Below are positions 1-64,000 of a stretch of 64,000 nt of DNA, one piece after another (positions within the stretch are counted from its first letter, which is position 1; every line of letters begins with the position of its first letter). Source of the DNA: Catenuloplanes sp. NPDC051500 (GTDB lineage Bacteria; Actinomycetota; Actinomycetes; Mycobacteriales; Micromonosporaceae); NCBI RefSeq assembly GCF_044454585.1, contig NZ_JBITDX010000004.1:240766-304765 (forward strand). Reading direction: 5' to 3'. The notes below the pieces were generated by a model. The model did not search any database and had not been told where the DNA came from. It saw only the letters and a program-made list of their open reading frames with translations. Position numbers and translations under genes: made by a program.

Positions 1-395
1 TGGTTGAGCACGGAGAGGATCAGCGTCTCCAGGATCACGCACTCGGCGAACGTGCCGGACACGGTCAGGATCGGCGACGTGGGGAAGAACAGCTCGCCCT
101 CGGCGTACCCGTCGATGTCGCCCTTGAACTCGTAGTTCGCAAGCCACTCGGCGGTCAGGTCGTCGACGACCCCGGTGCGGCGCAGGAACGCGATGTCGTC
201 TGCGGAGAACCGGAACGCTTTGATCAACTCGATCAGGCGGGTGGTGCCCGCGACGACGCCGTAGCGGCGGCCGGTGGGTAACCGCCTCGCGAAGACCTCG
301 AAGACGCACCTGCGGTCGGCGGTGCCGTCGCGGAGCGCCGCGCTGATCATCGTCAGCTCGTAGTGGTCGGTCAGCAGCGAGGTGGTAGCAGTCAC
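1..395 (-). CDS. pncB: nicotinate phosphoribosyltransferase, N-terminal part (5' end of the gene; the rest runs off the window)
   Basis: The reverse-complement translation begins VTATTSLLTDHYELTMISAALRDGTADRRCVFEVFARRLPTGRRYGVVAGTTRLIELI, a strong match to the actinobacterial NAPRTase N-terminus. GTG start at 395. The ORF track missed it because it is truncated. Confidence 0.8.
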   Translation of the reverse strand, partial: MTATTSLLTDHYELTMISAALRDGTADRRCVFEVFARRLPTGRRYGVVAGTTRLIELIKAFRFSADDIAFLRRTGVVDDLTAEWLANYEFKGDIDGYAEGELFFPTSPILTVSGTFAECVILETLILSVLN

Positions 396-445
396 GGATG
401 CAGCCTATGCGATGAAACGCTGGTTAGCGCTGTGAGGAGTCTAAC

Positions 446-3121
446 TCAATCTGAGATTGATCGGAGCGCGTGCGGCAACTCCACCCGGCCGCTCACGCCG
501 AGCTTCACGTAGACGCGCTGCAGATGGTTCTCCACCGTGCGGGCGGAGAGAAACAGCTGCTCAGCGATCTCCCGGCTCGGCGTGCCCATCGCGGCCAACT
601 CCGCGACCTGGCGTTCCCGCTCGGTCAGCCGCACCCGGTCGACCCGCAGCGCCGGCGTGTCGATCAGCTGGCAGCGCGCCTTCAGTTCGGTCAGCTTCGT
701 GTTGATCAACTGGGTCTGCGGCGAACGCTGATCGCGCAGCAGCCGGAGCGCGGTCGCGGTCGCCTCCGCCGCGTACAGCAGGAAGTCCTGCCTGGCGAAC
801 TGGTCGGCGACCCAGAGCAGCTCCGCGACCGACTCACCGGCCGCGGCCTTCGCGTGCCGGGAGATCAGCGACGGCATCGGGCCGTCGACCTGCCGGGCCA
901 ACTCCGCAAGCCGTTCCGCGACAGTGCTCAGCCCGCCGTCCGGCAGCGACAGCGGCAGCGCCGGGAAACCGAACCGCACCAGGTCGTGAAGCGCGTACAC
1001 CTCGTGCCCGGCCATCCTGTCCCGGCGCAGCCGCTCCGCAAGCTCCCGCAGCGTGCCCACCGCGCCGGCCAGGTCGCCGCCGGCCGCGTGCGTCCAGGCC
1101 CGCGCCTGTTCCCGCCACGGATACAAGACGATCAAATTCGTGCCGTGGGTACGGTCGGAGTCCGCCATCGCCTCGGCCGCGAGCACGGCCTCGCCCCGCA
1201 GGGCCGCGGCCATCGCGCGTTCCGCATGGGCCAGACCGGCGAAGACCTTGCTTGCCGCGAGCATCGCGCACGCCTGCAGGCTGTGCCGGAGCGCGTCGCC
1301 GGTCCGCCCACGCAGCCGCGCCGCCTGGGCGCGCAGCACCGACACGTAGCCGGAGCCGAGCCGGAACTCGCCCGCGTCCGCCAGGTCGGCGAACTCGTCC
1401 GCGACGATCTCGTCGATGCTGCGCAGGTCGCCGCCGAGCACCAGGCGGGTGCCCCGGCCCAGCTCCATCGCGACCTTGATGTACGGCATCTCGGTCTGCC
1501 ACGCGGCCAGGTCGGCAAGCACCCGGGACGCGGCCCGGTCGCTGTCGGCCAGCTCGCCGCGGGCGGCCCGCAGGTGGGTGAGCATGCTGTAGACAAGTGC
1601 GCGGCTGATCCCGTCCGTGGCCGGGCGGTCAAGAACGGCGCGGCCGATGTTAAGCGCGTCCTCGTGCTCCATCTGGTGGAAACGCATCATCGACTCGAAC
1701 GCGCGCAGCCGGGACCTGTGGTTCGGGTTCTCCAGTCCGCCGACCGCCTCGGAGATCTCGGTGACGGTCTTCTCGTGGCTCAGGCCCCAGAAGCCGATCA
1801 GCGCGCGCGCCGAGTACCAGCGCGTCTTCCGCTCCTCGTTGTCCGCCTCGTGCTGCACGGACTCGATCACCTGCTGCGCGTCGTCCGGCTGGTCCGCGAA
1901 CATCAGCAGCGTGGCAAGCAGCTCCGCGGCCGGGAAGCCGCCGCCCGCGTCCACCGAGGCCTTGGCCAGGCGCAGCGCGAGCGGCACGTCGAACCGGCTG
2001 TACGCCTGCATACCCGCGTTGAGCAGCAGCTGGGGATCCTTCGCGGTGCCGGAGTCGATCCGCCACACCGCGACCCGCAGCAGGTCGTCGCGGCGGCGGG
2101 CGCCGACACCCTCGACCGCGTCCGCGAGCTGCGCGGTGAGCCGGCGGCTGCGGCTGACCGGGCAGCGGCGCCGGACCACCTCCCCGTAGAGCGGATGGGC
2201 CAGCCGCACGTTGTGCCGCCGGTCGTCGGAGGTGACCCGGATCAGGCCGCGCTCCTCGGCGATCTCCACCTCGGCGGGCCGCACTATCTTCGTCAGCAGG
2301 TCCAGGCCGAGCGGCTCGCCGAGCGCGACAAGTTCCACGGCGGTACGCACGTCCGGGCTGAGCCGGCCGATCCGGGTGTCGATCAGGTCGGTCAGGTCCG
2401 GCGCCAGTTCCAGCCGGCCGGTCCACCGCCACACGCCGAAGTGCTGGATCATCTCGTCGCCGGACTGTGCCGCGATCACCAGCTCACGCAGGAACAACGC
2501 GTTGCCCAGGCACATCCGCCACAACCGCTCCGCGGACGCGGACTCGACCTCGCCGCCGAGCATCTCGCCGAGGATGTGCGTGGTGTCCGCTATGGTCAGC
2601 GGCGACAGCTCCGCGTGATCCACCAGATCGTCAGTCCATAGTGCCCGAATGGGCAGGGGGACCGGCTCCCCGCTACGCAGCGTGCCGAGCACTGTGGCGT
2701 GACCGGACCGGGCGATCAGGTAGACAAGCGCGGCCGAGGTGGGATCGAGCAGGTGCGCGTCATCGATCGCGAGCACGATCGGGCGACCGGCCGCGCGTTC
2801 CACCAGGGAATCCATCGCCCAGCGGAGCAGCCCGGCAGGCGAGAGGCCAACCGGCTGGCTGGGCGGCAGGACCTGCGCGAGACCGCCGAACGGGAGCCCG
2901 GCGGTGGCGATGTTCGCTGACGCATACCACGTGGCGTAACCGTCTCCGGGTAGCACGTCGACGCCCTCGCGAAGAAGGCGGCTCTTGCCAATACCGGCGC
3001 TACCGCTGAAAATGAGGCCGCGTTCGCTTCCGCTGGTGGCGGCCACGACGAGGCGCTGCAACTCCTGGGTCCGGCCGACGAAGCTCCACGGACGCACCCG
3101 ACCAGCATATAGACCTGGCAT
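446..3121 (-). CDS. LAL-family (large ATP-binding LuxR) transcriptional regulator
   Basis: 891 aa. N-terminal Walker A (FSGSAGIGKSRLL), Walker B-like LAIDDAHLLD, and a C-terminal LuxR HTH (LTERERQVAELAAMGTPSREIAEQLFLSARTVENHLQRVYVKLGV). Confidence 0.85.
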   Translation of the reverse strand: MPGLYAGRVRPWSFVGRTQELQRLVVAATSGSERGLIFSGSAGIGKSRLLREGVDVLPGDGYATWYASANIATAGLPFGGLAQVLPPSQPVGLSPAGLLRWAMDSLVERAAGRPIVLAIDDAHLLDPTSAALVYLIARSGHATVLGTLRSGEPVPLPIRALWTDDLVDHAELSPLTIADTTHILGEMLGGEVESASAERLWRMCLGNALFLRELVIAAQSGDEMIQHFGVWRWTGRLELAPDLTDLIDTRIGRLSPDVRTAVELVALGEPLGLDLLTKIVRPAEVEIAEERGLIRVTSDDRRHNVRLAHPLYGEVVRRRCPVSRSRRLTAQLADAVEGVGARRRDDLLRVAVWRIDSGTAKDPQLLLNAGMQAYSRFDVPLALRLAKASVDAGGGFPAAELLATLLMFADQPDDAQQVIESVQHEADNEERKTRWYSARALIGFWGLSHEKTVTEISEAVGGLENPNHRSRLRAFESMMRFHQMEHEDALNIGRAVLDRPATDGISRALVYSMLTHLRAARGELADSDRAASRVLADLAAWQTEMPYIKVAMELGRGTRLVLGGDLRSIDEIVADEFADLADAGEFRLGSGYVSVLRAQAARLRGRTGDALRHSLQACAMLAASKVFAGLAHAERAMAAALRGEAVLAAEAMADSDRTHGTNLIVLYPWREQARAWTHAAGGDLAGAVGTLRELAERLRRDRMAGHEVYALHDLVRFGFPALPLSLPDGGLSTVAERLAELARQVDGPMPSLISRHAKAAAGESVAELLWVADQFARQDFLLYAAEATATALRLLRDQRSPQTQLINTKLTELKARCQLIDTPALRVDRVRLTERERQVAELAAMGTPSREIAEQLFLSARTVENHLQRVYVKLGVSGRVELPHALRSISD

Positions 3122-3285
3122 CGCTCCGCACAGTTACCGTAATGGCGGAATTGAGTAATGATCCACGAGTCCATTGAGTACCGCAGCATCTGTGGCGTGA
3201 GCGCGCCTTCACGTAGCGTCTTTCATGCCGTGCGGCTCGCCCTGCCCCGGTTTGAATCTCCGCACATCCGTTGAGGAGCCGCACC

Positions 3286-4803
3286 ATGCAGCAGAGCGGG
3301 CCCACTCAAGTGCCCCACACCGCGCCGGCCCACAGCGCGCCGGCCCACAGCGCGCCGGCCCACAGCTCGGCCCCGGCGCCGAAGCAGCGGAAGCCGGCAC
3401 GCGCCCGGCCCGCCCACGCGGACCCGGTCCCGGACGAGGCGATCGCCCTCATGATCGTCGGCGCGAAGGGCAGCGGCCGGGACGGTGTGCTCGGCGCGCT
3501 CCTCGACGCACCCGGCCCGCTCCTCGACCGGCCCGGCGACAGCTACCTGGTCGTCACGTACGGGCACAGTCGCGACGTGTGCGCCTACGTGCCCGGCAAC
3601 CGCCAGCCGCAGCCGTTCACCCCGGCGCCGCCCGGCGAGGAGTCCGGCGCCCGCCCGCCGCGCCGCATCGAGCTGACGCTGCCCAACCCGCTGCTGCGCC
3701 ACTTCGCGCTCGTCGACACGCCGGACGCGGAGCGCCTCTCCGCCGCCGGCACCCGGATCCTGCTCGACGCCGCCACCCGCGGCGGCGCGGTCCTCTACGT
3801 CGTCTCCGCCGATCACCTGCTGGAGCCGGCCGAGGCCACGCTCCTCGCCGAGCTGCACAAGGCCGGCGTCCACCTGTTCTTCGCGCTCACCCCGGCCGTG
3901 GACGGCGCCTGGGGCGACGGCACCGTCGAGACCGCGATCAGCGACGCGCGCGATGCCGTGATCGCCGCGGTCCCGTCCGCCGTGGACGCGAGCTGGCACA
4001 CGGTCGACCCGGCCATGGGCGACACCGCCTTCCTGCGCCGCGCGCTGAGCGAGTGGTCCGGGCTGGAGGCGCTGGAGCGGGCCAGCATCAACCCGCCGGT
4101 GCCGCCCGGCGCGGGACGCACCGTGCGGATCGCCTCGGACGCGCACCGTTCCGGCTGGGCGGAGCGCCTGGAGGAGATGACCCGTACCAGCGCGCAACTG
4201 ATCCGGCAGCGGCTTGCCATCGAGGTCGCCAACATCCACCTGCGCTGCGTGCAGGAGATCGTGTTCGGCGACGGCTGCGCCGGGCTCCCCGGCGCGCTGG
4301 ACCGGGAGATGCACGCGCTGTCGCTCGCCGCGGTCACGGAGTGCGACGCCGCGGCCGAGAAGATCATCGACGACCTGCTGGAGCTGGTGCTCGACGAGCC
4401 GGCCACCGAGGCGGCCCGCCGCCGGGTGATCGCGGCCGTCCGGGACGGGTTCGCCGACGACCGGGCCGCCCGTGATCTCGAACGGGTGCTGCTGGTGACG
4501 AACACCGGCGGCGTGGCGACAGTGGCAGGCGAGGGCGCGGTGACCGCTCTGACGGCGTACCACACGCCCGGAATTCCGCGCCCGCTTCCGGGGCTCGGCA
4601 TCGGGCTGTCCGGCGCCTGCTACACGTACTGGCGGCATCCGGCGAACCGGGACAACAACCGGGCCCGCTCCTGGCTGCAGCTGGCCATCCGCGGCGTCGA
4701 GCTGGAGTTGCTGCGGGAGATCTCCCGCCGGTTCGAGGCTGTGCAGCGCTCGCTGGGCGGCGTGCTTACCGACGCGGTCGACCACGGCATTCTGCTGAGT
4801 TGA
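3286..4803 (+). CDS. hypothetical protein, possibly a degenerate dynamin/IniA-like GTPase-fold protein with an N-terminal APAHS tandem repeat
   Basis: GGAGG lies 8 nt upstream of ATG 3286. P-loop-like [18 protein letters not shown] and a G3-like LVDTPD are present but degenerate (no GK[ST]). Amino-acid composition looks like real protein, unlike the overlapping Arg-rich antisense ORF. Confidence 0.5.
3321..3365 (+). repeat. 3 x 15-bp perfect tandem repeat (cgcgccggcccacag) encoding (APAHS)3 inside the CDS
   Basis: Seen directly in the sequence. Confidence 0.9.
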
Positions 4804-4859
4804 GCGCTCGTCGTTCGGTCGGTTCCTCACCACAGCGGACTCGGTGGCACGATGGGGAC

Positions 4860-5150
4860 ATGGCGGCGCCGCAGATCGCACCGGAGAAGACGCCAGACAT
4901 CGAAGAACTCCCGGCCGAGGACCGTCCGTGGGTCACGATCGTCTGGGACGACCCGGTCAATCTCATGACGTATGTGACATGGGTTTTCCAGAAGCTGTTC
5001 GGATACAGCAGGGAGAAGGCCGAGGAGTTGATGCTGGCGGTCCACCACAAGGGCAGGGCCGTCGTGTCCACCGGCACGCGCGAGCGCATGGAGCACGACG
5101 CCTCCCAGCTGCATGCCTATGGTTTGTGGGCGACGGTGGACCGGCAGTGA
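4860..5150 (+). CDS. clpS: ATP-dependent Clp protease adaptor ClpS
   Basis: [47 protein letters not shown] is the ClpS core. The internal ATG at 4860 is preferred over the TTG at 4800. Confidence 0.85.
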
Positions 5151-5259
5151 GCAATTTTCAACCTGGCGAGCGGGCCGACGCCACGGAGGAGTCCACCGGG
5201 CGGGCGCGCACGAGTCGGGACCGCGTTGAAAAAGGCTCAGTGACGGGGGGAGACCGATA

Positions 5260-5757
5260 ATGTTCCGGCGCCAGGGGCCGCATTGCGTGGCCAGCTTCGC
5301 CCAGGACGAGGTGCGCGTGCTGCGCAAGGTCGCGGGCGAGGTCGTGGGCCTGCTCACGGACGGCTTCGACCACGACGACCCGGTTGTCGACCGGCTCTTT
5401 CCGGCGATCTACCCGGACGAGCCGGCCGAGAGCGAGGAGGTCCGCCGCTACACCGAGGGCGACCTGAAGACCGCGAAGATCGACCAGGCCGGCGCGATCC
5501 TCGCCGGGCTGCCCTCCGAGGGCTCGGGCGACGTGGCGCTCGACGCGGAGGAGGCCGAGGCCTGGCTGCGCGCGATCAACGACGCGCGGCTGGCGATGGG
5601 CATCCGGCTGGAGATCACCGGCGACACCGACCTGGGCGAGGAGCTGGACGACGCGGTCCTGCACGACCCCACGTCCACCCGGGTCTTCCAGCTGTCGGTC
5701 TACGCCTATCTGGGCTACCTGCAGGAGTCGCTCCTGCACGCGCTCATCGACGGGTGA
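5260..5757 (+). CDS. conserved actinobacterial protein (DUF2017-like) that follows clpS
   Basis: 165 aa, acidic. Its position after clpS and before mec/cysO/cysM matches the Mtb Rv1331-Rv1336 neighbourhood. Confidence 0.6.
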   Translation: MFRRQGPHCVASFAQDEVRVLRKVAGEVVGLLTDGFDHDDPVVDRLFPAIYPDEPAESEEVRRYTEGDLKTAKIDQAGAILAGLPSEGSGDVALDAEEAEAWLRAINDARLAMGIRLEITGDTDLGEELDDAVLHDPTSTRVFQLSVYAYLGYLQESLLHALIDG

Positions 5758-5800
5758 CGGCCGCCACGGGCCCGTACCGGGGCGCTCACAGCGAGGTAAA

Positions 5801-6256
5801 GTGGCCGTCGTGCTGACCATTGACCGGGCGATCCTCGATGCGATCGTCGCGCACGCCCGCCGGGACCACCCGGACGAGGCGTGTGGCGTCGTCTCCGGCC
5901 CGGCCGGCAGCGACCGGCCCACCCGGCACATCCCGATGGACAACGCGGCCCGGTCGATGACGTTCTACGAGTTCGACTCGATGGAGCAGCTGCGTGTCTG
6001 GCGCGAGATGGACGACCGCGACGAGGAGCCGGTGGTCATCTACCACTCGCACACCGCCACTGAGGCGTTCCCGTCCCGCACCGACATCTCCTTCGCCGGC
6101 GAGCCCGGGGCACACTACCTGCTGGTCTCCACCCGAGAGCCGGAGTCGGAGGAGATCCGCTCGTTCCGCATCGTGGACGGTCAGGTCACCGAGGAGCCGG
6201 TCGAGGTGCGGGATGGCACCATTGAGCCCATGGAGCTGTTGCCCCATGGTGCCTGA
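5801..6256 (+). CDS. mec: JAMM/MPN+ metalloprotease Mec (CysO-cysteine peptidase)
   Basis: JAMM motif HSHTATEAFPSRTD (HxHx7Sx2D) with an upstream E. GTG start preceded by GAGG. Adjacent to cysO and cysM. Confidence 0.85.
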   Translation: MAVVLTIDRAILDAIVAHARRDHPDEACGVVSGPAGSDRPTRHIPMDNAARSMTFYEFDSMEQLRVWREMDDRDEEPVVIYHSHTATEAFPSRTDISFAGEPGAHYLLVSTREPESEEIRSFRIVDGQVTEEPVEVRDGTIEPMELLPHGA

Positions 6257-6349
6257 TCCCCACGCGGTCCAGTCGTACATGTTCGGCCAGAGTCCGACGA
6301 CGGTCGATTACGAGTGTCGGCGCTGATCCCACGCGCCCGCACGTCGTAA

Positions 6350-7717
<1,368 letters not shown>

Positions 7718-7895
7718 CCTGCAACGACGTGAACCGCCGGGCGGCGGAGGTCCTCAGCCACCGCCCGGCGACGCGCACCACTTCATGTTCGAGGGCTTCG
7801 ACGTGGCCCCGTGTACCAGGTGTTCGGAGCGCGCGGTCGGCCGTGTGAGCCCCGCTGTCGCGCTGGGCGATGCCTTTGTGGAGCGCGTCTGACGG

Positions 7896-8258
7896 TCAGA
7901 TCGCCACCGCGGTCGCGGCCATCGCGGCCGACAGCGGGAACGTGGCCAGCGTGAGCATCAGCCACGGCAGGTGCCGCCTGTGGATCGAGGCGAACGCCCC
8001 GACCGTGAATGCGATCCCGGTCACACCGGTGCCCACGATGGCCGGCTCGTACCAGGAGGGTGCGGCACCGGCGAAGATGGCGGCCAGGCTGCGGATCGCT
8101 ACCGCGAGGCCGAGCACGCCGAGCGTTCCGGCCCAGCAGGACATGGCGAGCAGGCGGCGGGACGACGGCTCGGGGTCGGTCTCGGCAGGCATGCGGAAGG
8201 CCCGCCCGGTGACCGGCTCGCGGCGCTGAGCAGGAAGATCGGCCGTTTCCGTGAACAT
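7896..8258 (-). CDS. small integral membrane protein (about 3 TM helices), hypothetical
   Basis: Hydrophobic C-terminal two-thirds (LAMSCWAGTLGVLGLAVAIRSLAAIFAGAA...LMLTLATFPLSAAMAATAVAI). The start is uncertain (ATG at 8258 or 8192). Confidence 0.4.
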   Translation of the reverse strand: MFTETADLPAQRREPVTGRAFRMPAETDPEPSSRRLLAMSCWAGTLGVLGLAVAIRSLAAIFAGAAPSWYEPAIVGTGVTGIAFTVGAFASIHRRHLPWLMLTLATFPLSAAMAATAVAI

Positions 8259-8574
8259 CGGGAGCCAGCCGGTAGTGGGAGCGTCAGGCACGTGTCGTTC
8301 TCCGATCGCGGTAGGTGTGGTGGCCGTGCCGGGGGGAAACTCCTCACCCTGTGCAACGCCGCATGCGCACGGCGCGTAACGAGGGCGCGTGCGGGAGCGC
8401 GTTAAGCGGCTGTCGCAATCCGTTGTCACCTTCGTGACAAGTTCGATCAGACCTTTCTGTGCCGCACTGGTCACGGCGTAGGCTGCGCAGCGTGGTGGAT
8501 TCTCGGCGGGCGATCTCCGGCGAGGTCGGGTTCGGGTACTCATCGACAGCGCAGCGTGACAACGGGGTAGCAGA

Positions 8575-9321
8575 ATGCGATTGACCGTGCTTGGCTGTGC
8601 CGGCAGTTTCCCCGGTCCAGAATCGGCATGTTCCGCATATCTGCTCTCGGTCGACGGCTTCAATCTGCTGATCGACTTCGGCTCCGGCTCGATGAGCGCG
8701 CTGCAGCGCTACGCCGGCCTCCACTCGGTCAACGCCATCCTGATCAGCCACCTGCACTGCGACCACGTGCTTGACGCCTGCACCTACGTGGTGGCCCGGC
8801 GGTACGCGCCGGACGGCCCGCTGCCGCCGCTGCCGGTCTACGCGCCGGACGGCGCCCCGGACAGGATCGCGACCGCCTACAGCCTCGACGAGGGCCCGGT
8901 CGACGATGTCTACACGTTCTACAGCCTGCAGCCCGGCACGTTCCCGATCGGCCCGTTCTCGGTGACCGTCGACCGGGTCAACCACCCGATAGAGACCTAT
9001 GGGGTACGCGTCGAGCACGAGGGCCGGGTGCTTGCGTACTCGTCGGACACCGCGCCGTGCGACGCGCTGCTGCGGCTGGCCCAGGGCGCCGACGTGTTCC
9101 TCTGCGAGGCCAGCTACCTCGACGGCGTCGACAACCCGCCGGACCTGCACCTCACCGGCCGCGAGGCGGGCGAGATCGCGGACAAGGCGGGCGTCGGCCG
9201 CCTACTGCTGACCCACCTGGTCAATGCGTGGGGCAGCGAGGCGCTCACCGAGGAGGCCGCGAAGTCCGCGTTCAGCGGCGAGGTCGAGATCGTCAGGCCC
9301 GGCGCGCGGTACGACGTCTAG
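8575..9321 (+). CDS. MBL-fold metallo-hydrolase (Rv1339-like, cyclic-nucleotide phosphodiesterase family)
   Basis: HLHCDH metal motif and MRLTVLGCAGSFPGP at the N-terminus. Confidence 0.85.
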   Translation: MRLTVLGCAGSFPGPESACSAYLLSVDGFNLLIDFGSGSMSALQRYAGLHSVNAILISHLHCDHVLDACTYVVARRYAPDGPLPPLPVYAPDGAPDRIATAYSLDEGPVDDVYTFYSLQPGTFPIGPFSVTVDRVNHPIETYGVRVEHEGRVLAYSSDTAPCDALLRLAQGADVFLCEASYLDGVDNPPDLHLTGREAGEIADKAGVGRLLLTHLVNAWGSEALTEEAAKSAFSGEVEIVRPGARYDV

Positions 9322-9446
9322 CGCCTGGGGCAGTGAGCAGGGCGGCGACGCATCCATCGACCGCAATGGCGTTTCTTGCGTTACTGTTCGCCGTTTGGAC
9401 AGCCGGTCGTAGTCTGCCGCACCTCCCATGACCTCACGGTGAGCCC

Positions 9447-10592
9447 ATGCGTATCGCGATCATCACGGAGTCGTTCCTGCCGGACGTCAACGGCGTCGCG
9501 CACTCCGTCGTGCGCGTAGCGGAGCATCTCGTCAACCAGGGGCACGAGCCGCTCGTCATCGCGCCGACCCCCTCGATGAACAACCGCCGGATCATGCCCA
9601 GCACCGACTATCCGGTGGTCCGCATCCCGAGCTTCCCGATGCTCGGCTACAAGGAGGTCCGGCTCGGACTTCCGGTGCCGAGGATCGCCGAGGCGCTCGA
9701 CGCGCACCAGCCCGACGTGGTCCACCTGGCCAGCCCGTTCATCCTCGGCGGGCGCGGCTCAGTGCTCGCCGCCCAGCGCGGGCTGCCCACCGTCGCGGTG
9801 TACCAGACGGACGTGGCCGCCTACGCCCGCCACTACAAGCTGGGCTGGGGCGAGGCCACGGCCTGGAAGTGGCTCAGGCAGATCCACAACACCGCGGACC
9901 GTACGCTGGCGCCCTCCACCGCGTCCGCCGAGGCGCTCATCGCGCACGGCGTCTCCCGGGTGTGGCTCTGGCGGCGCGGCGTCGACGTCGAGCGGTTCCG
10001 CCCGGACCACCGCTCCGAGATCGTCCGGAACACGCTGGCGCCGAACGGTGAGCTGATCGTCGGGTACGTCGGCCGCCTCGCCGTCGAGAAGCGGGTCGAC
10101 CTGCTCGCGAGGACCAGCCGGCTGCCCGGCGTCAAAGTCGTCATCGTCGGTGACGGCCCGGCCCGCAAGGAGCTGGAGAAGGCGGTGCCGGAGGCGCTGT
10201 TCCTCGGCGCCCGGCACGGCGAGCAGCTCGCCCGGCTCTACGCCAGCATGGACGTGTTCGCGCACACCGGGCCGTACGAGACGTTCGGCCAGACCGTGCA
10301 GGAGGCCATGGCGTCCGGCCTGCCGGTAGTCGCGCCCGCGGTCGGCGGCCCGGTCGACCTGGTCAAGCCGGGGGTGACAGGCGTGCTTGTGCCCCCGTGC
10401 GACGAGTCCGCGCTTGCCGATGCGATAGCGGACCTGGTGGCCGACGACGAGCGGCGCGTCGAGTACGGTCGCGCCGCACGGGCCGCGGTGGCCCGCAGAA
10501 GCTGGGCGGCGATTGGCGACGAGCTCCTCGGGCATTACGCTGCCGTGGTCACCGGTCGCGGTGTGCCGGCGCCCGTGCGGCTGGCCGCCTGA
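9447..10592 (+). CDS. glycosyltransferase family 4 (GT-B fold)
   Basis: MRIAIITESFLPDVNGVAHSV... with a C-terminal EAMASGLPVVAP (E-x7-E region). Confidence 0.85.
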   Translation: MRIAIITESFLPDVNGVAHSVVRVAEHLVNQGHEPLVIAPTPSMNNRRIMPSTDYPVVRIPSFPMLGYKEVRLGLPVPRIAEALDAHQPDVVHLASPFILGGRGSVLAAQRGLPTVAVYQTDVAAYARHYKLGWGEATAWKWLRQIHNTADRTLAPSTASAEALIAHGVSRVWLWRRGVDVERFRPDHRSEIVRNTLAPNGELIVGYVGRLAVEKRVDLLARTSRLPGVKVVIVGDGPARKELEKAVPEALFLGARHGEQLARLYASMDVFAHTGPYETFGQTVQEAMASGLPVVAPAVGGPVDLVKPGVTGVLVPPCDESALADAIADLVADDERRVEYGRAARAAVARRSWAAIGDELLGHYAAVVTGRGVPAPVRLAA

Positions 10593-10674
10593 CCTCGTGT
10601 CCACACTGCACGTCCGCCCCGACCTGGAGGTTCACCCGGTGCCGATCCCCGGCCAGCGCGCGGCGTCGGAGCCG

Positions 10675-11832
10675 ATGTCTCCGCCGCCGAGCGGCCTGCG
10701 CATCGTCCGGCTCGCGAACTTCGTGATGTCCCGCTCCGGGGGCCTGCGCACCGCGTTGCGCAATCTCGGCGAGGGTTACGCGGACGCTGGCCACGAGCCG
10801 ATCCTGGTCGTGCCCGGCGCGAAGGCGGGGGAGGAGATGACCTCCTACGGGCGGGTCATCACCGTGCCCGGCACCATGGTGCCGCGGACCGGCGGCTACC
10901 GGCTCATGATCGGCCACCGGCGACTCAAGCGCGTGCTGGAGGAGCTGCGGCCGGACCGGCTTGAGGTGTCCGACCGCAGCACGCTGCGCTGGACCGGCGA
11001 CTGGGCGAAGGCGCACGGCGTACCCTCGATCATGGTTTCGCATGAGAGCCTGGCCGGCCTGCTGACCGTCTGGGGTGTGCCGTCCCGGGTCGGCGGGCGC
11101 GCGGCCGACCTGCTCAACGCGAAGACCGCCCGGCAGTTCGACACGATCGTGTGCACGACCGGGTGGGCCGCCGCCGAGTTCAAGCGGATCGGTACACCTA
11201 ACCTGCTCGAGGTCCCGCTCGGCGTGGACCTGGACGCCTTCACCCCCAAATACCACGATCCGGGGGTACGGGCGAGGTTCGCGCGCGACGACGAGGCGCT
11301 TCTCGTGCACTGCAGCCGCCTCTCCCCGGAGAAGCGGCCCGAGCTGGCAATCGACGCGCTCGCCAAGCTGCTTGCCTCAGGTGTGAAGGCGTCGCTTGTG
11401 GTGGTCGGCGACGGCCCGCGGCGCGCCGCGCTGGCCTACAAGGCGGCCCGCCTGCCGGTCCGGTTCGCCGGCTTCATCAACGACCGGGCCACCGTCGCCG
11501 GGCTGCTGGCCAGCGCGGATGTGGCGATAGCGCCCGGCCCGGTGGAGACGTTCGGCCTGGCCGCGCTTGAGGCGCTGGCCTGTGGCACGCCGGTCGTGGT
11601 CAACGCGGCAAGTGCGCTGCCCGAGGTGGTCGGCGACGCCGGCGTGGCGGTCGCGGGGACCGGTGAGGGCTTCGCTGACGGCGTCAAGGAGTTGCTGGAC
11701 CGCCCGGAGGCCGCGCGCCGGCTGGCCGCGCGGGCCCGCGCGGAGCGATTCGGCTGGCCGGCCGCCATCGACGGCTTCCTTCGCGCCCACAATGCTGCCA
11801 CCCGCGAGCAGACCGACAAGGCCAGCGCATAG
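10675..11832 (+). CDS. glycosyltransferase family 4, second paralogue
   Basis: [18 protein letters not shown]...[10 protein letters not shown] at the N-terminus and [12 protein letters not shown] near the C-terminus. The start is assigned to the internal ATG at 10675. Confidence 0.8.
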
Positions 11833-11842
11833 GCTTTCGGCC

Positions 11843-12574
11843 ATGGCGCGTCCCGATGACCGAACGACCGACCAGCTCCGACCGGTGACCCTCGCCCGTC
11901 ACTGGAGTCCGAATCCGGAAGGGTCGGTGCTTGTCGAGTTCGGCGCCACCCGGGTGCTCTGCACCGCTAGCGTCACCGAGGGCGTGCCGCGCTGGCGGAA
12001 GGGCTCCGGGCTCGGCTGGGTGACCGCCGAGTACGCGATGCTTCCCCGCGCCACCAACTCCCGGTCCGACCGGGAGAGCGTGAAGGGGCGCATCGGCGGG
12101 CGTACCCACGAGATCTCCCGCCTGATCGGGCGCAGCCTGCGTGCCTGCATCGACCTGAAGGCGCTCGGCGAGAACTCGATCGTCCTCGACTGCGACGTGC
12201 TGAACGCGGACGGCGGCACCCGGACCGCCGCGATCACCGGCGCCTACGTGGCGCTGCACGACGCGGTCACCTGGATGTCCGGGAAGAAGATGCTCGGCGG
12301 CCGTACGGTCGAGAAGGTGGTGAACCGTTCGGTGTCCGCGATCAGCGTGGGCCTGATCGGCGGCGAGCCCCGCCTCGACCTCTGCTACACCGAGGACGTC
12401 GCGGCCGATGTGGACATGAACATCGTCTGTACCGGTGACGGCGACTTCGTCGAGGTCCAGGGCACCGGCGAGGCCACCGTCTTCGGACGGTCCCAGCTGG
12501 ACGCGCTGCTCGACCTGGGCGTGGCCGGCTGTGCCACCCTGGCCGAGGCCCAGCGGAAGGCGCTGCTCGGATGA
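11843..12574 (+). CDS. rph: ribonuclease PH
   Basis: [44 protein letters not shown]...[23 protein letters not shown]. The 5' part of the track ORF is an out-of-gene extension. Confidence 0.9.
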
Positions 12575-13179
12575 CCAAGCTGCTGCTTGCCACGCGGAAC
12601 GCGAAGAAGCTCACCGAGCTGCAGAACATCCTGGACGCCGCGCTCGGCGCCAGCCGGATCCAGCTGGTCGGGCTGGACGCGGTCCCGGAGTACCCCGAGG
12701 TGCCCGAGTCCGGTCTGACGTTCGGCGAGAACGCGTTGATCAAGGCGCGTGAGGGTGTGCGGCACACCGGCCTGCCCACGGTCGCGGACGACTCCGGCCT
12801 GGCCGTGGACGCGCTCTCCGGCATGCCCGGCGTGTTCAGCGCACGCTGGTCCGGCACGCACGGCGATGACCGGGCCAACCTCGACCTGGTGCTCGCCCAG
12901 ACCTCGGACGTACCCGAGCAGCACCGGGGCGCCGCGTTCGTCTGCGCGGCCGCGCTGGTCCTGCCCGGCGGCAAGGAGCACCTGGTCGACGGCCGGATGA
13001 CCGGCCGGCTGCTGCGCGCGCCGCGCGGCGAGGGCGGCTTCGGCTACGACCCGGTCTTCGTGGCCGAGGGGCAGCAGAAGACGAACGCGGAGCTGACCCC
13101 GGCGGAGAAGAACGCGATCAGCCACCGCGGCAAGGCGTTCCGCGCGCTGGCGAAGGTCATCGCGAAGGAACTCACCTGA
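12571..13179 (+). CDS. rdgB: non-canonical purine NTP pyrophosphatase (RdgB/HAM1)
   Basis: [14 protein letters not shown]...GFGYDPVF motifs. ATGA overlap with the rph stop. Confidence 0.9.
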
Positions 13180-13233
13180 GGTCTTGCCGCTGATTTCTCG
13201 CGCGAACCCCGTTGGTAACGCATTCAGTGCAGA

Positions 13234-14646
13234 ATGAGTCTCGTGTACGACTTCGACGTGCTGGTGCTGGGTTCGGGCCCGAGCGGGCAGAAGGCCGCGA
13301 TCGCTGCGGCGAAGCTGGATCGACGGGTCGCCATTGTCGAGCGACGCAACATGATCGGTGGCGTGTGCATCAACACGGGCACCATTCCGTCCAAAACGCT
13401 GCGTGAGGCCGTCGTCTACCTGACCGGCCTCAGTCAGCGGGAGGTCTACGGCCGCGACTACCGGGTCAAGGACGACATCACGGTGGCCGACCTGAGCGCG
13501 CGCACGTCGCACGTGATCGGCCGCGAGGTTGAGGTGATCCGCAGCCAGTTGCAGCGCAACCGCGTCCGGCTGCTCACCGGCACCGGCCGTTTCTTCGACG
13601 AGCACACCGTCTCCGTCGACGACGAGGGCGGCCGCGAGACCAAGGTGACGGCCGACAAGATCATCGTGGCGGTCGGCACCAAGCCGGCCCGCCCGCCGAC
13701 AGTCGACTTCGACGACCGGTCGATCATCGACTCGGATGGCATCATCAACCTTGAGGCCGTGCCGAACTCGATGATCGTGGTCGGCGCCGGCGTGATCGGC
13801 ATCGAGTACGCGTCGATGTTCGCCGCGCTCGGCACGAAGGTGACTGTGGTCGAGCGCCGCGACCGCATGCTTGAGTTCTGCGATCTCGAGATCATCGAGA
13901 GCCTGAAGTACCACCTGCGGGACCTGGCGGTCACGTTCCGGTTCGGTGAGACGGTCGCGTCCGTCGAGCGGCATCCGCGCGGCGCCATCGCCATGCTGGA
14001 GAGCGGCAAGCGGATCGGCGCGGACACCGTGGTGTTCTCGGCCGGCCGACAGGGTCTCGGCAGCGAGATCAACCTGGAGGCCGCGGGACTCGCCGCGGAC
14101 CCGCGCGGCCGCATAGAGGTCAACGAGAACTACCAGACCTCCGTCGATCACATCTACGCGGTCGGCGACATCATCGGCTTCCCCGCGCTCGCCTCCACCT
14201 CGATGGAGCAGGGCCGGCTTGCCGCGCACCACGCCTGCGGTGAGCCCGCACGCGACATGCAGAAGCTGCAGCCGATCGGCATCTACACGATCCCGGAGAT
14301 CAGCTTCGTCGGGCGCACCGAGGACGAGCTCACCGAGGCGCGCATCCCGTTCGAGGTGGGCATCGCGCGGTACCGTGAACTGGCCCGCGGCCAGATCATC
14401 GGCGACTCGTACGGCATGCTCAAGCTCCTTGTCGCACCGGACGACGGCAAGCTGCTCGGCGTGCACGTCTTCGGCACCGGCGCCACCGAGCTTGTGCACA
14501 TCGGCCAGACCGTGATGGGCTGCAACGGCACTGTCGACTACCTGGTCGACGCCGTCTTCAACTATCCGACGCTTGCCGAGAGCTACAAGGTCGCCGCGCT
14601 CGACGCGATGAACAAGACGCGGCACATCCACCGCATCGCGACCTGA
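13234..14646 (+). CDS. sthA: soluble pyridine nucleotide transhydrogenase (FAD/NAD-binding disulfide oxidoreductase family)
   Basis: [15 protein letters not shown]...[18 protein letters not shown]-terminus and 470 aa length. Confidence 0.85.
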
Positions 14647-14674
14647 CACAGGCCGTTGCGCGGCAAGCGGTGCA

Positions 14675-14703
14675 GGGCGGTCGACGGGTGTCGACCGCCC
14701 TTT
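14675..14703 (+). terminator. rho-independent terminator-like hairpin after sthA
   Basis: GGGCGGTCGAC-gggt-GTCGACCGCCC (11-bp perfect stem) followed by TTT. Confidence 0.6.
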
Positions 14704-15135
14704 CCGCATGCCAGGCGGTACCGCTGTTGCCCGGGTCCTGCCGGAGTGGGATCTGCGCGATGATGGCCCTGCGGGCGACAATGCCGCGCCGGCCCGGATC
14801 GACCGGCTCCGGTCCCGTGATCCGCGACAATGCGCACCTGATCCAGGCGGTCGGGTCGGGCTGACCACGGGGGTTCGGCCGGTGCGTACTGACGGCCTGG
14901 TCCCTCGCGCCCGTGCTGGATGCCGAGCCGGTGTCCGTCTTAGTGGTACGGACACGCGGCAGTCGTTCGGGTGGCAGGCTTCGATTGACGTCGCCGGTAG
15001 CGCACCGTGAATCCGGAAGCCAGCACGTCCGCGGGTGGGATCAGCAGCGGCATACTCCGTGCCCAAGGGCGAAGCCCACCCCGGCATCGGAAATGTCGTC
15101 TTTCAACCACCTCGCCGGCGGAGTGGCCGAGGATG

Positions 15136-15470
15136 GTCAAGATCCTTGTTGCGCTCACGGTTCTTTACCGGCTGCGCAAAGGACCGTGAGCAAAACAAGG
15201 ATCTTGACTCCCGCATAGTGGAAGATCCACTTCCGGCCGGCGGGCCGGACGATCGCGGCGGACATGGACCCCGCGCCCGAAAGGCCGGTAACGCCCACCT
15301 GGATCTGCGCCCTACCTGCCGGACCGCGCAGGAGTGCATCCGGCTGGCAGAGGCCCACGGGCCGACCGCGTCCACTTCAAGATCAAAATAAGCTACGTGG
15401 CATCGGGCCGGTGCCCGCGGGAGCGAACGGGCCGGACCACCGCGGAAGCGGGAAGAGCTGGATCTTCAGC
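15136..15470. mobile_element. MITE-like repeat, diverged full copy
   Basis: Its ends resemble the terminal inverted repeats of the 41456-41815 element. The right end gcccgcgggagcgaacgggccggaccaccgcggaagcgggaagagctggatc closely matches 41757-41815. The left end TCAAGATCCTTGTTGCGCTCACGG resembles TCAAAAGCTTTCTTCCCGCTCACGC. The element is intergenic. Confidence 0.55.
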
Positions 15471-16110
15471 TTCTCTGGGGTTGGCTCGGCAGCCAGTGGC
15501 GGATCAGGACGGTGAGGTCGTCAGTGGTCATCGGCGGTCCGAGGTCGCCGGTGGCAGGGGAGGCGCGCAGGCCGTCGATGAGAAGCTGCAGGTAGCGGGC
15601 GTGTCGGCCGCCGTGGTGCGCGACCTCGCTGATCATGGTGAGCAGCAGCGGGATGTCCTCGGCGGTCACGTCCGGCCGCAGTGATCCCTCGGCGTGGGCG
15701 CGGGCGATCAGCCGCCGGACGACCGGGAAGATGCGGTCCCGGATCCGGTCGAAGTGGCGCGCGCCGAAGTCCACGCTGAGCGCGATGTCGCGCACGCCGC
15801 GGTCGGTGGCGTGGATCTCGGCCGCACGGGTCAGGAAGCGGACCAGCCCGTCCCACCCGGTCGGCGCGGACAGCGCGGACTCGATCAACGCGACGTGCTC
15901 CTCCAGTTGCTCGTCGAGCGCGACCGCTGCCAGCGCCTCCTTGGACGGGAACCGCCGGTAGACCGTGCCGACGCCCACCCCGGCGTGATGCGCCACGTCG
16001 TCGAGCGTGGCGGACAGCCCGCGCGCGGCGAAGACCTCGCGTGCGGCCTCGATGATGCGCTGCCGGTTGGCCTGCGCGTCCCGCCGCAGCGGCCGGTCGG
16101 GCTCGATCAT
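15466..16110 (-). CDS. TetR-family transcriptional regulator
   Basis: HTH RQRIIEAAREVFAARGLSATLDDVAHHAGVGVGTVYRRFPSKEAL. Start assigned to Met-29 (MIEPDRP). Divergent from the MFS pump. Confidence 0.85.
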   Translation of the reverse strand: MIEPDRPLRRDAQANRQRIIEAAREVFAARGLSATLDDVAHHAGVGVGTVYRRFPSKEALAAVALDEQLEEHVALIESALSAPTGWDGLVRFLTRAAEIHATDRGVRDIALSVDFGARHFDRIRDRIFPVVRRLIARAHAEGSLRPDVTAEDIPLLLTMISEVAHHGGRHARYLQLLIDGLRASPATGDLGPPMTTDDLTVLIRHWLPSQPQRS

Positions 16111-16125
16111 GCTGTTCACCCTAAC

Positions 16126-16189
16126 AAGCGGAGGCATCATCTCCGATTGTTGTGATGCGATCGACAAAATGGAGACAGCATCTCCGCTT
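16126..16189. promoter_or_regulatory. putative TetR operator pair in the divergent TetR/MFS intergenic region
   Basis: Two GGAG-N7-CTCC palindromes (ggaggcatcatctcc and ggagacagcatctcc), flanked by the inverted repeat AAGCGGAG...CTCCGCTT. Confidence 0.45.
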
Positions 16190-16232
16190 AGCACCTACGG
16201 TCGCAGACGTTCAGTGACGTATTCGACCTGGG

Positions 16233-17603
16233 GTGATGATGAGAGACGGACGATGGTGGGCGCTCGCGGTGCTCGCCACAGGGCAGCTGATGGTGGCGCT
16301 CGACGCGACGGTCGTGAACATCGCGCTTCCGGCCATGCAGCGTGATCTCGGCTTCTCCGACGCCGGGCGGCAGTGGGTGGTGACCGGGTACGGTCTCGCG
16401 TTCGGCAGTCTGCTGCTGCTCGGCGGGCGGCTCTCCGACGCGCTCGGCCGGAAGCGGATGCTCCTGATCGGCTTCGCCGGATTCGCCGCCGCATCCGCGC
16501 TCGGCGGCGCCGCCACCGGCATCGAGGTGCTGATCGTGGCGCGGGTGCTGCAGGGCGTGTTCGCCGCGACGCTGGCGCCTGCCGCACTCTCGTTGCTGTC
16601 GGTCACCTTCACCGACCCGAAAGAGCGGGGTAAGGCGTTCGGGATCTTCGGTGCGGTCACCGGTTCCGGCACCGCGGTGGGGTTGCTGCTCGGCGGCGCG
16701 CTCACCGAGTACGCGTCCTGGCGCTGGTGCCTCTACGTCAACCTGATCTTCGCGGCCGTGGGGATCGCCGGGGCGTTGCTCAAGCTGCGCGACGAGCCGG
16801 TTCGCCGTGATCCCCGCGAGCGGACCGACTGGATCGGCGTCCTCGCCGCAGTGCTCGGCCTGGTCGCACTGGTCTACGGACTGGGCGAGAAATCCTACGG
16901 CTTCGTCGCCGCGGGCCTGCTTGTCCTCGCCGCCTTCGTGGTGATCGAGCGCCGTGCCGCGAACCCACTGCTGCCGCTGCGCGTGGTGCTCGACCGCAAC
17001 CGCGGCGGCGCCTACCTCTCGGTCGGCATCGCCGGCGCCGGCATGTTCGGCATGTTCCTGTTCGTCACGTACTACCTGGTCGGCACGCTCGGCTTCTCGT
17101 CGATCCGCACAGGTGTCGCCTTCCTCCCGCTGATCGCCGGCATCATGGCCTCCGCCGTCATCAGCGGCCAGCGGCTGACACCCAGGTTCGGCCCGCGCCC
17201 GGTGGTCACGGCAGGCGCGCTGATCGCCGCCGCCGGTCTGATCTACCTGACTCGGCTCGGCCCGGACTCGACCTATGTCACAGGCGTGCTTCCCGGCATG
17301 GTGGTCTTCGGGCTCGGCATGGGCATGATCTTCTCGCCCACCCAGAACGCGGCCACCGCGGGCGTGGACGAGCGGGACGCGGGGGTCGCCTCCGCCATGA
17401 TCAACACGGCGCAGCAGATCGGCGGTGCGGCCGGGACCGCGCTGCTCACCTCGGTCGCGGTCTCGGCGGTGGACGGCTACCGCACGGTCTTCCTGTGGTC
17501 GGCCGGCTTCTTCCTGATCAGTGCGGTCATCGCGGCGGTGACGTTCCGGAGCGGCCCGCTGAGGCTCCGGCCGGCGGGCGTACCTGTGGAGATCCCGGGC
17601 TGA
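16233..17603 (+). CDS. MFS transporter, DHA2 (14-TMS drug:H+ antiporter) family
   Basis: LAVLATGQLMVALDATVVNIALPAMQRDLGFS...GRLSDALGRKRMLLIG. Confidence 0.85.
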   Translation: MMMRDGRWWALAVLATGQLMVALDATVVNIALPAMQRDLGFSDAGRQWVVTGYGLAFGSLLLLGGRLSDALGRKRMLLIGFAGFAAASALGGAATGIEVLIVARVLQGVFAATLAPAALSLLSVTFTDPKERGKAFGIFGAVTGSGTAVGLLLGGALTEYASWRWCLYVNLIFAAVGIAGALLKLRDEPVRRDPRERTDWIGVLAAVLGLVALVYGLGEKSYGFVAAGLLVLAAFVVIERRAANPLLPLRVVLDRNRGGAYLSVGIAGAGMFGMFLFVTYYLVGTLGFSSIRTGVAFLPLIAGIMASAVISGQRLTPRFGPRPVVTAGALIAAAGLIYLTRLGPDSTYVTGVLPGMVVFGLGMGMIFSPTQNAATAGVDERDAGVASAMINTAQQIGGAAGTALLTSVAVSAVDGYRTVFLWSAGFFLISAVIAAVTFRSGPLRLRPAGVPVEIPG

Positions 17604-17747
17604 TCTGGCAATTCTCACAAGGTCGTCTCCGCCACCACGATTTTCGCATGAGGCTGTCCGCCGGGTCGATCATGGATGGTTGAGTCGGCGTCCAGTTGGT
17701 CTCTGCAGTGGAATGCCGTCTGGCACACTTGCTGCGGAGGTGTCGTG

Positions 17748-18503
17748 ATGGCGTCGGACAATACGGCAGGTGGGCCCGACAAGGCGCCGAACTGGGTGGT
17801 GCGCGTAATGACCGGGGTGGGCGTCACCGCCGCGCTGGCCGTCCTGGGATTGGTTGCCGACCTCCTGGGAATCGTCACTTTCGCCACAGGTAAGTCGGGC
17901 CCACAGCTCGTCGCTCCGGCACCCTCGACCGCGGCGAGTGCGCCCGCCTCCGCAGACCCTCCGGCGCCTTCGCTCACCACCGGCACACCCACGGCGATCG
18001 GCGGCTCGGCTCTCGAAGGACCGGAACCGAATGTCGATACAGAGCCCGAGACCGCTTATCTGACTGATCTTGAGCTGCTCAACCGCGCGTCGGACGTCTC
18101 CGTCGATGAAGTGGATATCGGCGGAGATTCTTACGGCCATAGCGTCGTCTACCGGTGCTCTACTTTTTGCAATACCCCCAAGGGGGTTGTCGAGGTGAAT
18201 CTCGGTCGCCGTTATACGCAATTCGAGGCGACCGTCGGTGTGTTGGACGACGCCGATGACTCCGATCAGGTCGGTTACTTCGAGATCTTCGTCGATGGGG
18301 CGTCAGTGAAAACGGTATCGGCAACGCTCGGAAAGCCGCAGTCGATCAAGCTTGAGTTGCCGTCGGATGCTGTTCGCCTGAAGCTGCTGGCGTACCGTAC
18401 CGATACTGTGGAAAACCCTCTTCTGGCAGGTGCCAACGTTGCGGGAGGGCGCTCAAACGGCCTTCCGGAGCTGGCCTGGGGCAATCCTCGGCTGTCGAAT
18501 TAG
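17748..18503 (+). CDS. membrane-anchored protein with a C-terminal NPCBM/NEW2-like putative carbohydrate-binding domain
   Basis: N-terminal TM helix (VVRVMTGVGVTAALAVLGLVADLLGIV), an Ala/Pro/Ser linker, and C-terminal AYLTDLELL...GGDSYGHSVVY...VGYFEIFVDG. The domain assignment is tentative. Confidence 0.55.
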   Translation: MASDNTAGGPDKAPNWVVRVMTGVGVTAALAVLGLVADLLGIVTFATGKSGPQLVAPAPSTAASAPASADPPAPSLTTGTPTAIGGSALEGPEPNVDTEPETAYLTDLELLNRASDVSVDEVDIGGDSYGHSVVYRCSTFCNTPKGVVEVNLGRRYTQFEATVGVLDDADDSDQVGYFEIFVDGASVKTVSATLGKPQSIKLELPSDAVRLKLLAYRTDTVENPLLAGANVAGGRSNGLPELAWGNPRLSN

Positions 18504-19132
18504 GGGTTGGCGACGCGCATGCCGCGCGCCGCGAGGGCGGTCAGCTCATCGGCGCGCTGGGTGACGCCGGGGCGGGTGGACAGGTACGCGGCGATCTGGG
18601 TGGGGCTCCAGGAATGGGCCTCATGCAGGCCGCTTGAGATCATCTCGAGGTAGCGGGCGGCGGGCGTGTTGAGGACGGCGTTGTGCGCTGACCACGGCGC
18701 GGTGAACGTGATCATCGGATGTCCGTCCCGGTCGCCGGCGTGTACAAGCGTCTCGTAGCGGCCGTCACCAAGTCTCAGGTGGCCGTGCTCGAGTAGCGGC
18801 GCCAGGTCGAGATCCGTGCCGGGTGGCCGGTACATCTCCTGGGTGGCGATGTCGGAGAACTGCGACGTGGTCACCAGGTAGGCGCGTGCGGCGGCCGTAC
18901 CCGGCAGGTCGCGGTCGTAGAAGGCGGCGCCACCGGTCCAGGCGGGGGATTCACCTGCGAAGTAGATGCCGCCGGGGAGCAGGGCCGCCACGGTACGCCG
19001 GGGCGGCGAGCTGTCCCGGCAGCCCGGATAGGTGCGCCGCCCACCCGGTGGCCGGCCACCTTTGAGGTAGTAGCCGAGCCGGGTCGCGTGCATGTTCGAG
19101 CCGTACGCGGCGTACCAGACCAGCTTTTCCAT
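18500..19132 (-). CDS. gamma-glutamylcyclotransferase-like (GGCT/AIG2 fold) protein
   Basis: N-terminal VWYAAYGSNMHATRL, of the YGSN motif class. Confidence 0.6.
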   Translation of the reverse strand: MEKLVWYAAYGSNMHATRLGYYLKGGRPPGGRRTYPGCRDSSPPRRTVAALLPGGIYFAGESPAWTGGAAFYDRDLPGTAAARAYLVTTSQFSDIATQEMYRPPGTDLDLAPLLEHGHLRLGDGRYETLVHAGDRDGHPMITFTAPWSAHNAVLNTPAARYLEMISSGLHEAHSWSPTQIAAYLSTRPGVTQRADELTALAARGMRVANP

Positions 19133-19163
19133 TGTTTTCGACGCTACGCCGCCGTCGGCGCGA

Positions 19164-20699
19164 TCAGGGAAGCTGTCCCACGGCGTCCTCGATCGCCGTG
19201 CGCAGCGCCGGGCCGGCGATCGCGGTGCGGGCCGCCTCCATCGCCGGGGCCAGGAAGATGTCCGGCCCCGGTGTGCCGGCGAACGCGGAGACCGCCGAGA
19301 CCGCGAGCCGCCCGGCCGGTGAGGGCGTGAGCGGCGCCCGGAGCTGGATGCCGCGGACCGCGCTGAGCAGCTCGACGGCCAGGATGCTTGTCAGGTTGTC
19401 GAGCACTGTCCGCAGTTTCTTGGTGGCGGCCCAGCCCATCGAGACGTGGTCCTCCTGCATGCCGCTTGTCGGCAGCGAGTCGACGGACGCGGGCGCGGCC
19501 AGCCGCCGGTTCTCCGCGACGATGCCCGCGGCCGTGTACTGGGCGATCATCAGGCCGGAGTTGACGCCCGCGTCAGGGGAGAGGAACGGCGGCAGTTCCC
19601 GGGAGCGGGTCACGTCGAGCAGGCGGTCGACGCGGCGTTCCGCGATCGCGCCCACCTCGGCGGCGGCGATGGCCAGGAAGTCGGCGGCGAAACCGAGCGG
19701 CGCGCCGTGGAAGTTGCCCGTGGACTCGACGCGGCCGTCCGGAAGCACCACCGGGTTGTCGACCACGGAGACCAGCTCGCGGGCTGCGGTGGTGGTGACG
19801 AACGCGAGCGTGTCCCGGGCCGCGCCGGCCACCTGCGGCGCGCAGCGCATCGAGTAGGCGTCCTGGACCGCGTGCGCCACGTCGTCCCGGTGCGAGTCCA
19901 TGATGGATGAGCCTTGGAGCAGCCGGTGGATGTTTGCGGCGGAGGTGGCCTGACCGGGGTGCGGGCGGATGGCGTGCAGCTCCGGCAGGAACGGCCGCTC
20001 CGAGCCGAGCATCGCCTCGACCGCGAGTGCCGCGGTCACGTCCGCCATGGTGAACAGGTGCCGGGCGTCCTCGATCGCGAGCAGCAGCATGCCGAGCATG
20101 CCGTCGGTGCCGTTGATCAGCGCGAGTCCTTCCTTGGAGGCGAGGCTGATCGGGGAGAGTCCGGCCTGGGCGAGGACGAAAGCGGCATCGAGGCGCGCGC
20201 CGTCCTTGCCGAGCACCCAGCCCTCGCCGAGAAGCACGATCGCGCAATGCGCAAGGGGGGCCAGGTCGCCTGATGCGCCGAGCGAGCCGTGCTCCGGCAC
20301 CCACGGCGTGATGTCGTGGTTGAGCAGGTCGACGAGGGCCTGGGCGAGCAGCGGGCGTACGCCGGAGTGGCCGAGCGCCAGCGACCGCACACGCAGCAGC
20401 ATCATGGCGCGGACGACCTCGCGCGGCATCGGCGCGCCGACCCCGGCCGCGTGCGAGCGGATCAGCGCGTGCTGGAGCTCCGCCCGGCGCGACGGGTCGA
20501 TGTAGGTGTTCGCGAGCGCGCCGAATCCGGTCGACACGCCGTAGACCGGCCGCCCGCCTGCCTCGATGCGGTCGACGATGTCCCGGCTGCGGGTCATGTT
20601 CTGCACGGCCTCGGACGAGATGGACGCCCGGGCGGAGTCCCGGGCCACCGCGATCACGTCGCTTGCCGAGACTCCGAGGGGGGTGACGATGACTGTCAT
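19164..20699 (-). CDS. hutH: histidine ammonia-lyase
   Basis: MIO-forming [14 protein letters not shown] motif. 511 aa. Confidence 0.9.
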
Positions 20700-21841
20700 A
20701 GCGTTACTCCGTTGTGCACGACGTGGCTGATCAGTGGCACCCCGGGCCGGTAGGCGAGGTGCAGGTGGGAGGGGGCGTCGAGGATGATCAGGTCGGCACG
20801 CGCGCCGGGCCGGATCACGCCGATGTCCTCGCGGCGCAGCGCGCGGGCGCCGCCGGCGGTCGCGGCCCAGACCGCCTCCGCGGGCGTCATGCCCATCTCG
20901 CGGACCGCGAGCGCGATGCAGAACGGCATCGACGACGTGTAGGACGAGCCGGGATTGCAGTCCGTGGCCAGCGCGACAGTGGCGCCGGCGTCGAGCAGCC
21001 GCCGCGCGTCCGGGTACGGCGACCGGGTGGAGAACTCCGCGCCCGGCAGCAGCGTGGCGACTGTCGACCCCCCGGCGAGCGCCTCCACGTCCCGGTCGGT
21101 CAGGTAGGTGCAGTGGTCCGCGCTGGCCGCGTCAAGTTCGACAGCGAGCCGTACGCCGGGCCCGTGTCCGAGCTGGTTGGCGTGCACCCGCACCTGCAGC
21201 CCGGCGGCCCGGCCGACCGTGAGGATCGCCCGCGCGTGGTCCTCCTCGAACGCGCCGCGCTCGCAGAACACGTCGATCCAGCGCGCGTACGGTGTGGCCG
21301 CGCGCAGCATCGGCCCGCAGATCAGCGACACGTAGTCGTCGACGCGCCCGGCGTACTCCGACGGCACCACGTGCGCGCCGAGGAACGTGGTCTCCTCGGT
21401 CAGCTCGCGGGCGATCCGCAGCGAGCGGGCCTCGTCGGCCACTGACAGCCCGTACCCACTCTTGATCTCGATCGTGGTGGTGCCCTGGCGCAGTGCCTCG
21501 GTCCGCAGCCGCCCGGCCGCGTCGCGCAACTCGTCGTCACTCGCGGCCCGGGTCGCCGCGACAGTGGTGCGGATGCCGCCGCCGGTGTAGGGCCGGCCTG
21601 CCATCCGCGCCGCGAACTCGGGCGCCCTGTCCCCGGCGAACACCAGGTGGGAGTGGCTGTCGACGAAGCCGGGCAGCACCGCGCGGCCGCCCGCGTCGAT
21701 GCGGTGGTCGGCCGCGGGCGCGTCCCTGGACCGGCCGACCCAGACGATCCTGTCCGCCTCGGTGACCACTGCCGCATCGTGCAACCGGGTGATCTCGGTG
21801 TTGGTCACCAGCTCACCGATGTGGTCGATCAGAAGAGCCAC
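20696..21841 (-). CDS. hutI: imidazolonepropionase
   Basis: [12 protein letters not shown] start, [12 protein letters not shown], and an amidohydrolase metal-ligand pattern. GTG at 21841. The 5' Arg-rich extension of the track ORF is rejected. Confidence 0.85.
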
Positions 21842-23145
21842 GTGATCGCCTCCCGCAGCTCGCCGGTCACGTCGACGCGCAGGTGGCGGCCGTTGTGGAC
21901 GATTCGTTCGCCGTCCACGATCACGTCGGTGACGTCCGCGGCGGTGGCGGCGAAGACCACACCGGCCGGGTCGATGCCGGCCGTGCGCGCACTGTCGAGC
22001 GTGACCGTGACCAGGTCGGCGCGCGCACCCACGGTGATGGTCCCGGCGTCGTCCCAGCCGAGTGACGCGTGCCCGCCTGTGGTCGCGGCGCGCAGCAACT
22101 GCTCGGCGGGGAAGTGTCCACGATGCTCGGTGCGCAGGCGTTCGTGCAGCTCCACGGCGCGTGCCTCCTCCAGCAGGTCGATGACGGCGTGACTGTCGCT
22201 GCCCACGCACAACGGCGAGCCGGCGGCGGCCAGTGCCGCGGCGGGTCCGATCCCGTCGCCGAGGTCACGTTCGGTGGTGGGGCAGAGGCAGGTGTGGGTA
22301 CGGGTGGCGCCGAGCGTCTCCACGTCCGAGCCGGTGAGGTGGGTGGCGTGCACGACGGTGCTGCGCGGGCCGAGCGCGCCCGCGCCGGCGAGGAGTTCGG
22401 TGGGGGTGCGGCCATGAACCACAGCGGTGGCCTCGTTCTCGGCGCGCTGCTCGGAGAGGTGCACGTGGAGGGGGGCTTCGCGGGCGGACGCCCAGGCGAC
22501 GACCTCGGAGATCTGGTCCGCAGGCACCGCGCGGACGGAGTGGACGGCCGCGCCGATCCTGGCGTGCGCGGCTGGTGCGAGAAGAGCCGCCCGCGAGGCC
22601 CAGGCCGCCGCCGAACCGTCCCCGAACCGCAGCGCCGGCCCTTCCAGAGCGGCCCCCGCCACGGACGCGGTCAGGTAACACGTGTCCAGCAGCGTGATCC
22701 GGATACCGGCCTGCGCCGCCGCTTCGATGAGCGCCGTACCCATCTCGTTGGGGTCGTCGTAGCGCTGCCCGCCCGGTCCGTGGTGCAGGTAGTGGAACTC
22801 GCCCACGCACACCACCCCGGCCAGCGCCATCTCCGCGAACACGGCCCGCGCCAGCTTGAGGTAGAGCGACGGCGTCAGCCGCTCCGCGACCGCGTACATC
22901 TGCTCCCGCCACGTCCAGAACGTCCCCCGCCCCGTGTGCGTGCGCCCGCGCAGCGCCCGGTGGAACGCGTGTGAGTGCGCGTTCGCCAGCCCCGGAAGCG
23001 TCAGCCCTCGCAGTCGCTCCACACCCGGTGGTCGCGGCACGCCCGGCTCCACAGCCGTGAACCGCCCGCCGTCCACTGTGATCAGCACGTTCGCGGCGGG
23101 CGCGTCGCCGAGCCAGGCGAGGTCGGCGTGCCAGGTCACCGGCAT
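21829..23145 (-). CDS. hutF: formimidoylglutamate deiminase (amidohydrolase superfamily)
   Basis: [16 protein letters not shown]...HVHLSEQ and its position inside the hut operon. Confidence 0.8.
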
Positions 23146-24335
23146 GCCAGCTCCTCAAGCACCGCGGCCAGCGCCTCGACGCCGGCCTCGCAGTCCTCGT
23201 CGTCCGCGCGTTCGGCGGGTGCGTGCGAGACGCCGCCCGGGTTCCGCACGAACAGCATCACCGTCGGCACGACGCCGGAGAGCACGCCCGCGTCGTGTCC
23301 GGCGCCGGTCGGCAGCACCGGCGTGCCCTCGCCGAGCGTGGTGAGGCAGCGCCGGATGAGCGCGTCCGAGAAGCTGACGTCCCCGGTGGTGGACTCCGCG
23401 GTGATCGTGACAGTGGTGCCGTCCTTTCCGGCCCGGTGCGTGACCTTCGACCCCAGGCCGGACAGCAGCGCGTCAAGTGTCCCGGTGGAGGCGGCCCGTG
23501 CGTCAAGCCAGCCGGTCACCCGGGACGGGATCGCGTTCGTCGCGTTCGGATGCACCGCGACCCGGCCGACAGTGGCGTGCGCGCCGAGCACGCGCGCCTC
23601 CTTGTTCGCGGCAAGCACGGCGAACGCGTAGGTGAGCATCGGATCGTGCCGGTCGCCCATCGGCGTGGTCCCGGCGTGGTTGCCCTCGCCTGTGAAGTCC
23701 ATCCGCCAGCGGCCGTGGGGCCAGATCGACGAGCCGATTCCCACGGGTACGGCGAGCGCCCGGCCCTGCTCGACGTGCAACTCGACGAACGCGTGCATGT
23801 CCCGCAGCCGGTCCGGGTCGGGGCCGAGCCGCGCCGGGTCGAAGTCGTACCCGGCCAGCGCCCTCGCCAGCGTGATGCCGTCCGCGTCGGTGAGCGTGCG
23901 GGCCTTCTCCGCGTCGAAGGCGCCGGTCATCAGCCGCGAGCCGAGGCAGGCGACGCCGAAGCGGGAGCCCTCCTCCTCGGGGAACGCGGCGATCCGGATC
24001 GGCCGGGCCGGTGACACACCCTTCGCGCGCAGCAGGTCGACGGCGAGGAAGGCGGAGACGATGCCGAGCGGACCGTCATAGGCGCCGCCGTGCGGGACGG
24101 AGTCGAGGTGGCTGCCGGTCACCACCGCGGGCCCGGTCGCGCCGCCCGGATTCCAGGTGGCCCACATCGTGGTGTTGCCGTCGACCTCGAACTCCAGGTC
24201 ACGGCTCCTCGCCTGAGCGCGGAACCAGGTGCGGAGCTCCCACTCCACAGGCGTCCACGCGAACCGGACATATCCGGTTTGCGCCCCGCCGCCGACATCC
24301 GAAATTTCGTGCCAAAGGTCGGTAAAGGCGCTCAC
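23136..24335 (-). CDS. M20-family Zn-dependent amidohydrolase (allantoate amidohydrolase / N-carbamoyl-amino-acid hydrolase type), a likely N-formylglutamate-processing step
   Basis: [20 protein letters not shown] and [11 protein letters not shown] motifs. GTGA overlap with the hutU stop. Streptomyces hut clusters have the same hutU-M20-hutF-hutI order. Confidence 0.75.
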
Positions 24336-25954
24336 GAGGCGGCCATCGGGATCTTCACGCCGCGCTCGTCGGCCACCGCGTTCGCCTCCGGGTAGCCCGC
24401 GTCCACGTGCCGGATCACGCCCATCCCCGGATCGTTCGTCAGCACCCGCCGGATCTTCTCGCCGGCCAGCGCGGACCCGTCCGCAACGCACACCTGCCCC
24501 GCGTGAAGCGACCGCCCGATCCCCACACCGCCGCCGTGGTGCAACGACACCCAGGACGCACCGCTCGCGGTGTTGAGCAGCGCGTTGAGCATCGGCCAGT
24601 CCGCGATCGCGTCCGAACCGTCGCGCATCGCCTCGGTCTCCCGGTACGGCGACGCCACCGACCCGCAGTCCAGGTGGTCACGGCCGATCACCAGCGGCGC
24701 GCTCACCTCGCCGGACGCCACCATGTCGTTGAACCGCACGCCGGCCTGATCGCGCTCGCCGTACCCCAGCCAGCAGATCCTGGCCGGCAACCCCTGGAAC
24801 GCCACGCGCTCCCCGGCCAGCTTGATCCACCGGGCCAGCGACTCGTTCTCCGGGAACAGGTCAAGCACCGCCCGGTCCGTGGCCGCGATGTCCGCCGGGT
24901 CGCCGGAGAGCGCGGCCCACCGGAACGGGCCCTTACCCTCGCAGAACAGCGGCCGGATGTAGGCAGGCACGAACCCGGGGAAGTCAAACGCGCGCGGATA
25001 GCCGCCGAGCTGCGCCTCGCCGCGGATCGAGTTGCCGTAGTCGAACACCTCCGCACCCGCGTCCAGGAACCCGACCATCGCCTCCACGTGCGCGGCCATC
25101 GACGCGCGGGCCCGCTCGGTGTGCTCCTCGTCGGTCTTCGGCGGCTCGTCCCCGAGCGGCACGTAGGAGAGCGGGTCGTGCGCGGACGTCTGATCCGTCA
25201 CGATGTCGATCTCGACGCCGCGGCGCAGCAGCTCAGGGAAGACGTACGCCGCGTTCCCGGCCACGCCGATCGAGACGGCCTTCCGTTCCCGCTTGGCCGC
25301 CAGCGCCAGCGCCACGGCTTCGTCCAGGTCCGAGGCGACCTGATCGAGATAACGCGTCTGGACCCGCCGGTGCAGCCGCGCCGGGTCCACGTCCACGATC
25401 AGGCACACGCCGCCGTTCATGGTCACCGCGAGCGGCTGTGCCCCGCCCATGCCGCCGCACCCGGCCGTCAGCGTCAGCGTGCCGGCAAGCGTGCCGCCGA
25501 ACCGCTTCGCCGCCACGGCCGAGAACGTCTCGTAGGTGCCCTGCAGGATTCCCTGCGTGCCGATGTAGATCCACGAGCCGGCCGTCATCTGCCCGTACAT
25601 GGTCAGCCCGAGCTTCTCCAGCCGCCGGAACTCCGGCCAGGTCGCCCAGTCGCCGACCAGGTTCGAGTTCGCAAGCAGCACGCGCGGCGCCCACTCGTGC
25701 GTCCGGAACACGCCCACCGGACGCCCGGACTGCACAAGCAGCGTCTCGTCGTCCGCCAGCTCACCCAGCTCGCGCACGATCGCGTGATAGGACGGCCAGT
25801 CCCGCGCCGCCTTCCCGGTCCCGCCGTAGACGACAAGATCCTCCGGCCGCTCCGCCACGTCCGGATCGAGGTTGTTCATCAGCATCCGCATCGCGGCCTC
25901 CTGCGGCCAGCCCTTCGCGGTGCGGGTGGTGCCCCGTGGCGCCCTGATCGACAT
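24332..25954 (-). CDS. hutU: urocanate hydratase
   Basis: 540 aa with a [11 protein letters not shown]-binding loop and the highly conserved urocanase core. Confidence 0.9.
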
Positions 25955-26006
25955 GCGAAGTCAACCTCCAGATCAAGATCTTGCTTTGGTACGGGGGGAG
26001 CTTCTA

Positions 26007-26849
26007 CTAGGGGGCGAAGATCTGCCTGCGCGCCGCGGAGGCCTCGAACTCCTCCAGCCGGCGTTGGGTCTCGTCCGGCGCCGCGTCGCAGATCGCCTGC
26101 AGCAGCACCATGGCCAGCGTCATCGGCGCGGTATGCAGGTCGAAGACCAGCCCGGCCCCGACGCGCGCGGTGAGCACGACGTCTGCCGTCTCGGCCGCCG
26201 GGCTGACCGGCGAATCCGTGATCACCACGGTCCGCAGGCCAAGTGCGCGCGCTTCGGCCAGCGCATCAAGCGTCTCGCGGGGATATCGGGGCAGCACAAT
26301 CGCCAGCATGGCGCTCGCACCGGCGGCCCGTGCCTGTTCCAGCCGATCGGTCAGCAGCGTGCCGCCGGTGTCCAGCACCCGCACGTCCGGCAGCACCTTC
26401 GCCGCGAAGAACCCGAAGTACGCGGCGAGCGGCGCCGCGGCCCGCAGGCCCACCACCGGCAGCGGCCGGGAGGCGGCAAGCAGTGTGCCCGCCCCGGTGA
26501 GCGCGTCCCCGTCGGCGAGGTCCCCGGCCAGCCGTTCCAGATTCGCCATCTCCTGACGTACCGCATGCTGCACTTCGTTGGTGTCGTCCCGCCCCGCCCC
26601 GGCGGGGGAGTCGACCGAGGCCTCGCGCAGCAGCTGCCGTAACGCCGGGTAACCGTCATGGCCGAGCGCCATCGCGAACCGGGTCACCGACGGCTGGCTG
26701 ACACCGGCCAGATCCGCCACCTCGGCCGCGGACAGCCAGGCGGCCGCGCCCGCGTGCAGCACAAGCGTGTGGGCGATCCGGCGCTGCGTCGGCGTCAGCC
26801 GGACATCGGCGAAGAGCGCGAGCACCCGCTCTGCACTCTTTGTATTCAT
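26007..26849 (-). CDS. RpiR-family transcriptional regulator (HTH_6 + SIS domain), probable hut regulator
   Basis: HTH AEVADLAGVSQPSVTRFAMALG followed by SIS-domain segments. First gene of the minus-strand hut operon. Confidence 0.75.
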   Translation of the reverse strand: MNTKSAERVLALFADVRLTPTQRRIAHTLVLHAGAAAWLSAAEVADLAGVSQPSVTRFAMALGHDGYPALRQLLREASVDSPAGAGRDDTNEVQHAVRQEMANLERLAGDLADGDALTGAGTLLAASRPLPVVGLRAAAPLAAYFGFFAAKVLPDVRVLDTGGTLLTDRLEQARAAGASAMLAIVLPRYPRETLDALAEARALGLRTVVITDSPVSPAAETADVVLTARVGAGLVFDLHTAPMTLAMVLLQAICDAAPDETQRRLEEFEASAARRQIFAP

Positions 26850-26985
26850 GTGCTGATCGTATGCATGAATCCATTCAGAGTCCACCGGCGCCCCGATGAT
26901 CGGATGACGGCGTTCGGGGGACTTTGCCTTAGGTCTCCCTTAGAAACCTGGTGTCGTCACGCACCGTGCGGAAGCATCCGATCTC

Positions 26986-27969
26986 GTGCATGACGAGACG
27001 ACTCTGCTGTCCACCCTCCCCGGCAAACGCCGCCGCCCGAAGTCACCGGTCGCCTGGCTCGCCGCCGCCGGTGTCGCCGCGCTCGGCGGTGTGGTCGGGC
27101 TGGCGCTGATGCTGCAGTCCGGCTCGTCCGCCGCGTGCGCCGCCGCGCTCACCGGCAAGGCCACGTTCTACGACATCGCCGGTGGCGGCGGCAACTGCTC
27201 CTACGACGGCCCGCCCGCCGACCTGCTCCACGTGGCGATGGGCCCCGGCGAGTACGGCGATGCGGCCGCGTGCGGCGGCTACCTGGACGTGACCGGCCCG
27301 AAGGGCAAGGTCAGGGTCAAGGTCGTGGACAAGTGCCCGGAGTGCGCGCAGGGCCACATCGACCTCAGCAAAGAGGCGTTCGCGAAGATCGGCAACCCGG
27401 TCGACGGCATCATCCAGGTCAGCTACGCCTCGGTGGTCAACCCGCCGCTCCCCGGCCCGCTCACCTTCCGGATCAAGGAAGGCGCCTCCCAGTACTGGTT
27501 CTCGGTCCGGATCGACAACACCGGTAACGCGCTCAAGTCCGTCCAGGCGAAGACCGCAGGCGGCAGCTTCGTGACGCTCCAGAAGTACGACTACAACTTC
27601 TGGCAGGCGGACAGCGGGCTCGGCCCCGGCCCGTACACGATCAAGGCCACCGACGTGCAGGGCAACACCGCGACAGTCGACGGCGTCAAGCTGGCCCCCG
27701 GCAGCACCCAGTCCAGTGGCGTGAAGATGTACGGCTCCGGCGCCAACACCGGCTCCGCGTCCGGCGGCGGGGCGGCAGCCGCGGCCGCACCCGCCCCGGC
27801 CAAGGCGACCTCCGCCGCACCGTCGCCGTCGCCGTCGGCCTCCGCGTCGCCGTCCGCCTCGGCCTCCGCGTCCGCCTCGCCCGTGGCCACCGCCTCGGCG
27901 GCTGACGCGCTTGAGGTGCAGCCGCTGGCCGCCACCACGCTCAAGGCCCAGGAGACCGCCTGCGGCTAG
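26986..27969 (+). CDS. secreted bacterial expansin (EXLX/YoaJ-like: DPBB D1 + CBM63-like D2) with a Ser/Ala/Pro-rich C-terminal tail
   Basis: Signal/TM segment, then GKATFYD..GGGNCSY...AACGGYLDVTGPKG.VRVKVVDKCPECAQGHIDLSKEAFAKI (D1), then YWF.V.....G..L......K......F.......W-like (D2), then SPSPSASASPSASASA. Confidence 0.7.
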   Translation: MHDETTLLSTLPGKRRRPKSPVAWLAAAGVAALGGVVGLALMLQSGSSAACAAALTGKATFYDIAGGGGNCSYDGPPADLLHVAMGPGEYGDAAACGGYLDVTGPKGKVRVKVVDKCPECAQGHIDLSKEAFAKIGNPVDGIIQVSYASVVNPPLPGPLTFRIKEGASQYWFSVRIDNTGNALKSVQAKTAGGSFVTLQKYDYNFWQADSGLGPGPYTIKATDVQGNTATVDGVKLAPGSTQSSGVKMYGSGANTGSASGGGAAAAAAPAPAKATSAAPSPSPSASASPSASASASASPVATASAADALEVQPLAATTLKAQETACG

Positions 27970-28012
27970 GCGGACAGGCGGCCCGCGGCTAGCTGCTGTC
28001 CTGGTCGAGTGC

Positions 28013-28558
28013 TCAGCGGAGTGGGAGCCACATGTGGATCTCGTCGCGGTCGTCGCCGGGGGCCACCCGGATGGCGCCCGGCAGGCGGCCGACCTCCTTG
28101 TAGCCGGCGCGCTGGTAGAAGCGCTCGGTGCCGTTACCGGCCCGGACGGTCAGGTGCAGCGCCTCCCAGCCGGAAGCCCGGGCCACCCGCTCCGCCTCGG
28201 CGAGCAGCGCGCGACCGTACCCCCGGCCCTGGGTCGCGGGGTGGATCATCACGCGCTTGAGCGTGCGCCAGTGCATCCGCAGGTGGAACCGGTTACTCGC
28301 GAAGAACAGCAGTCCGACCAGGCGCCCGTCGTCGTGCCCGACAAGCAGCCGGTCCTCGCCGTCCTCGAGCCCCACGAACGTCGCGCGCGCAAGCGCCGCC
28401 ACCGCATCCCGCTCCACCGGCGGCACGAACCCCACGGCCCCGCCCGCCTCCGATGCGGCATGCCACAGGTCGACGATCTCCTCCCGAAGCCGTTCATCCA
28501 GCTCCGGATCCACCCGCCACACCACGCTCATCAGGCTATTTTCATCGCCGCACGCCAT
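28013..28558 (-). CDS. GNAT-family N-acetyltransferase
   Basis: RVMIHPATQGRGYGRALLAEAERVAR (acetyl-CoA binding motif A). The start may be Met-10. Confidence 0.85.
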   Translation of the reverse strand: MACGDENSLMSVVWRVDPELDERLREEIVDLWHAASEAGGAVGFVPPVERDAVAALARATFVGLEDGEDRLLVGHDDGRLVGLLFFASNRFHLRMHWRTLKRVMIHPATQGRGYGRALLAEAERVARASGWEALHLTVRAGNGTERFYQRAGYKEVGRLPGAIRVAPGDDRDEIHMWLPLR

Positions 28559-28640
28559 TGTTCACCCCTGTGGGCACCAAACTGCGACACGCGTCTCTGT
28601 TCTGCGCGTTTCAGTTGCGCATTCCTTCTAGGCTGTCCGC

Positions 28641-29474
28641 GTGACCGACGCATTCAGAAACGACGATGCGGATGTTGAGGAGCGGAAGCTCCGGTTGCGG
28701 GCCGCCCTGGACGATCTGCGGGCCGGCCGCCTCCAACCCGGCGTCGACGTAGCGGCCCCGGGCGAGACGCCCGCGGAGACGTTCGGTGAGGCCGCGGACG
28801 GTCAGGTGCGTGCGGCCGCGAGCGCGGGCCGTCTCGGCCTGCTGGAGATCGACGCCGTCCTGATGCGCCGTGACCTCGACGAACTCGGCACGCTCTGCGC
28901 CTCCGCGATCACCGGCGCGCTGCGCGGGCAGCGTGACGCCGACCCGCTCGCGGGCTCGACGCCGGACCTGGGCGCGCTCGGCGACATGCTGCAGGGCGTG
29001 CAGGCCGAGGGCATGCGCACGATGGCCCGCATCGAGCAGGCGCTCGGCGCGGTCATCGCGGATGTCGGCCCGCGCACCGGCATGGCCGGCGACCCGCGCG
29101 CCGCCGGCCTGGACGATGTGCTCAGCGCGACCGTGGCGGGCCTGCGTGCGGCCGGAGCGGTCACACCTGCGGAAACCGAGCGTCGCGGCCTCGGCGGCGA
29201 CGGCGCGGTGGCGGCAGTTATCGGATCCGGCGGCGTGATCGGGCTGGAGTTAAGCCCGCAACTCTCCCGTGCGCAGTCGCACGAACTCGCGGCGGCCATC
29301 GTGCAGGCCGTGAACGCGGCGCTCACCGAGCCACCGCCGGACACCGCCGCACCTGCCGCCGACCTGACCGGCCTCTCGCGCCGCATGGAAGAGCTGCGCG
29401 ACGCGAGCCTGACGCAGATGACCGCCTACTCGACCGCACTCCGATCGATCATGAACCGAATCGGTGAGCCGTAG
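28641..29474 (+). CDS. tandem YbaB/EbfC-like domain protein
   Basis: Two repeats with the YbaB-like pattern G.V.V.V..G.L..L.ID...L..D.E.L..L...A.N.A (residues around 55-105 and 200-245). GTG start. Confidence 0.55.
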   Translation: MTDAFRNDDADVEERKLRLRAALDDLRAGRLQPGVDVAAPGETPAETFGEAADGQVRAAASAGRLGLLEIDAVLMRRDLDELGTLCASAITGALRGQRDADPLAGSTPDLGALGDMLQGVQAEGMRTMARIEQALGAVIADVGPRTGMAGDPRAAGLDDVLSATVAGLRAAGAVTPAETERRGLGGDGAVAAVIGSGGVIGLELSPQLSRAQSHELAAAIVQAVNAALTEPPPDTAAPAADLTGLSRRMEELRDASLTQMTAYSTALRSIMNRIGEP

Positions 29475-29482
29475 GAGGACTC

Positions 29483-29807
29483 ATGCAGACGTTCCAGGTG
29501 GACCCGGACGGCATGCGCGGTTCCGGCGAAGGCATCCAGACAGCTGTCGGAAACCTCGACGACGCGCTGACCTCATTCGAGAACGAACTGGCCGGGTACG
29601 GCGAACCGTGGGGCGCCGACGACCTCGGCAGCATGCCTGGCCATCGAGATCGCGCAGGCCATCGCGACCGCGGTGGCGACGTTCGGCGCGTCGCTGCTGG
29701 AGATCCCCATCTTCCGCATGCTGACCAAGCTGGTGCTGGACCAGATCTCCGGTTTCGTCGATCCAGGTTCGGACCGCTGGAAAACGGCGTTTCCGCTCAT
29801 TACGTGA
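29483..29807 (+). pseudogene. EspC/WXG100-like small secreted-protein gene with an apparent +1 frame disruption near 29625-29640
   Basis: Frame 1 (MQTFQVDPDGMRGSGEGIQTAVGNLDDALTSFENELAGYGEPWGADDLGS) becomes Arg-rich nonsense after about residue 50. The protein-like continuation (LAIEIAQAIATAVATFGASLLEIPIFRMLTKLVLDQISGFVDPGSDRWKTAFPLIT*) is in the next frame and has no start codon of its own. Combined length is about 108 aa. Confidence 0.45.
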
Positions 29808-29818
29808 TTGGTGTCGAG

Positions 29819-30223
29819 ATGCGCGATTCAATGTCCTTCTACCGCACGTCGGACGGCTTCTTGACGTTTCGGTCGGACACCGGGTTCTTCAAAGATCTCG
29901 GCTCCTGGATGACCAGCGACATCCAGAGCTATGCGCCGGAGTGCCTGGAGTTCCTGGCGATCCTGGAGGATGTCCGCGCCGGGCGGCGGGACACCGAGTC
30001 GATCGAGGGAAATGCGTATCAGGCGATCGTGACCGGCGACGCCGTGCGTGTGCAGAACATGTTCGTCGAGTCGGGGGAGGACTACACCTTTCAGGAGGCC
30101 CACTCGGTGATCATCGACTACTGGAAGTGGCTGACGCCCGAAGCGGAGGATCGCTCCGCGCAGATCGCGGCGTGGACGGCGGAGTTTGGGCGGGAGCATC
30201 CGTGTCTCGGGCATCTCGGATGA
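29819..30223 (+). CDS. hypothetical protein (134 aa)
   Basis: MRDSMSFYRTSDGFLTF...IIDYWKWLTPEAEDRSAQIAAWTAEFGREHP has protein-like composition (F/Y/W/K-rich, low Arg). It is the 3' part of track ORF 29483..30223. Confidence 0.5.
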   Translation: MRDSMSFYRTSDGFLTFRSDTGFFKDLGSWMTSDIQSYAPECLEFLAILEDVRAGRRDTESIEGNAYQAIVTGDAVRVQNMFVESGEDYTFQEAHSVIIDYWKWLTPEAEDRSAQIAAWTAEFGREHPCLGHLG

Positions 30224-30301
30224 GTCGATCTACGGCTTGACGCGTTGTGCCATCATCGTGACTGTTGAAAGCGCAGGTCACATGGGGAGGCTGCTGCCGC
30301 G

Positions 30302-30949
30302 ATGGGCGGATTCATCGATGCCGCGCTGGGTTTTCCGGCGGTGTTGTTCAGCTTCCTGCTCGTAGTGGTGGTCGGGTACTGGCTGTTGGTCATCGTCGGC
30401 GGCGCTGATGTCGACGGGCTGGACGGCGACGGCGGTGAGGCCGGTGAGGTCGGCGGGATTTCCGGCGCGCTGGCCTGGCTTGGCCTCGGCGGCGTACCCG
30501 TGACGGTCATCCTGTCGCTTCTGGTGGCCTTCGCCTGGTTCGTGAGTCTGGCGGGCACTGTGGCACTCGGCACCACCGGCCTGAACGGCGGCCTCATGAT
30601 CGCGTTGTCCGTGGGGGTGCTGGTCGTGGCGCTTGTGGTCGCGTTCGGGCTCACCCGGGTGCTGGCCGGCGTGCTGTCGCGGATCATGCCGATCGGGCCG
30701 CAGCCGTCGCGCGGGGACTTCATGGGCGCCACCTGCGTGATCCGGACGGGGTCGGTGACGGCCACGTTCGGCCAGGCCGAGGTGCATGCGGCGGACGGCT
30801 CGTCCTCGATCATCCAGGTGCGGCAGCCTGGTGCCGAGGTTTTCCGGGCCGGGTCGAAAGCCATCATCTACGACTTCGACACCGTCGGCGAATTCTTCTG
30901 GGTCATGCCGGTCGACGCGGTTCCCGGCATTACCGAACACACCGCGTAA
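30302..30949 (+). CDS. NfeD-like membrane protein (partner of flotillin/SPFH)
   Basis: Multiple TM helices and a C-terminal OB-fold-like segment (GATCVIRTGSVTATFGQAEVHAADGSSSIIQVRQ). RBS GGGGAGG. Lies immediately upstream of flotillin. Confidence 0.75.
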   Translation: MGGFIDAALGFPAVLFSFLLVVVVGYWLLVIVGGADVDGLDGDGGEAGEVGGISGALAWLGLGGVPVTVILSLLVAFAWFVSLAGTVALGTTGLNGGLMIALSVGVLVVALVVAFGLTRVLAGVLSRIMPIGPQPSRGDFMGATCVIRTGSVTATFGQAEVHAADGSSSIIQVRQPGAEVFRAGSKAIIYDFDTVGEFFWVMPVDAVPGITEHTA

Positions 30950-30994
30950 AGCTTTTATCACCCCCACCTTTCTCGTACCGAAAAGGGATTCTCT

Positions 30995-33007
30995 ATGGAT
31001 GTGATCACCACGGGACTCGGTGTGCTGCTCGCCGTTGTCCTGCTCGTCCTCATCGGCATGGTCTTTCTGGTCAGCCGGCTCTTCCGGAAGGTAGAGCAGG
31101 GTAAGGCGCTGATCGTCTCGAAGGTGCGGAAGGTGGATGTCACGTTCACCGGCGCCGTGGTGATGCCGGTGCTGCACAAGGCCGAGATCATGGACATCTC
31201 GGTGAAGACGATCGAGATCGACCGGGCCGGGCACGAGGGCCTGATCTGCCGGGACAACATCCGCGCGGACATCCGGATCACGTTCTTCGTCCGGGTGAAC
31301 AAGACCACCGAGGACGTCATCAAGGTCGCCCAGGCCATCGGTACGGCCCGCGCCTCCGATCAGAACACGCTGCAGGAGTTGTTCAGCGCGAAGTTCTCCG
31401 AGGCGCTGAAGACGGTCGGCAAGCAGCTGGACTTCGTCGACCTGTACACGAAGCGCGACGAGTTCCGTGACCAGATCATCGCGGTGATCGGCACCGACCT
31501 CAACGGGTACAGCCTCGAGGACGCGGCGATCGACTTCCTGGAGCAGACGCCTGTCTCCCGCCTCGACCCGAAGAACATTCTCGACGCGCAGGGCATCCGG
31601 AAGATCACCGAGCTGACCGCGGTCGAGGCCGTGAAGACGAACGAGTTCCAGCGCACCGAGGAGAAGGAGATCACCCGGCAGAACGTGGACGCCCGGGAGA
31701 CCATCCTCGAGCTGCAGCGCCGCCAGGCCGAGGCGGAGATCCGCCAGAAGCGCGAGATCGAGACGATGCGCGCCCGCGAGGAGGCCGAGACCGCCAAGGT
31801 GTACGCGGAGGAGCGGCTGCGCTCCCGGACCGCGGATCTGCGCACCGAGGAGCAGCTGGGCATCCAGTCGGAGAACCAGGCCCGGGAGATCGCGGTCGCG
31901 GCGAAGAACCGCGAGCGGGTCATCGCGATCGAGACCGAGCGGATCGAGAAGGACCGCATGCTTGAGGTCATCTCCCGGCAGCGCGAGACCGAGCTCTCCA
32001 CGATCTCCAAGGACAAGGAGGTCGAGGGCGAGCGGCGGGCCATCGCCGAGGTTGTCAGGGAGCGGATCGCGGTCGAGAAGACCGTGGCCGAGCAGGAGGA
32101 GAACATCAAGCGGCTGCGCGTGGTCGAGGAGGCCGAGCGCACCCGCCAGGCGGTGATCATCAACGCCGAGGCCGAGGCGCAGGAGGTCCTGGTCAAGAAC
32201 ATCAAGGCGGCGGAGGCGTCCGAGGCGGCCGCGAAGTTCAAGGCCCGCGAGGAGCTGGTGCTGGCCGAGGCCCGGCAGCAGGCCGCCGAGCTGGACACCC
32301 GCGCCCGGATCCGGCTCGCCGAGGCGGCCCAGGCCACCGCGGCCGCCGAGGGTCTGGCCGAGGTCCAGGTCCGCGAGCGCAACGCGGAGGCGATCGAGAA
32401 GGTCGGCCGCGCCGAGGCGATCGTCGACCGGGAGAAGGCCCTGGCCGGCGCGGACGCGCTGCGCGAGAAGCTGAAGGGCGAGGCCGAGGGTCTCACCGAG
32501 AAGGCCGCCGCGATGGCCGCGCTGACCGACGCGTCCCGCGACCACGAGGAGTACCGGCTGCGTCTTGAGGCGGAGAAGGAGATCCGGCTGGCCGGCATCG
32601 ACGTGCACCGGCAGGTGGCGGAGGCACAGGCGATGGTGGTCGCGGCAGGTCTGGAGAAGGCAAACATCGACATCGTCGGCGGGGACAGCGTCTTCTTCGA
32701 CAAGCTGCTCGGCTCGATCACGCTCGGCAAGAGCATCGACGGGTTCATGGCGAATTCCGAGGTGGCTCAGTCGCTCGTCGCGCCGTACGCGAACGGCAAC
32801 GGCAACCTCCCCGCGGACCTGGGCAAACTGCTCGGCTCGATGTCCACGGCCGACGTGTCGAACCTGACGCTGTCCGCGTTCCTGATCCAGCAGATGAAGT
32901 CCGCGAGCAGCGCTGACGAGGCGAAACTGCGTGAGTTGCTGGAGAGCGCGCGCCGCCTCGGCGTGGCGGACAAGTCCGTCGCCGAGCTGACCCCGGCCGC
33001 GAAGTGA
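30995..33007 (+). CDS. flotillin-family SPFH/band-7 protein
   Basis: N-terminal TM segment, an SPFH domain, and a long EA-rich coiled-coil (flotillin domain). 670 aa. Confidence 0.85.
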   Translation: MDVITTGLGVLLAVVLLVLIGMVFLVSRLFRKVEQGKALIVSKVRKVDVTFTGAVVMPVLHKAEIMDISVKTIEIDRAGHEGLICRDNIRADIRITFFVRVNKTTEDVIKVAQAIGTARASDQNTLQELFSAKFSEALKTVGKQLDFVDLYTKRDEFRDQIIAVIGTDLNGYSLEDAAIDFLEQTPVSRLDPKNILDAQGIRKITELTAVEAVKTNEFQRTEEKEITRQNVDARETILELQRRQAEAEIRQKREIETMRAREEAETAKVYAEERLRSRTADLRTEEQLGIQSENQAREIAVAAKNRERVIAIETERIEKDRMLEVISRQRETELSTISKDKEVEGERRAIAEVVRERIAVEKTVAEQEENIKRLRVVEEAERTRQAVIINAEAEAQEVLVKNIKAAEASEAAAKFKAREELVLAEARQQAAELDTRARIRLAEAAQATAAAEGLAEVQVRERNAEAIEKVGRAEAIVDREKALAGADALREKLKGEAEGLTEKAAAMAALTDASRDHEEYRLRLEAEKEIRLAGIDVHRQVAEAQAMVVAAGLEKANIDIVGGDSVFFDKLLGSITLGKSIDGFMANSEVAQSLVAPYANGNGNLPADLGKLLGSMSTADVSNLTLSAFLIQQMKSASSADEAKLRELLESARRLGVADKSVAELTPAAK

Positions 33008-36000
33008 CCGAGAACCTCGACGCCGGCACCTATGAGGTGCTCCGCGGCCGGCTCGCCGAGCAGGCCGCGGAGTTGGCCCGCCGCGCCGAACGTCTCAACG
33101 TCAAGCGCGCGGAGACGTTCGGCGGCGCGGAACTGCGCCTGCTCGGCACCGAGCGGATCCGGACCGAGAACAACTGCGTGCCGCGCGACATCGTGTCCGT
33201 CGGCGGGCTGATGCTCTTCGGCTACAACGTCTTCATCGGCCTGAAGTCGGAGACGTCGATCGACGACGTCTTCGCGTTGCACGGCTTCGTCCGTACCCCC
33301 GATGCCTTCAGGTTTGATGAGCCGGGCCCGGTGCCGGGGTTGCTCGACGACGAGCGGTTCCAGCGGGACTTCGCGGAGCTGTACAAGTACTACCGGCAGA
33401 CGAAGCTGATGCAGCTGCGCCGGATGGAGGGGCGGCTGCTGGCCGTCTTCCAGACCGGCGCCCGGGCGGACGATCTGCGCGTGCTGCGCTGGCAGACCGC
33501 GCCGGACGGCACCGTCTCCTATCTGGACAACCGGGGCGAGCGCGAGCACGTGTTCCCGCCCGCGCACGACTTCGAGTGGACCGAGACCGGGCGTGACCAG
33601 CACGTTCTCGGCCGGCACCCGCACATCTCGATCGAGGACCAGGTCTTCGTCGAGACGGTCGGCGGCACGCTGACCATCAAGGTGGAGAACAACACCGAGG
33701 ACGGCGAGGGGATCTACGGCGAGCCGGTCGACGAGCCGCTGCAGAGCCTCGCGGACGCGGAGATCGCCTACGCCCGGGTCGGCACGCTGATCCTGCTCAA
33801 GATCCTGCCGTACAAGGAGACGGTCCACAGGTACCTGGTCTTCAACATCCGGACCCGGACCGTGGTCCGGCTGGACGGCATCGGGCAGGCCTGCCAGCGC
33901 CTGCCCGAGGACCAGGGCCTGATCTTCCCGGGCGGTTACTACCTGGACACCGGCATCGTGAAGACGTTCGACACGGACGTGGCGGGGCTGGAGTTCGAGA
34001 AGGTCATCCGGTCCCCGAACGGCGAGGACGTGCTCTACGTCTTCCACGCCCGGGACGAGGGCCGTTACCTGCTGCTGCCGTACAACCTGATCCGCAAGGA
34101 GGTCGCGAACCCGTTCACCTGCCACGGGTACTCGCTCTTCGACGACGGCACGCTCATCGTCTTCCGCGCGGTGTCCGACGAGCCGACCCGGGTGCACCCG
34201 GTGCAGGTGTGGCAGACGCCGTTCCTGTCCGACACGTTCGCGGCCGCCCAGCCGGCCGGCGAGGGCACGCTGGCCCGGATCGGCAACGCGGAGCTGGTCC
34301 GCGGCATCTCCGAGGCGGTCTCGGTCGCCCGGATGGTCGGCGAGATGAGCCCGTCGCAGGCCGTCTACGAGGGACTTATCGCGGCCTGCACACGCGCGTT
34401 CGACAACTACCACTGGCTGGGCGAGGCCGAGCTCGGCGACCTGCGCACGCCGCTGTCCGAGGTGCGGGCCACCGCAGCGCAGGTGCTCGACGAATTCGAG
34501 AAGGTCCAGGCGCTCACCGCGCAGGCCGCGACCGCGCTCGGCACCGCGTCGTCCGAGGTCAACGCCATGATCCGGCGATCCCGGGGTGAGACGCCGACCT
34601 CCACGTCGGAGTGGGTCACACGACTGGCCGCGCTGCGTGCGGCACAGGGACGGCTCGGCTCGCTCCGTGAGGTGCGCTATGTGGATCTCGCGGCGCTGGA
34701 GACGGTGTTGAACGATCTCCAGGCGGAGACCGGATCGTTCGCCAAACGGGCCGTCACCTTCCTGAGCGACGCCGACGCGTTCACGTCGTACCACGTCACT
34801 GTCGCCGAACTTGAGGCCGACGCGGGCACCATCGAGACGGTGGCGTCCTCGGCCGCGGTCCAGGAGCGGATCGACACGCAGGCCACCGGCCTGCAGACGG
34901 TCACCGAGGTGGTCGGCTCGCTGGACATCGCGGACGCGACCGTCCGGGTCGGAATCCTGGAGCGGGTCGGCGAGGTCCTCGGCGGCCTCAACCGGGCCCG
35001 TGCGGTCCTTGACGGCCGCCGCCGCGCGCTGCTCGACCGGGAGGGGCGGGCCGAGTTCGCCGCCGAGTTCGCGCTGCTCGGGGCGGCAATCACCGGCGCG
35101 CTCGCGGTCGCGGACACGCCTGAGACGTGCGACGAGCAGCTCGGCCGGCTGATGCTTCAGCTGGAGAACCTGGAGTCCCGGTTCTCCGACTTCGACGACT
35201 TCCTGGCCCAGCTGTCGACCAAGCGCACCGACGTGTACGAGGCGTTCTCGTCCCGCAAGCAGGCGCTGCTCGACGACCGCTCACGCCGCGCGGACCGGCT
35301 CGTCGACTCCGCCGAGCGGATCCTCGGCAGCGTCGGCCGCCGGGTCGCCACGCTGAGCACGCTCGACGAGGTCAACACGTACTTCGCCACCGACCCGATG
35401 GTCGCCAAGCTGCACTCCGTCGCGGACGAGCTGCGCACCCTCGGCGACAGCGTGCGCGCGGAGGAACTGGCCGGCCGGGTCAAGGCCGCGCGCCAGGAGG
35501 CCGGCCGGTCGCTTCGTGACCGCCTCGACCTGTTCGCGGACGGTGGCGGCACGATCCGGCTCGGCAAGCACCGGTTCGCTGTCAACACCCAGGCCGTGGA
35601 CCTGACCATGGTTCCGCACGACGGCGAGATGACGTTCGCGGTCACTGCCACCGACTTCAGGTCCCCGGTCCGCGACGCCGCGTTCGCGGCCACCCGGCCG
35701 TTCTGGGAGCAGCTGCTCGCCTCCGAGTCCGCGGACGTCTACCGGGCCGAACACCTGGCCGCCACGGTGCTCGCGGCGCGGCCGGCCGACGCCACCGCGG
35801 ACCTCAAGGAGATCGTCCGCCGGGAAGCCGAGACCAGATACGACGAGGGGTACGAGCGGGGCGTCCACGACGTCGACGCCGCGCTGATCCTCGACGCGCT
35901 GCTGCGCCTCCAGGCCGGCGCCGGGCTGCTGCGCTTTCCCGCGGGCGTACGCGCGGCGGCTCAGCTCTTCTGGGCCTTCGGGGTCTCCGAGCCGGACCGG

Positions 36001-37881
36001 GTGGTCTGGACGCGGCGGGCCTCGTCGCTGATCCGCGCCCGCGCCGTGTTCGGTACCGCCGGCCCGGCGCTGCGTGACCTGGCGTCCACGCTCGGCGCCG
36101 CGGCAACTGTCTTCCTCGGCGAGGCCGGGCTGCCGGTCGACGAGCCGGAGCAGGTGGGGGAGTACCTGGTCGAGGAGCTGGCGGGTCAGCCGTTCGGGTT
36201 CGCGACAAGCGCGGATGCTCGTACCCTGCTCGATCGTTTCCGCCGTGCGCTAGGTGGCGCCGCGGCGCCCTCCGGACGCGACTTCGACGAGGATCTGCGT
36301 GCCCTCGACGACCTCGCGGCGCGACACCAGCTGGCATCCGCGTGGCTCGGCGCCTACCTGGCCTCCACCGGGGCCGAGGCGCCGCCTGAGCTGCCCGAGG
36401 CCGTCGCGTTGCTGCTGACCCCGGACCTGCCCAGGCATGACTCGTCCGCGGCGCTCTCGCTCGATGTGAGCGGGCTTCTCGGCGCACACTCGCGGATCAA
36501 GGACCGGACGCTCACCGTGCGGCTGGACGAGTTCCTGCCGCGCACCCGCCGGTTCCGCGAGGAGCGGATGCCCGCCTACCGCGCGTACCAGCGGCAGCGC
36601 AACGCGCTCGCCACGGCCGAGCGGGCCCGGCTGCGCCTGGACGAGTTCACGCCGCGGGTGATGAGCGCGTTCGTCCGCAACCGGCTGCTCGACGAGGTCT
36701 ACCTGCCGCTCATCGGCGACAACCTGGCCCGCCAGCTCGGCGCGGCCGGCGATGCGAAGCGCACCGACCAGATGGGCCTGCTGCTGCTCATCTCGCCGCC
36801 CGGCTACGGCAAAACCACTCTGATGGAGTACGTGGCGAGCCGGCTCGGCCTGGTCTTCGTCAAGGTCAACGGCCCGGCGCTGGGACACGGCGTGACCTCG
36901 CTCGACCCGGCCGAAGCGCCGAACGCGACAGCGCGCCAGGAGGTGGAGAAGATCTCGTTCGCCCTGGAGATGGGCAACAACGTGCTGCTCTACCTGGACG
37001 ACATCCAGCACACCAACCCGGAGCTGCTGCAGAAGTTCATCTCGCTGTGCGACGCGCAACGGCGGATGGAGGGCGTCTGGGACGGTGCCACCCGCACCTA
37101 CGACCTGCGCGGTAAGCGGTTCGCGGTGTGCATGGCCGGCAACCCGTACACCGAGACCGGCACCCGTTTCCGCATCCCGGACATGCTCGCCAACCGGGCC
37201 GACGTGTGGAACCTCGGCGACGTGCTGTCCGGCCGTGATGATCTGTTTGCTCTCAGTTACATCGAGAACGCGCTGACGTCGAACGCGGTGCTGGCGCCGC
37301 TCTCCACCCGTGAGCGCGGCGACATCGAGCTGCTGGTCAGGCTGGCCCGGGGCGACGAGACCGCGCAGGCGGACAAGCTCACCCACCCGTACTCCGCGGT
37401 CGAACTTGACGGCATCCTCGCGGTGCTCCGCAAGCTGCTCCGGGTCCAGGAGGTCGTGCTCACTGTCAACCGCGCCTACATCGCGTCCGCCGCGCAGGCG
37501 GAGGAGTCGCGCACCGAGCCGCCGTTCAAGCTGCAGGGCTCGTACCGCAACATGAACAAACTCGCGGAACGCGTGGTGCCGGTGATGAACGACGCCGAAC
37601 TCGAACTGGCGATCGACGACCACTACCTCGGCGAGGCGCAGACGCTCACCGGCGGCGCGGAGGCCAACCTGCTGAAGCTCGCCGCGCTGCGCGGGCGTCT
37701 CACCGAGGCGCAGGCCGCACGCTGGGAAGAGGTCAAGGCCGGGTTCCTCCGGCAGGCCGCGCTGGGCGGCGCCGGGGACGACCCGATGAGCCGTGCGGTC
37801 GGCGCGGTCGGGCTGCTCGCGGACCGGGTGTCGGAAGCCATCGACCGCGCCGCGGCGGCGACGCGGTCGACGACATCCTGA
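33004..37881 (+). CDS. giant conserved protein (1625 aa) with a C-terminal AAA+ (AAA_5/MoxR-like) ATPase domain
   Basis: Walker A LLLISPPGYGKTTL, Walker B NVLLYLDDIQ, and a sensor-like CMAGNP.TETG. The GTG overlaps the flotillin stop (GTGA). Confidence 0.8.
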   Translation: MTENLDAGTYEVLRGRLAEQAAELARRAERLNVKRAETFGGAELRLLGTERIRTENNCVPRDIVSVGGLMLFGYNVFIGLKSETSIDDVFALHGFVRTPDAFRFDEPGPVPGLLDDERFQRDFAELYKYYRQTKLMQLRRMEGRLLAVFQTGARADDLRVLRWQTAPDGTVSYLDNRGEREHVFPPAHDFEWTETGRDQHVLGRHPHISIEDQVFVETVGGTLTIKVENNTEDGEGIYGEPVDEPLQSLADAEIAYARVGTLILLKILPYKETVHRYLVFNIRTRTVVRLDGIGQACQRLPEDQGLIFPGGYYLDTGIVKTFDTDVAGLEFEKVIRSPNGEDVLYVFHARDEGRYLLLPYNLIRKEVANPFTCHGYSLFDDGTLIVFRAVSDEPTRVHPVQVWQTPFLSDTFAAAQPAGEGTLARIGNAELVRGISEAVSVARMVGEMSPSQAVYEGLIAACTRAFDNYHWLGEAELGDLRTPLSEVRATAAQVLDEFEKVQALTAQAATALGTASSEVNAMIRRSRGETPTSTSEWVTRLAALRAAQGRLGSLREVRYVDLAALETVLNDLQAETGSFAKRAVTFLSDADAFTSYHVTVAELEADAGTIETVASSAAVQERIDTQATGLQTVTEVVGSLDIADATVRVGILERVGEVLGGLNRARAVLDGRRRALLDREGRAEFAAEFALLGAAITGALAVADTPETCDEQLGRLMLQLENLESRFSDFDDFLAQLSTKRTDVYEAFSSRKQALLDDRSRRADRLVDSAERILGSVGRRVATLSTLDEVNTYFATDPMVAKLHSVADELRTLGDSVRAEELAGRVKAARQEAGRSLRDRLDLFADGGGTIRLGKHRFAVNTQAVDLTMVPHDGEMTFAVTATDFRSPVRDAAFAATRPFWEQLLASESADVYRAEHLAATVLAARPADATADLKEIVRREAETRYDEGYERGVHDVDAALILDALLRLQAGAGLLRFPAGVRAAAQLFWAFGVSEPDRVVWTRRASSLIRARAVFGTAGPALRDLASTLGAAATVFLGEAGLPVDEPEQVGEYLVEELAGQPFGFATSADARTLLDRFRRALGGAAAPSGRDFDEDLRALDDLAARHQLASAWLGAYLASTGAEAPPELPEAVALLLTPDLPRHDSSAALSLDVSGLLGAHSRIKDRTLTVRLDEFLPRTRRFREERMPAYRAYQRQRNALATAERARLRLDEFTPRVMSAFVRNRLLDEVYLPLIGDNLARQLGAAGDAKRTDQMGLLLLISPPGYGKTTLMEYVASRLGLVFVKVNGPALGHGVTSLDPAEAPNATARQEVEKISFALEMGNNVLLYLDDIQHTNPELLQKFISLCDAQRRMEGVWDGATRTYDLRGKRFAVCMAGNPYTETGTRFRIPDMLANRADVWNLGDVLSGRDDLFALSYIENALTSNAVLAPLSTRERGDIELLVRLARGDETAQADKLTHPYSAVELDGILAVLRKLLRVQEVVLTVNRAYIASAAQAEESRTEPPFKLQGSYRNMNKLAERVVPVMNDAELELAIDDHYLGEAQTLTGGAEANLLKLAALRGRLTEAQAARWEEVKAGFLRQAALGGAGDDPMSRAVGAVGLLADRVSEAIDRAAAATRSTTS

Positions 37882-37913
37882 GTTACCGAGGGGGTTTCTA
37901 CCTGCTCATTGCG

Positions 37914-37933
37914 GGCGTCGCTGCCACGACGCC
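37914..37933. terminator. hairpin between convergent genes
   Basis: GGCGTCG-ctgcca-CGACGCC. Confidence 0.35.
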
Positions 37934-37939
37934 GGTGTC

Positions 37940-38179
37940 TCAGCTGTGCGTGGGGACGCGCGGCTGAGGCACCTCCAACCAGCTCGGGTTGGAACCCCGC
38001 CAGGCGTTGGCGAGGATCACGGCCGAGGCCTGGCTGGGGCACTCCTGGACCTTGGACTTGCCGGAAGCGCCGCCGATCTGCGCCTCGACCTCCCAGCGCG
38101 CCCCATCCGTCCGGATGAAGACGTCGCGACGACCCTTTGGGGTGCGGTTCCCGTTCCACCAGTGGCATTCGACTCTCAC
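37940..38179 (-). CDS. small hypothetical protein (79 aa, Trp-rich)
   Basis: Third-position GC about 85%, versus mixed for the overlapping + ORF. GTG start with no clear RBS. Confidence 0.3.
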   Translation of the reverse strand: MRVECHWWNGNRTPKGRRDVFIRTDGARWEVEAQIGGASGKSKVQECPSQASAVILANAWRGSNPSWLEVPQPRVPTHS

Positions 38180-38374
38180 TACCGGACCGTACCCCAGGTC
38201 GGGCCTAACCCGAATATTTTGATCTTGATCGGTTCGGTTACGACTTACCGCACGTCAGAAGTGATCTCCCTGGGGAAACGTGGTGTTCGACACCCATAAT
38301 CCGGTGATCACCGAACGGAAACAAAGCTGCTGGACGCTTGCCTTTCCGATCGCACCTTTCGGGGGTAGGGCACC

Positions 38375-39121
38375 GTGGAAATTCTTCTGATGACCGCCAT
38401 CGCCGGCGAGCGCGCCCGACGCGTCCTTCCCGGGCTCGACCTCCTGCCGCACACGCTCCGGGTCGCCCCGCGAGACGTGTCCGCGCTGATCAGCGGTCCG
38501 AACCCGGACATCGTGCTTGTCGACGGCGCGCACGGACTCGGCACCCGCTCCGGCCTCGCCGAGGCCCGCGACACCTGCCGCCTGCTGCGCGCCACAGGCC
38601 TCTCCAGCCCGCTCCTCGCGGTCGTCGACGAAGCCGGCCTCGCCGCCGTCTCCGCCGAGTGGGCGCTCGACGATGTGGTGCTCGCCACGGCCGGCCCCGC
38701 CGAGATCGAGGCCCGGCTCCGGCTCGTCACCGCCCGCCGCACCGCCCAGGCGGCCGGCGCGAACGGCCTCATCACCGCCGGTGAGCTGGTCATCGACCCC
38801 GCCACCTACGCCGCGAAGCTCAAGGCCGCGCCGCTCGACCTCACCTACAAGGAGTTCGAGCTGCTGAAATTCCTCGCGCAGCACCCCGGGCGTGTCTTCA
38901 CGCGCGACCAGCTGCTCCGCGAGGTCTGGGGCTACGACTACTTCGGCGGCCACCGCACCGTCGACGTCCACGTCCGCCGCCTCCGCGCGAAGCTCGGCTC
39001 CGAGTACGAGTCGATGATCGGCACCGTGCGCCAGGTCGGCTACAAGCTGGTCCTCCCGCCCCGCCCGGAGTCGGCTCAGGCCTTCGCCACGGCTGCGGAA
39101 CTGGAGACCATGTTCGCCTGA
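38375..39121 (+). CDS. glnR: atypical OmpR-family response regulator, GlnR-like
   Basis: The receiver lacks the DD pair and the conserved Lys ([12 protein letters not shown]...; ...[19 protein letters not shown]) but keeps LPHTLRVAP and PDIVLVD. C-terminal winged helix ([50 protein letters not shown]). Confidence 0.6.
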
Positions 39122-39206
39122 CCGGCGGATGCACACCCGGCGGGCCCGAGCTGGTCTCGCCGGGTGACAGTTCGACAGACCGGTGATCGTGAAGCACTGC
39201 TCCGGG

Positions 39207-39572
39207 TCAGGAGCGCCCGGCAACCCGCCCGCGCATCCCCGCGATGATCGTGACGCCGACCGTCAGGTGCAGTGCGACCAGGCACAACGCCGACGTACGC
39301 CCGTCCGCGCCCGCCGCCCCGGCCAGCGACACCGCAAGCACCACGACGGCGATCACCGTCCACACCCGCAGCGCCCGGCCGGTGACGCGCGCCAGCAGCG
39401 CCAGCAACCCCCACCCGGCCAGCCCGGCCAGCAGCGCCGTGATCAGGACCGCGACGAGCGTCACCTCGCGTCCGCCGGCGGAGAGCCGCACACCGCCGAG
39501 CCAGTGCATCAGCGCGTACGCCACGCCGCCCGTCACCATCGCCGCCACCGGGACAATCAGCTTCTTCGTCAT
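39207..39572 (-). CDS. small membrane protein, hypothetical (about 121 aa)
   Basis: MTKKLIVPVAAMVTGGVAYALMHWLGG...; 3-4 TM helices. The upstream part of the track ORF is not coding. Confidence 0.5.
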   Translation of the reverse strand: MTKKLIVPVAAMVTGGVAYALMHWLGGVRLSAGGREVTLVAVLITALLAGLAGWGLLALLARVTGRALRVWTVIAVVVLAVSLAGAAGADGRTSALCLVALHLTVGVTIIAGMRGRVAGRS

Positions 39573-39681
39573 GTCGGAAGCGTGCCGCCCGCGTGCCGCC
39601 CACCGCATCCGACCGAGCGCCCGGTCACCTCCTACTTTGGTAGGTGGTGGCCCCGGCCGGCCCGGCGATACGGTCACCACC

Positions 39682-40761
39682 GTGAACCCCCGCCCACTCA
39701 CCGTCGCCACCGCGATCACGGTGCCCGCGGTCGGCGCGATCACGGCGGTCAGTCTGTGGACCGCGGTCGTGGAAGCGTCGCCCGCCCGGATCGCGCTTGA
39801 CGTGGCCACCGCCGTGCTGTCGCTAGCGGTGAGCGCCTGGGTCCTGCGCGCGCCCGCCGCCGGTGGCGTGGCGGCAGGGCTGCTCACCGCGCTGTCACCG
39901 GTCATGACGCCGGTGGCCGGCTTCGCCGTCCTGCACACCGCGCGGGTACGGCCGGTCCGTCAGGCCCTCGCGGTCACGCTGGCCGGAGTCGCCGGACAGG
40001 CCGTGCAAGGGCTCTGGCGACCGGTGGCCGGGCTGGCGTACCCATGGTGGCTGGTGTTGATGGCTCTTGCCTATGCGGCGGTCCTCGGCTGGGGCGTGTG
40101 GGCACAGGCCCGGCGCAACCTGCTCGACGCGTGGCGGGAGCGGGCCCGGCGCGCCGAGGAGGAGCAGTTGCAGCGGGTCGAGGAGGCCCGGCGGGCCGAG
40201 CGCACCCGGATCGCCCGGGAGATGCACGACGTGCTCGCCCACCGGCTGTCGCTGCTCGCGACGTACGCGGGCGCGTTCGAGTACCGGCCGGACGCGCCGC
40301 CGGAGCGGATGACAGCGGCGGCCGGCGTGATCCGGGACAGCGCGCACCGGGCGCTCGACGAACTCCGCCAGGTGATCACGCTGCTGCACCGCGACGACCC
40401 GGCCGGCGACGCGGACGCGCCCACCGCAGCACACGACGCCTCCGACATCCACCGGCTGATCGAGGAGGCCCGCGCGGCAGGGCAGTCGGTGTCGGTGGAC
40501 GGCGCGCCGCCGGACGAGGATCTCGCCTACCGGATCGTCCGGGAGGCGCTTACCAACGCCCGCAAGCACGCGTCCGGCGAACCGGTGCGCCTCACGTTCG
40601 CCGGCACCACGATCACCGTGCGCAACCGGTCCGGCCCGGGCGGCACCCGCGGCGCCGGAACCGGCCTGATCGGCCTGGCCGAACGCGTGACACTTGCCGG
40701 CGGCGCGCTCACCCACGACACCGCGGACGGCGAGTTCCGCCTGACCGCCGAGCTGCCGTGA
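39682..40761 (+). CDS. sensor histidine kinase, HisKA_3/NarL-partner type
   Basis: TM helices, then ERTRIAREMHDVLAHRLS (H-box, HisKA_3) and a C-terminal HATPase. GTG 39682 chosen to avoid overlap with the upstream minus-strand gene. Confidence 0.75.
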   Translation: MNPRPLTVATAITVPAVGAITAVSLWTAVVEASPARIALDVATAVLSLAVSAWVLRAPAAGGVAAGLLTALSPVMTPVAGFAVLHTARVRPVRQALAVTLAGVAGQAVQGLWRPVAGLAYPWWLVLMALAYAAVLGWGVWAQARRNLLDAWRERARRAEEEQLQRVEEARRAERTRIAREMHDVLAHRLSLLATYAGAFEYRPDAPPERMTAAAGVIRDSAHRALDELRQVITLLHRDDPAGDADAPTAAHDASDIHRLIEEARAAGQSVSVDGAPPDEDLAYRIVREALTNARKHASGEPVRLTFAGTTITVRNRSGPGGTRGAGTGLIGLAERVTLAGGALTHDTADGEFRLTAELP

Positions 40762-41408
40762 ACCCCGTTCGCGTGCTCATCGTCGACGACGACCCGCTGG
40801 TCCGCGGCGCGCTCACCATGATGCTCGACGGCGCCGGCGAGATCGTCGTGGTCGGCGAGGCCGCGGACGGCGCCGCCGCGATCACCGCTGTCGACCGGCA
40901 CGCCCCCGACGTGGTCCTGATGGACATCCGCATGCCCGGACTGAGCGGCATCGCGGCCACCAGGCGCCTGCGCGCCCGCCCCCGGCCACCCGAGATCATC
41001 GTGCTCACCACGTTCGACACGGACGACCACATCGTCCGCGCGCTCCGGGCCGGCGCCGGCGGTTTCCTGCTCAAGGACACCCCGCCGGACCGGATCGCCG
41101 CCGCCGTCCGCGCCGCCGCGGCCGGCGAACCAAGCCTCTCCCCGTCCGTCGCCCGCCGCCTGATGCACCAGGTCGCCACCGGCGCCGCCGACTACGAACG
41201 CGCCCGCGCCACCCTCGCCGCCCTCACCCCACGCGAACGCGACGTCGCCCTGGCCATCGCCCACGGCAGCGCCAATGCGGACATCGCCGCCGCCCTCGAC
41301 ATGAGCCTCACCACGGTCAAGGCCCACGTCTCCCACATCCTCACCAAACTCGCCCTCACCAACCGCACCCAGATCGCCCTCCTCGCCCACGACGCCGGCC
41401 TCATCTAG
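40758..41408 (+). CDS. NarL/LuxR-family response regulator
   Basis: VLIVDDDPLVRGAL...VVLMDIRMPGLSG receiver and a LuxR HTH. GTGA overlap with the kinase stop. Confidence 0.85.
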   Translation: MNPVRVLIVDDDPLVRGALTMMLDGAGEIVVVGEAADGAAAITAVDRHAPDVVLMDIRMPGLSGIAATRRLRARPRPPEIIVLTTFDTDDHIVRALRAGAGGFLLKDTPPDRIAAAVRAAAAGEPSLSPSVARRLMHQVATGAADYERARATLAALTPRERDVALAIAHGSANADIAAALDMSLTTVKAHVSHILTKLALTNRTQIALLAHDAGLI

Positions 41409-41455
41409 GCCGTCATCCCGCAGGAGCCGTCATCTCGCAGGATCACAAGCCTTCA

Positions 41456-41815
41456 CGATCAAAAGCTTTCTTCCCGCTCACGCCGTGGTGCGGCCCGCAC
41501 GCTCCCGCGGGCAACGGTCGGCCGCAGGCGGCCTCCCTTCCGGTTCCGCGGTTGGCCACCCCACGAGCCCTCACGCGCCGCGCACGTCCTCCCTGCGGTG
41601 GTGGCGTGGCCCGGCTGACTCGTCGCCAGCAGCCCCGCGGCGGCTCCTCGACAACTGTGTGCGGTGACGGATTGAGCCGCGCCTGTGGGGTTTCGGCCAC
41701 GACGGGACCGGCTCGGAGCGACGTGCGGAGCGCCAGCGGAGCCCGGCGCGACGTTTGCCCGCGGGAGCATGCGGGCCGCACCACCGCGGAAGCGGGAAGA
41801 TCAAGATTTTGATCG
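41456..41815. mobile_element. MITE-like non-autonomous element (about 360 bp) with about 45-bp terminal inverted repeats
   Basis: Left end CGATCAAAAGCTTTCTTCCCGCTCACGCCGTGGTGCGGCCCGCA; the reverse complement of the right end is CGATCAAAATCTTGATCTTCCCGCTTCCGCGGTGGTGCGGCCCGCA. No credible ORF inside. Confidence 0.6.
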
Positions 41816-41871
41816 TCGCCTCGGGGAGGGATGTGCCGCCGACCGGCACGGGGGCTCGTGTGCCGCTGCCG

Positions 41872-43101
41872 TCAGCCGGCCGAGGTGAGACGGGCGGCGC
41901 GTCCGCGTAGGTAATGGCGTTCCGGGAGGCTCGTGGTCAGGGCGGCGGCGAGCAGGTAGTCCTGTTGTGCGCCGGTGGGGTCACCTGCGAGTTCCCGCAG
42001 ATGGGCGCGGGTCGACGCGAGCCGGTGGTGGCCGGTCAGGCGGGCGTCCTGTGCGAGGCCGGCCAGCATCGCCAGACCGGCGTCCGGGCCGTCCGTCATC
42101 GCGACCGCGATCGCTTGGTTGAGCGACGCCATCGGGGATGGTGCGATGCGGCAGAGCACGCGGTAGAGGAGACGGATCTGCGGCCAGTCCGTGGCGGCGA
42201 CGTCGGGGGCGGTCACGTGCAGTGACGCGATCGCGGCCTGCAGCTGGTACGGGCCGAGCGGCGCGTGACTCATCGCGTCCGTCACAAGCGTCGTACCCTC
42301 GCGGATCAGATCGTGATCCCACCGGGACCGGTCCTGCTCGGGCAGCGGGATCAGGCCACCATCCGCGTCCGCGCGGGCCGCCCGGCGCGCGTCCGTGAGC
42401 AGCATCAGCGCGAGCAGTCCGGCCACCTCGCCGTCGTCCGGCAGCGTGCGGTGGAGCGTCCGGGCCAGCCGGATCGCCTCGGACGCGAGGTCGGGGCGCT
42501 GGAGGAGCGGGCCGGAGCTTGCGGTGTAGCCCTCGTTGAAGATCAGGTAGAGCACGTGACGTACCGCGTCCAGCCGGTCGGCGAACGGCAGGTCCGCGAC
42601 CACGCCCGCCGCCCTGATCCGCTGCTTCGCCCGGCTGATCCGCACGCCCATGGTCGCCTCCGGCACCAGGAACGCGCCAGCCACCTCCGCAGTGGTCAGC
42701 CCGCCCACAGCCCGCAGCGTCAACGCGACCTGCGACACCGGCGTCAGCGCGGGATGACAACACAGGAACAGCAGCTCCAGCGTGTCGTCCCGGTCGCCGA
42801 GCCGTTCCTCACCGGGGCCCGGAACGGCCGCGGGCCGCAGTGCCTCCGCCGCGTCCGCCGCCTCCCGGTCCCGGCGGGCCCGTTCGCTGCGGATCAGATC
42901 CACCACCCGCCGCGACGCGACAGTCACCAGCCAGCCCCGTGGACTCGCCGGCATGCCCTCGGCAGGCCACTGCAGCGCTGCCGCGAGCAATGCCTCCTGC
43001 AACGCGTCCTCGCAGGCCGGGAGATCGCGATATCTCCTGACCAGGGCGGCGAGGACCTGGGGCGAGAGGTCGCGCAGCAGGCCCTCGACGCCGTCCGTCA
43101 C
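41872..43101 (-). CDS. ECF-type RNA polymerase sigma factor with a long C-terminal extension (SigJ/ECF56-like architecture)
   Basis: Sigma-2 region (LQEALLAAALQW), sigma-4 (LTTAEVAGAFLVPEATMGVRISRAKQRIR), then about 230 aa including YLIFNEGY. Confidence 0.75.
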   Translation of the reverse strand: MTDGVEGLLRDLSPQVLAALVRRYRDLPACEDALQEALLAAALQWPAEGMPASPRGWLVTVASRRVVDLIRSERARRDREAADAAEALRPAAVPGPGEERLGDRDDTLELLFLCCHPALTPVSQVALTLRAVGGLTTAEVAGAFLVPEATMGVRISRAKQRIRAAGVVADLPFADRLDAVRHVLYLIFNEGYTASSGPLLQRPDLASEAIRLARTLHRTLPDDGEVAGLLALMLLTDARRAARADADGGLIPLPEQDRSRWDHDLIREGTTLVTDAMSHAPLGPYQLQAAIASLHVTAPDVAATDWPQIRLLYRVLCRIAPSPMASLNQAIAVAMTDGPDAGLAMLAGLAQDARLTGHHRLASTRAHLRELAGDPTGAQQDYLLAAALTTSLPERHYLRGRAARLTSAG

Positions 43102-43454
43102 CCGGCGAACACCACCGGCCGTACCTCGACCCCGAGCCCGTCGATCGCCGCGTCCGGGATCATCGCCGCCAGCTCGTAGGCACGATCCCGGTTCGGCACC
43201 TCCACCAGGTAGTACCCGCCCAGGAACTCCTTGGACTCCAAGTACGGCCCGTCACTCACTGTCGGTGCCCCGTCCCGTAACCGGACGACCGCGCTCACCT
43301 CCGGCCCCGCCAGCGCGACAGTTCCGACCAGTTCGCCGGACTCCCGGATCGCGTCCAGGAACGGCCCGTGCCCGCTCATCACCGCGGACTGCTCCTCCTC
43401 GGTGAGCGCATCCCAGATGCGCGGATTCATATGCATGATCAGTAAGAACTTCAC
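43098..43454 (-). CDS. YciI-like (YCII-related) protein, co-transcribed with the ECF sigma
   Basis: MKFLLIMHMNPRIWDALTEEE...GGYYLVEVPNRDRAYELAA. Overlaps the sigma-gene start (ATGA). Confidence 0.75.
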   Translation of the reverse strand: MKFLLIMHMNPRIWDALTEEEQSAVMSGHGPFLDAIRESGELVGTVALAGPEVSAVVRLRDGAPTVSDGPYLESKEFLGGYYLVEVPNRDRAYELAAMIPDAAIDGLGVEVRPVVFAG

Positions 43455-43588
43455 GTCGACTCCTCATCGCGGGCCGCGCCGTGCCGGCGCATCAGGTGGT
43501 CGGAGTCGCCCGGCCGACTTTGACATGTTCCCGCCACGAACTCCTCGACACCTCGTCCGACCGGGCCGGCGCTGGTACGCAAGGATGC

Positions 43589-44782
43589 ATGACCGTGGGC
43601 GAACTCCCTGAGCCGCCGCGCCTGCCCAGACCGGTGGGTGCGGTACGCGCGTTCTGGGCGCGCCACCCCCGCCTGGTGGATGCGCTCGTGGCCGGGTTCT
43701 GCTGGCTGTGGGTCTTCGACGACGGCGCGGGCGGGTTGCAGATTCCGCAACCTGTCGACGGGCCGTGGTGGGCCGTCAACACAGTCATGGCGGCGTCCAT
43801 GCTGGTCCGCCGCTCCCATCCGTGGTGGACGGTGCTTGTGGTGACCGCCGGTGGTGTCCTGATGAGCGACCATTTCGCAGGCATCGCGCTCGCCTGTGCG
43901 CTCTACGCCCTCGCCGCCCACCGCTCGACAGTCGCCGCGGTGCTCGGCGCGGTGCTTGCCGTGGGCGCCTCGGTCGCCGTGGCCGCTCTCCGGCCGGACC
44001 CGCAGGCGTGGCGGGACACGGCCGTCGCCGGCACGCTGATCGTTGTGGTGTCGGTGCTGCCCGGCGCGAACGCCCGGATCCGGCGCCGGTACCTTGAGGC
44101 GCTCCTGTACCGCACGGAGCAGCTCGCCCGGGAGAAGGAGCAGGAGGGCCGGCTGGCCGCGGCCCGGGAACGGACGAGGATCGCCCATGACCTGCACGAC
44201 ATCGTGGCGCACAGCCTGACCGTGATGGTACGGCTGGCCGACGGCGCGGCCGCGGTGACCGGAACGGATCCGCGCCGTGCGGAGTCGGCGTCCGAGCGGA
44301 TCGCCGACGTCGGCCGGACCGCGATGGTGGACATGCGCCGGCTGCTCGGGGTGCTCCGCGACGGCCCGCCCGGCGAGGAGGGCCGGCCGATCCAGAATCT
44401 GGACACGCTCGTGGCGACGTTCCGGGCCGCCGGATCGCCTGTCGTGGTCCGCAGGCAGGGCCGGGAGCCGAGATCTCCGAGCCTGCGCAACGCGATCCTC
44501 CGTACCGTTCAGGAGTCCCTGACCAATGCGCTGCGCTACGCCGACCGCGCGGAACTGGTGCTCGTCGATCTGGACTACCGGGCCGACCCGATCCTCATCG
44601 AGGTCACCGACGACGGCCGCGGCACCGGTCCGGCGACGTCGGTGGGCGCGCGGCAGGGCCTGAGCGCGCTGCGCGAGCGGCTCTCGCTGTACGGCGGCAC
44701 GGTCCAGGCCGGACCCCGCCCGGGGTACGGATGGACAGTGCACGTGACCCTGCCCCAGCCTGACGAGGAAGCCGATGGATGA
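43589..44782 (+). CDS. sensor histidine kinase, HisKA_3 type (paralogue of 39682..40761)
   Basis: TM helices, then ERTRIAHDLHDIVAHSLT and a C-terminal HATPase (GRGTGPATSVGARQGLSALRERL). Confidence 0.75.
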   Translation: MTVGELPEPPRLPRPVGAVRAFWARHPRLVDALVAGFCWLWVFDDGAGGLQIPQPVDGPWWAVNTVMAASMLVRRSHPWWTVLVVTAGGVLMSDHFAGIALACALYALAAHRSTVAAVLGAVLAVGASVAVAALRPDPQAWRDTAVAGTLIVVVSVLPGANARIRRRYLEALLYRTEQLAREKEQEGRLAAARERTRIAHDLHDIVAHSLTVMVRLADGAAAVTGTDPRRAESASERIADVGRTAMVDMRRLLGVLRDGPPGEEGRPIQNLDTLVATFRAAGSPVVVRRQGREPRSPSLRNAILRTVQESLTNALRYADRAELVLVDLDYRADPILIEVTDDGRGTGPATSVGARQGLSALRERLSLYGGTVQAGPRPGYGWTVHVTLPQPDEEADG

Positions 44783-45425
44783 GACGACGGTACTGCTCGT
44801 GGACGACCAGGCGCTCGTGCGCGAGGGCATGGCGATGGTCCTCGGCCGGACACCAGGCCTGCGGATCGTGGGGGAGGCCGGCGACGGCCGCGCGGGCGTC
44901 CAGCTCGCCCGCCTGCACCGGCCGGACGTGGTCCTGATGGACGTGCGGATGCCGGTGCTCGACGGCATCGGGGCGACCCGCGAGATCGTGGCGCGGTGCC
45001 CGGAGACCCGGGTGCTCATCCTGACCACCTTCGACCTGGACGAGTACGCCTTCGACGGCCTGCGCGCCGGGGCGAGCGGTTTCCTGCTCAAGGACGCGAC
45101 CTCTGCCGACCTGGTGCGAGCGGTGCGTACGGTGGCGGCCGGCGAGGCGGTGGTCTCCCCCCGGATCACCCGTACGCTTCTGGACCACTACCAGGAGAGC
45201 CCCGCGAACCCGCCGGAGAGCGCTCGCCTGCTGGAGAGGCTGACCGGCCGGGAACGCGAGGTCCTCGTCGCCATCGCCGGCGGCCTGTCGAACGCCGAGA
45301 TCGCCGGCCGGCTCTTCCTCTCCGAGTCGACTGTGAAGACCCACGTGGGGCGGGTCCTCGCCAAGATCCAGGCTCGCGACCGGGTGCACGCCGTCATCTG
45401 GGCGCATCGGCACGGGCTCGCCTGA
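44775..45425 (+). CDS. NarL/LuxR-family response regulator
   Basis: VLLVDDQALVREGM...VVLMDVRMPVLDG, with a LuxR HTH at the C-terminus. Confidence 0.85.
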   Translation: MDETTVLLVDDQALVREGMAMVLGRTPGLRIVGEAGDGRAGVQLARLHRPDVVLMDVRMPVLDGIGATREIVARCPETRVLILTTFDLDEYAFDGLRAGASGFLLKDATSADLVRAVRTVAAGEAVVSPRITRTLLDHYQESPANPPESARLLERLTGREREVLVAIAGGLSNAEIAGRLFLSESTVKTHVGRVLAKIQARDRVHAVIWAHRHGLA

Positions 45426-45447
45426 TCAAGGCGAGCCCGTGCCGGGC

Positions 45448-46896
45448 CTATTCGGCGCAGACGGCGCCTTCCCGGGCCGGCGGGACGCCGTCGAGCAGGT
45501 AGCGGTCCACTTCCGGACGGCAGGCGCCGTAGACGTACGAACCGTGCCCGTTGCCCTCGCGGGTCAGCAGCCGGCCGTTCTCCAGGGTTGCCGCGGCGGA
45601 CTGTCCCCACTCGTAGAGCGCCGCCGGGTCACCGGTGCCGGCGATCAGCACGATCGGCACCGAGCCCTTGGCGGTGACCGGATGCGGGCGGGACACGCCA
45701 CCGTTCGGCCACTGCGGACACGGCGTGCCCGACATGACCTCCGGCCCGAACACCTGTCGTTCCCGGATCAGGGCGGCCCGGTCCGCCATGATCCGCGCCG
45801 CGCTGCGCCGGTCCGGCAGGTCCAGGCATTGGATCGCGTTGAACGCGATGCCGGTGTCGGGGTCCGGTGTGATGACGCTGTGGTCGCCGGCGCGCACGGC
45901 CGTGAACAGGCTGTCCAGCTCCGGGGCACCGGCCGGGTTGGACAGGTGCTCCTCCGTCAGGTTGACGAGCTGCAGCTGCTCGCCCGGATGCCGGTCGGCC
46001 GCCCGGAACAGCTCCGCCACCGCAGTCCGGCCCTGTGCCACGGTCGATCCGTGGAATGGGCAGCCGGCCCGGTCGTCGCAGGTGTCCAGGTAGGCGTCCA
46101 GACCCCGCTCCTCGCCCTTGGCCACGTCGGTGAGGAAGGCCTTGTTGTCCTGGGCCGGGTCGACGACCGCGTCAAGCACCATGCGCCCGACCCGGGTGGG
46201 GAACAGGTCCGCGTACCGCAGGCCGAGGCGGGTGCCGTAGGAGCCGCCGTAGTAGGAGAGCTTGTCGTCGCCGAGGACGGCGCGCAACACGTCGAGGTCC
46301 CGGGCGGCACTTACCGTGTCGACGTGATCGAAGATCGGCCCGGACTCGGCCCGGCACGCCCGCACCCAGCTCCTGACCGCCGCCTCCCGGGCGATCCGCT
46401 CGGCGAGGTCGTCCGGGGAGGCGTCCGAACTCCGGAACGCCGCGTCGGCCTCCGCCGGGCAGCTCAGCGGCGCGGACCCGCCCACCCCCCGAGGGTCGAA
46501 GCTGACCAGGTCGAACCCGTCGATCACCGGCCTGCTGAAGAAGCGCGCCGCGAACTCAAGGAACGGTTTCCCCGGTCCGCCCGGTCCGCCCGGATTGAGC
46601 AGCAGTGACCCCCGGCTGGTGCCGGTGGCCCGGTGCCGATGCACCTTTATCGTGATCGTCTGTCCCGCCGGGCGCGACCAGTCCACCGGGACTGTGACGT
46701 CTGTGCAGTCAAGCACCAGTCCGTGCTCGTCGTCGCAGGACGCCCAGGTGAGCGTCTGCCGGTAGAACCTGTCCGGGGTCTCCGCGGCGTTTGCAGCCGG
46801 CACACCCAGGCCCATCGTCAGGCCACCCACAAGCAGTGCTGCGGCGGTGTGTCGCCAGCCGGGACCGCGCGTCCGTCCATCAGATGTTCTCGTCAT
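45448..46896 (-). CDS. secreted alpha/beta hydrolase, S33 tripeptidyl-aminopeptidase (TAP) family
   Basis: Signal peptide (AAALLVGGLTMGLGVPAANA), then LLNPGGPGGPG and the nucleophile elbow YYGGSYGT. Confidence 0.8.
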   Translation of the reverse strand: MTRTSDGRTRGPGWRHTAAALLVGGLTMGLGVPAANAAETPDRFYRQTLTWASCDDEHGLVLDCTDVTVPVDWSRPAGQTITIKVHRHRATGTSRGSLLLNPGGPGGPGKPFLEFAARFFSRPVIDGFDLVSFDPRGVGGSAPLSCPAEADAAFRSSDASPDDLAERIAREAAVRSWVRACRAESGPIFDHVDTVSAARDLDVLRAVLGDDKLSYYGGSYGTRLGLRYADLFPTRVGRMVLDAVVDPAQDNKAFLTDVAKGEERGLDAYLDTCDDRAGCPFHGSTVAQGRTAVAELFRAADRHPGEQLQLVNLTEEHLSNPAGAPELDSLFTAVRAGDHSVITPDPDTGIAFNAIQCLDLPDRRSAARIMADRAALIRERQVFGPEVMSGTPCPQWPNGGVSRPHPVTAKGSVPIVLIAGTGDPAALYEWGQSAAATLENGRLLTREGNGHGSYVYGACRPEVDRYLLDGVPPAREGAVCAE

Positions 46897-46976
46897 GACG
46901 TCGACGCTAGGGAGGCGGCAGGTCCCGGCCATCCACCCGCGGTGCCCTCCCGTGGTGGTACCGAGGTACCACGCGG

Positions 46977-48275
46977 TCAGGAACTCCCGGACAGGTGGGC
47001 GTGGGCGAGTGTGAAAGCATGTTCGCTTCCCGGCGTACGCCGTAGTTGCTCGCCGAGCGTCTGTGCCGCCGGCGCGCAATCGAGCACGCGCTGCACAGCG
47101 GCGGCGATGTCGTCCGCCGACGCCGCGTTCGGGTCCAGGGCCACGCCGGTCCCGGTGGTCTCGATCGCCGCCGCACCTGCGAACTGGTCTGTGGAAAACG
47201 GCAGCGCCAGCATCGGTACGCCCGCGGTGAGGGCCTCGGTGACGCTGTTGTTACCGGCGTGCGTGACGGCCATCGCCGCCTGCTCAAGCAGCACGGTCTG
47301 CGGAAGGTAGGGGCGCACGAGCCAGGTGTCCGGCATCGGCGGCAGGTCCTGGGCCGATCCGGTCGCCAGCGCGACCCGCAGGCCGGAACGCCGCAGTGCC
47401 GCGGTGACCGTGCTCAGCACATCCGCCCGGGTGGACAGGAAGCTGCCGAAGCTGACGTAGGCGAACGGCTGGTCGCCTGCGTCCAGCCACGCTCGCACGT
47501 CTGCCGGGACGGTCTCGGTGCGGACCGCCGAGCCGAGGAACGCGTGCGGAGCCGGCAGAGCGGTACGGGCCGGGTCGTGCAACGCGGCGGGATAGTTGTA
47601 GAGCACCAGGTCGCCGTGTTCGGTGAACGCGTCCGTCGCGGGTGTGGCGGTGGGGGCGAGGGTGTGCAGCGCGGCGTTCCACTCGGCGGTGAACTCGTCC
47701 CGCACGGTGCCGCACAGCCGGTGCAGCTCGGCGAGTTCGCTGTCGGCCGGACGGAACGCCGCCGGCCAGGCTGTCGGGTAGCCGTAGACCTCGTCGCCGA
47801 CGGGCAGGGCCGACGGGTGGCCGAGCACGACGTCCACGTGCGGGACAGCACCCGCGGTCAGGGCCAGCCGGGCGCTGAAGGCCAGATGGTCGACGATGAT
47901 CTGGTCGGGCTTGACCTGCTCGACCACCGCGAGGACCGCCCGTGCCCGGTCGACCGGTTCCCAGAGCAGGTCGTTGCGGCGGGCCTCAGCCTGGAAACGA
48001 AGCGTCTCGACCATCCCGCGGTACGTCGCGGCGAAGAACCCGCGCAGCGCGTCGTCCTCGCCGGCCGGCTGCTGCTCGGCCCGGATCACGCCCGGGTTGG
48101 AGCCCCGGCCGAGCGGAAGGTCGCAGTGCGCGAAGCCGAACCCCGCGACCAGTGCTGCGGTCGCGGGGCCGGTCGCCACCACGACCCGTTCGCCGGCCTT
48201 CTGCCACGCGGTGGCGAGGGTGGCCAGCGGCAGCAGGTGGGAGGCGTAATCCGGGCTGATCACCAGGAGGGTCAT
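46977..48275 (-). CDS. GT1-family UDP-glycosyltransferase (MGT/macrolide-GT-like)
   Basis: THAGNNSVTEALTAGVPMLALPFSTDQ (PSPG-like C-terminal motif). Confidence 0.8.
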   Translation of the reverse strand: MTLLVISPDYASHLLPLATLATAWQKAGERVVVATGPATAALVAGFGFAHCDLPLGRGSNPGVIRAEQQPAGEDDALRGFFAATYRGMVETLRFQAEARRNDLLWEPVDRARAVLAVVEQVKPDQIIVDHLAFSARLALTAGAVPHVDVVLGHPSALPVGDEVYGYPTAWPAAFRPADSELAELHRLCGTVRDEFTAEWNAALHTLAPTATPATDAFTEHGDLVLYNYPAALHDPARTALPAPHAFLGSAVRTETVPADVRAWLDAGDQPFAYVSFGSFLSTRADVLSTVTAALRRSGLRVALATGSAQDLPPMPDTWLVRPYLPQTVLLEQAAMAVTHAGNNSVTEALTAGVPMLALPFSTDQFAGAAAIETTGTGVALDPNAASADDIAAAVQRVLDCAPAAQTLGEQLRRTPGSEHAFTLAHAHLSGSS

Positions 48276-50377
48276 GACCGGTGCTCCTCGACTGTCACGG
48301 ACGCGTAGATGCCGGCCAGGCTACCGGCCATCGCATCCACGGTCAGGCCGTCGCTGATCCTGGCGCGGGCCCGCTCGACCCGCGACGGCGTGGGCAGGCA
48401 CGCGAGATCGAGGGCGCCCAGGAACGCGTCGGCCAGAGCGGCCGGGTCGCCGGCCCGGGCGAGCATCCCGGTGACGCCATGCTCGATGTAGGTGGCCGGA
48501 CCGCCGGCGTCCGGCCCGACCACGACCAGGCCGGCGGCCAGCGCCTCGAGCAGGGCGAGGCCGAACTCCTCCTTGAGGCTGGCGCACACGTAGACGCCGC
48601 CGGCGGCGATCAGGGACGTACGGCCGGCATGTGCTGCCGCGAGCCAGCGGGCCACCACGTCGTTGGGCCGGTGGCCCGGCATGATCAGCCCGGCCGAGGC
48701 CTCCGGGTACTCGCGCAGCACCTCGGCGACGAGTTCCAGTTGCTCCCGCTCGTCCAGGGACGGATCCGCCAGGTCGCCGCCGACGATCAGCAGGTTGCAC
48801 CGTTCGCGCAAGTCCGGGTCTCGGGCCCACGCCTGCACCAGGGTCGCCATGCCTTTGACCCGGTGCAGCCGCCCGACACTCATCGCCAGTGGCAGGCCGT
48901 GGCGCCGCGGCGGCAGAGCTTCGACGAGCGCCTCCAGTTCGTTCATCGCCGAGGAGTCAAGCGGCTCGGCAGCAGCGGCCCGGCTGACGTCCAGGTCGAT
49001 GCCTTCCGCGACAACGCTGTAGCGGCCGGTCCCGTCGGCGATGTCGATGCCGATGAGGGTCTCCAGGTCGCGGGCCAGGTGCGGGCGGGGGAAGAGGACG
49101 ACATGGCCGGCCTCGGCAGCCAGCCGTTGCACAAGCCGCGCCCGGAACCAGTAGTGCTCCCGTTCATCCACCTGGCCGAAGTTGTCGCGACGCAGACCAC
49201 CCGTGCGTTCCAGGGCGTCGATTGTCGCGTGCGGGTCCGGGGCCAGGGTGAACACGATCGGGATGCCCAGCTCCGCCGCCACCTCGGCCGTGGCCAGGCT
49301 GCCGACCTCCGCCATCCGCAGGTGGACGGCGTCGATGTGATGGGCGCGCAGCAGGCGCCGGACACCACGCCGTACGGCGACCCGGGCCGGCCACGCGTCG
49401 GCCGCGTTGGTCGCCGGGCCCGGCATCGGCACGCCCGCAAGCACGTGGCGCTCGTCAGCGGAGAGCGCGGCCAGCGCATGCTCCGGGGTGCCGCGCGAGA
49501 TGGTGAGCACCCGCTCGACGCCGGGCTGGGCGGCGAGCTTGTCGCCGAGCCGGACGAGCAGGGTGGCGATGCCGCCGTTGTCGCCGGCACCGGCCCGGCT
49601 CAGCTCCCGATCGAGGTCCGCGTGCAGGAACAGTTGGGCGATCCGCAGGCCCGGCGTGTCCCCGGCGGAGCCTCGGCCGGCGACCGGTGCGAGGTCGGCG
49701 GCGGCCAGCCGGGCCACGGCGCCGAGCTCTCCGTCCGCGGTGCGCAGGGACTCGAGCGCCCGTACCGTTTCCGGGTCGCCCGGCCAGTCCCCAAGAGCGG
49801 CGACAGCCCGGGTACGGGCGGCCGGGCTCTCGTCCGGGTCCAGGGCGATCCGGCGCACGGCCTGCACGGCCGACTCGGCGGGCACCAGGCCGAGGGTCTC
49901 GACGAGCCGCGCACGGGTCTGCGGGTCCCGCGTCCCGGCCAGGGCCCGGAGCAGCTCGGTGGCGATGTGGTCCCCCGCCGGGCCGCCCCAGCTCTCCAGA
50001 GTCCGCTGCGCGAGCATGCCGGAGAACCCACCCCCGGCGACAGTGCGGACGAGCCGGTCGATCGCGTCCAGCCGGGGCAGGCGCGACTGCAGCATCCAAG
50101 CCGCATGCTCCCGCAGAAACCGGCGCGGATGCGACAGAAGCCGCGACAGTACGGCGTCGGCCTCATCGTCGATCACGGCGCCGATACCGTGTACGGCGGC
50201 CACCGCCGCCAACTCGTCGTCCCCGTCCACCGCCTCGGCCAGCGACCTCATCACCGATCGTGCGGGACTCCGTGCGGCCTCGAACGCGAGCCCGTGATCG
50301 TCGCGGAGAACGTCGAGCATGGAAGCACTGCGGCGGACCTCGTGCAATACGGAGTTCACGGATGACGGCATACCCAT
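48272..50377 (-). CDS. fusion protein: N-terminal HEAT/PBS-lyase-like repeats + C-terminal GT4 glycosyltransferase
   Basis: N-terminal half has repeated LL.AL...D...R..A...LG motifs. C-terminal has EEFGLALLEALAAGLVVVGPDAGG (GT4 E-x7-E). ATGA overlap with the GT1 gene. Confidence 0.7.
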   Translation of the reverse strand: MGMPSSVNSVLHEVRRSASMLDVLRDDHGLAFEAARSPARSVMRSLAEAVDGDDELAAVAAVHGIGAVIDDEADAVLSRLLSHPRRFLREHAAWMLQSRLPRLDAIDRLVRTVAGGGFSGMLAQRTLESWGGPAGDHIATELLRALAGTRDPQTRARLVETLGLVPAESAVQAVRRIALDPDESPAARTRAVAALGDWPGDPETVRALESLRTADGELGAVARLAAADLAPVAGRGSAGDTPGLRIAQLFLHADLDRELSRAGAGDNGGIATLLVRLGDKLAAQPGVERVLTISRGTPEHALAALSADERHVLAGVPMPGPATNAADAWPARVAVRRGVRRLLRAHHIDAVHLRMAEVGSLATAEVAAELGIPIVFTLAPDPHATIDALERTGGLRRDNFGQVDEREHYWFRARLVQRLAAEAGHVVLFPRPHLARDLETLIGIDIADGTGRYSVVAEGIDLDVSRAAAAEPLDSSAMNELEALVEALPPRRHGLPLAMSVGRLHRVKGMATLVQAWARDPDLRERCNLLIVGGDLADPSLDEREQLELVAEVLREYPEASAGLIMPGHRPNDVVARWLAAAHAGRTSLIAAGGVYVCASLKEEFGLALLEALAAGLVVVGPDAGGPATYIEHGVTGMLARAGDPAALADAFLGALDLACLPTPSRVERARARISDGLTVDAMAGSLAGIYASVTVEEHRS

Positions 50378-50519
50378 GCTTCGGAGCCGCGACCGCTCCC
50401 GGATGCAAAAGATCGGCACAAAAAGAGTGCGCTACCGCACACCGTTTTTAGACCCGCCAGAGCCGCGCCTGGGCGACCACCGCGACGCGGGGTCTGGGGG
50501 TCGCTTCCAGGAAACTACC

Positions 50520-50601
50520 GTGGGCCGGACGTTGCACCATGCGAACCACCCGATCATCGTCACCGGCGACCCCACTGCCGGGACGTTTGGCCAGTTCAAG
50601 G
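50520..50601. repeat. direct repeat copy A (about 82 bp)
   Basis: gtgggccggacgttgcaccatgcgaaccacccgatcatcgtcaccggcgaccccactgccgggacgtttggccagttcaagg; about 85% identical to 51946..52027. Confidence 0.8.
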
Positions 50602-50662
50602 GGTACTCGACCAGCCCGATAGCCTGATTCAGACCCACCCTCAGCCGCCTCGGAGTGCTGCG

Positions 50663-51229
50663 CTACCAGGCCGGGGGACCAAGATGGCGTCGTACTTCAG
50701 CCGCGAATCTAGGTACGCCGGTGCGTTGCAGAAGGACGAGGACCTCCGGCACGGTGTTCGGCGCACGTCGGTAGGACGCGGCTTGGTGACGGAGCACGTC
50801 CATGGTCAAGCCGGGGTAGAGATCGAGTTGGTCGAGGAGGAAATCGTCGGGGTGGATGGCTGCGATGTCGTAGGGCTTGAGGGCCGGCTCGGGGAAGTCG
50901 CTGAGGTTGAAGGTGACGATGACTTCGGCGTTGGCGCGTACGGCGGCAGCCAGAACGTGTCGGTCCTTCGGATGGTTCGTCATACCGTCGACAAGTGACT
51001 CATAGCCAGTGACCAGGGCGTCGGGGAATGACCGGCTCATCTGGCCAAGCCGCCGATCAACCCGATCCGGTGGTAGCCCGCGCTTGGTGAGGTTGCGACG
51101 TAGTTCGGTGAAGACGTCGGCCGACCAGAGCGGCCGGTATGCGGAGGCTTCGGCGAGGCGAAGCAGGGTGTCGCACAGGTATGCCGGGTAGAGCACGCAG
51201 GTGTCAAGGAACGCGGGAAACGCCACCAT
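50663..51229 (-). CDS. PIN-domain toxin (VapC-like, about 190 aa)
   Basis: FLDTCVLYP at the N-terminus (first acidic residue), DRHVLAAA, TFNLSDF. Confidence 0.75.
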   Translation of the reverse strand: MVAFPAFLDTCVLYPAYLCDTLLRLAEASAYRPLWSADVFTELRRNLTKRGLPPDRVDRRLGQMSRSFPDALVTGYESLVDGMTNHPKDRHVLAAAVRANAEVIVTFNLSDFPEPALKPYDIAAIHPDDFLLDQLDLYPGLTMDVLRHQAASYRRAPNTVPEVLVLLQRTGVPRFAAEVRRHLGPPAW

Positions 51230-51238
51230 GACCGGCTG

Positions 51239-51709
51239 TCACCTCGACGGCGGTGAGTCGAGGGTGATCTCGTACAGGTCGTCGTCCTCGGCGTCGGCTG
51301 CCATCTGGTCCAGGGCGCGGCGGCGTTCGGTGCGGGTGCGTTCGGAGTAGTCGAGGATGTCCCGCAGCAGGACTCGTCGGTGCCGGCCGCGCAGGCTGTG
51401 CGGGATCTCGCCGTCGGTCAGCAGGCGGACCAGCGTAGGTCGTGAGATGTTGAGCAGGTCAGCGGCCTCTTGGGTGGTCAGCATCGTGTTGTGCGGGGCG
51501 ATCGAGATGGCCATGCCCTGGGACAGGGCACCGACGACGTCGCGCAGCAGTTCGTAGAGTTCGGCCGGGATGTCGAGCTGCGAACCGTCCGGGCCCACCA
51601 GCTTCGCTCGGGCGGGGGCCTCGGCGGCGGCCATACCCCGCGCGAAGCGCACCAGGTCGGCGGGGTTTTCAGGTGGCAGAACGGTCCGTTCACGCAGGGT
51701 GCTCGACAT
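51239..51709 (-). CDS. HTH_17 (excisionase/MerR-like) DNA-binding antitoxin partner
   Basis: LTTQEAADLLNISRPTLVRLLTDGEIP...GRHRRVLLRDILDY. A 9-bp gap separates it from the PIN gene. Confidence 0.7.
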   Translation of the reverse strand: MSSTLRERTVLPPENPADLVRFARGMAAAEAPARAKLVGPDGSQLDIPAELYELLRDVVGALSQGMAISIAPHNTMLTTQEAADLLNISRPTLVRLLTDGEIPHSLRGRHRRVLLRDILDYSERTRTERRRALDQMAADAEDDDLYEITLDSPPSR

Positions 51710-51945
51710 GAAGCCAGCATACCGCTATTCGAAAAATCCGAAAGCCGCTACGGCTTGGTGAAGCCCAGCGTGCGATAGCCGGGCATTCGGCGCTGCAGCG
51801 AGACAGCCAGGATCGGCGTCGCCGGGTCGTGCCGGCCACGATGGCAGATCGCCACGATCCCCGACGAACGCAGATCCACCTTCCGGAGCTCCACCAGCAG
51901 CCGACAACAGCGAATCGCCGGGCCGCGGTTCGCATGCAAGATCAA

Positions 51946-52027
51946 AGTGGGCCGGACGTTGCACCATGCGAACCACGCCACCATCGTCCCGGGCCGCCCA
52001 CTATCGGGACGTTTGACCAGCTCAAGC
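51946..52027. repeat. direct repeat copy B
   Basis: gtgggccggacgttgcaccatgcgaaccacgccaccatcgtcccgggccgcccactatcgggacgtttgaccagctcaagcg. Confidence 0.8.
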
Positions 52028-52125
52028 GTTAGACGCTAGCGCTCGGGGCCGTTGACCCCAACAACAGCGGGCTCACCCTCCATGCCGATAGTGGTACCGT
52101 ATTCAGTACCACTTCGGGAGGCATC

Positions 52126-52383
52126 ATGACGTCTGCGATCAGTGCCAGCGAGGCGCGCAAGTCCCTATTTCCACTCATCGAGCGTGTCAACGAGGACCAC
52201 ACCCCGATCGAGATCGTTTCCAAGCGGGGTAACGCCGTCCTGGTGAGCAAGGAGGACTGGGACTCGATCATGGAGACCAACTACCTGCTCCGATCGCCCG
52301 CCAACGCCAAGCGCCTCGTCGAGAGCGTCGAGCAGTGGCGAGCCGGCCGAGCCACCGAACGCGAGTTCGGCCCCGAGGAGTGA
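52126..52383 (+). CDS. yefM: YefM/Phd-family antitoxin
   Basis: SASEARKSLFPLIERVNEDHTPIEIVSKRGNAVLVSKEDWDSIMETNYLLRSP. Confidence 0.85.
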   Translation: MTSAISASEARKSLFPLIERVNEDHTPIEIVSKRGNAVLVSKEDWDSIMETNYLLRSPANAKRLVESVEQWRAGRATEREFGPEE

Positions 52384-52640
52384 AACTCAGCTGGACCGAC
52401 CACGCCTGGGACGACTACCTGTACTGGCAGACCCAGGACCGCAAAACCCTCAAACGCATCAACGCGCTGATCGCCGACATCAAACGCGACCCCGACGGCC
52501 AGGGCATCGGCAAGCCGGAGATCCTCCGAAACAACCTCGCCGGACTCCGGTCCCGTCGCATCGATGACGAGCACCGCATGGTGTACGCCGTCGAGCCCAG
52601 CGAGATCTCCATCATCTCCTGCCGATACCACTACGAGTAG
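52380..52640 (+). CDS. yoeB: YoeB/Txe-family toxin (mRNA interferase)
   Basis: LSWTDHAWDDYLYWQ...RINALIADIKRDP...GIGKPE...HRMVYAV...CRYHY. GTGA overlap with yefM. Confidence 0.85.
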   Translation: MKLSWTDHAWDDYLYWQTQDRKTLKRINALIADIKRDPDGQGIGKPEILRNNLAGLRSRRIDDEHRMVYAVEPSEISIISCRYHYE

Positions 52641-52661
52641 GTCAGGCCTTATCGTTGCTGC

Positions 52662-53799
52662 TCAGCGGCGTTTGGCGAACTCTGCCAAGCGCTCGCTGAG
52701 CGGGCTCACCCGTGGGCGCGGTGGCCGATCGAAGTAGCCCGGCTTGATCTCGCGCATCAGCGTCTCACCGTCCCGGTTCCAGTCGAACCGTGGCCTCTTC
52801 AACAGCCGCCGGAACACGACACTCGCCTTCTCGGGATCTCGAGCAGCCAGCCGGCGCAGGACCATCGGCTCCACACTGTCGTCCTCGATGTAGGACAGCG
52901 TCTGCTCGCGCCACCGGCGGCGCCGCAACAGGTCGGGGTTCGCGAACGCTTCCTCCAGGAGGCCGAACTCCGCGTAGAAGCCGAGTCCGTCCGTCTCGTC
53001 GTAGATCAGCGCAACCGTTTCCGCATCGGTCACCTCCGGCGGCAACGACATCGACACCGCCGGAGGGACGTCCTTCGGGTCCGGCCCGAGAACCGTGTTC
53101 ACGGCAGTAGGTGTAGTAGCCGTCGAGCCGCTCCTGTGCCTGTTCCCCCGGGACCACCAGAAGGTCGGTGCCGAAGAACTCGACGAACCGTGCCCGGTCA
53201 GCACGCTGATGCTTCCACGCCATTGCCATCTTGTCCGGGTTCCGGAACACCGCTTCCGGCGTACGCAAAGACATGTCCAGCGCGAGTCGATAGGCGATGT
53301 CCCGTTCGCTCCCGCGGAGAATCTGTACCGGCCCGCTCAGCATCCACTCGTCACCGACAGCGACCAGCCGGGCGATGATGAACGAGTGGCGCGGCATCTG
53401 CTTGAACACGGCCGGGCCCATGTTCGATCTAACCCGATAGGTCAAGTCGTCGACGAGGCTCTCCACCAGGAGCGCGGGCCCGTCCTTGCGCTGCACCTCG
53501 AACGGGCCCTGCACCACGTCGCGCCAGCCGAGCACCATCTCCCGTTCGGCCTCCGGCAGGTCCGGCCGGGCCTCGACGAACTGCTCCACCACCGTCCGGC
53601 CGTTCGCCAACCGGTGCTCCAGCACGAAACAGTCCCAGAGCAGCATCCACCGCTGCTCATCGGCGTCTTCGCGGCCGTTGCCGTACTGGGCCAGAAAACT
53701 CGACGCAGCCCGGTTGTAGCGGGGCTGCTGAGAAAACGCCACCAGCTCGCCCTTGAGGTCACCCGCCCGTCGGAGCAGCGCGGCATCAGACATCGACAT
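52662..53799 (-). pseudogene. hypothetical protein gene (about 380 aa) disrupted by a frameshift near 53090-53110
   Basis: Frame A (53799 to about 53080) gives a protein-like sequence up to ...ERLDGYYTY, then Arg/Gly-rich nonsense. Frame B becomes protein-like from ...NTVLGPDPKDVPP down to the stop at 52662. Confidence 0.45.
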
Positions 53800-53856
53800 A
53801 CCACCAACCTATGAGCTGCCGGAGTCAGACCGGCACGGGGTGCCTCGTTCGGGTGG

Positions 53857-55086
53857 TCAGTCGGTCAGATATCGAGCGAGGCGTTCGGCGTTGAGTCCCC
53901 GCATCGCGTCCTCCACGGCTTCCGAGTCGGAGAGATCGATACCACGGGCCGTCAGCTCCGCGGCGATCTGCTTGGCCGGACCCCACGCCGCCGTGTCGTC
54001 GAACGCCTCCTCGAACGCGGGAAGGAACGTGTCGACAGCCTCGATCACCGGACTGATCCATACCGGGTCGACCGCACGGTGTTCCAGGGCGTACCGGATC
54101 CAGCGTCGCAACACGTCCGGCAGCGCGGCACGCTGCTCAGCGTCCAGCGCCGCCTTGCGCGGCAACCAGTCGGCCAGGAACAAGCCGACCTGTCCTGGGC
54201 TCCAGCACAGCGGACCGCTGGTCATGTAGCCGGCACCGTAATCCAGGAACAGGTCGGCCAGCGACCTGGCGACCGTGTCGTCGGCCGGCGCGAATCCGTC
54301 CAGCAGTCGTTGCCGTTCCTCATCGTCCATCGGCTGCCAGTCACGGAAGTCCGGCAGGTACGGAAGGCATCGTGACCAGGCCATCGCCCGCAAGTCGAGG
54401 AAGTCCTCGTCATCGTGGCGGGGCCAGGTCATGTCCGTGGTCCGCAGCGCGTCCGCCAGCTCCGCCAGCGCCACCTCGACCGGGCACTCGACGGCCGGCA
54501 TCGGCACCTCGTCGGGCTCACGCAGCCGATCCCAGGTCTCCGCAGCCCCGGGCTGCAGTAACGCCAGCTTGTCGACCAGCACACCGCCGGCGAGGGAGAT
54601 CTGCGCCATCAACGTGTGCGGAGTCTGCCCGGCGAACTCGACGAACAGCACATGCTCGCTGTCCCAGACATCCACCGCTCGCCACGCCCGAACCGGCTCA
54701 AAGACAGGCGCCTCGAACCACGATGGCACAGGCTGACTCTCCGACAAGATCTCCAGGGTGCCATCCAGCATCGACCACTCACCAGGAGCGCCGACACGGC
54801 GCAGCGCCGCCACCGCGGCCAGCCCGTGCGGCAACGGCCGGGTCGACGCCCGGCCCACCACCTCCAGGTGGAACATCTTCTCCGGGTCACGCTCGCCGAG
54901 CCCCGCGGCCGACCATGCCGCGCCGAGCCACTCACTGGCCCACCGCTCCACCTCGAGCACACTGTCCTCGGACACGATCGTCACCGCGTCACGCATCAAC
55001 CGGTCCGACAGCCGCAACTCCCGCACCGGGCGCTGCGGACGCCTCGGCTTACCTCGTCCCGCGGGACGACCACGACTCTTAGGCAT
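53857..55086 (-). CDS. hypothetical acidic protein (410 aa)
   Basis: Protein-like composition with no recognisable motif. Start at Met-23 (MPKSRGRP). Confidence 0.5.
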   Translation of the reverse strand: MPKSRGRPAGRGKPRRPQRPVRELRLSDRLMRDAVTIVSEDSVLEVERWASEWLGAAWSAAGLGERDPEKMFHLEVVGRASTRPLPHGLAAVAALRRVGAPGEWSMLDGTLEILSESQPVPSWFEAPVFEPVRAWRAVDVWDSEHVLFVEFAGQTPHTLMAQISLAGGVLVDKLALLQPGAAETWDRLREPDEVPMPAVECPVEVALAELADALRTTDMTWPRHDDEDFLDLRAMAWSRCLPYLPDFRDWQPMDDEERQRLLDGFAPADDTVARSLADLFLDYGAGYMTSGPLCWSPGQVGLFLADWLPRKAALDAEQRAALPDVLRRWIRYALEHRAVDPVWISPVIEAVDTFLPAFEEAFDDTAAWGPAKQIAAELTARGIDLSDSEAVEDAMRGLNAERLARYLTD

Positions 55087-55186
55087 GTACCCATTTACCG
55101 CATTCAGCCCGGCACAACGCCCGAGCGACCCGCGGTTCGTGCAATGCCACATTCAACCAGCACGAACACGCAGGCCATGCGCAGAG

Positions 55187-55261
55187 TGGGGCCGGCGGGA
55201 CTCGAACCCGCACTGGAACGGACCTAAACCGTTTGCCTCCTGCCAATTGGGCTACGGCCCC
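55187..55261 (-). tRNA. tRNA-like gene with predicted anticodon UAG (Leu-decoding) but class-I architecture (5-nt variable loop, 3-bp D-stem); possibly an atypical or pseudo-tRNA
   Basis: Reverse complement GGGGCCGTAGCCCAATTGGCAGGAGGCAAACGGTTTAGGTCCGTTCCAGTGCGGGTTCGAGTCCCGCCGGCCCCa. It has a perfect 7-bp acceptor stem, a T-arm GCGGG-TTCGAGT-CCCGC and an anticodon arm AACGG-TTTAGGT-CCGTT. CCA is not encoded. Confidence 0.6.
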
Positions 55262-55391
55262 CAAAGCGAAGAACCGGTCACAACCGTCCTGACCGACACT
55301 CCTGTTGCTGCTCGGGATCATAGTTGACCGGAGCTTTTGCGATGTGGCGTAGGTGGCCGATCCGGCTGCGGCAGGCAGGGCGGCGCCGAGG

Positions 55392-55868
55392 TCAGTCGAG
55401 GCCGAGGTCCTTGCGCAGCTTTGCCACGTGGCCGGTGGCCTTCACGTTGTAGAAGGCGTGCTCGATCCGGCCCTCCTCGTCGATCACGAATGTGGAGCGG
55501 ATGACGCCGACGACTGTCTTGCCGTAGAGCTTCTTCTCGCCGAAGGCGCCGTAGGCGGTGAGCGTCTCCTTCTCCGGGTCGGAGACCAGCGGGAAGGTGA
55601 GCGCGTCGTGTTCGCGGAACTTTGCGAGCTTGGCGGGGGTGTCCGGGGAGATGCCGACGACCTCGTAGCCGGAGCCCTTGAGTGACGCGAGCGAGTCGCG
55701 GAAGTCGCAGGCCTGCTTGGTGCAGCCGGGGGTCATGGCGCTTGGGTAGACGTAGAGGATGACCTTGCGTCCGCGCAGGTCCGATAGGGAAAACCGGTCT
55801 CCGGTGTCGGTCGGCAGGGTGAACGAAGGTGCGGTGTCGCCGGCGGCGAGACGGATGGCGTCGGTCAT
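55392..55868 (-). CDS. bcp: thiol peroxidase / peroxiredoxin Bcp
   Basis: YVYPSAMTPGCTKQAC (peroxidatic Cys in a TPGCT context). Internal ATG start at 55868. Confidence 0.85.
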   Translation of the reverse strand: MTDAIRLAAGDTAPSFTLPTDTGDRFSLSDLRGRKVILYVYPSAMTPGCTKQACDFRDSLASLKGSGYEVVGISPDTPAKLAKFREHDALTFPLVSDPEKETLTAYGAFGEKKLYGKTVVGVIRSTFVIDEEGRIEHAFYNVKATGHVAKLRKDLGLD

Positions 55869-55973
55869 GTGCGTCAGGTTACCGGGGCCACACGGAAGGC
55901 CAATTGCAAGTCCTTGGCAACAAGGGGCGCAAGCCAATAGTCTGAGCGCGACCTGAGGAAGGAAGCGGCGCTC

Positions 55974-56666
55974 ATGAATCCTGAGGCACTGCACATCTCG
56001 AACGGTGTCCTCAACGGGCCCGTCTCCATCGCCTACGCCGTGCTCGCCGCCGTCGCGATCGGCGTGTGCGTGGTCAACAGCCGCCGTGACCTGGAGGACC
56101 GCCTGGTCCCGATGGCGGGGCTGGTGGCCGCGTTCATTTTCGCGGTGCAGATGCTCAACTTCCAGGTGCTGCCGGGGGTGAGTGGGCACCTGCTGGGCGG
56201 CGCGCTCGCGGCGATCCTGGTCGGGCCGTGGGTGGGCGCACTGTGCATGACGATCGTGATCACGGCGCAGGCGCTGTTCTTCGCGGACGGCGGCATCACG
56301 GCGCTGGGGCCGAACATCACGAACATGGGGCTGCTGTCGACAGCTGTCGGGTTCGGGGTGACGGCGCTGCTGTTGCGCGTGCTTCCGCGTACCCCCAACG
56401 GCCTGTCGATCTCGGTTTTCGTTGCGGCAGTGGTGAGCGTGGTGGTGGCGTCGCAGAGCTTCGTGCTGCAGTACGCGATCGGCGGCTCGACGCCGCTTGA
56501 CGAGCGGAGCCTGGCGGGCATCGCGGCGGTGATGGGCGGCACGCACCTGCTGATCGGCATCGGTGAGGGGCTGATCAGCGCGGCGACAGTGGCGACTGTC
56601 GCCCGGGTCCGCCCGGATCTGGTCTACGCGCTGCGTGGCCTGAAGAAGAGGGAAGTGGCGGTATGA
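55974..56666 (+). CDS. cbiM: ECF-type Co/Ni transporter substrate-capture component CbiM/NikM
   Basis: N-terminal HISNGVL and multiple TM helices. Confidence 0.8.
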   Translation: MNPEALHISNGVLNGPVSIAYAVLAAVAIGVCVVNSRRDLEDRLVPMAGLVAAFIFAVQMLNFQVLPGVSGHLLGGALAAILVGPWVGALCMTIVITAQALFFADGGITALGPNITNMGLLSTAVGFGVTALLLRVLPRTPNGLSISVFVAAVVSVVVASQSFVLQYAIGGSTPLDERSLAGIAAVMGGTHLLIGIGEGLISAATVATVARVRPDLVYALRGLKKREVAV

Positions 56667-56992
56667 GGAAGTTCATCCTGGCCGGCCTCCTGACGGCGCT
56701 GCTGCTCGCGGGCGTGGTCAGCAGCTTCGCGTCAAGCTCGCCGGACGGGCTCGACTCGGCCTCGACCAAGGGCTGCACGACGGACGCGGACGGCGAGATC
56801 ACCGGCGGCACCTGCATCGCGCAGGGGGCGAAGGACCATGAGCTGGCGGACAGCCCGCTCGCGGATTACAGCATCCGGGGTGTGGAGAACTCGTACCTGT
56901 CGACCGGCCTGTCCGGCATCGCCGGCGTGCTCCTGGTCTTCGGGGTCGCGGGCGGCGCGTTCTGGCTGCTCCGAAGCCGCAAGCGTTCCTGA
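56663..56992 (+). CDS. PDGLE-domain small membrane protein (CbiN/NikL-like accessory component)
   Basis: SSSPDGLDSAS motif between two TM helices. Overlaps both neighbours. Confidence 0.65.
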   Translation: MRKFILAGLLTALLLAGVVSSFASSSPDGLDSASTKGCTTDADGEITGGTCIAQGAKDHELADSPLADYSIRGVENSYLSTGLSGIAGVLLVFGVAGGAFWLLRSRKRS

Positions 56993-57732
56993 TGCTCTAC
57001 CGTGAGGGCGCCACGCCGCTGCACCGGCTCGCCCCCGAGGTGAAGATCGCCGCGACAGTGGCGATCACTGTCGCGATGGTGGCGACGCCGCGGCACGCGT
57101 TCTGGGCGTTCGGCGCCTACGCGCTGATCGTGGTCGCGCTCGCGGTCACCGCGCGGATTCCGGCGGGCTGGCTGGCCAAGCGCAGCCTGGTCGAGACGCC
57201 GTTCGTGCTGCTCGCGCTGATCATGCCGTTCCTCGGCGCGGGCGAGCGGGTCGGCTGGCTCGGCCTGCAACTGTCCGTCGAAGGGCTCTACGGCGGGTTC
57301 AACCTGCTGGTCAAGGGCCTGCTCGGCGTGCTGATCTCGCTCATTCTGGCCGCGACCACGACCACCCGGGACATCATCGTCGGCCTGGACCGGCTGCGCT
57401 GCCCGAAGGAACTCACCCAGATCGCCACGTTCATGCTGCGCTACCTGGACGTGCTGACCGGCGAGGCCCGACGCATGCACGTGGCCCGGCTGGCCCGCGG
57501 CGACGACCCGCGGTTCCTGTGGCAGCTGCGCGGCTTCGCGACCGGCGTCGGCGCGCTTTTCCTGCGCGCGTTCGAGCGGGGTGAGCGCGTCTACCTGGCG
57601 ATGCTGTCCCGCGGATACACCGGCACGCTGTTCCCGCAGAGCCCGGGCGCCGGCGTGGCACAGTGGGCGACGGCCGCGACAGTACCCCTGGTGACGGCCG
57701 CGATCGCGGTGACCGCCACGATCCTCACATGA
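56992..57732 (+). CDS. cbiQ: ECF transporter transmembrane (T) component CbiQ
   Basis: 5-6 TM helices and a conserved C-terminal ARLARG...R region. Confidence 0.8.
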   Translation: MLYREGATPLHRLAPEVKIAATVAITVAMVATPRHAFWAFGAYALIVVALAVTARIPAGWLAKRSLVETPFVLLALIMPFLGAGERVGWLGLQLSVEGLYGGFNLLVKGLLGVLISLILAATTTTRDIIVGLDRLRCPKELTQIATFMLRYLDVLTGEARRMHVARLARGDDPRFLWQLRGFATGVGALFLRAFERGERVYLAMLSRGYTGTLFPQSPGAGVAQWATAATVPLVTAAIAVTATILT

Positions 57733-58478
57733 CCGACGCACCGAGCCTCGACGTCCGCGACGTCGGCTTCGCCTATCCGGACGGCCACCGCGCGCTGGAC
57801 GGCGTCACCCTGACCGTCGGGCGCGGCGAGCGCGTCGCGCTGCTCGGGCCGAACGGCGCCGGCAAGACCACGCTGGTCCTGCACCTGAACGGCATCCTCA
57901 CCGGCGGCACCGGCTCGGTGACGGTCGCCGGGCTCACGGTCGCCAAGGACCGCGGCACGCTCACCGAGATCCGCCGCCGGGTCGGCATCGTCTTCCAGGA
58001 CCCGGACGACCAGCTGTTCCTGCCGACCGTGGCCGAGGACGTGGCGTTCGGCCCGGCGAACCTGGGGCTGCGCGGCGCGGAGCTGGCCGCGCGGGTCGAC
58101 GAGGCGCTCGACGCGGTGGGCATGCGCGAGCACCGGGAGCGGATCCCGTCGCACCTGAGTTTCGGCCAGCGGCGCCGGGTGGCGGTGGCGACAGTGCTGG
58201 CGATGCGGCCGGAGATCCTGGTGCTCGACGAGCCCAGCTCCAACCTCGATCCGGCGTCCCGGCGCGAGCTGGCGGACATCCTGCGCGGCCTGCCGGTGAC
58301 GGTGCTGATGGTCACCCACGATCTGCCCTACGCGCTCGAACTCTGTGACCGCTCGGTCATCCTCGACGACGGCCGCATCGTGGCGGACGGCCCGACCCGC
58401 ACGCTTCTCGCCGACCCGGGTCTGCTCGCGAAACACCGCCTCGAACTGCCCTACGGCTTCTCCGTCCCCACCCCATAG
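57729..58478 (+). CDS. cbiO: ECF transporter ATPase CbiO
   Basis: Walker A GPNGAGKTT, LSFGQRRRV signature, Walker B ILVLDEPSS. ATGA overlap with cbiQ. Confidence 0.9.
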   Translation: MTDAPSLDVRDVGFAYPDGHRALDGVTLTVGRGERVALLGPNGAGKTTLVLHLNGILTGGTGSVTVAGLTVAKDRGTLTEIRRRVGIVFQDPDDQLFLPTVAEDVAFGPANLGLRGAELAARVDEALDAVGMREHRERIPSHLSFGQRRRVAVATVLAMRPEILVLDEPSSNLDPASRRELADILRGLPVTVLMVTHDLPYALELCDRSVILDDGRIVADGPTRTLLADPGLLAKHRLELPYGFSVPTP

Positions 58479-58480
58479 AG

Positions 58481-58590
58481 CCAGTTCATCTTCCCGCTCA
58501 CGCGGTGGTCCGGCCCGCACGCTCCCGCGGGCACCGGTCGTCGCCCAGGGGCTCCTCCCTTCCGGTTCCGCGGTGGTCCAGGGGGACGGT
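58481..58590. mobile_element. partial (left-end) copy of the MITE-like repeat
   Basis: TTCATCTTCCCGCTCACGCGGTGGTCCGGCCCGCACGCTCCCGCGGGCACCGGTCG...CTCCCTTCCGGTTCCGCGGTGG is about 90% identical to 41465-41560. Confidence 0.6.
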
Positions 58591-59667
58591 TCAGCCGTCG
58601 GCGGGCTCGTCGAGCGCGGCCTTGAGGGTGAGCGGTGAGCGGGGAGCACGCGCGGCCGCGGACGTCCCGCCTGTCGTGACCGCCGCCGCGCGCATGCGCA
58701 GGACCGCGGCGGCCGTCAGCCCGAAGCCCAGCGCGAGCGCCAGCAGGTCGAGCACCCGGGCCACCACGGGCGGCCACGGCGCGGGCACGACGGAGTTGAC
58801 AAGCGCGCCCGCGTTCGCCAGGCCGACGAAGACGCCGATGCAGATGCCGGCCAGCGCGAGCGCGAAGTCGGCGGACGGGCGCCGGGCCAGCGTGAACGCG
58901 GCGGCGGCCAGCCCGCCGAGACCGGTGAGCGCGGGCCAGAGCTGCGTGGAGGCCAGGGCGGGAAGCGCGGTGCCGAGCGTGTCGTTGCCCGCGTCGAGCT
59001 CCCGGCCGACCGTGTAGGCGAGCGCGGACAGGCCACCGGCGGCGGACGCCAGCGCCAGCAGCCAGGGCGTCAGCCGTGCGCGGAGCAGGCCGAGCAGCGC
59101 GACAAGCGCGCCGGTCAGCACCACGGCGGCCCACCAGGTGCCGGCGTAGGGCGGTGGCTGCCAGTCGAGCGTGCCGGTGACGGTGATCAGGGAGACGCCG
59201 TCGCGGAGGATGACGGTCCAATCCCGTACCCGCTGAGGTTGGCCTGGGTCTGCGGTCACGGCCGGGGGTGGCGTGTCGCTCATCCAGTAGGTGCGGTGAT
59301 CGTGCCAGCGGACCGTGGGCGAGTCGGAGATCTGGCGCCAGGCCGGCGGCACGGTCGGGCCCGCGGTGGCCGGGATTGCCGTGGACGTGCTGATGCTCGC
59401 GTTCAGGTAGGTGGCGGCCGAGTTGACGTTCTCCCACACGCCGGCCGGGGAGATACGCAGGTAGGGCTCGTTCTCGTAGCCCAGCACCTCGATCTCGCGG
59501 GCCGAGGTGCTGGTCAGCTCCAGCCGGGAGCCGGCCTCGATCACCCGGACCCGGACGCCGGGCGTGGCGGGCGAGACGCCGGTGATCTCGGCGCGGTAGT
59601 TGGTCCCGGCCGGGGCCTCACCGCCGTGGGCGAGCGCGGGCGCGGCCGGGACCGGCGTGACGAGCAC
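58591..59667 (-). CDS. hypothetical secreted/membrane protein (N-terminal beta-rich domain + C-terminal multi-TM region); start codon uncertain
   Basis: The protein-like sequence begins around ...LAAAVAIGVLVTPVPAAPALAHGGEAPAGTNYRAEITGV. The only canonical start in frame after the dsbA stop is GTG 59667, which leaves a very short signal sequence. The upstream part of the track ORF overlaps dsbA and is rejected. Confidence 0.45.
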   Translation of the reverse strand: MLVTPVPAAPALAHGGEAPAGTNYRAEITGVSPATPGVRVRVIEAGSRLELTSTSAREIEVLGYENEPYLRISPAGVWENVNSAATYLNASISTSTAIPATAGPTVPPAWRQISDSPTVRWHDHRTYWMSDTPPPAVTADPGQPQRVRDWTVILRDGVSLITVTGTLDWQPPPYAGTWWAAVVLTGALVALLGLLRARLTPWLLALASAAGGLSALAYTVGRELDAGNDTLGTALPALASTQLWPALTGLGGLAAAAFTLARRPSADFALALAGICIGVFVGLANAGALVNSVVPAPWPPVVARVLDLLALALGFGLTAAAVLRMRAAAVTTGGTSAAARAPRSPLTLKAALDEPADG

Positions 59668-59696
59668 GCCGATCGCGACCGCGGCCGCGAGACGGG

Positions 59697-60413
59697 TTAC
59701 TTGACTGCGGATTCGACGGCCGTGGTCAGGCCGGTGGCCGAGCGGTCCTGAAGCACGGTCCCGGCGACGAGGACTGTCGGCGTGCCGGTCACCCCGCGCT
59801 CGCTCGCCTTGTCCGTGATCTGTGCGCTCCACGTCTTGTATCTTCCGTCCTTCACGCATTGTGTGAAGGAGTCCCCCAGACCCAACCCGGTGCCGAGCGA
59901 GATCAGCTTGTCGTCGTCGAGGCCGGGCGTGTTCTCCTCCGGGCGGTTCTGGAAGAGCACCGAGTGGTATTCGGCGAACGTGCCTCCGTCCGCGGCACAA
60001 GCGGCGGCGCCGGACGCACGGGTGGAGTAGTCGGTGCCCTGCGAGAAGCGGTCCAGGATCGCGATCGGGTGGTAGACCACCGTGACCTTGGCGTCCTTGA
60101 CCAGCTGGTCGATGGTGGCGGCGGCGCCGCTCTCGAACTGGCCGCAGGCCGGGCACATGAAGTCCTCGTAGACGTCGACCGTGACCGGGCCGGTGCCGAC
60201 CGCGAAGCCGCTGCCGTCAGCGGTGGCGGCCGTGGGCGTGAAGACCTCGCCGGTGCGCTGCGAGGCGAAGACGCCGTACCCGATCACACCTGCCACGAGC
60301 AGCGCGGCGACCGCGGCCACCGAGATCCACACCGTGGCCCGGCGGCGCTGCTCCTTGGCGAGCTGCTCGCGTACCATCCGGTTCGCCTGTTTTTGATCTT
60401 TGCGAGAACTCAT
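59697..60413 (-). CDS. membrane-anchored DsbA-family thiol:disulfide oxidoreductase
   Basis: N-terminal TM anchor and a thioredoxin fold with the FMCPAC active site. Confidence 0.85.
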   Translation of the reverse strand: MSSRKDQKQANRMVREQLAKEQRRRATVWISVAAVAALLVAGVIGYGVFASQRTGEVFTPTAATADGSGFAVGTGPVTVDVYEDFMCPACGQFESGAAATIDQLVKDAKVTVVYHPIAILDRFSQGTDYSTRASGAAACAADGGTFAEYHSVLFQNRPEENTPGLDDDKLISLGTGLGLGDSFTQCVKDGRYKTWSAQITDKASERGVTGTPTVLVAGTVLQDRSATGLTTAVESAVK

Positions 60414-60426
60414 GCCTTCTACCTCG

Positions 60427-60918
60427 TCAGACTTGGGCCGGCTGAACTGCGCGGTCGGCGGAGAAACGGGAGTCGGGACGGATGAGCAGGTAGCCGGCCA
60501 GGATCAGGAATCCGAGGTCCCGGGCGATCTCCCAGCCGTAGGTCGGGTTCTCCCCGGCCGCGAGCTGCCCGCCACTGCCGAAGCAGCCGCAGTCGATCTG
60601 CAGGCCGCGTGCCCAGGCGCTGGCGATGCCGGCGATGAACACGGTCAGCAGCAGCACGGAGAACGCGGCCGAGACCCGGGTCGCGAGGCCGGCGAGCAGC
60701 AGCAACCCGACGACGATCTCGACGAACGGGAGCATCGCGCCGATCACCTGGGCCACCTCGAACGGCATGATCCGGTACGCGTTGACCGCGCGCCCGGACG
60801 CGGCGAGGTCGCCCACCTTGGTGCCGCCGGCATAGAGCCAGACGCCGGCGAGGCCGAGCCGCGCGACGAGCCCGGCCCACGGTCCGGCTCGATCCCACAC
60901 AGTGAAGTCCACCCCCAT
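60427..60918 (-). CDS. MauE/DoxX-family membrane protein (disulfide-bond-formation partner of DsbA)
   Basis: Four TM helices and a CGCFG motif. Start at the internal ATG 60918. Confidence 0.7.
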   Translation of the reverse strand: MGVDFTVWDRAGPWAGLVARLGLAGVWLYAGGTKVGDLAASGRAVNAYRIMPFEVAQVIGAMLPFVEIVVGLLLLAGLATRVSAAFSVLLLTVFIAGIASAWARGLQIDCGCFGSGGQLAAGENPTYGWEIARDLGFLILAGYLLIRPDSRFSADRAVQPAQV

Positions 60919-61156
60919 TGGTCGCGCCGGGCTGTCGCCCGGTTCCGTGCTTACGGTGACGGGAAGCGGACGCGGCGGGTACGGGCGAAGGTCCTGTGAT
61001 CGCCGGGAACTTTCCGGCAGTTCCGCCCGACTACCACGGCATGGTGTGCCGCCCCCTGCCCAATGTCGCATTTGACCCAATATGCGGGGTCGGGCTGATA
61101 GGTGTAGGACACGCCACGCCGACCACGGGCGATCATCGCCACATCCGTGGGAGAGC

Positions 61157-62815
61157 ATGGCGGGCATGACTGCCGACCAGAGACGCCGATGGGCCGTACT
61201 CGCCGCCCTCCTCCTGGGCGCGCTCGCGGCGCTCCTCGGCCCGGCGAGCCCGGCCAGCGCGCACGCCGTCCTGCAGCGGACCACGCCCGCCGCCCAGTCC
61301 GTGATCCAGGCCGCGCCGACCGAGGTCACGCTCACGTTCAGCGAGGGTGTGCGGCCGGTCACCGACCGGGTCCTGATCATCGGGCCGGACGGCTCGCGGG
61401 TCGGCGGCGAGCCCACCGGGGACGGCTCCTCGATCTTCATCCCGCTCAACGGGGACCAGCGCGGCACGTACCTGGTCAGCTACCGGGTCATCTCCGCGGA
61501 CAGCCACCCGGTCAGCGGCGCGTTCACCTTCTCGGTCGGCGCCGCGTCCGCTGTGCCGTCACTCACCGACGCCGGCGACAAGTCCGACCCGGTGGTCACG
61601 AACGCCATCCCGGTCGCGAAGTTCATCGGGTACGCCGGACTCGTGCTCGTCATCGGCCCGGTCCTGGTGCTGCTGTTCCTCTGGCCGGCCCGGCTCTCCC
61701 GCCGCGTCCCGGCGATCGTGGTCCGCACCGGCCTCGGCCTGATCGCGTTCAGCACGCTCGCGGCGCTCTACCTCCAGGTGCCGTACACCGGCGGCGGTGG
61801 GATCTTCAGCGGCTTCTCCGGGCTCGGCGACGTGGTGGCCAGCTCGTTCGGCATCGCGCTGCTGGTCCGGCTCGGCCTGCTCGTCGCGATCGCGATCATG
61901 CTCCGGCCGGTCCTGGCGGGCCGCGGTGGCGACGGCCCGGTCGACCTCATCGTGCTCGGCACGCTCGCGGCCGCCGCAGTGATCACCTGGCCGCTCACCG
62001 GCCACCCCTCCGCCTCGCCGGTCGCGGCCGTCTCAGTGGTCGTCGACGCGATCCACCTGATCAGCATGGCGGTCTGGATCGGCGGCCTGGTCATGCTGCT
62101 CGGCTTCCTGCTCCGGCAGGCGAGCGCGCGTGAGCTCGGCGCGATCCTGCCGATCTGGTCCCGGTGGGCCGCGCTCGCGGTAAGCGCGCTGCTGCTGGCC
62201 GGCGTGGTCAACGCGCTCATCGAGATCGGCACGCTCGACGCGCTCACCGGCACCACCTACGGCCGGTTCATCATGGCCAAGACCGCGCTGTTCGCGGCAG
62301 TGATCGGCGTCGCGGCATACTCCCGGTCGCTTGTCCGCAAGCACGTGGTGGCCGAGCAGCCGGGCCGGATGCGGATCGCGCTCTGGGCCGAGATCGCCAT
62401 CACTGTGGTCGTGCTCGGCGTCAGCTCCGTGCTCGTCCAGCAGACCCCCGCCCGCACCGAGGCGGAGAACTCCGACGTCGAGGACAGCGGCTACTACTCG
62501 GTGCTTGTCGACAGCCCGCTCTACACGCTTCAGGTCGAGCTGGACCCGGCCGCGACCGGCAACAACTCGATGCACCTGTACGCGTACCAGCCCGGCACCA
62601 CGAACCCGCTCGCGGTCGAGGAGTGGACCACCACCACCGCGCTCCCGGCCGCCGGCGTCGAGCCGATCGACCTGCCCATGCTCCGCTTCTCGCCCAACCA
62701 CGCGATCAGCGACTTCCAGCTGCCCGCGACCGGGAGCTGGGAATTCACGTTCACGCTCCGCACGTCCGAGATCGATCAAGCCACCGTCACCGTCACGGTG
62801 GACGTCTCCTCCTGA
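61157..62815 (+). CDS. CopC-CopD fusion copper-resistance/uptake protein (YcnJ-like)
   Basis: Signal peptide, then a CopC domain (HAVLQRTTPAAQSVIQAAPTEVTLTFSEGV...YRVISADSHPVSGAFTFSV), then a multi-TM CopD domain. RBS GGGAGAG before ATG 61157. Confidence 0.8.
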   Translation: MAGMTADQRRRWAVLAALLLGALAALLGPASPASAHAVLQRTTPAAQSVIQAAPTEVTLTFSEGVRPVTDRVLIIGPDGSRVGGEPTGDGSSIFIPLNGDQRGTYLVSYRVISADSHPVSGAFTFSVGAASAVPSLTDAGDKSDPVVTNAIPVAKFIGYAGLVLVIGPVLVLLFLWPARLSRRVPAIVVRTGLGLIAFSTLAALYLQVPYTGGGGIFSGFSGLGDVVASSFGIALLVRLGLLVAIAIMLRPVLAGRGGDGPVDLIVLGTLAAAAVITWPLTGHPSASPVAAVSVVVDAIHLISMAVWIGGLVMLLGFLLRQASARELGAILPIWSRWAALAVSALLLAGVVNALIEIGTLDALTGTTYGRFIMAKTALFAAVIGVAAYSRSLVRKHVVAEQPGRMRIALWAEIAITVVVLGVSSVLVQQTPARTEAENSDVEDSGYYSVLVDSPLYTLQVELDPAATGNNSMHLYAYQPGTTNPLAVEEWTTTTALPAAGVEPIDLPMLRFSPNHAISDFQLPATGSWEFTFTLRTSEIDQATVTVTVDVSS

Positions 62816-62830
62816 AAGGGTCCCCTCCCG

Positions 62831-63574
62831 ATGATGTCCCGTACCGCTCGCGCGGCCCTGCTCAGCCTCGGCGCCACCGTCGCCGGCGTGCTCGTCTTCG
62901 CCGGACCGGCCTCCGCGCACGTCACGGTCAACCCCAGAGAGGCGGTCAAGGGCGGGTACGCCAAGGTCGACTTCCGGGTGCCGAACGAGAGCGACTCCGC
63001 CTCCACCACGAAGATCGAGGTTTTCCTACCGGAGAACGCGCCGATCGGCTCCGTCTCCACCCAGCCCGTACCCGGGTGGGAGGTGGCGGTCGAGAAGGGC
63101 GCGCCGTCCACGCCGATCACCGCGCACGGCTCGCCTGTCACCGAGGTGGTCAAGAAGGTCACCTGGACCGCCGCGGCCGGGTCGGAGATCAAGCCGGGCA
63201 CGTTCCAGGAGTTCGGCGTGTCCCTCGGCCCGCTGCCGGAGACGGACCAGCTGGTGTTCAAGACGCTCCAGACCTACTCGGACGGCGAGATCGTGCGCTG
63301 GATCGACGAGCCGGTCGCGGGCGGTGACGAGCCGGAGAGCCCGGCGCCGGTGCTCGCGCTGGCAGCGGCCGCGGACGAGTCGGCGGCCTCGGCGGCTTCG
63401 GCGGGGGACGAGGCTGCTGAGGCCTCCTCGACGACGGACTCCGGGCCGGCGCTGGGGATCGCGATCGCGGGGCTGATCGCGGGACTGCTCGGGCTGGTGC
63501 TCGGCGGGCTGGCATTCACCCGCAGCGGGGCGCGTCCCGCTGCGGCTCCTGCTGCTCCGGCCTCGGATAAGTGA
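62831..63574 (+). CDS. YcnI-like (DUF1775) copper-binding protein with a C-terminal TM anchor
   Basis: Signal peptide ending ...PASAHVTVNPREAVKGGYAKVDFRVPNESD (N-terminal His), and a C-terminal hydrophobic helix. Confidence 0.75.
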   Translation: MMSRTARAALLSLGATVAGVLVFAGPASAHVTVNPREAVKGGYAKVDFRVPNESDSASTTKIEVFLPENAPIGSVSTQPVPGWEVAVEKGAPSTPITAHGSPVTEVVKKVTWTAAAGSEIKPGTFQEFGVSLGPLPETDQLVFKTLQTYSDGEIVRWIDEPVAGGDEPESPAPVLALAAAADESAASAASAGDEAAEASSTTDSGPALGIAIAGLIAGLLGLVLGGLAFTRSGARPAAAPAAPASDK

Positions 63575-63582
63575 TTTCCGGC

Positions 63583-63624
63583 GATGGCCCGGTCCCCAGT
63601 ATGGGATCGGGCCATCGGGCTTTT
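63583..63624 (+). terminator. rho-independent terminator after ycnI
   Basis: GATGGCCCG-(16-nt loop)-CGGGCCATC followed by GGGCTTTTC. Confidence 0.55.
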
Positions 63625-63703
63625 CGGGGTCCGCAAGCCGTGTCGATCTACCCGATTCGGACGTTTCGCTATGTAGGGGGCGATAACGGGCCGAGGGGAA
63701 GTC

Positions 63704-64000
63704 GATGCGCATCATTCGCATGATCGTCGGAATGCTGTTGCTGGCCGCCGGGCTGCCGATCCTGCTCGCCGCGGGCGGGCTGTGGACTGTCGCACAGCAC
63801 CGGGACCCGGGCGGCGCCTTCCGGGCCGACCTGGAGCAACTCGACGTACCCGGCCAGGCCCTGATCATCGAGGACCTCGACGGGCTGCTCCGGCGCGACG
63901 CCGCATTCGCCCGCACCGGCCGCACCGAACTCCGGATCACCGCCACCGCCGGCGACGGCCCCGCCTTCGTCGGGCTGGCGCCCGCCACCGCGGCCACCGG
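63704..64000 (+). CDS. hypothetical membrane protein, 5' part (continues beyond the window)
   Basis: RBS GGGGAAG then ATG 63704. MRIIRMIVGMLLLAAGLPILLAAGGLWTV... is an open frame to the window end. Confidence 0.45.

Follow-up and report, generated by a model that had tools for sequence, protein, structure and literature searches.

The two direct repeats that bracket a PIN/HTH toxin-antitoxin pair in the window, the 64-kb stretch of DNA analysed here, are not a private duplication but members of a ~90-bp repeat family, whose copies stand in uniform orientation in tRNA-anchored arrays and each end a small gene module. We consider it probable that they are attachment-site (att) repeats of integrase-less modules that have piled up one behind another at a tRNA gene and are recombined by an integrase acting in trans.

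Within the window, the 30-mer GTGGGCCGGACGTTGCACCATGCGAACCAC has exactly two occurrences (50520-50549 and 51947-51976), and no match with up to three mismatches appeared in 100 dinucleotide-preserving shuffles of the window. The copies align in two segments on either side of a 1-nt indel, the first of 53 nt (50520-50572 and 51947-51999, 87% identity) and the second of 35 nt (50571-50605 and 51997-52031, 83%). The whole pair (50520-50605 versus 51947-52031) is ~85% identical and includes the identical 30-nt core. The original prediction of an imperfect 82-bp pair with this degree of identity was sound, and chance does not account for the pair, except that copy 2 starts at 51947 and not at 51946 and that the pairwise length is ~86 nt; the family profile stretches both copies a little further (Table 1).

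Table 1. Features of the tRNA-anchored array in the window.
Feature	Position	Strand	Description
tRNA gene heading the array	55187-55261	minus	ARAGORN; 54.4 bits with the Rfam tRNA model; proximal junction at its 3′ end, ...CCGGCCCCA(C)
Gamma-type left end of module 1	55134-55185	minus	TCTGCGCATGGCCTGCGTGTTCGTGCTGGTTGAATGTGGCATTGCACGAACC; directly behind the tRNA gene
Module 1 cargo	52032-55133	minus	two large ORFs of unknown function, YefM and YoeB
431-aa ORF, module 1	53857-55152	minus	
344-aa ORF, module 1	52765-53799	minus	
YoeB	52380-52640	plus	Pfam YoeB_toxin; NCBIfam
YefM	52126-52383	plus	Pfam PhdYeFM_antitox; NCBIfam
Repeat copy 2	51947-52033	minus	distal end of module 1; nhmmer 81 bits; core GGTTCGCATGGTGCAACGTCCGGCCCAC ends at 51947
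Module 2 start	51710-51946	minus	beta-type left end (TTTGATCTTGCATGCGAACC...), 104-aa ORF fragments, 3′-end fragment of a primase-helicase gene
Hairpin with T-run	51742-51756		precedes the HTH gene
HTH_17 protein, 156 aa	51239-51709	minus	presumed antitoxin; Pfam HTH_17 2e-13
PIN_3-domain protein, 188 aa	50663-51229	minus	presumed toxin; Pfam PIN_3 5.5e-09
Repeat copy 1	50520-50609	minus	distal end of module 2; nhmmer 80 bits
Alpha-type sequence (..CCTGGAAGCGACCCCCAGACCCCGCGTCGCGGTGGTCGC..)	50446-50519	minus	last island piece before the chromosome upstream of the glycosyltransferase gene

Among the 185,579 species genomes scanned, the core was found in 36 stretches only, with one to three exact matches per genome, and it also occurs in 18 metagenome contigs. 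All assigned core-bearing genomes are Micromonosporaceae, to which one unclassified Actinomycetota MAG is to be added. A profile of the family (91 nt) recovered 82 copies in 55 sources, the assigned ones again all Micromonosporaceae, with one to six clustered copies found per genome in the portions that the profile covered. The wider search that had been suggested for further copies thus yielded a low-copy family that always accompanies inserted genes, and not a generic REP element. No match to the core was found in the viral contigs, phages or plasmids searched, and a phage or plasmid attP was rejected on this basis. A literature search found no publication describing the repeat.

Copy orientation is uniform in 55 of 55 sources, without a single source of mixed orientation; the densest arrays hold up to five copies in 7 kb (L013) and four copies (L048). 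Mean column conservation across 59 copies rises from 0.47 in the upstream flank to 0.72 over the repeat's 5′ part and 0.96 in the core, and falls to 0.41 downstream; the near-invariant core measures 29 nt (GGTTCGCATGGTGCAACGTCCGGCCCAC) and the adjoining repeat part 54 nt. Similarity among copies breaks off exactly after ...CCGGCCCAC, the CCCAC end, at one nucleotide position in all copies. In the variable part, copies that share their upstream flank are 80% identical and copies that share their downstream flank only 68%, against a background of 66%. Because the variable part tracks the tRNA-proximal cargo, repeat 2 belongs to the neighbouring YefM/YoeB module, and the subtype of copy 1 goes along with the HTH/PIN cargo. 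Short ORFs run through both window copies and had been regarded as unconvincing genes, which is borne out by a core that is 96% conserved at every codon position and by non-triplet indels between copies. Because this conservation is at the nucleotide level, the shared peptide WFAWCNVRPT is an artefact.

On the minus strand, the window reads tRNA, module 1, repeat 2, module 2, repeat 1, alpha piece and chromosome. The tRNA has a class I shape (short variable arm) but the anticodon UAG. An intact tRNA gene (tRNA-Met, -Lys or -Ala) with a module left end at once behind it likewise starts the arrays in L003, L012, L020, L022, L025, L031, L034 and L055, and the heading tRNA lies on the strand of the repeats in all nine arrays with a visible head. 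The left ends are of three types, alpha, beta and gamma, which follow repeat copies and also adjoin the 3′ ends (...CCCAC) of tRNA-Met, -Lys and -Ala and of the window tRNA. The alpha type stands behind 13 repeat copies and behind tRNA-Met in L003, and the beta type is preceded by at least five different modules or by tRNA-Met or tRNA-Ala. The gamma type lies directly behind tRNA-Lys in L012 and L034 as it does behind the window tRNA; its homologues begin right after ...CCCAC, behind a repeat copy in L006 and behind tRNA-Lys in L012, and the repeat followed by gamma and the 431-aa ORF in L006 corresponds to the window tRNA followed by gamma and the same ORF. An element ...TTGCGCGAACC recurs ~40 nt downstream of the junction in ~20 junctions. 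Gamma left ends carry a -35-like TTGACC, and both alpha and gamma left ends have hairpins ~8 nt past the junction.

Repeat and tRNA 3′ end are thus equivalent in position, and their likeness in sequence is confined to a few nucleotides. The repeat end ...CCGGCCCAC resembles tRNA ends and the repeat contains GGTTCG, but only this motif and ~8 nt (CGGCCCAC) are common to the repeat and tRNA-Lys, and less is shared with tRNA-Met or tRNA-Ala. Local alignments of the repeat with six tRNAs gave z-scores of -0.8 to 3.2 (p = 0.008-0.8), mostly in the range of shuffles. A tRNA pseudogene was rejected on these alignments; the repeat also has no Rfam tRNA match and no significant global similarity.

Modules in these arrays measure 0.65-5 kb, are bounded by a tRNA or repeat on one side and a repeat on the other, and carry toxin-antitoxin (TA) or defence cargo without integration or transfer genes. 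The 96 ORFs in 35 complete modules, none of which holds an integrase, gave Pfam matches to PhdYeFM (7), YoeB (6), Gp49 (6), PIN (6), HTH_17 (5), PIN_3 (4), ParE (3), HicA (2) and AEP-TOTE (2). The cargo thus consists mainly of type II TA pairs, with genes in either orientation to the repeat. The same repeat ends modules of unrelated cargo, and it is oriented with the tRNA and the array rather than with the genes of the cargo.

In the window, the block 51947-55209 with module 1 is ~91% identical to L012 and L026, and its 431-aa and 344-aa proteins have no match in Pfam, NCBIfam, PADLOC, PHROGs or PDB. In module 2, the HTH_17 gene lies 9 nt upstream of the PIN_3 gene on the same strand, and the two are conserved together in L022, L025, L027, L030, L031 and L035; the pair fits the arrangement of a predicted type II toxin-antitoxin system. 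The HTH_17 protein belongs to the excisionase family (TIGR01764 'excise' domain, 45 bits, cut-off 28.8; PHROG excisionase/HTH matches), and the PIN_3 protein matches the NCBIfam RSP_2648-family PIN at 2e-34, which is under the family cut-off. It had been proposed that the repeats flank only these two genes; both are indeed inside, but so are ~237 nt of gene remnants and conserved left end (51710-51946). At the distal end, the alpha piece is either what is left of the left end of a module since lost or the array's distal arm, and homology upstream of the glycosyltransferase gene with three other genomes ends at ~50445. On the minus strand, both window copies have terminator-like hairpins behind them.

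Comparison with L025 revealed how module 2 came to its present size. Its segments 50520-51831, 51831-51908 and 51872-51958 match L025 at 6675-5363, 1804-1726 and 1577-1492, respectively. Because the match is split in this way, ~3.56 kb have been deleted from the window module relative to L025. The L025 module encodes a 799-aa protein that combines AEP-TOTE with a helicase, and module 2 is, as judged by this alignment, a decayed 5-kb primase-helicase ("TOTE") module of which the HTH/PIN pair is left.

Elsewhere, the HTH_17/PIN_3 unit with its repeat has at least five unrelated downstream neighbours, always with the junction at the same nucleotide. Copies of the window module in other genera-level lineages are 93-96% identical to it, whereas the core glycosyltransferase next to it reaches no more than 85% protein identity. 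Among strains that lack the HTH/PIN pair, L012 and L026 have the neighbouring module and repeat 2 but differ downstream too, and neither provided a clean empty site for the window module. The glycosyltransferase gene and its upstream hairpin recur in three related genomes, but the DNA beyond is unrelated there, and no clean before/after pair was obtained on this side. The idea of a small mobile cassette survives in altered form: the repeats bound a unit that has moved, as its neighbours, its constant junction and its absence from L012 and L026 indicate, but this unit consists of a left end, cargo and one repeat and does not carry two repeats of its own. What had been taken for an inserted TA module is one link in a tandem array and the remnant of a larger module. 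The unit is presumably mobile in this genome as well.

No integrase was found in the window by tblastn or with a profile built from 120 homologues, and no intact integrase was found beside any array. Decayed tyrosine-integrase genes stand at the array ends of L001, L007, L032 and L056, where their 3′ end abuts the CCCAC end of the repeat. In A. teichomyceticus and Micromonospora, homologues of these remnants are placed in the same way against tRNA-Thr and tRNA-Met. The 120 closest homologues of the remnant integrase are without exception short fragments. The intact beta junction forms a dyad, GGTTCGCATGG..CAACGT-CCGGCCC-ACGTTG..CATGCGAACC, whose 7-nt centre is like that of tyrosine-recombinase core sites, but whose outer arms are 28 nt apart, far wider than in canonical core sites. 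A dyad of this type is absent from the alpha left end, and the window beta dyad carries a G>T change.

These observations suggest the following scheme. Each module would be an integrase-less integrative unit that runs from a left end of one of the three types through the cargo to a ~90-bp right end, whose core takes the place of the tRNA 3′ end (GGTTCGAGTCC...CCCAC) at the head of the array. Because the core stands for the tRNA 3′ end, each insertion would recreate the docking site and modules would stack in one orientation. A tyrosine integrase supplied in trans would exchange strands in or beside CCGGCCC. When two successive sites recombine, a circle would be set free in which one repeat is joined to the module's own left end (...CCGGCCCAC followed directly by TTTGATCTTGCATGCG), and this circle could re-enter behind any tRNA-type or repeat-type site. 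What counts against the scheme is that the identity between repeat and tRNA is small for a classical overlap region that one integrase would share across several tRNAs, and that neither a circular form nor a deletion variant was seen.

As the 120 closest homologues of the remnant integrase are fragments, the system may be a fossil. In its full form, this reading holds that the repeats are scars of old tRNA integrations at which site-specific recombination has ceased, that modules turn over by homologous recombination between repeats and left ends as portable homology, and that gene conversion keeps the core uniform. Every integrase seen at the arrays is decayed, module 2 of the window is itself decaying (its deletion and the changed beta dyad), and the L022 repeat after PIN has a body like that of the other subtype, as a crossover or conversion inside the repeat predicts. 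Conversion should, however, homogenise entire repeats, and only the core is near-invariant while the adjacent 54 nt track the cargo. The junction lies at one nucleotide in all copies, which equals the tRNA end, and near-identical modules occur in divergent hosts behind different tRNAs. We regard a fossil array as rather unlikely.

An integron-like platform of other chemistry, in which repeat and left end fold as single-stranded DNA (as do integron attC sites and IS200/IS605 ends) and are processed by an unrecognised dedicated recombinase, with cassettes captured behind a tRNA-like docking site, would account for the co-oriented arrays of small, TA-rich cassettes. It would also agree with the hairpins behind alpha and gamma junctions and with the base pairing that the core can form with two elements, GCGAACC and TTGC, in beta and gamma left ends. 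It is nonetheless very unlikely: no IntI-like or HUH gene was found near any array, the sole recombinase relics are ordinary tRNA-type tyrosine integrases, the cassette genes point in both directions, and the repeat has no supported fold. RNAalifold returned only an invariant 8-pair stem with zero covariation, and explicit pair counts gave no covariation either; a proposed internal hairpin was 64.8% paired versus 64.3% in shuffles, single-copy folds were no better than shuffles, and junction fold z-scores were weak (-2.3 to -0.1).

The same lack of consensus structure and covariation speaks against a cis-acting RNA or regulatory element (terminator, insulator, small RNA or common TA operator), for which the terminator-like hairpins behind both window copies and the -35-like motif of gamma left ends could be cited. 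Rfam searches with the repeat gave only a chance match (E = 8.5), the hairpin behind copy 1 is part of the conserved glycosyltransferase 5′ region, and an orientation set by tRNA and array, together with one repeat that ends modules of unrelated cargo, makes such an element still more improbable. A REP or MITE, a short coding exon (WFAWCNVRPT / VGRTLHHANH) or a Xer/dif-type site is hardly credible: despite the short ORFs in both window copies, the few copies found per genome all lie in arrays in one orientation, the exon is ruled out by frame-breaking indels and nucleotide-level invariance, and the spacing between the dyad arms is 28 nt, whereas a Xer/dif site of 28 bp has two 11-bp arms around a 6-bp centre. 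The core element GGTTCGCATGG bears a loose likeness to the XerC arm of E. coli dif. The repeat is unlike the proposed actinobacterial (Frankia) dif, CACGCCGATAATGCACATTATGTCAAGT (PMC3025954), and a dif site was rejected on this and on spacing.

The proposed att-type repeats can be compared with several known systems. The pdif modules of Acinetobacter plasmids are small, often carry TA pairs, are bounded by short recombinase sites and occur in many contexts, but their sites are XerC/D sites of 28 bp that stand on plasmids in inverted pairs, unlike the direct, ~90-bp, chromosomal, tRNA-linked and not dif-like repeats described here. Tandem tRNA/tmRNA islands, such as the Dehalococcoides ssrA islands (PMC3146451) and those of the Islander catalogue (PMC4383910), likewise stand in a row behind one small-RNA gene. 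Each ends in a direct repeat that represents the gene 3′ end and is bordered by extra conserved nucleotides without counterpart in the RNA gene; the integrase 3′ end lies against attL, and some units are integrase-less. Our repeats differ in having ~90 bp of which only ~5-9 terminal nt are common with the tRNA, in standing as one family behind four different tRNAs, and in delimiting tiny TA/defence cassettes, none with an integrase. Where such islands hold an integrase inside the element by the att site, only the remnants in L001, L007, L032 and L056 were found, and the Dehalococcoides enzyme is a serine recombinase (PMC3146451).

Cis-mobilizable elements (CIMEs), as in the Streptococcus ICESt1/ICESt3 family, keep functional att sites without integration or transfer genes; tandem integration and decay give rise to them, and the integrase of a neighbour can mobilise them (PMC5704250). 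Putative att sites likewise bound our units, but arrays of so many units, and one att-like sequence conserved across the genus, are unusual, and no intact cognate ICE/IME was identified. Tycheposons of Prochlorococcus (bioRxiv 10.1101/2020.12.28.424599) also integrate at tRNA genes, stack in islands, leave fragmented integrases and in some cases carry primase/helicase modules; they are larger, encode their own tyrosine recombinase when intact and have true partial tRNAs as repeats. Integron cassette arrays (PMC4889954; bioRxiv 10.1101/2024.07.02.601686) share co-oriented one- to two-gene cassettes, each with a family-specific repeat end of 60-130 bp, and, especially when sedentary and chromosomal, the same cassette at different positions and TA and defence cargo. 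Unlike integrons, the arrays here have no IntI, a tRNA 3′ end takes the role of attI as their anchor, an attC-type imperfect palindrome is unsupported in a family that is conserved in sequence, and the cassette genes lie in both orientations, apparently with their own promoters.

Integrons have been reported absent from this phylum (PMC4889954). Going beyond the att-repeat reading, we tentatively raise the possibility of a so far undescribed cassette platform of the Micromonosporaceae, integron-like but built of tRNA-type integration parts, in which ~90-bp sites mimic a tRNA 3′ end, insertions regenerate the docking site, and integrase-less TA and defence cassettes could be stacked, excised and exchanged across tRNA loci and genera by an integrase in trans. 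The repeat family explains the clustering of TA pairs behind tRNA genes in these genomes, and even as a fossil it marks the boundaries of islands precisely. Should the sites be active, they would offer actinomycetes a simple modular route to gather and swap TA and anti-phage modules, and the defined ~90-bp site with its small cargo unit could perhaps be used for site-specific insertion in Actinoplanes-type producers.

The two copies of the direct repeat in the window are 83-87% identical in two blocks with a 1-nt indel between them. Their first 30 nt are identical and occur exactly twice in the window, and the shuffled window sequence held no match to these 30 nt, even at three mismatches. The original prediction had the copies flanking only a PIN toxin and its HTH_17 antitoxin; both genes do lie in the interval, but a 237-nt stretch beside them was overlooked. 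Read on the minus strand, the array runs from a tRNA gene through module 1, ending in repeat 2, and module 2, the HTH_17/PIN_3 unit ending in repeat 1. Homology of the window with A. derwentensis, P. abujensis and Actinoplanes sp. CA-252034 stops at ~50445, and because these three genomes retain the hairpin that directly precedes the glycosyltransferase gene, this hairpin is part of the 5′ region of that gene and not of the island. In A. derwentensis, a weak partial repeat copy (L037 9662-9701; 5′ box only, E = 0.01; L numbers denote other genome or metagenome stretches) lies ~300 nt upstream of the orthologous gene and may be the scar of a lost array.

Features of the array and its border in minus-strand order, with plus-strand coordinates
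Feature	Coordinates	Strand	Remark
tRNA (UAG)	55261-55187	minus	54 bits
gamma sequence			52 nt
431-aa ORF	53857-55152	minus	first genes of module 1, with 344-aa ORF
344-aa ORF	52765-53799	minus
YoeB/YefM			yefM stop and likely yoeB start overlap at 52380-52383 (GTGA)
repeat 2	51947-52031
78-aa ORF	51748-51984		across repeat 2; chimera of unit remnants
beta sequence and gene remnants	51710-51946		237 nt
HTH_17 gene	51239-51709	minus
PIN_3 gene	50663-51229	minus
repeat 1	50520-50605
alpha sequence
hairpin and T-run	50426-50443		in conserved upstream region of glycosyltransferase gene

A search of 185,579 species genomes with the 29-nt core of the repeat, third-codon positions left free, returned 36 stretches (1-3 per genome, often on the same contig), all from Actinoplanes, Paractinoplanes, Jidongwangia and Pseudosporangium except for one unclassified Actinomycetota MAG; the window is DNA of Catenuloplanes sp. 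NPDC051500. The exact core occurs in 18 additional metagenome contigs and has no match in viral contigs, phage records or plasmids. A profile from these copies gave 82 copies in 55 sources, always uniformly oriented within a source and spaced 0.65-5 kb; there are 5 copies in 7 kb in L013 and 4 copies in L048. Beside the array of one MAG (L016 ~4000-7900), short ORFs that are almost identical (LAVERFGFGELALLGVPASEDQGEVWV..., VARSCGLQIKSLRVGDAVVACVPASERKGEV...) follow one another over a long stretch, which is a tandem DNA repeat with a unit of a few hundred bp. The element of ~90 nt reads, on the minus strand, (G/T)TGAGCTGGTCAAACGTCC - variable segment - GGTTCGCATGGTGCAACGTCCGGCCCAC. Mean column conservation across 59 copies is 0.47 in the upstream flank, 0.72 in the 5′ part, 0.96 in the core and 0.41 downstream of CCCAC, directly after which similarity breaks off at a single nucleotide.

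A few types can be told apart among the sequences after CCCAC, the left ends of the modules: alpha (CCTGGGGGCGACCCCCAGACCCCACG...), beta (GTTGATCTTGCATGCGAACC...) and gamma (a TGACCTGCG hairpin, then ...GTGGCATTGCGCGAACC). These types also stand directly 3′ of ordinary tRNA genes ending in ...CCCAC, namely gamma after tRNA-Lys (L012, L034) and the window's tRNA, beta after tRNA-Met (L025, L031) and tRNA-Ala (L022), and alpha after tRNA-Met (L003). Gamma with the 431-aa ORF is preceded by a repeat in L006 and by a tRNA in the window, and a tRNA gene on the strand of the repeats heads the array in 9 of 9 visible cases. Because the same left ends follow tRNA and repeat and the arrays are headed by tRNAs, the repeat is a stand-in for a tRNA 3′ end at every junction inside the array. 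It is not recognisable as a tRNA fragment by Rfam or alignment to tRNAs, with which it has only GGTTCG and the terminal CGGCCCAC in common. The tRNA heading the window's array scores well but combines the anticodon UAG, for the Leu codon CUA, with a short variable arm, whereas this arm is as a rule long in bacterial tRNA-Leu. In L012, the module found behind this tRNA in the window stands behind tRNA-Lys(UUU).

Identity in the variable part of the repeat is 80% if the tRNA-proximal cargo is shared and 68% if only the distal flank is, against a background of 66%. Because this part tracks the tRNA-proximal cargo, the unit consists of left end, cargo and repeat, in that order. What comes after the HTH/PIN unit and its repeat subtype varies between genomes (alpha, beta, two gamma variants or unique sequences), and in front of the beta left end stand at least five different units or else tRNA-Met or tRNA-Ala. 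L012 and L026 share module 1 and repeat 2 with the window (91% identity), with the HTH/PIN unit missing after repeat 2. Copies of the window's HTH/PIN unit in other lineages match it at 93-96% identity, whereas for the core glycosyltransferase next to it, protein identity with the best homologue does not exceed 85%; this argues for horizontal spread.

A full unit of 5 kb, headed by the beta left end, is present in L025 (noted at 1591-5446), L027, L030 and L031. It carries, in order, beta, a 104-aa ORF, a 391-aa ORF without a family match, a 799-aa AEP-TOTE primase and SF2 helicase, HTH_17, PIN_3 and the repeat. Because only the ends of the L025 unit align to the window (50520-51831 to 6675-5363; 51831-51908 to 1804-1726), 3.56 kb is missing, and the window cassette is, on this alignment, a remnant of the 5-kb unit. 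The HTH of the presumed HTH_17 antitoxin is of the excisionase family, so this protein could act as a recombination directionality factor, either instead of or in addition to an antitoxin role.

Type II TA families dominate by Pfam match among the 96 candidate ORFs in 35 complete intervals: PhdYeFM (7), YoeB, Gp49/HigB-like and PIN (6 each), HTH_17 and HTH_3 (5 each), PIN_3 (4), ParE (3) and HicA (2); the AEP-TOTE primase-helicase system accounts for another 2. Because cargo lies in either orientation relative to the repeat (YoeB/YefM in L013 versus the window and L055), repeat orientation goes with the array, not with the transcription units. The overlap of yefM and yoeB is the way in which translation of this TA pair is usually coupled. 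The 431-aa and 344-aa proteins are conserved, occur together also in L006, L012 and L026, and have no match in Pfam, NCBIfam, PADLOC, PHROGs or PDB.

Neither the window nor any module holds an integrase-like ORF. In four sources (L001, L007, L032, L056), the CCCAC end of a repeat is abutted by the 3′ end of a decayed tyrosine-integrase gene; the L001 remnant has Cys in place of the catalytic Tyr and that of L032 an internal deletion. Homologues lie in exactly the same geometry against tRNA-Thr (A. teichomyceticus) and tRNA-Met (a Micromonospora), both tail-to-tail (L040 8001-8586 and L041 8001-8703). The 120 closest homologues (proteins P0121-P0240) are all short C-terminal fragments of 88-214 aa, some in complete Micromonospora and Actinoplanes genomes, with no full-length close relative among them. 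The intact beta junction forms a dyad, GGTTCGCATGG..CAACGT-CCGGCCC-ACGTTG..CATGCGAACC, with a 7-nt centre (z = -2.3), a layout of the kind expected of a tyrosine-recombinase core, though with an unusually wide gap between the outer arms; the window carries a G>T change at the first base of beta.

The best-supported reading is that small integrase-less integrative modules accreted in tandem at a tRNA gene. The ~90-bp repeat would be the module-borne att arm and core, the left end would be the other att arm, and the integrase would be supplied in trans; recombination of the two window copies would give a circle in which repeat 1 meets the beta end. As to present-day activity, the evidence points both ways: a core that hardly varies next to a remainder that diverges speaks for selection on protein binding, and the decay of every integrase nearby speaks for a fossil array kept up by homologous exchange. 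An RNA element is rejected: Rfam has no family matching the repeat, RNAalifold found nothing but an invariant short stem, and the candidate internal hairpin was not above its shuffled partners. So is a protein-coding gene, because indels between copies disrupt every reading frame and the core does not vary at any codon position; the shared peptide WFAWCNVRPT, whose ORFs the original prediction already doubted, is therefore a by-product. A generic REP element would have far more copies. The first observation is confirmed and its interpretation partly supported: a mobile TA cassette is right in kind, but its boundaries, context and state of decay need correction.

Islands stacked behind a tRNA or tmRNA gene and bearing att repeats, in some cases without an integrase, are already known; examples are Dehalococcoides ssrA islands (PMC3146451), tycheposons and CIME accretion (PMC5704250). 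Our literature search found no description of this repeat. Several features of the present arrays are unusual: small cassettes, integron-like in size, with TA-dominated cargo, and a 90-bp repeat with just a few terminal bases in common with tRNA. Unusual, too, is that the same repeat and left ends stand behind four different tRNAs and that the repeat is conserved across a bacterial family in a phylum, Actinomycetota, reported to be without integrons (PMC4889954).

Follow-up and report, generated by a model that had tools for sequence, protein, structure and literature searches.

The tRNA gene and its fold

The window analysed here, which is the whole stretch of 64,000 nucleotides taken from Catenuloplanes sp. 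NPDC051500, holds one tRNA gene, located on the minus strand at positions 55187-55261 and measuring 75 nt from G1 to the discriminator A73. ARAGORN calls this gene tRNA-Leu(tag), at 55186-55261, and the Rfam family RF00005 matches it from 55261 to 55187 with 54.4 bits (gathering score 29, E 6e-9), covering 71 of 71 model positions. These two calls, together with a covariance model of the family to which the gene belongs (model R1, see below), define a complete type I tRNA-Leu(UAG) gene. An earlier note on this DNA, made from the letters alone, had already placed a tRNA with a UAG anticodon in this interval, and both programs confirm it, assigning it to the minus strand.

Read from 5' to 3', the first half of the gene comprises the 5' strand of the acceptor stem, GGGGCCG (55255-55261), whose pairing with 55188-55194 is seen in the sequence and in the covariation of the family; the dinucleotide UA, that is, U8 and A9, between the acceptor stem and the D arm; the D arm GCC-C-AAUUGGCAGG-A-GGC (55235-55252), delimited with alignments A1 and A2; a single A; and the anticodon arm AACGG-UUUAGGU-CCGUU (55217-55233), on which ARAGORN, the Rfam match and the covariation of the stem agree. 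The second half opens with the variable loop CCAGU (55212-55216), whose 5 nt are the hallmark of a type I tRNA, as judged from the sequence and from comparison with the family. It continues through the T arm GCGGG-UUCGAGU-CCCGC (55195-55211), which contains U54, U55, C56 and A58 and is defined by sequence and covariation, and ends, as read directly from the sequence, with the 3' strand of the acceptor stem, CGGCCCC, and the discriminator (55187-55194, with A73 at 55187).

The acceptor stem consists of seven perfect base pairs; it begins with G1-C72, is accompanied by A73 and lacks a G3-U70 pair. The D stem has 3 bp (GCC/GGC) plus a C13:A22 mismatch, and the enlarged D loop contains A14, G18 and G19. 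In the anticodon arm, a 5-bp stem carries a 7-nt loop in which UAG occupies 55226-55224 and is followed by G37, so that the register of the anticodon, which the earlier note had entertained as possibly offset, is correct. Its remaining structural description also holds in the sequence, namely the 7-bp acceptor stem, the T arm GCGGG-TTCGAGT-CCCGC, the 5-bp anticodon stem with the loop TTTAGGT, the 3-bp D stem with its enlarged loop, and the variable region of 5 nt, which was rightly considered a departure from the class II tRNA-Leu of textbooks. The same is true of the CCA end, which is not encoded, because the 3' flank of the tRNA reads C-T-C.

The nucleotides of the tertiary pair U8-A14 and those that build the elbow of the molecule (G18 G19 with U55 C56, and U54-A58) are all present, and they are invariant in alignment A2. 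All 20 scored stem pairs of the window tRNA are standard, and its score with the general Rfam tRNA model falls within the range given by ten orthologues (49.6-56.9 bits). With respect to the family consensus GCCCAAUUGGCAGAGGC, the D loop of the window copy has one extra G (GGCAGGAGGC). This extra G is also present in two Micromonospora loci (L061 and L107), in a Micromonosporaceae locus (L065), in Nocardioides (L102) and in locus L094 and, being common to several loci, it is to be regarded as a variant of the lineage and not as damage. Neither a sigma-70-like promoter nor an intrinsic terminator was detected near the tRNA by a scan that is not tuned to actinobacterial promoters, and this null result is therefore uninformative for actinobacteria.

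The cloverleaf was also examined in a covariation alignment of 44 family sequences. Standard pairs were found in 99.3% of the cells, versus 40-51% when the partners were slid by 1-3 columns. Changes on both sides had occurred in 14 of the 20 pairs, including every acceptor pair (7/7) and every pair of the anticodon stem (5/5), with the acceptor positions being paired in 99.7% of the cells across the family, and 500 shuffles yielded no covariation score as high as the observed one.

Model R1 was built from 43 family members, leaving out the window gene; with it, the window tRNA reaches 92.6 bits, and the match covers positions 1-75 of 75. Held-out family members retrieved by pattern obtain about 75-97 bits with this model, more diverged short leucine tRNAs from cyanobacterial and acidobacterial arrays obtain 46-78 bits, and the best tRNA of another specificity, an alanine tRNA, reaches 55.3 bits. 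The earlier note, which regarded the gene as anomalous, had named a comparison with isotype-specific covariance models as the check that would count against this view, and the outcome of that comparison is a confident leucine call with a normal score.

Genomic setting

At 130 nt upstream of the tRNA, and on the same strand, lies a gene for a bcp-type peroxiredoxin (AhpC/TSA; 55392-55868, minus strand; Pfam AhpC-TSA, 2.4e-37), with a cbiMNQO cluster beyond it. The bcp gene is a conserved syntenic partner of the tRNA, since it is found directly upstream of a short tRNA-Leu(tag) in seven other loci (L061, L107, L065, L038, L060, L033 and L102), belonging to two Micromonospora species, a Micromonosporaceae MAG, Jatrophihabitans, Nocardioides and two Actinomycetota MAGs. 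In three of these loci the cbi genes have been kept as well, and three carry the core housekeeping genes rdgB and rph downstream of the tRNA. The Bcp protein of the window shares 73-77% amino-acid identity with those of the closest syntenic loci, which are from Micromonosporaceae, and the nearest sequences to the tRNA itself are chromosomal orthologues (Allokutzneria, 93%; Micromonospora, 92%), versus 80-84% for the copies carried by phages. Taking into account that the linkage to bcp has been kept across several actinobacterial families, the tRNA is an old gene of the chromosomal core and not the cargo of an island.

The 3' side is of a different nature. A lineage-variable segment of lower GC content (50480-55186), delimited by composition, synteny and family searches, abuts the 3' end of the tRNA, with a drop in GC to 0.65-0.67 in the region from about 50 to 56 kb. 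The segment includes a PIN gene, a gene for an HTH protein of the excisionase family, small ORFs and two proteins without a family match, and none of the genes on this side of the window showed synteny with the related loci. Searches of the 3'-flank ORFs tested against Pfam, PHROGs, NCBIfam and PADLOC identified just the excisionase-family HTH protein and the PIN protein, with no integrase and no other known mobile-element or defence gene, and with the same four resources the 409/431-aa and 344-aa ORFs of this flank had no family match. In terms of sequence similarity, the product of the ORF at 53857-55152 (minus strand) shows 54-58% amino-acid identity to hypothetical proteins encoded on large Rhodococcus plasmids, and that of the ORF at 52765-53799 (minus strand) is about 40% identical to plasmid proteins from Rhodococcus and Pseudonocardia; in pROB02, the homologue lies a few kb from genes for a ParA-like ATPase, a DUF2637 protein and an IS110 transposase.

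The tRNA thus stands where conserved DNA gives way to variable DNA, a position in which tRNA genes are often found. The proposal of the earlier note that the gene signals the boundary of an island is consequently right in one respect, as the gene borders on a variable segment that differs in composition, and it does not extend to the tRNA being part of such an island, given the bcp linkage conserved across families.

Several repeats were seen in this region and elsewhere in the window. A direct repeat of about 100-125 nt is located at 50480-50610 and 51907-52030, with a 53-nt core that is 87% identical and similarity extending to both sides; its copies bracket the gene for the excisionase-family HTH protein (51239-51709) and the PIN gene, of the RSP_2648 family (50663-51229), and this HTH/PIN module may be an inserted or duplicated unit. 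Another direct repeat, of 52 nt and 94% identical, is found at 41469-41520 and 58489-58540, 17 kb apart, with one copy lying downstream of the gene for a response regulator and the second downstream of the cbi cluster; when folded, both of its strands did no better than shuffled controls. Finally, the segments 40895-41078 and 44912-45095, which are 75-76% identical and separated by 4017 nt, lie inside paralogous genes for two-component response regulators, indicating a duplicated sensor-regulator pair.

A family of short-arm leucine tRNAs

The distribution of this type of tRNA was studied by scanning one genome per species, in 185,579 species, with a pattern fixed solely at the D arm and the beginning of the T arm, the anticodon arm being left free and 22-52 nt being allowed where the variable region falls. 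The scan yielded at least 120 loci, and the spacing was short in every match listed; no long-arm version of the D arm appeared among the at least 120 matches listed, although a spacing of up to 52 nt was permitted. ARAGORN called a tRNA at 118 of 120 listed sites, the other two being situated within a few bases of the end of the locus, and the anticodon was a leucine one in all 118 listed tRNAs (taa 62, caa 32, tag 17, cag 6, gag 1).

These 118 listed tRNAs are 74-78 nt long and represent 103 distinct sequences. Their variable loop has 5 nt in 111 cases and 6 nt in the other 7, and is never long, CCAGU being the commonest version (47/118). The discriminator is A in all of them, and a full CCA is encoded in 22. 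Among the genome matches, the D arm and the beginning of the T arm are invariant in part because the pattern demands it; the phage and plasmid genes found by BLAST, which are independent of this pattern, show the same D arm. No type II leucine tRNA with which to compare the D arm was present within the loci fetched around the matches.

Since a single body is combined with five anticodons whose sole common property is leucine, the idea, put forward in the earlier note, that a mutated anticodon sits on a tRNA of some other identity can be discarded; with the anticodon left unconstrained in the search, all 118 relatives listed have leucine anticodons.

Position 37 varies with the anticodon, and among the listed members it is G after UAG (17/17) and A after UAA and CAA (94/94). 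In Staphylococcus aureus, m1G37 has been observed in tRNA-Leu(UAG) (PMC6297222). The G37 that follows UAG in the window tRNA fits the m1G37 of CUN readers, and it is presumably methylated.

The hosts are Actinomycetota of many orders, including, among others, Corynebacterium, Mycobacterium, Nocardia, Amycolatopsis, Micromonospora, Arthrobacter, Cellulomonas and Bifidobacteriaceae. Beyond those orders, the family was found in Acidimicrobiia, Planctomycetota, Acidobacteria, Rokubacteria-like MAGs and cyanobacteria. The absence of Streptomyces from the matches listed may be due to the pattern requiring U48, as the type I tRNA of Streptomyces coelicolor has C48.

When the 75 nt of the gene were compared by blastn with annotated phage genomes, 119 records were obtained, of which 108 correspond to Mycobacterium phages and the remainder to Gordonia, Streptomyces, Rhodococcus and Thermobifida phages; the phage records listed are annotated as tRNA-Leu in all but one case. 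Four phage genes that were inspected individually measure 74-76 nt and have the anticodon tag, three of the four being annotated as tRNA-Leu. Once aligned, the genes found by BLAST display an invariant D arm, a 5-nt variable loop ending in GUG, A73 and compensatory changes in the stems. Two bacterial records matched as well, with a short tRNA-Leu(caa) of Tsukamurella, placed beside an integrase gene, and a short tRNA-Leu(taa) of Nonomuraea.

The Tsukamurella gene is found on plasmid 5 of Tsukamurella tyrosinosolvens (L005, 2997-4276), where 13 nt separate the tRNA-Leu(caa) from the gene for a site-specific integrase that follows it, accompanied by HTH regulator genes, and this adjacency suggests that members of the family may serve as integration sites elsewhere. 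In Cylindrospermum sp. NIES-4074 (L075, 1815-4535), 26 tRNA genes form an array on one strand, in which the leucine tRNAs tag, gag, cag, taa and caa are all short (74-78 nt), and those for serine and tyrosine are long-armed. Two Acidobacteria MAGs (L085, 4396-4889; L089, 5956-6208) contain short leucine tRNAs in tandem (cag, gag, caa), with long-arm tRNA-Ser genes flanking them, which indicates that type I leucine tRNAs are not confined to the Actinomycetota. To judge from their sequences, short-arm leucine tRNAs with all five anticodons are common in actinobacteria, in several other phyla and in actinophages.

Proposed function and rival explanations

The product of the window gene is very probably a functional type I tRNA-Leu(UAG), with CUA as the codon it reads. 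This codon is rare, accounting for 13 of the 1410 leucine codons (0.9%) in 28 high-GC3 ORFs of the window. By analogy with the pattern of the family and with the precedent of S. coelicolor, the tRNA would be expressed, leucylated and modified. Thus, it would be transcribed from its own promoter or together with bcp, trimmed at its 3' end and provided with CCA by the CCA-adding enzyme. It would then be charged with leucine by a host LeuRS that tolerates a variable loop of 5 nt, an enzyme that does not read the anticodon and that, in actinomycetes, takes an armless tRNA-Leu provided that the 5-nt loop and U8-A14 are present. The window tRNA has kept the D arm typical of the short leucine family, with its 3-bp stem, its large loop containing AAUUGG, and the accompanying U8 and A14, as well as the elbow of G18 G19 with U55 C56 and A73. 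Once charged, the tRNA would read CUA and, probably by wobble, CUG. A type II tRNA-Leu(UAG) may coexist with it elsewhere in the source genome.

The earlier note had considered that the tRNA could be misacylated, and a mistranslating or hybrid molecule, in which a body foreign to leucine is charged by another synthetase and brings a wrong amino acid to CUA, would resemble the tRNA-ProX of Streptomyces. Such hybrids do exist in Streptomyces and Kitasatospora (PMC10404621), and a short variable loop is atypical for a bacterial tRNA-Leu. However, the body is used with leucine anticodons exclusively, of five kinds and in each of the 118 relatives listed, so that leucine alone is what they share; the whole short leucine family has conserved this same D arm; the acceptor end has G1-C72 with A73 and no G3-U70; and LeuRS has been proven to charge a body of this type (PMC6614811). 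A candidate of the ProX kind was likewise rejected on the basis of the neighbourhood, which consists of bcp and of proteins without a family match, with no synthetase domain among the neighbour genes tested. A mischarged hybrid is therefore very unlikely.

It is equally improbable that the gene does no decoding and marks the border of an island, either as a pseudogene or as what an integrative element has left of its att site. It is true that the gene abuts a lower-GC segment holding an excisionase-family HTH gene, and that the related tRNA-Leu(caa) of Tsukamurella is directly beside a site-specific integrase. Nevertheless, the window gene is of full length, with intact stems, a score with model R1 in the middle of the family range and a score with the general tRNA model inside that of its orthologues; moreover, no integrase was found among the ORFs tested and the 3' half of the tRNA has no second copy in the window. 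With regard to a duplicated att site, a search of the window with the 22-nt 3' end of the tRNA, allowing up to 3 mismatches, matched only the gene itself; blastn-short of the tRNA against the window gave as best hit a 13-mer at 45474-45486 (E about 0.05) that could not be extended; and nothing else in the window scored above 18.8 bits with model R1, even with the filters off.

A further possibility is that the gene is a redundant copy of phage or plasmid origin, acquired horizontally with the lower-GC segment and supplementing a type II tRNA-Leu(UAG) located elsewhere. The tRNA-Leu(tag) genes of actinophages (119 records) are compatible with such an origin, as are the mycobacterial clusters that hold a short-loop TAG copy beside a long-arm one (PMC6582537) and the 3' flank, with its lower GC and its genes with plasmid homologues. 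This explanation, unlikely as it is, can be considered somewhat likelier than misacylation, a changed identity, or a pseudogene or att remnant, but it is contradicted by synteny. The upstream genes, bcp and then cbiMNQO, are on the same strand as in Micromonospora and in other families, placing the tRNA on the conserved side of the junction; the closest sequences to the tRNA are chromosomal and not those of phages; and neither an integrase nor an att repeat was found in the ORFs and the sequence of the window that were tested. An accessory tRNA of phage or island type was also rejected in view of the conserved bcp on the 5' side in seven loci of several families.

Implications

The type I tRNA-Leu(UAG) gene of the window breaks a textbook rule, and yet it is an ordinary housekeeping gene of a kind already published. 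Its proper annotation is tRNA-Leu(UAG), with no need for a flag as suppressor, mischarged tRNA or pseudogene. Annotation models that are specific for each tRNA isotype may flag short-arm leucine tRNA genes as anomalous, and the spread of armless leucine tRNAs is broader than is stated in the literature found.

The chances are about even that armless leucine tRNAs are no rare peculiarity of Streptomyces and that the bcp-linked type I gene is the sole reader of CUA in this lineage and in the Micromonosporaceae. If so, LeuRS enzymes accepting an armless tRNA-Leu would be widespread, and the long arm would have been lost or replaced isoacceptor by isoacceptor. Short-arm leucine tRNAs also bear on the way in which LeuRS recognises its substrates and on antibiotics that target this enzyme, as well as on the question of which hosts are able to charge which phage tRNAs.

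Comparison with known systems

The class II tRNA-Leu, as represented by that of E. coli, shares with the window tRNA a leucine anticodon, A73, U8-A14 and the G18 G19 elbow. The E. coli tRNA-Leu also has a 3-bp D stem and a D loop of 11-12 nt containing AAUUGG. What is missing from the window tRNA is the long variable stem-loop (>10 nt) of class II, in the place of which there are 5 nt. The earlier note had taken genuine tRNA-Leu to be class II without exception, a rule that fails in actinobacteria, where the type I tRNA of S. coelicolor is a proven substrate of LeuRS (PMC6614811) and short-loop TAG genes occur in mycobacterial clusters (PMC6582537) and in more than 100 actinophage genomes.

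In S. coelicolor, Fan et al. 2019 (PMC6614811) described four type II leucine isoacceptors, including UAG, together with a type I tRNA-Leu(CAA) whose variable loop, ACAGC, has 5 nt. The single LeuRS of this organism leucylates both types, with a kcat/Km of 6.25 s-1 uM-1 for type I versus 14.2 s-1 uM-1 for type II, and the charging of the armless tRNA is conferred by the leucine-specific domain of the enzyme (PMC6614811). Leucylation of type I requires the 5-nt length of the loop and U8-A14, A73 not being needed, and the authors were unable to delete the type I gene (PMC6614811). By comparison, the LeuRS of E. coli charges type II tRNA-Leu only, and human mitochondrial tRNA-Leu(UUR) is not charged by the S. 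coelicolor enzyme (PMC6614811). In its sequence, the window tRNA has every feature that Fan et al. found necessary.

Other systems show a more partial resemblance. The type I tRNA-Leu of animal mitochondria also has a short variable loop, although it differs in its origin and in its rules of recognition. In the hybrid tRNAs of the ProX type, a proline body bears a non-proline anticodon, and the gene usually lies beside a ProRS-like gene (PMC10404621).

The accessory copies are closer. In Mycobacterium, Behra et al. 2019 (PMC6582537) reported that the variable loop of a cluster tRNA-Leu(TAG) is short and that of the core copy is long, as is normal. The short tRNA-Leu(tag) genes of phages and of mycobacterial clusters (PMC6582537) have, like the window gene, the D arm GCCCAAUUGGCAGAGGC of the family, a 5-nt loop, A73 and the anticodon UAG, and the same body is recognised in Mycobacterium phages Faith1 and DyoEdafos, Gordonia phage GodonK and Thermobifida phage P318. 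These copies are accessory and reside in tRNA arrays, whereas the window gene is single, chromosomal and linked to bcp, and has the extra G in its D loop.

The nearest precedent, according to its published features, is the type I tRNA-Leu(CAA) of S. coelicolor, with which the window tRNA has in common U8-A14, G18 G19, A73 and a 5-nt loop of the form xCAGy (ACAGC there, CCAGU here). They differ in the anticodon, which is CAA in S. coelicolor and UAG here, and at position 48, which is C there and U here. The UAG isoacceptor, which is of type II in S. coelicolor, is of type I in the window. The precedent comes from another genus and concerns the CAA isoacceptor, and the window gene is a conserved, bcp-linked copy carrying UAG.
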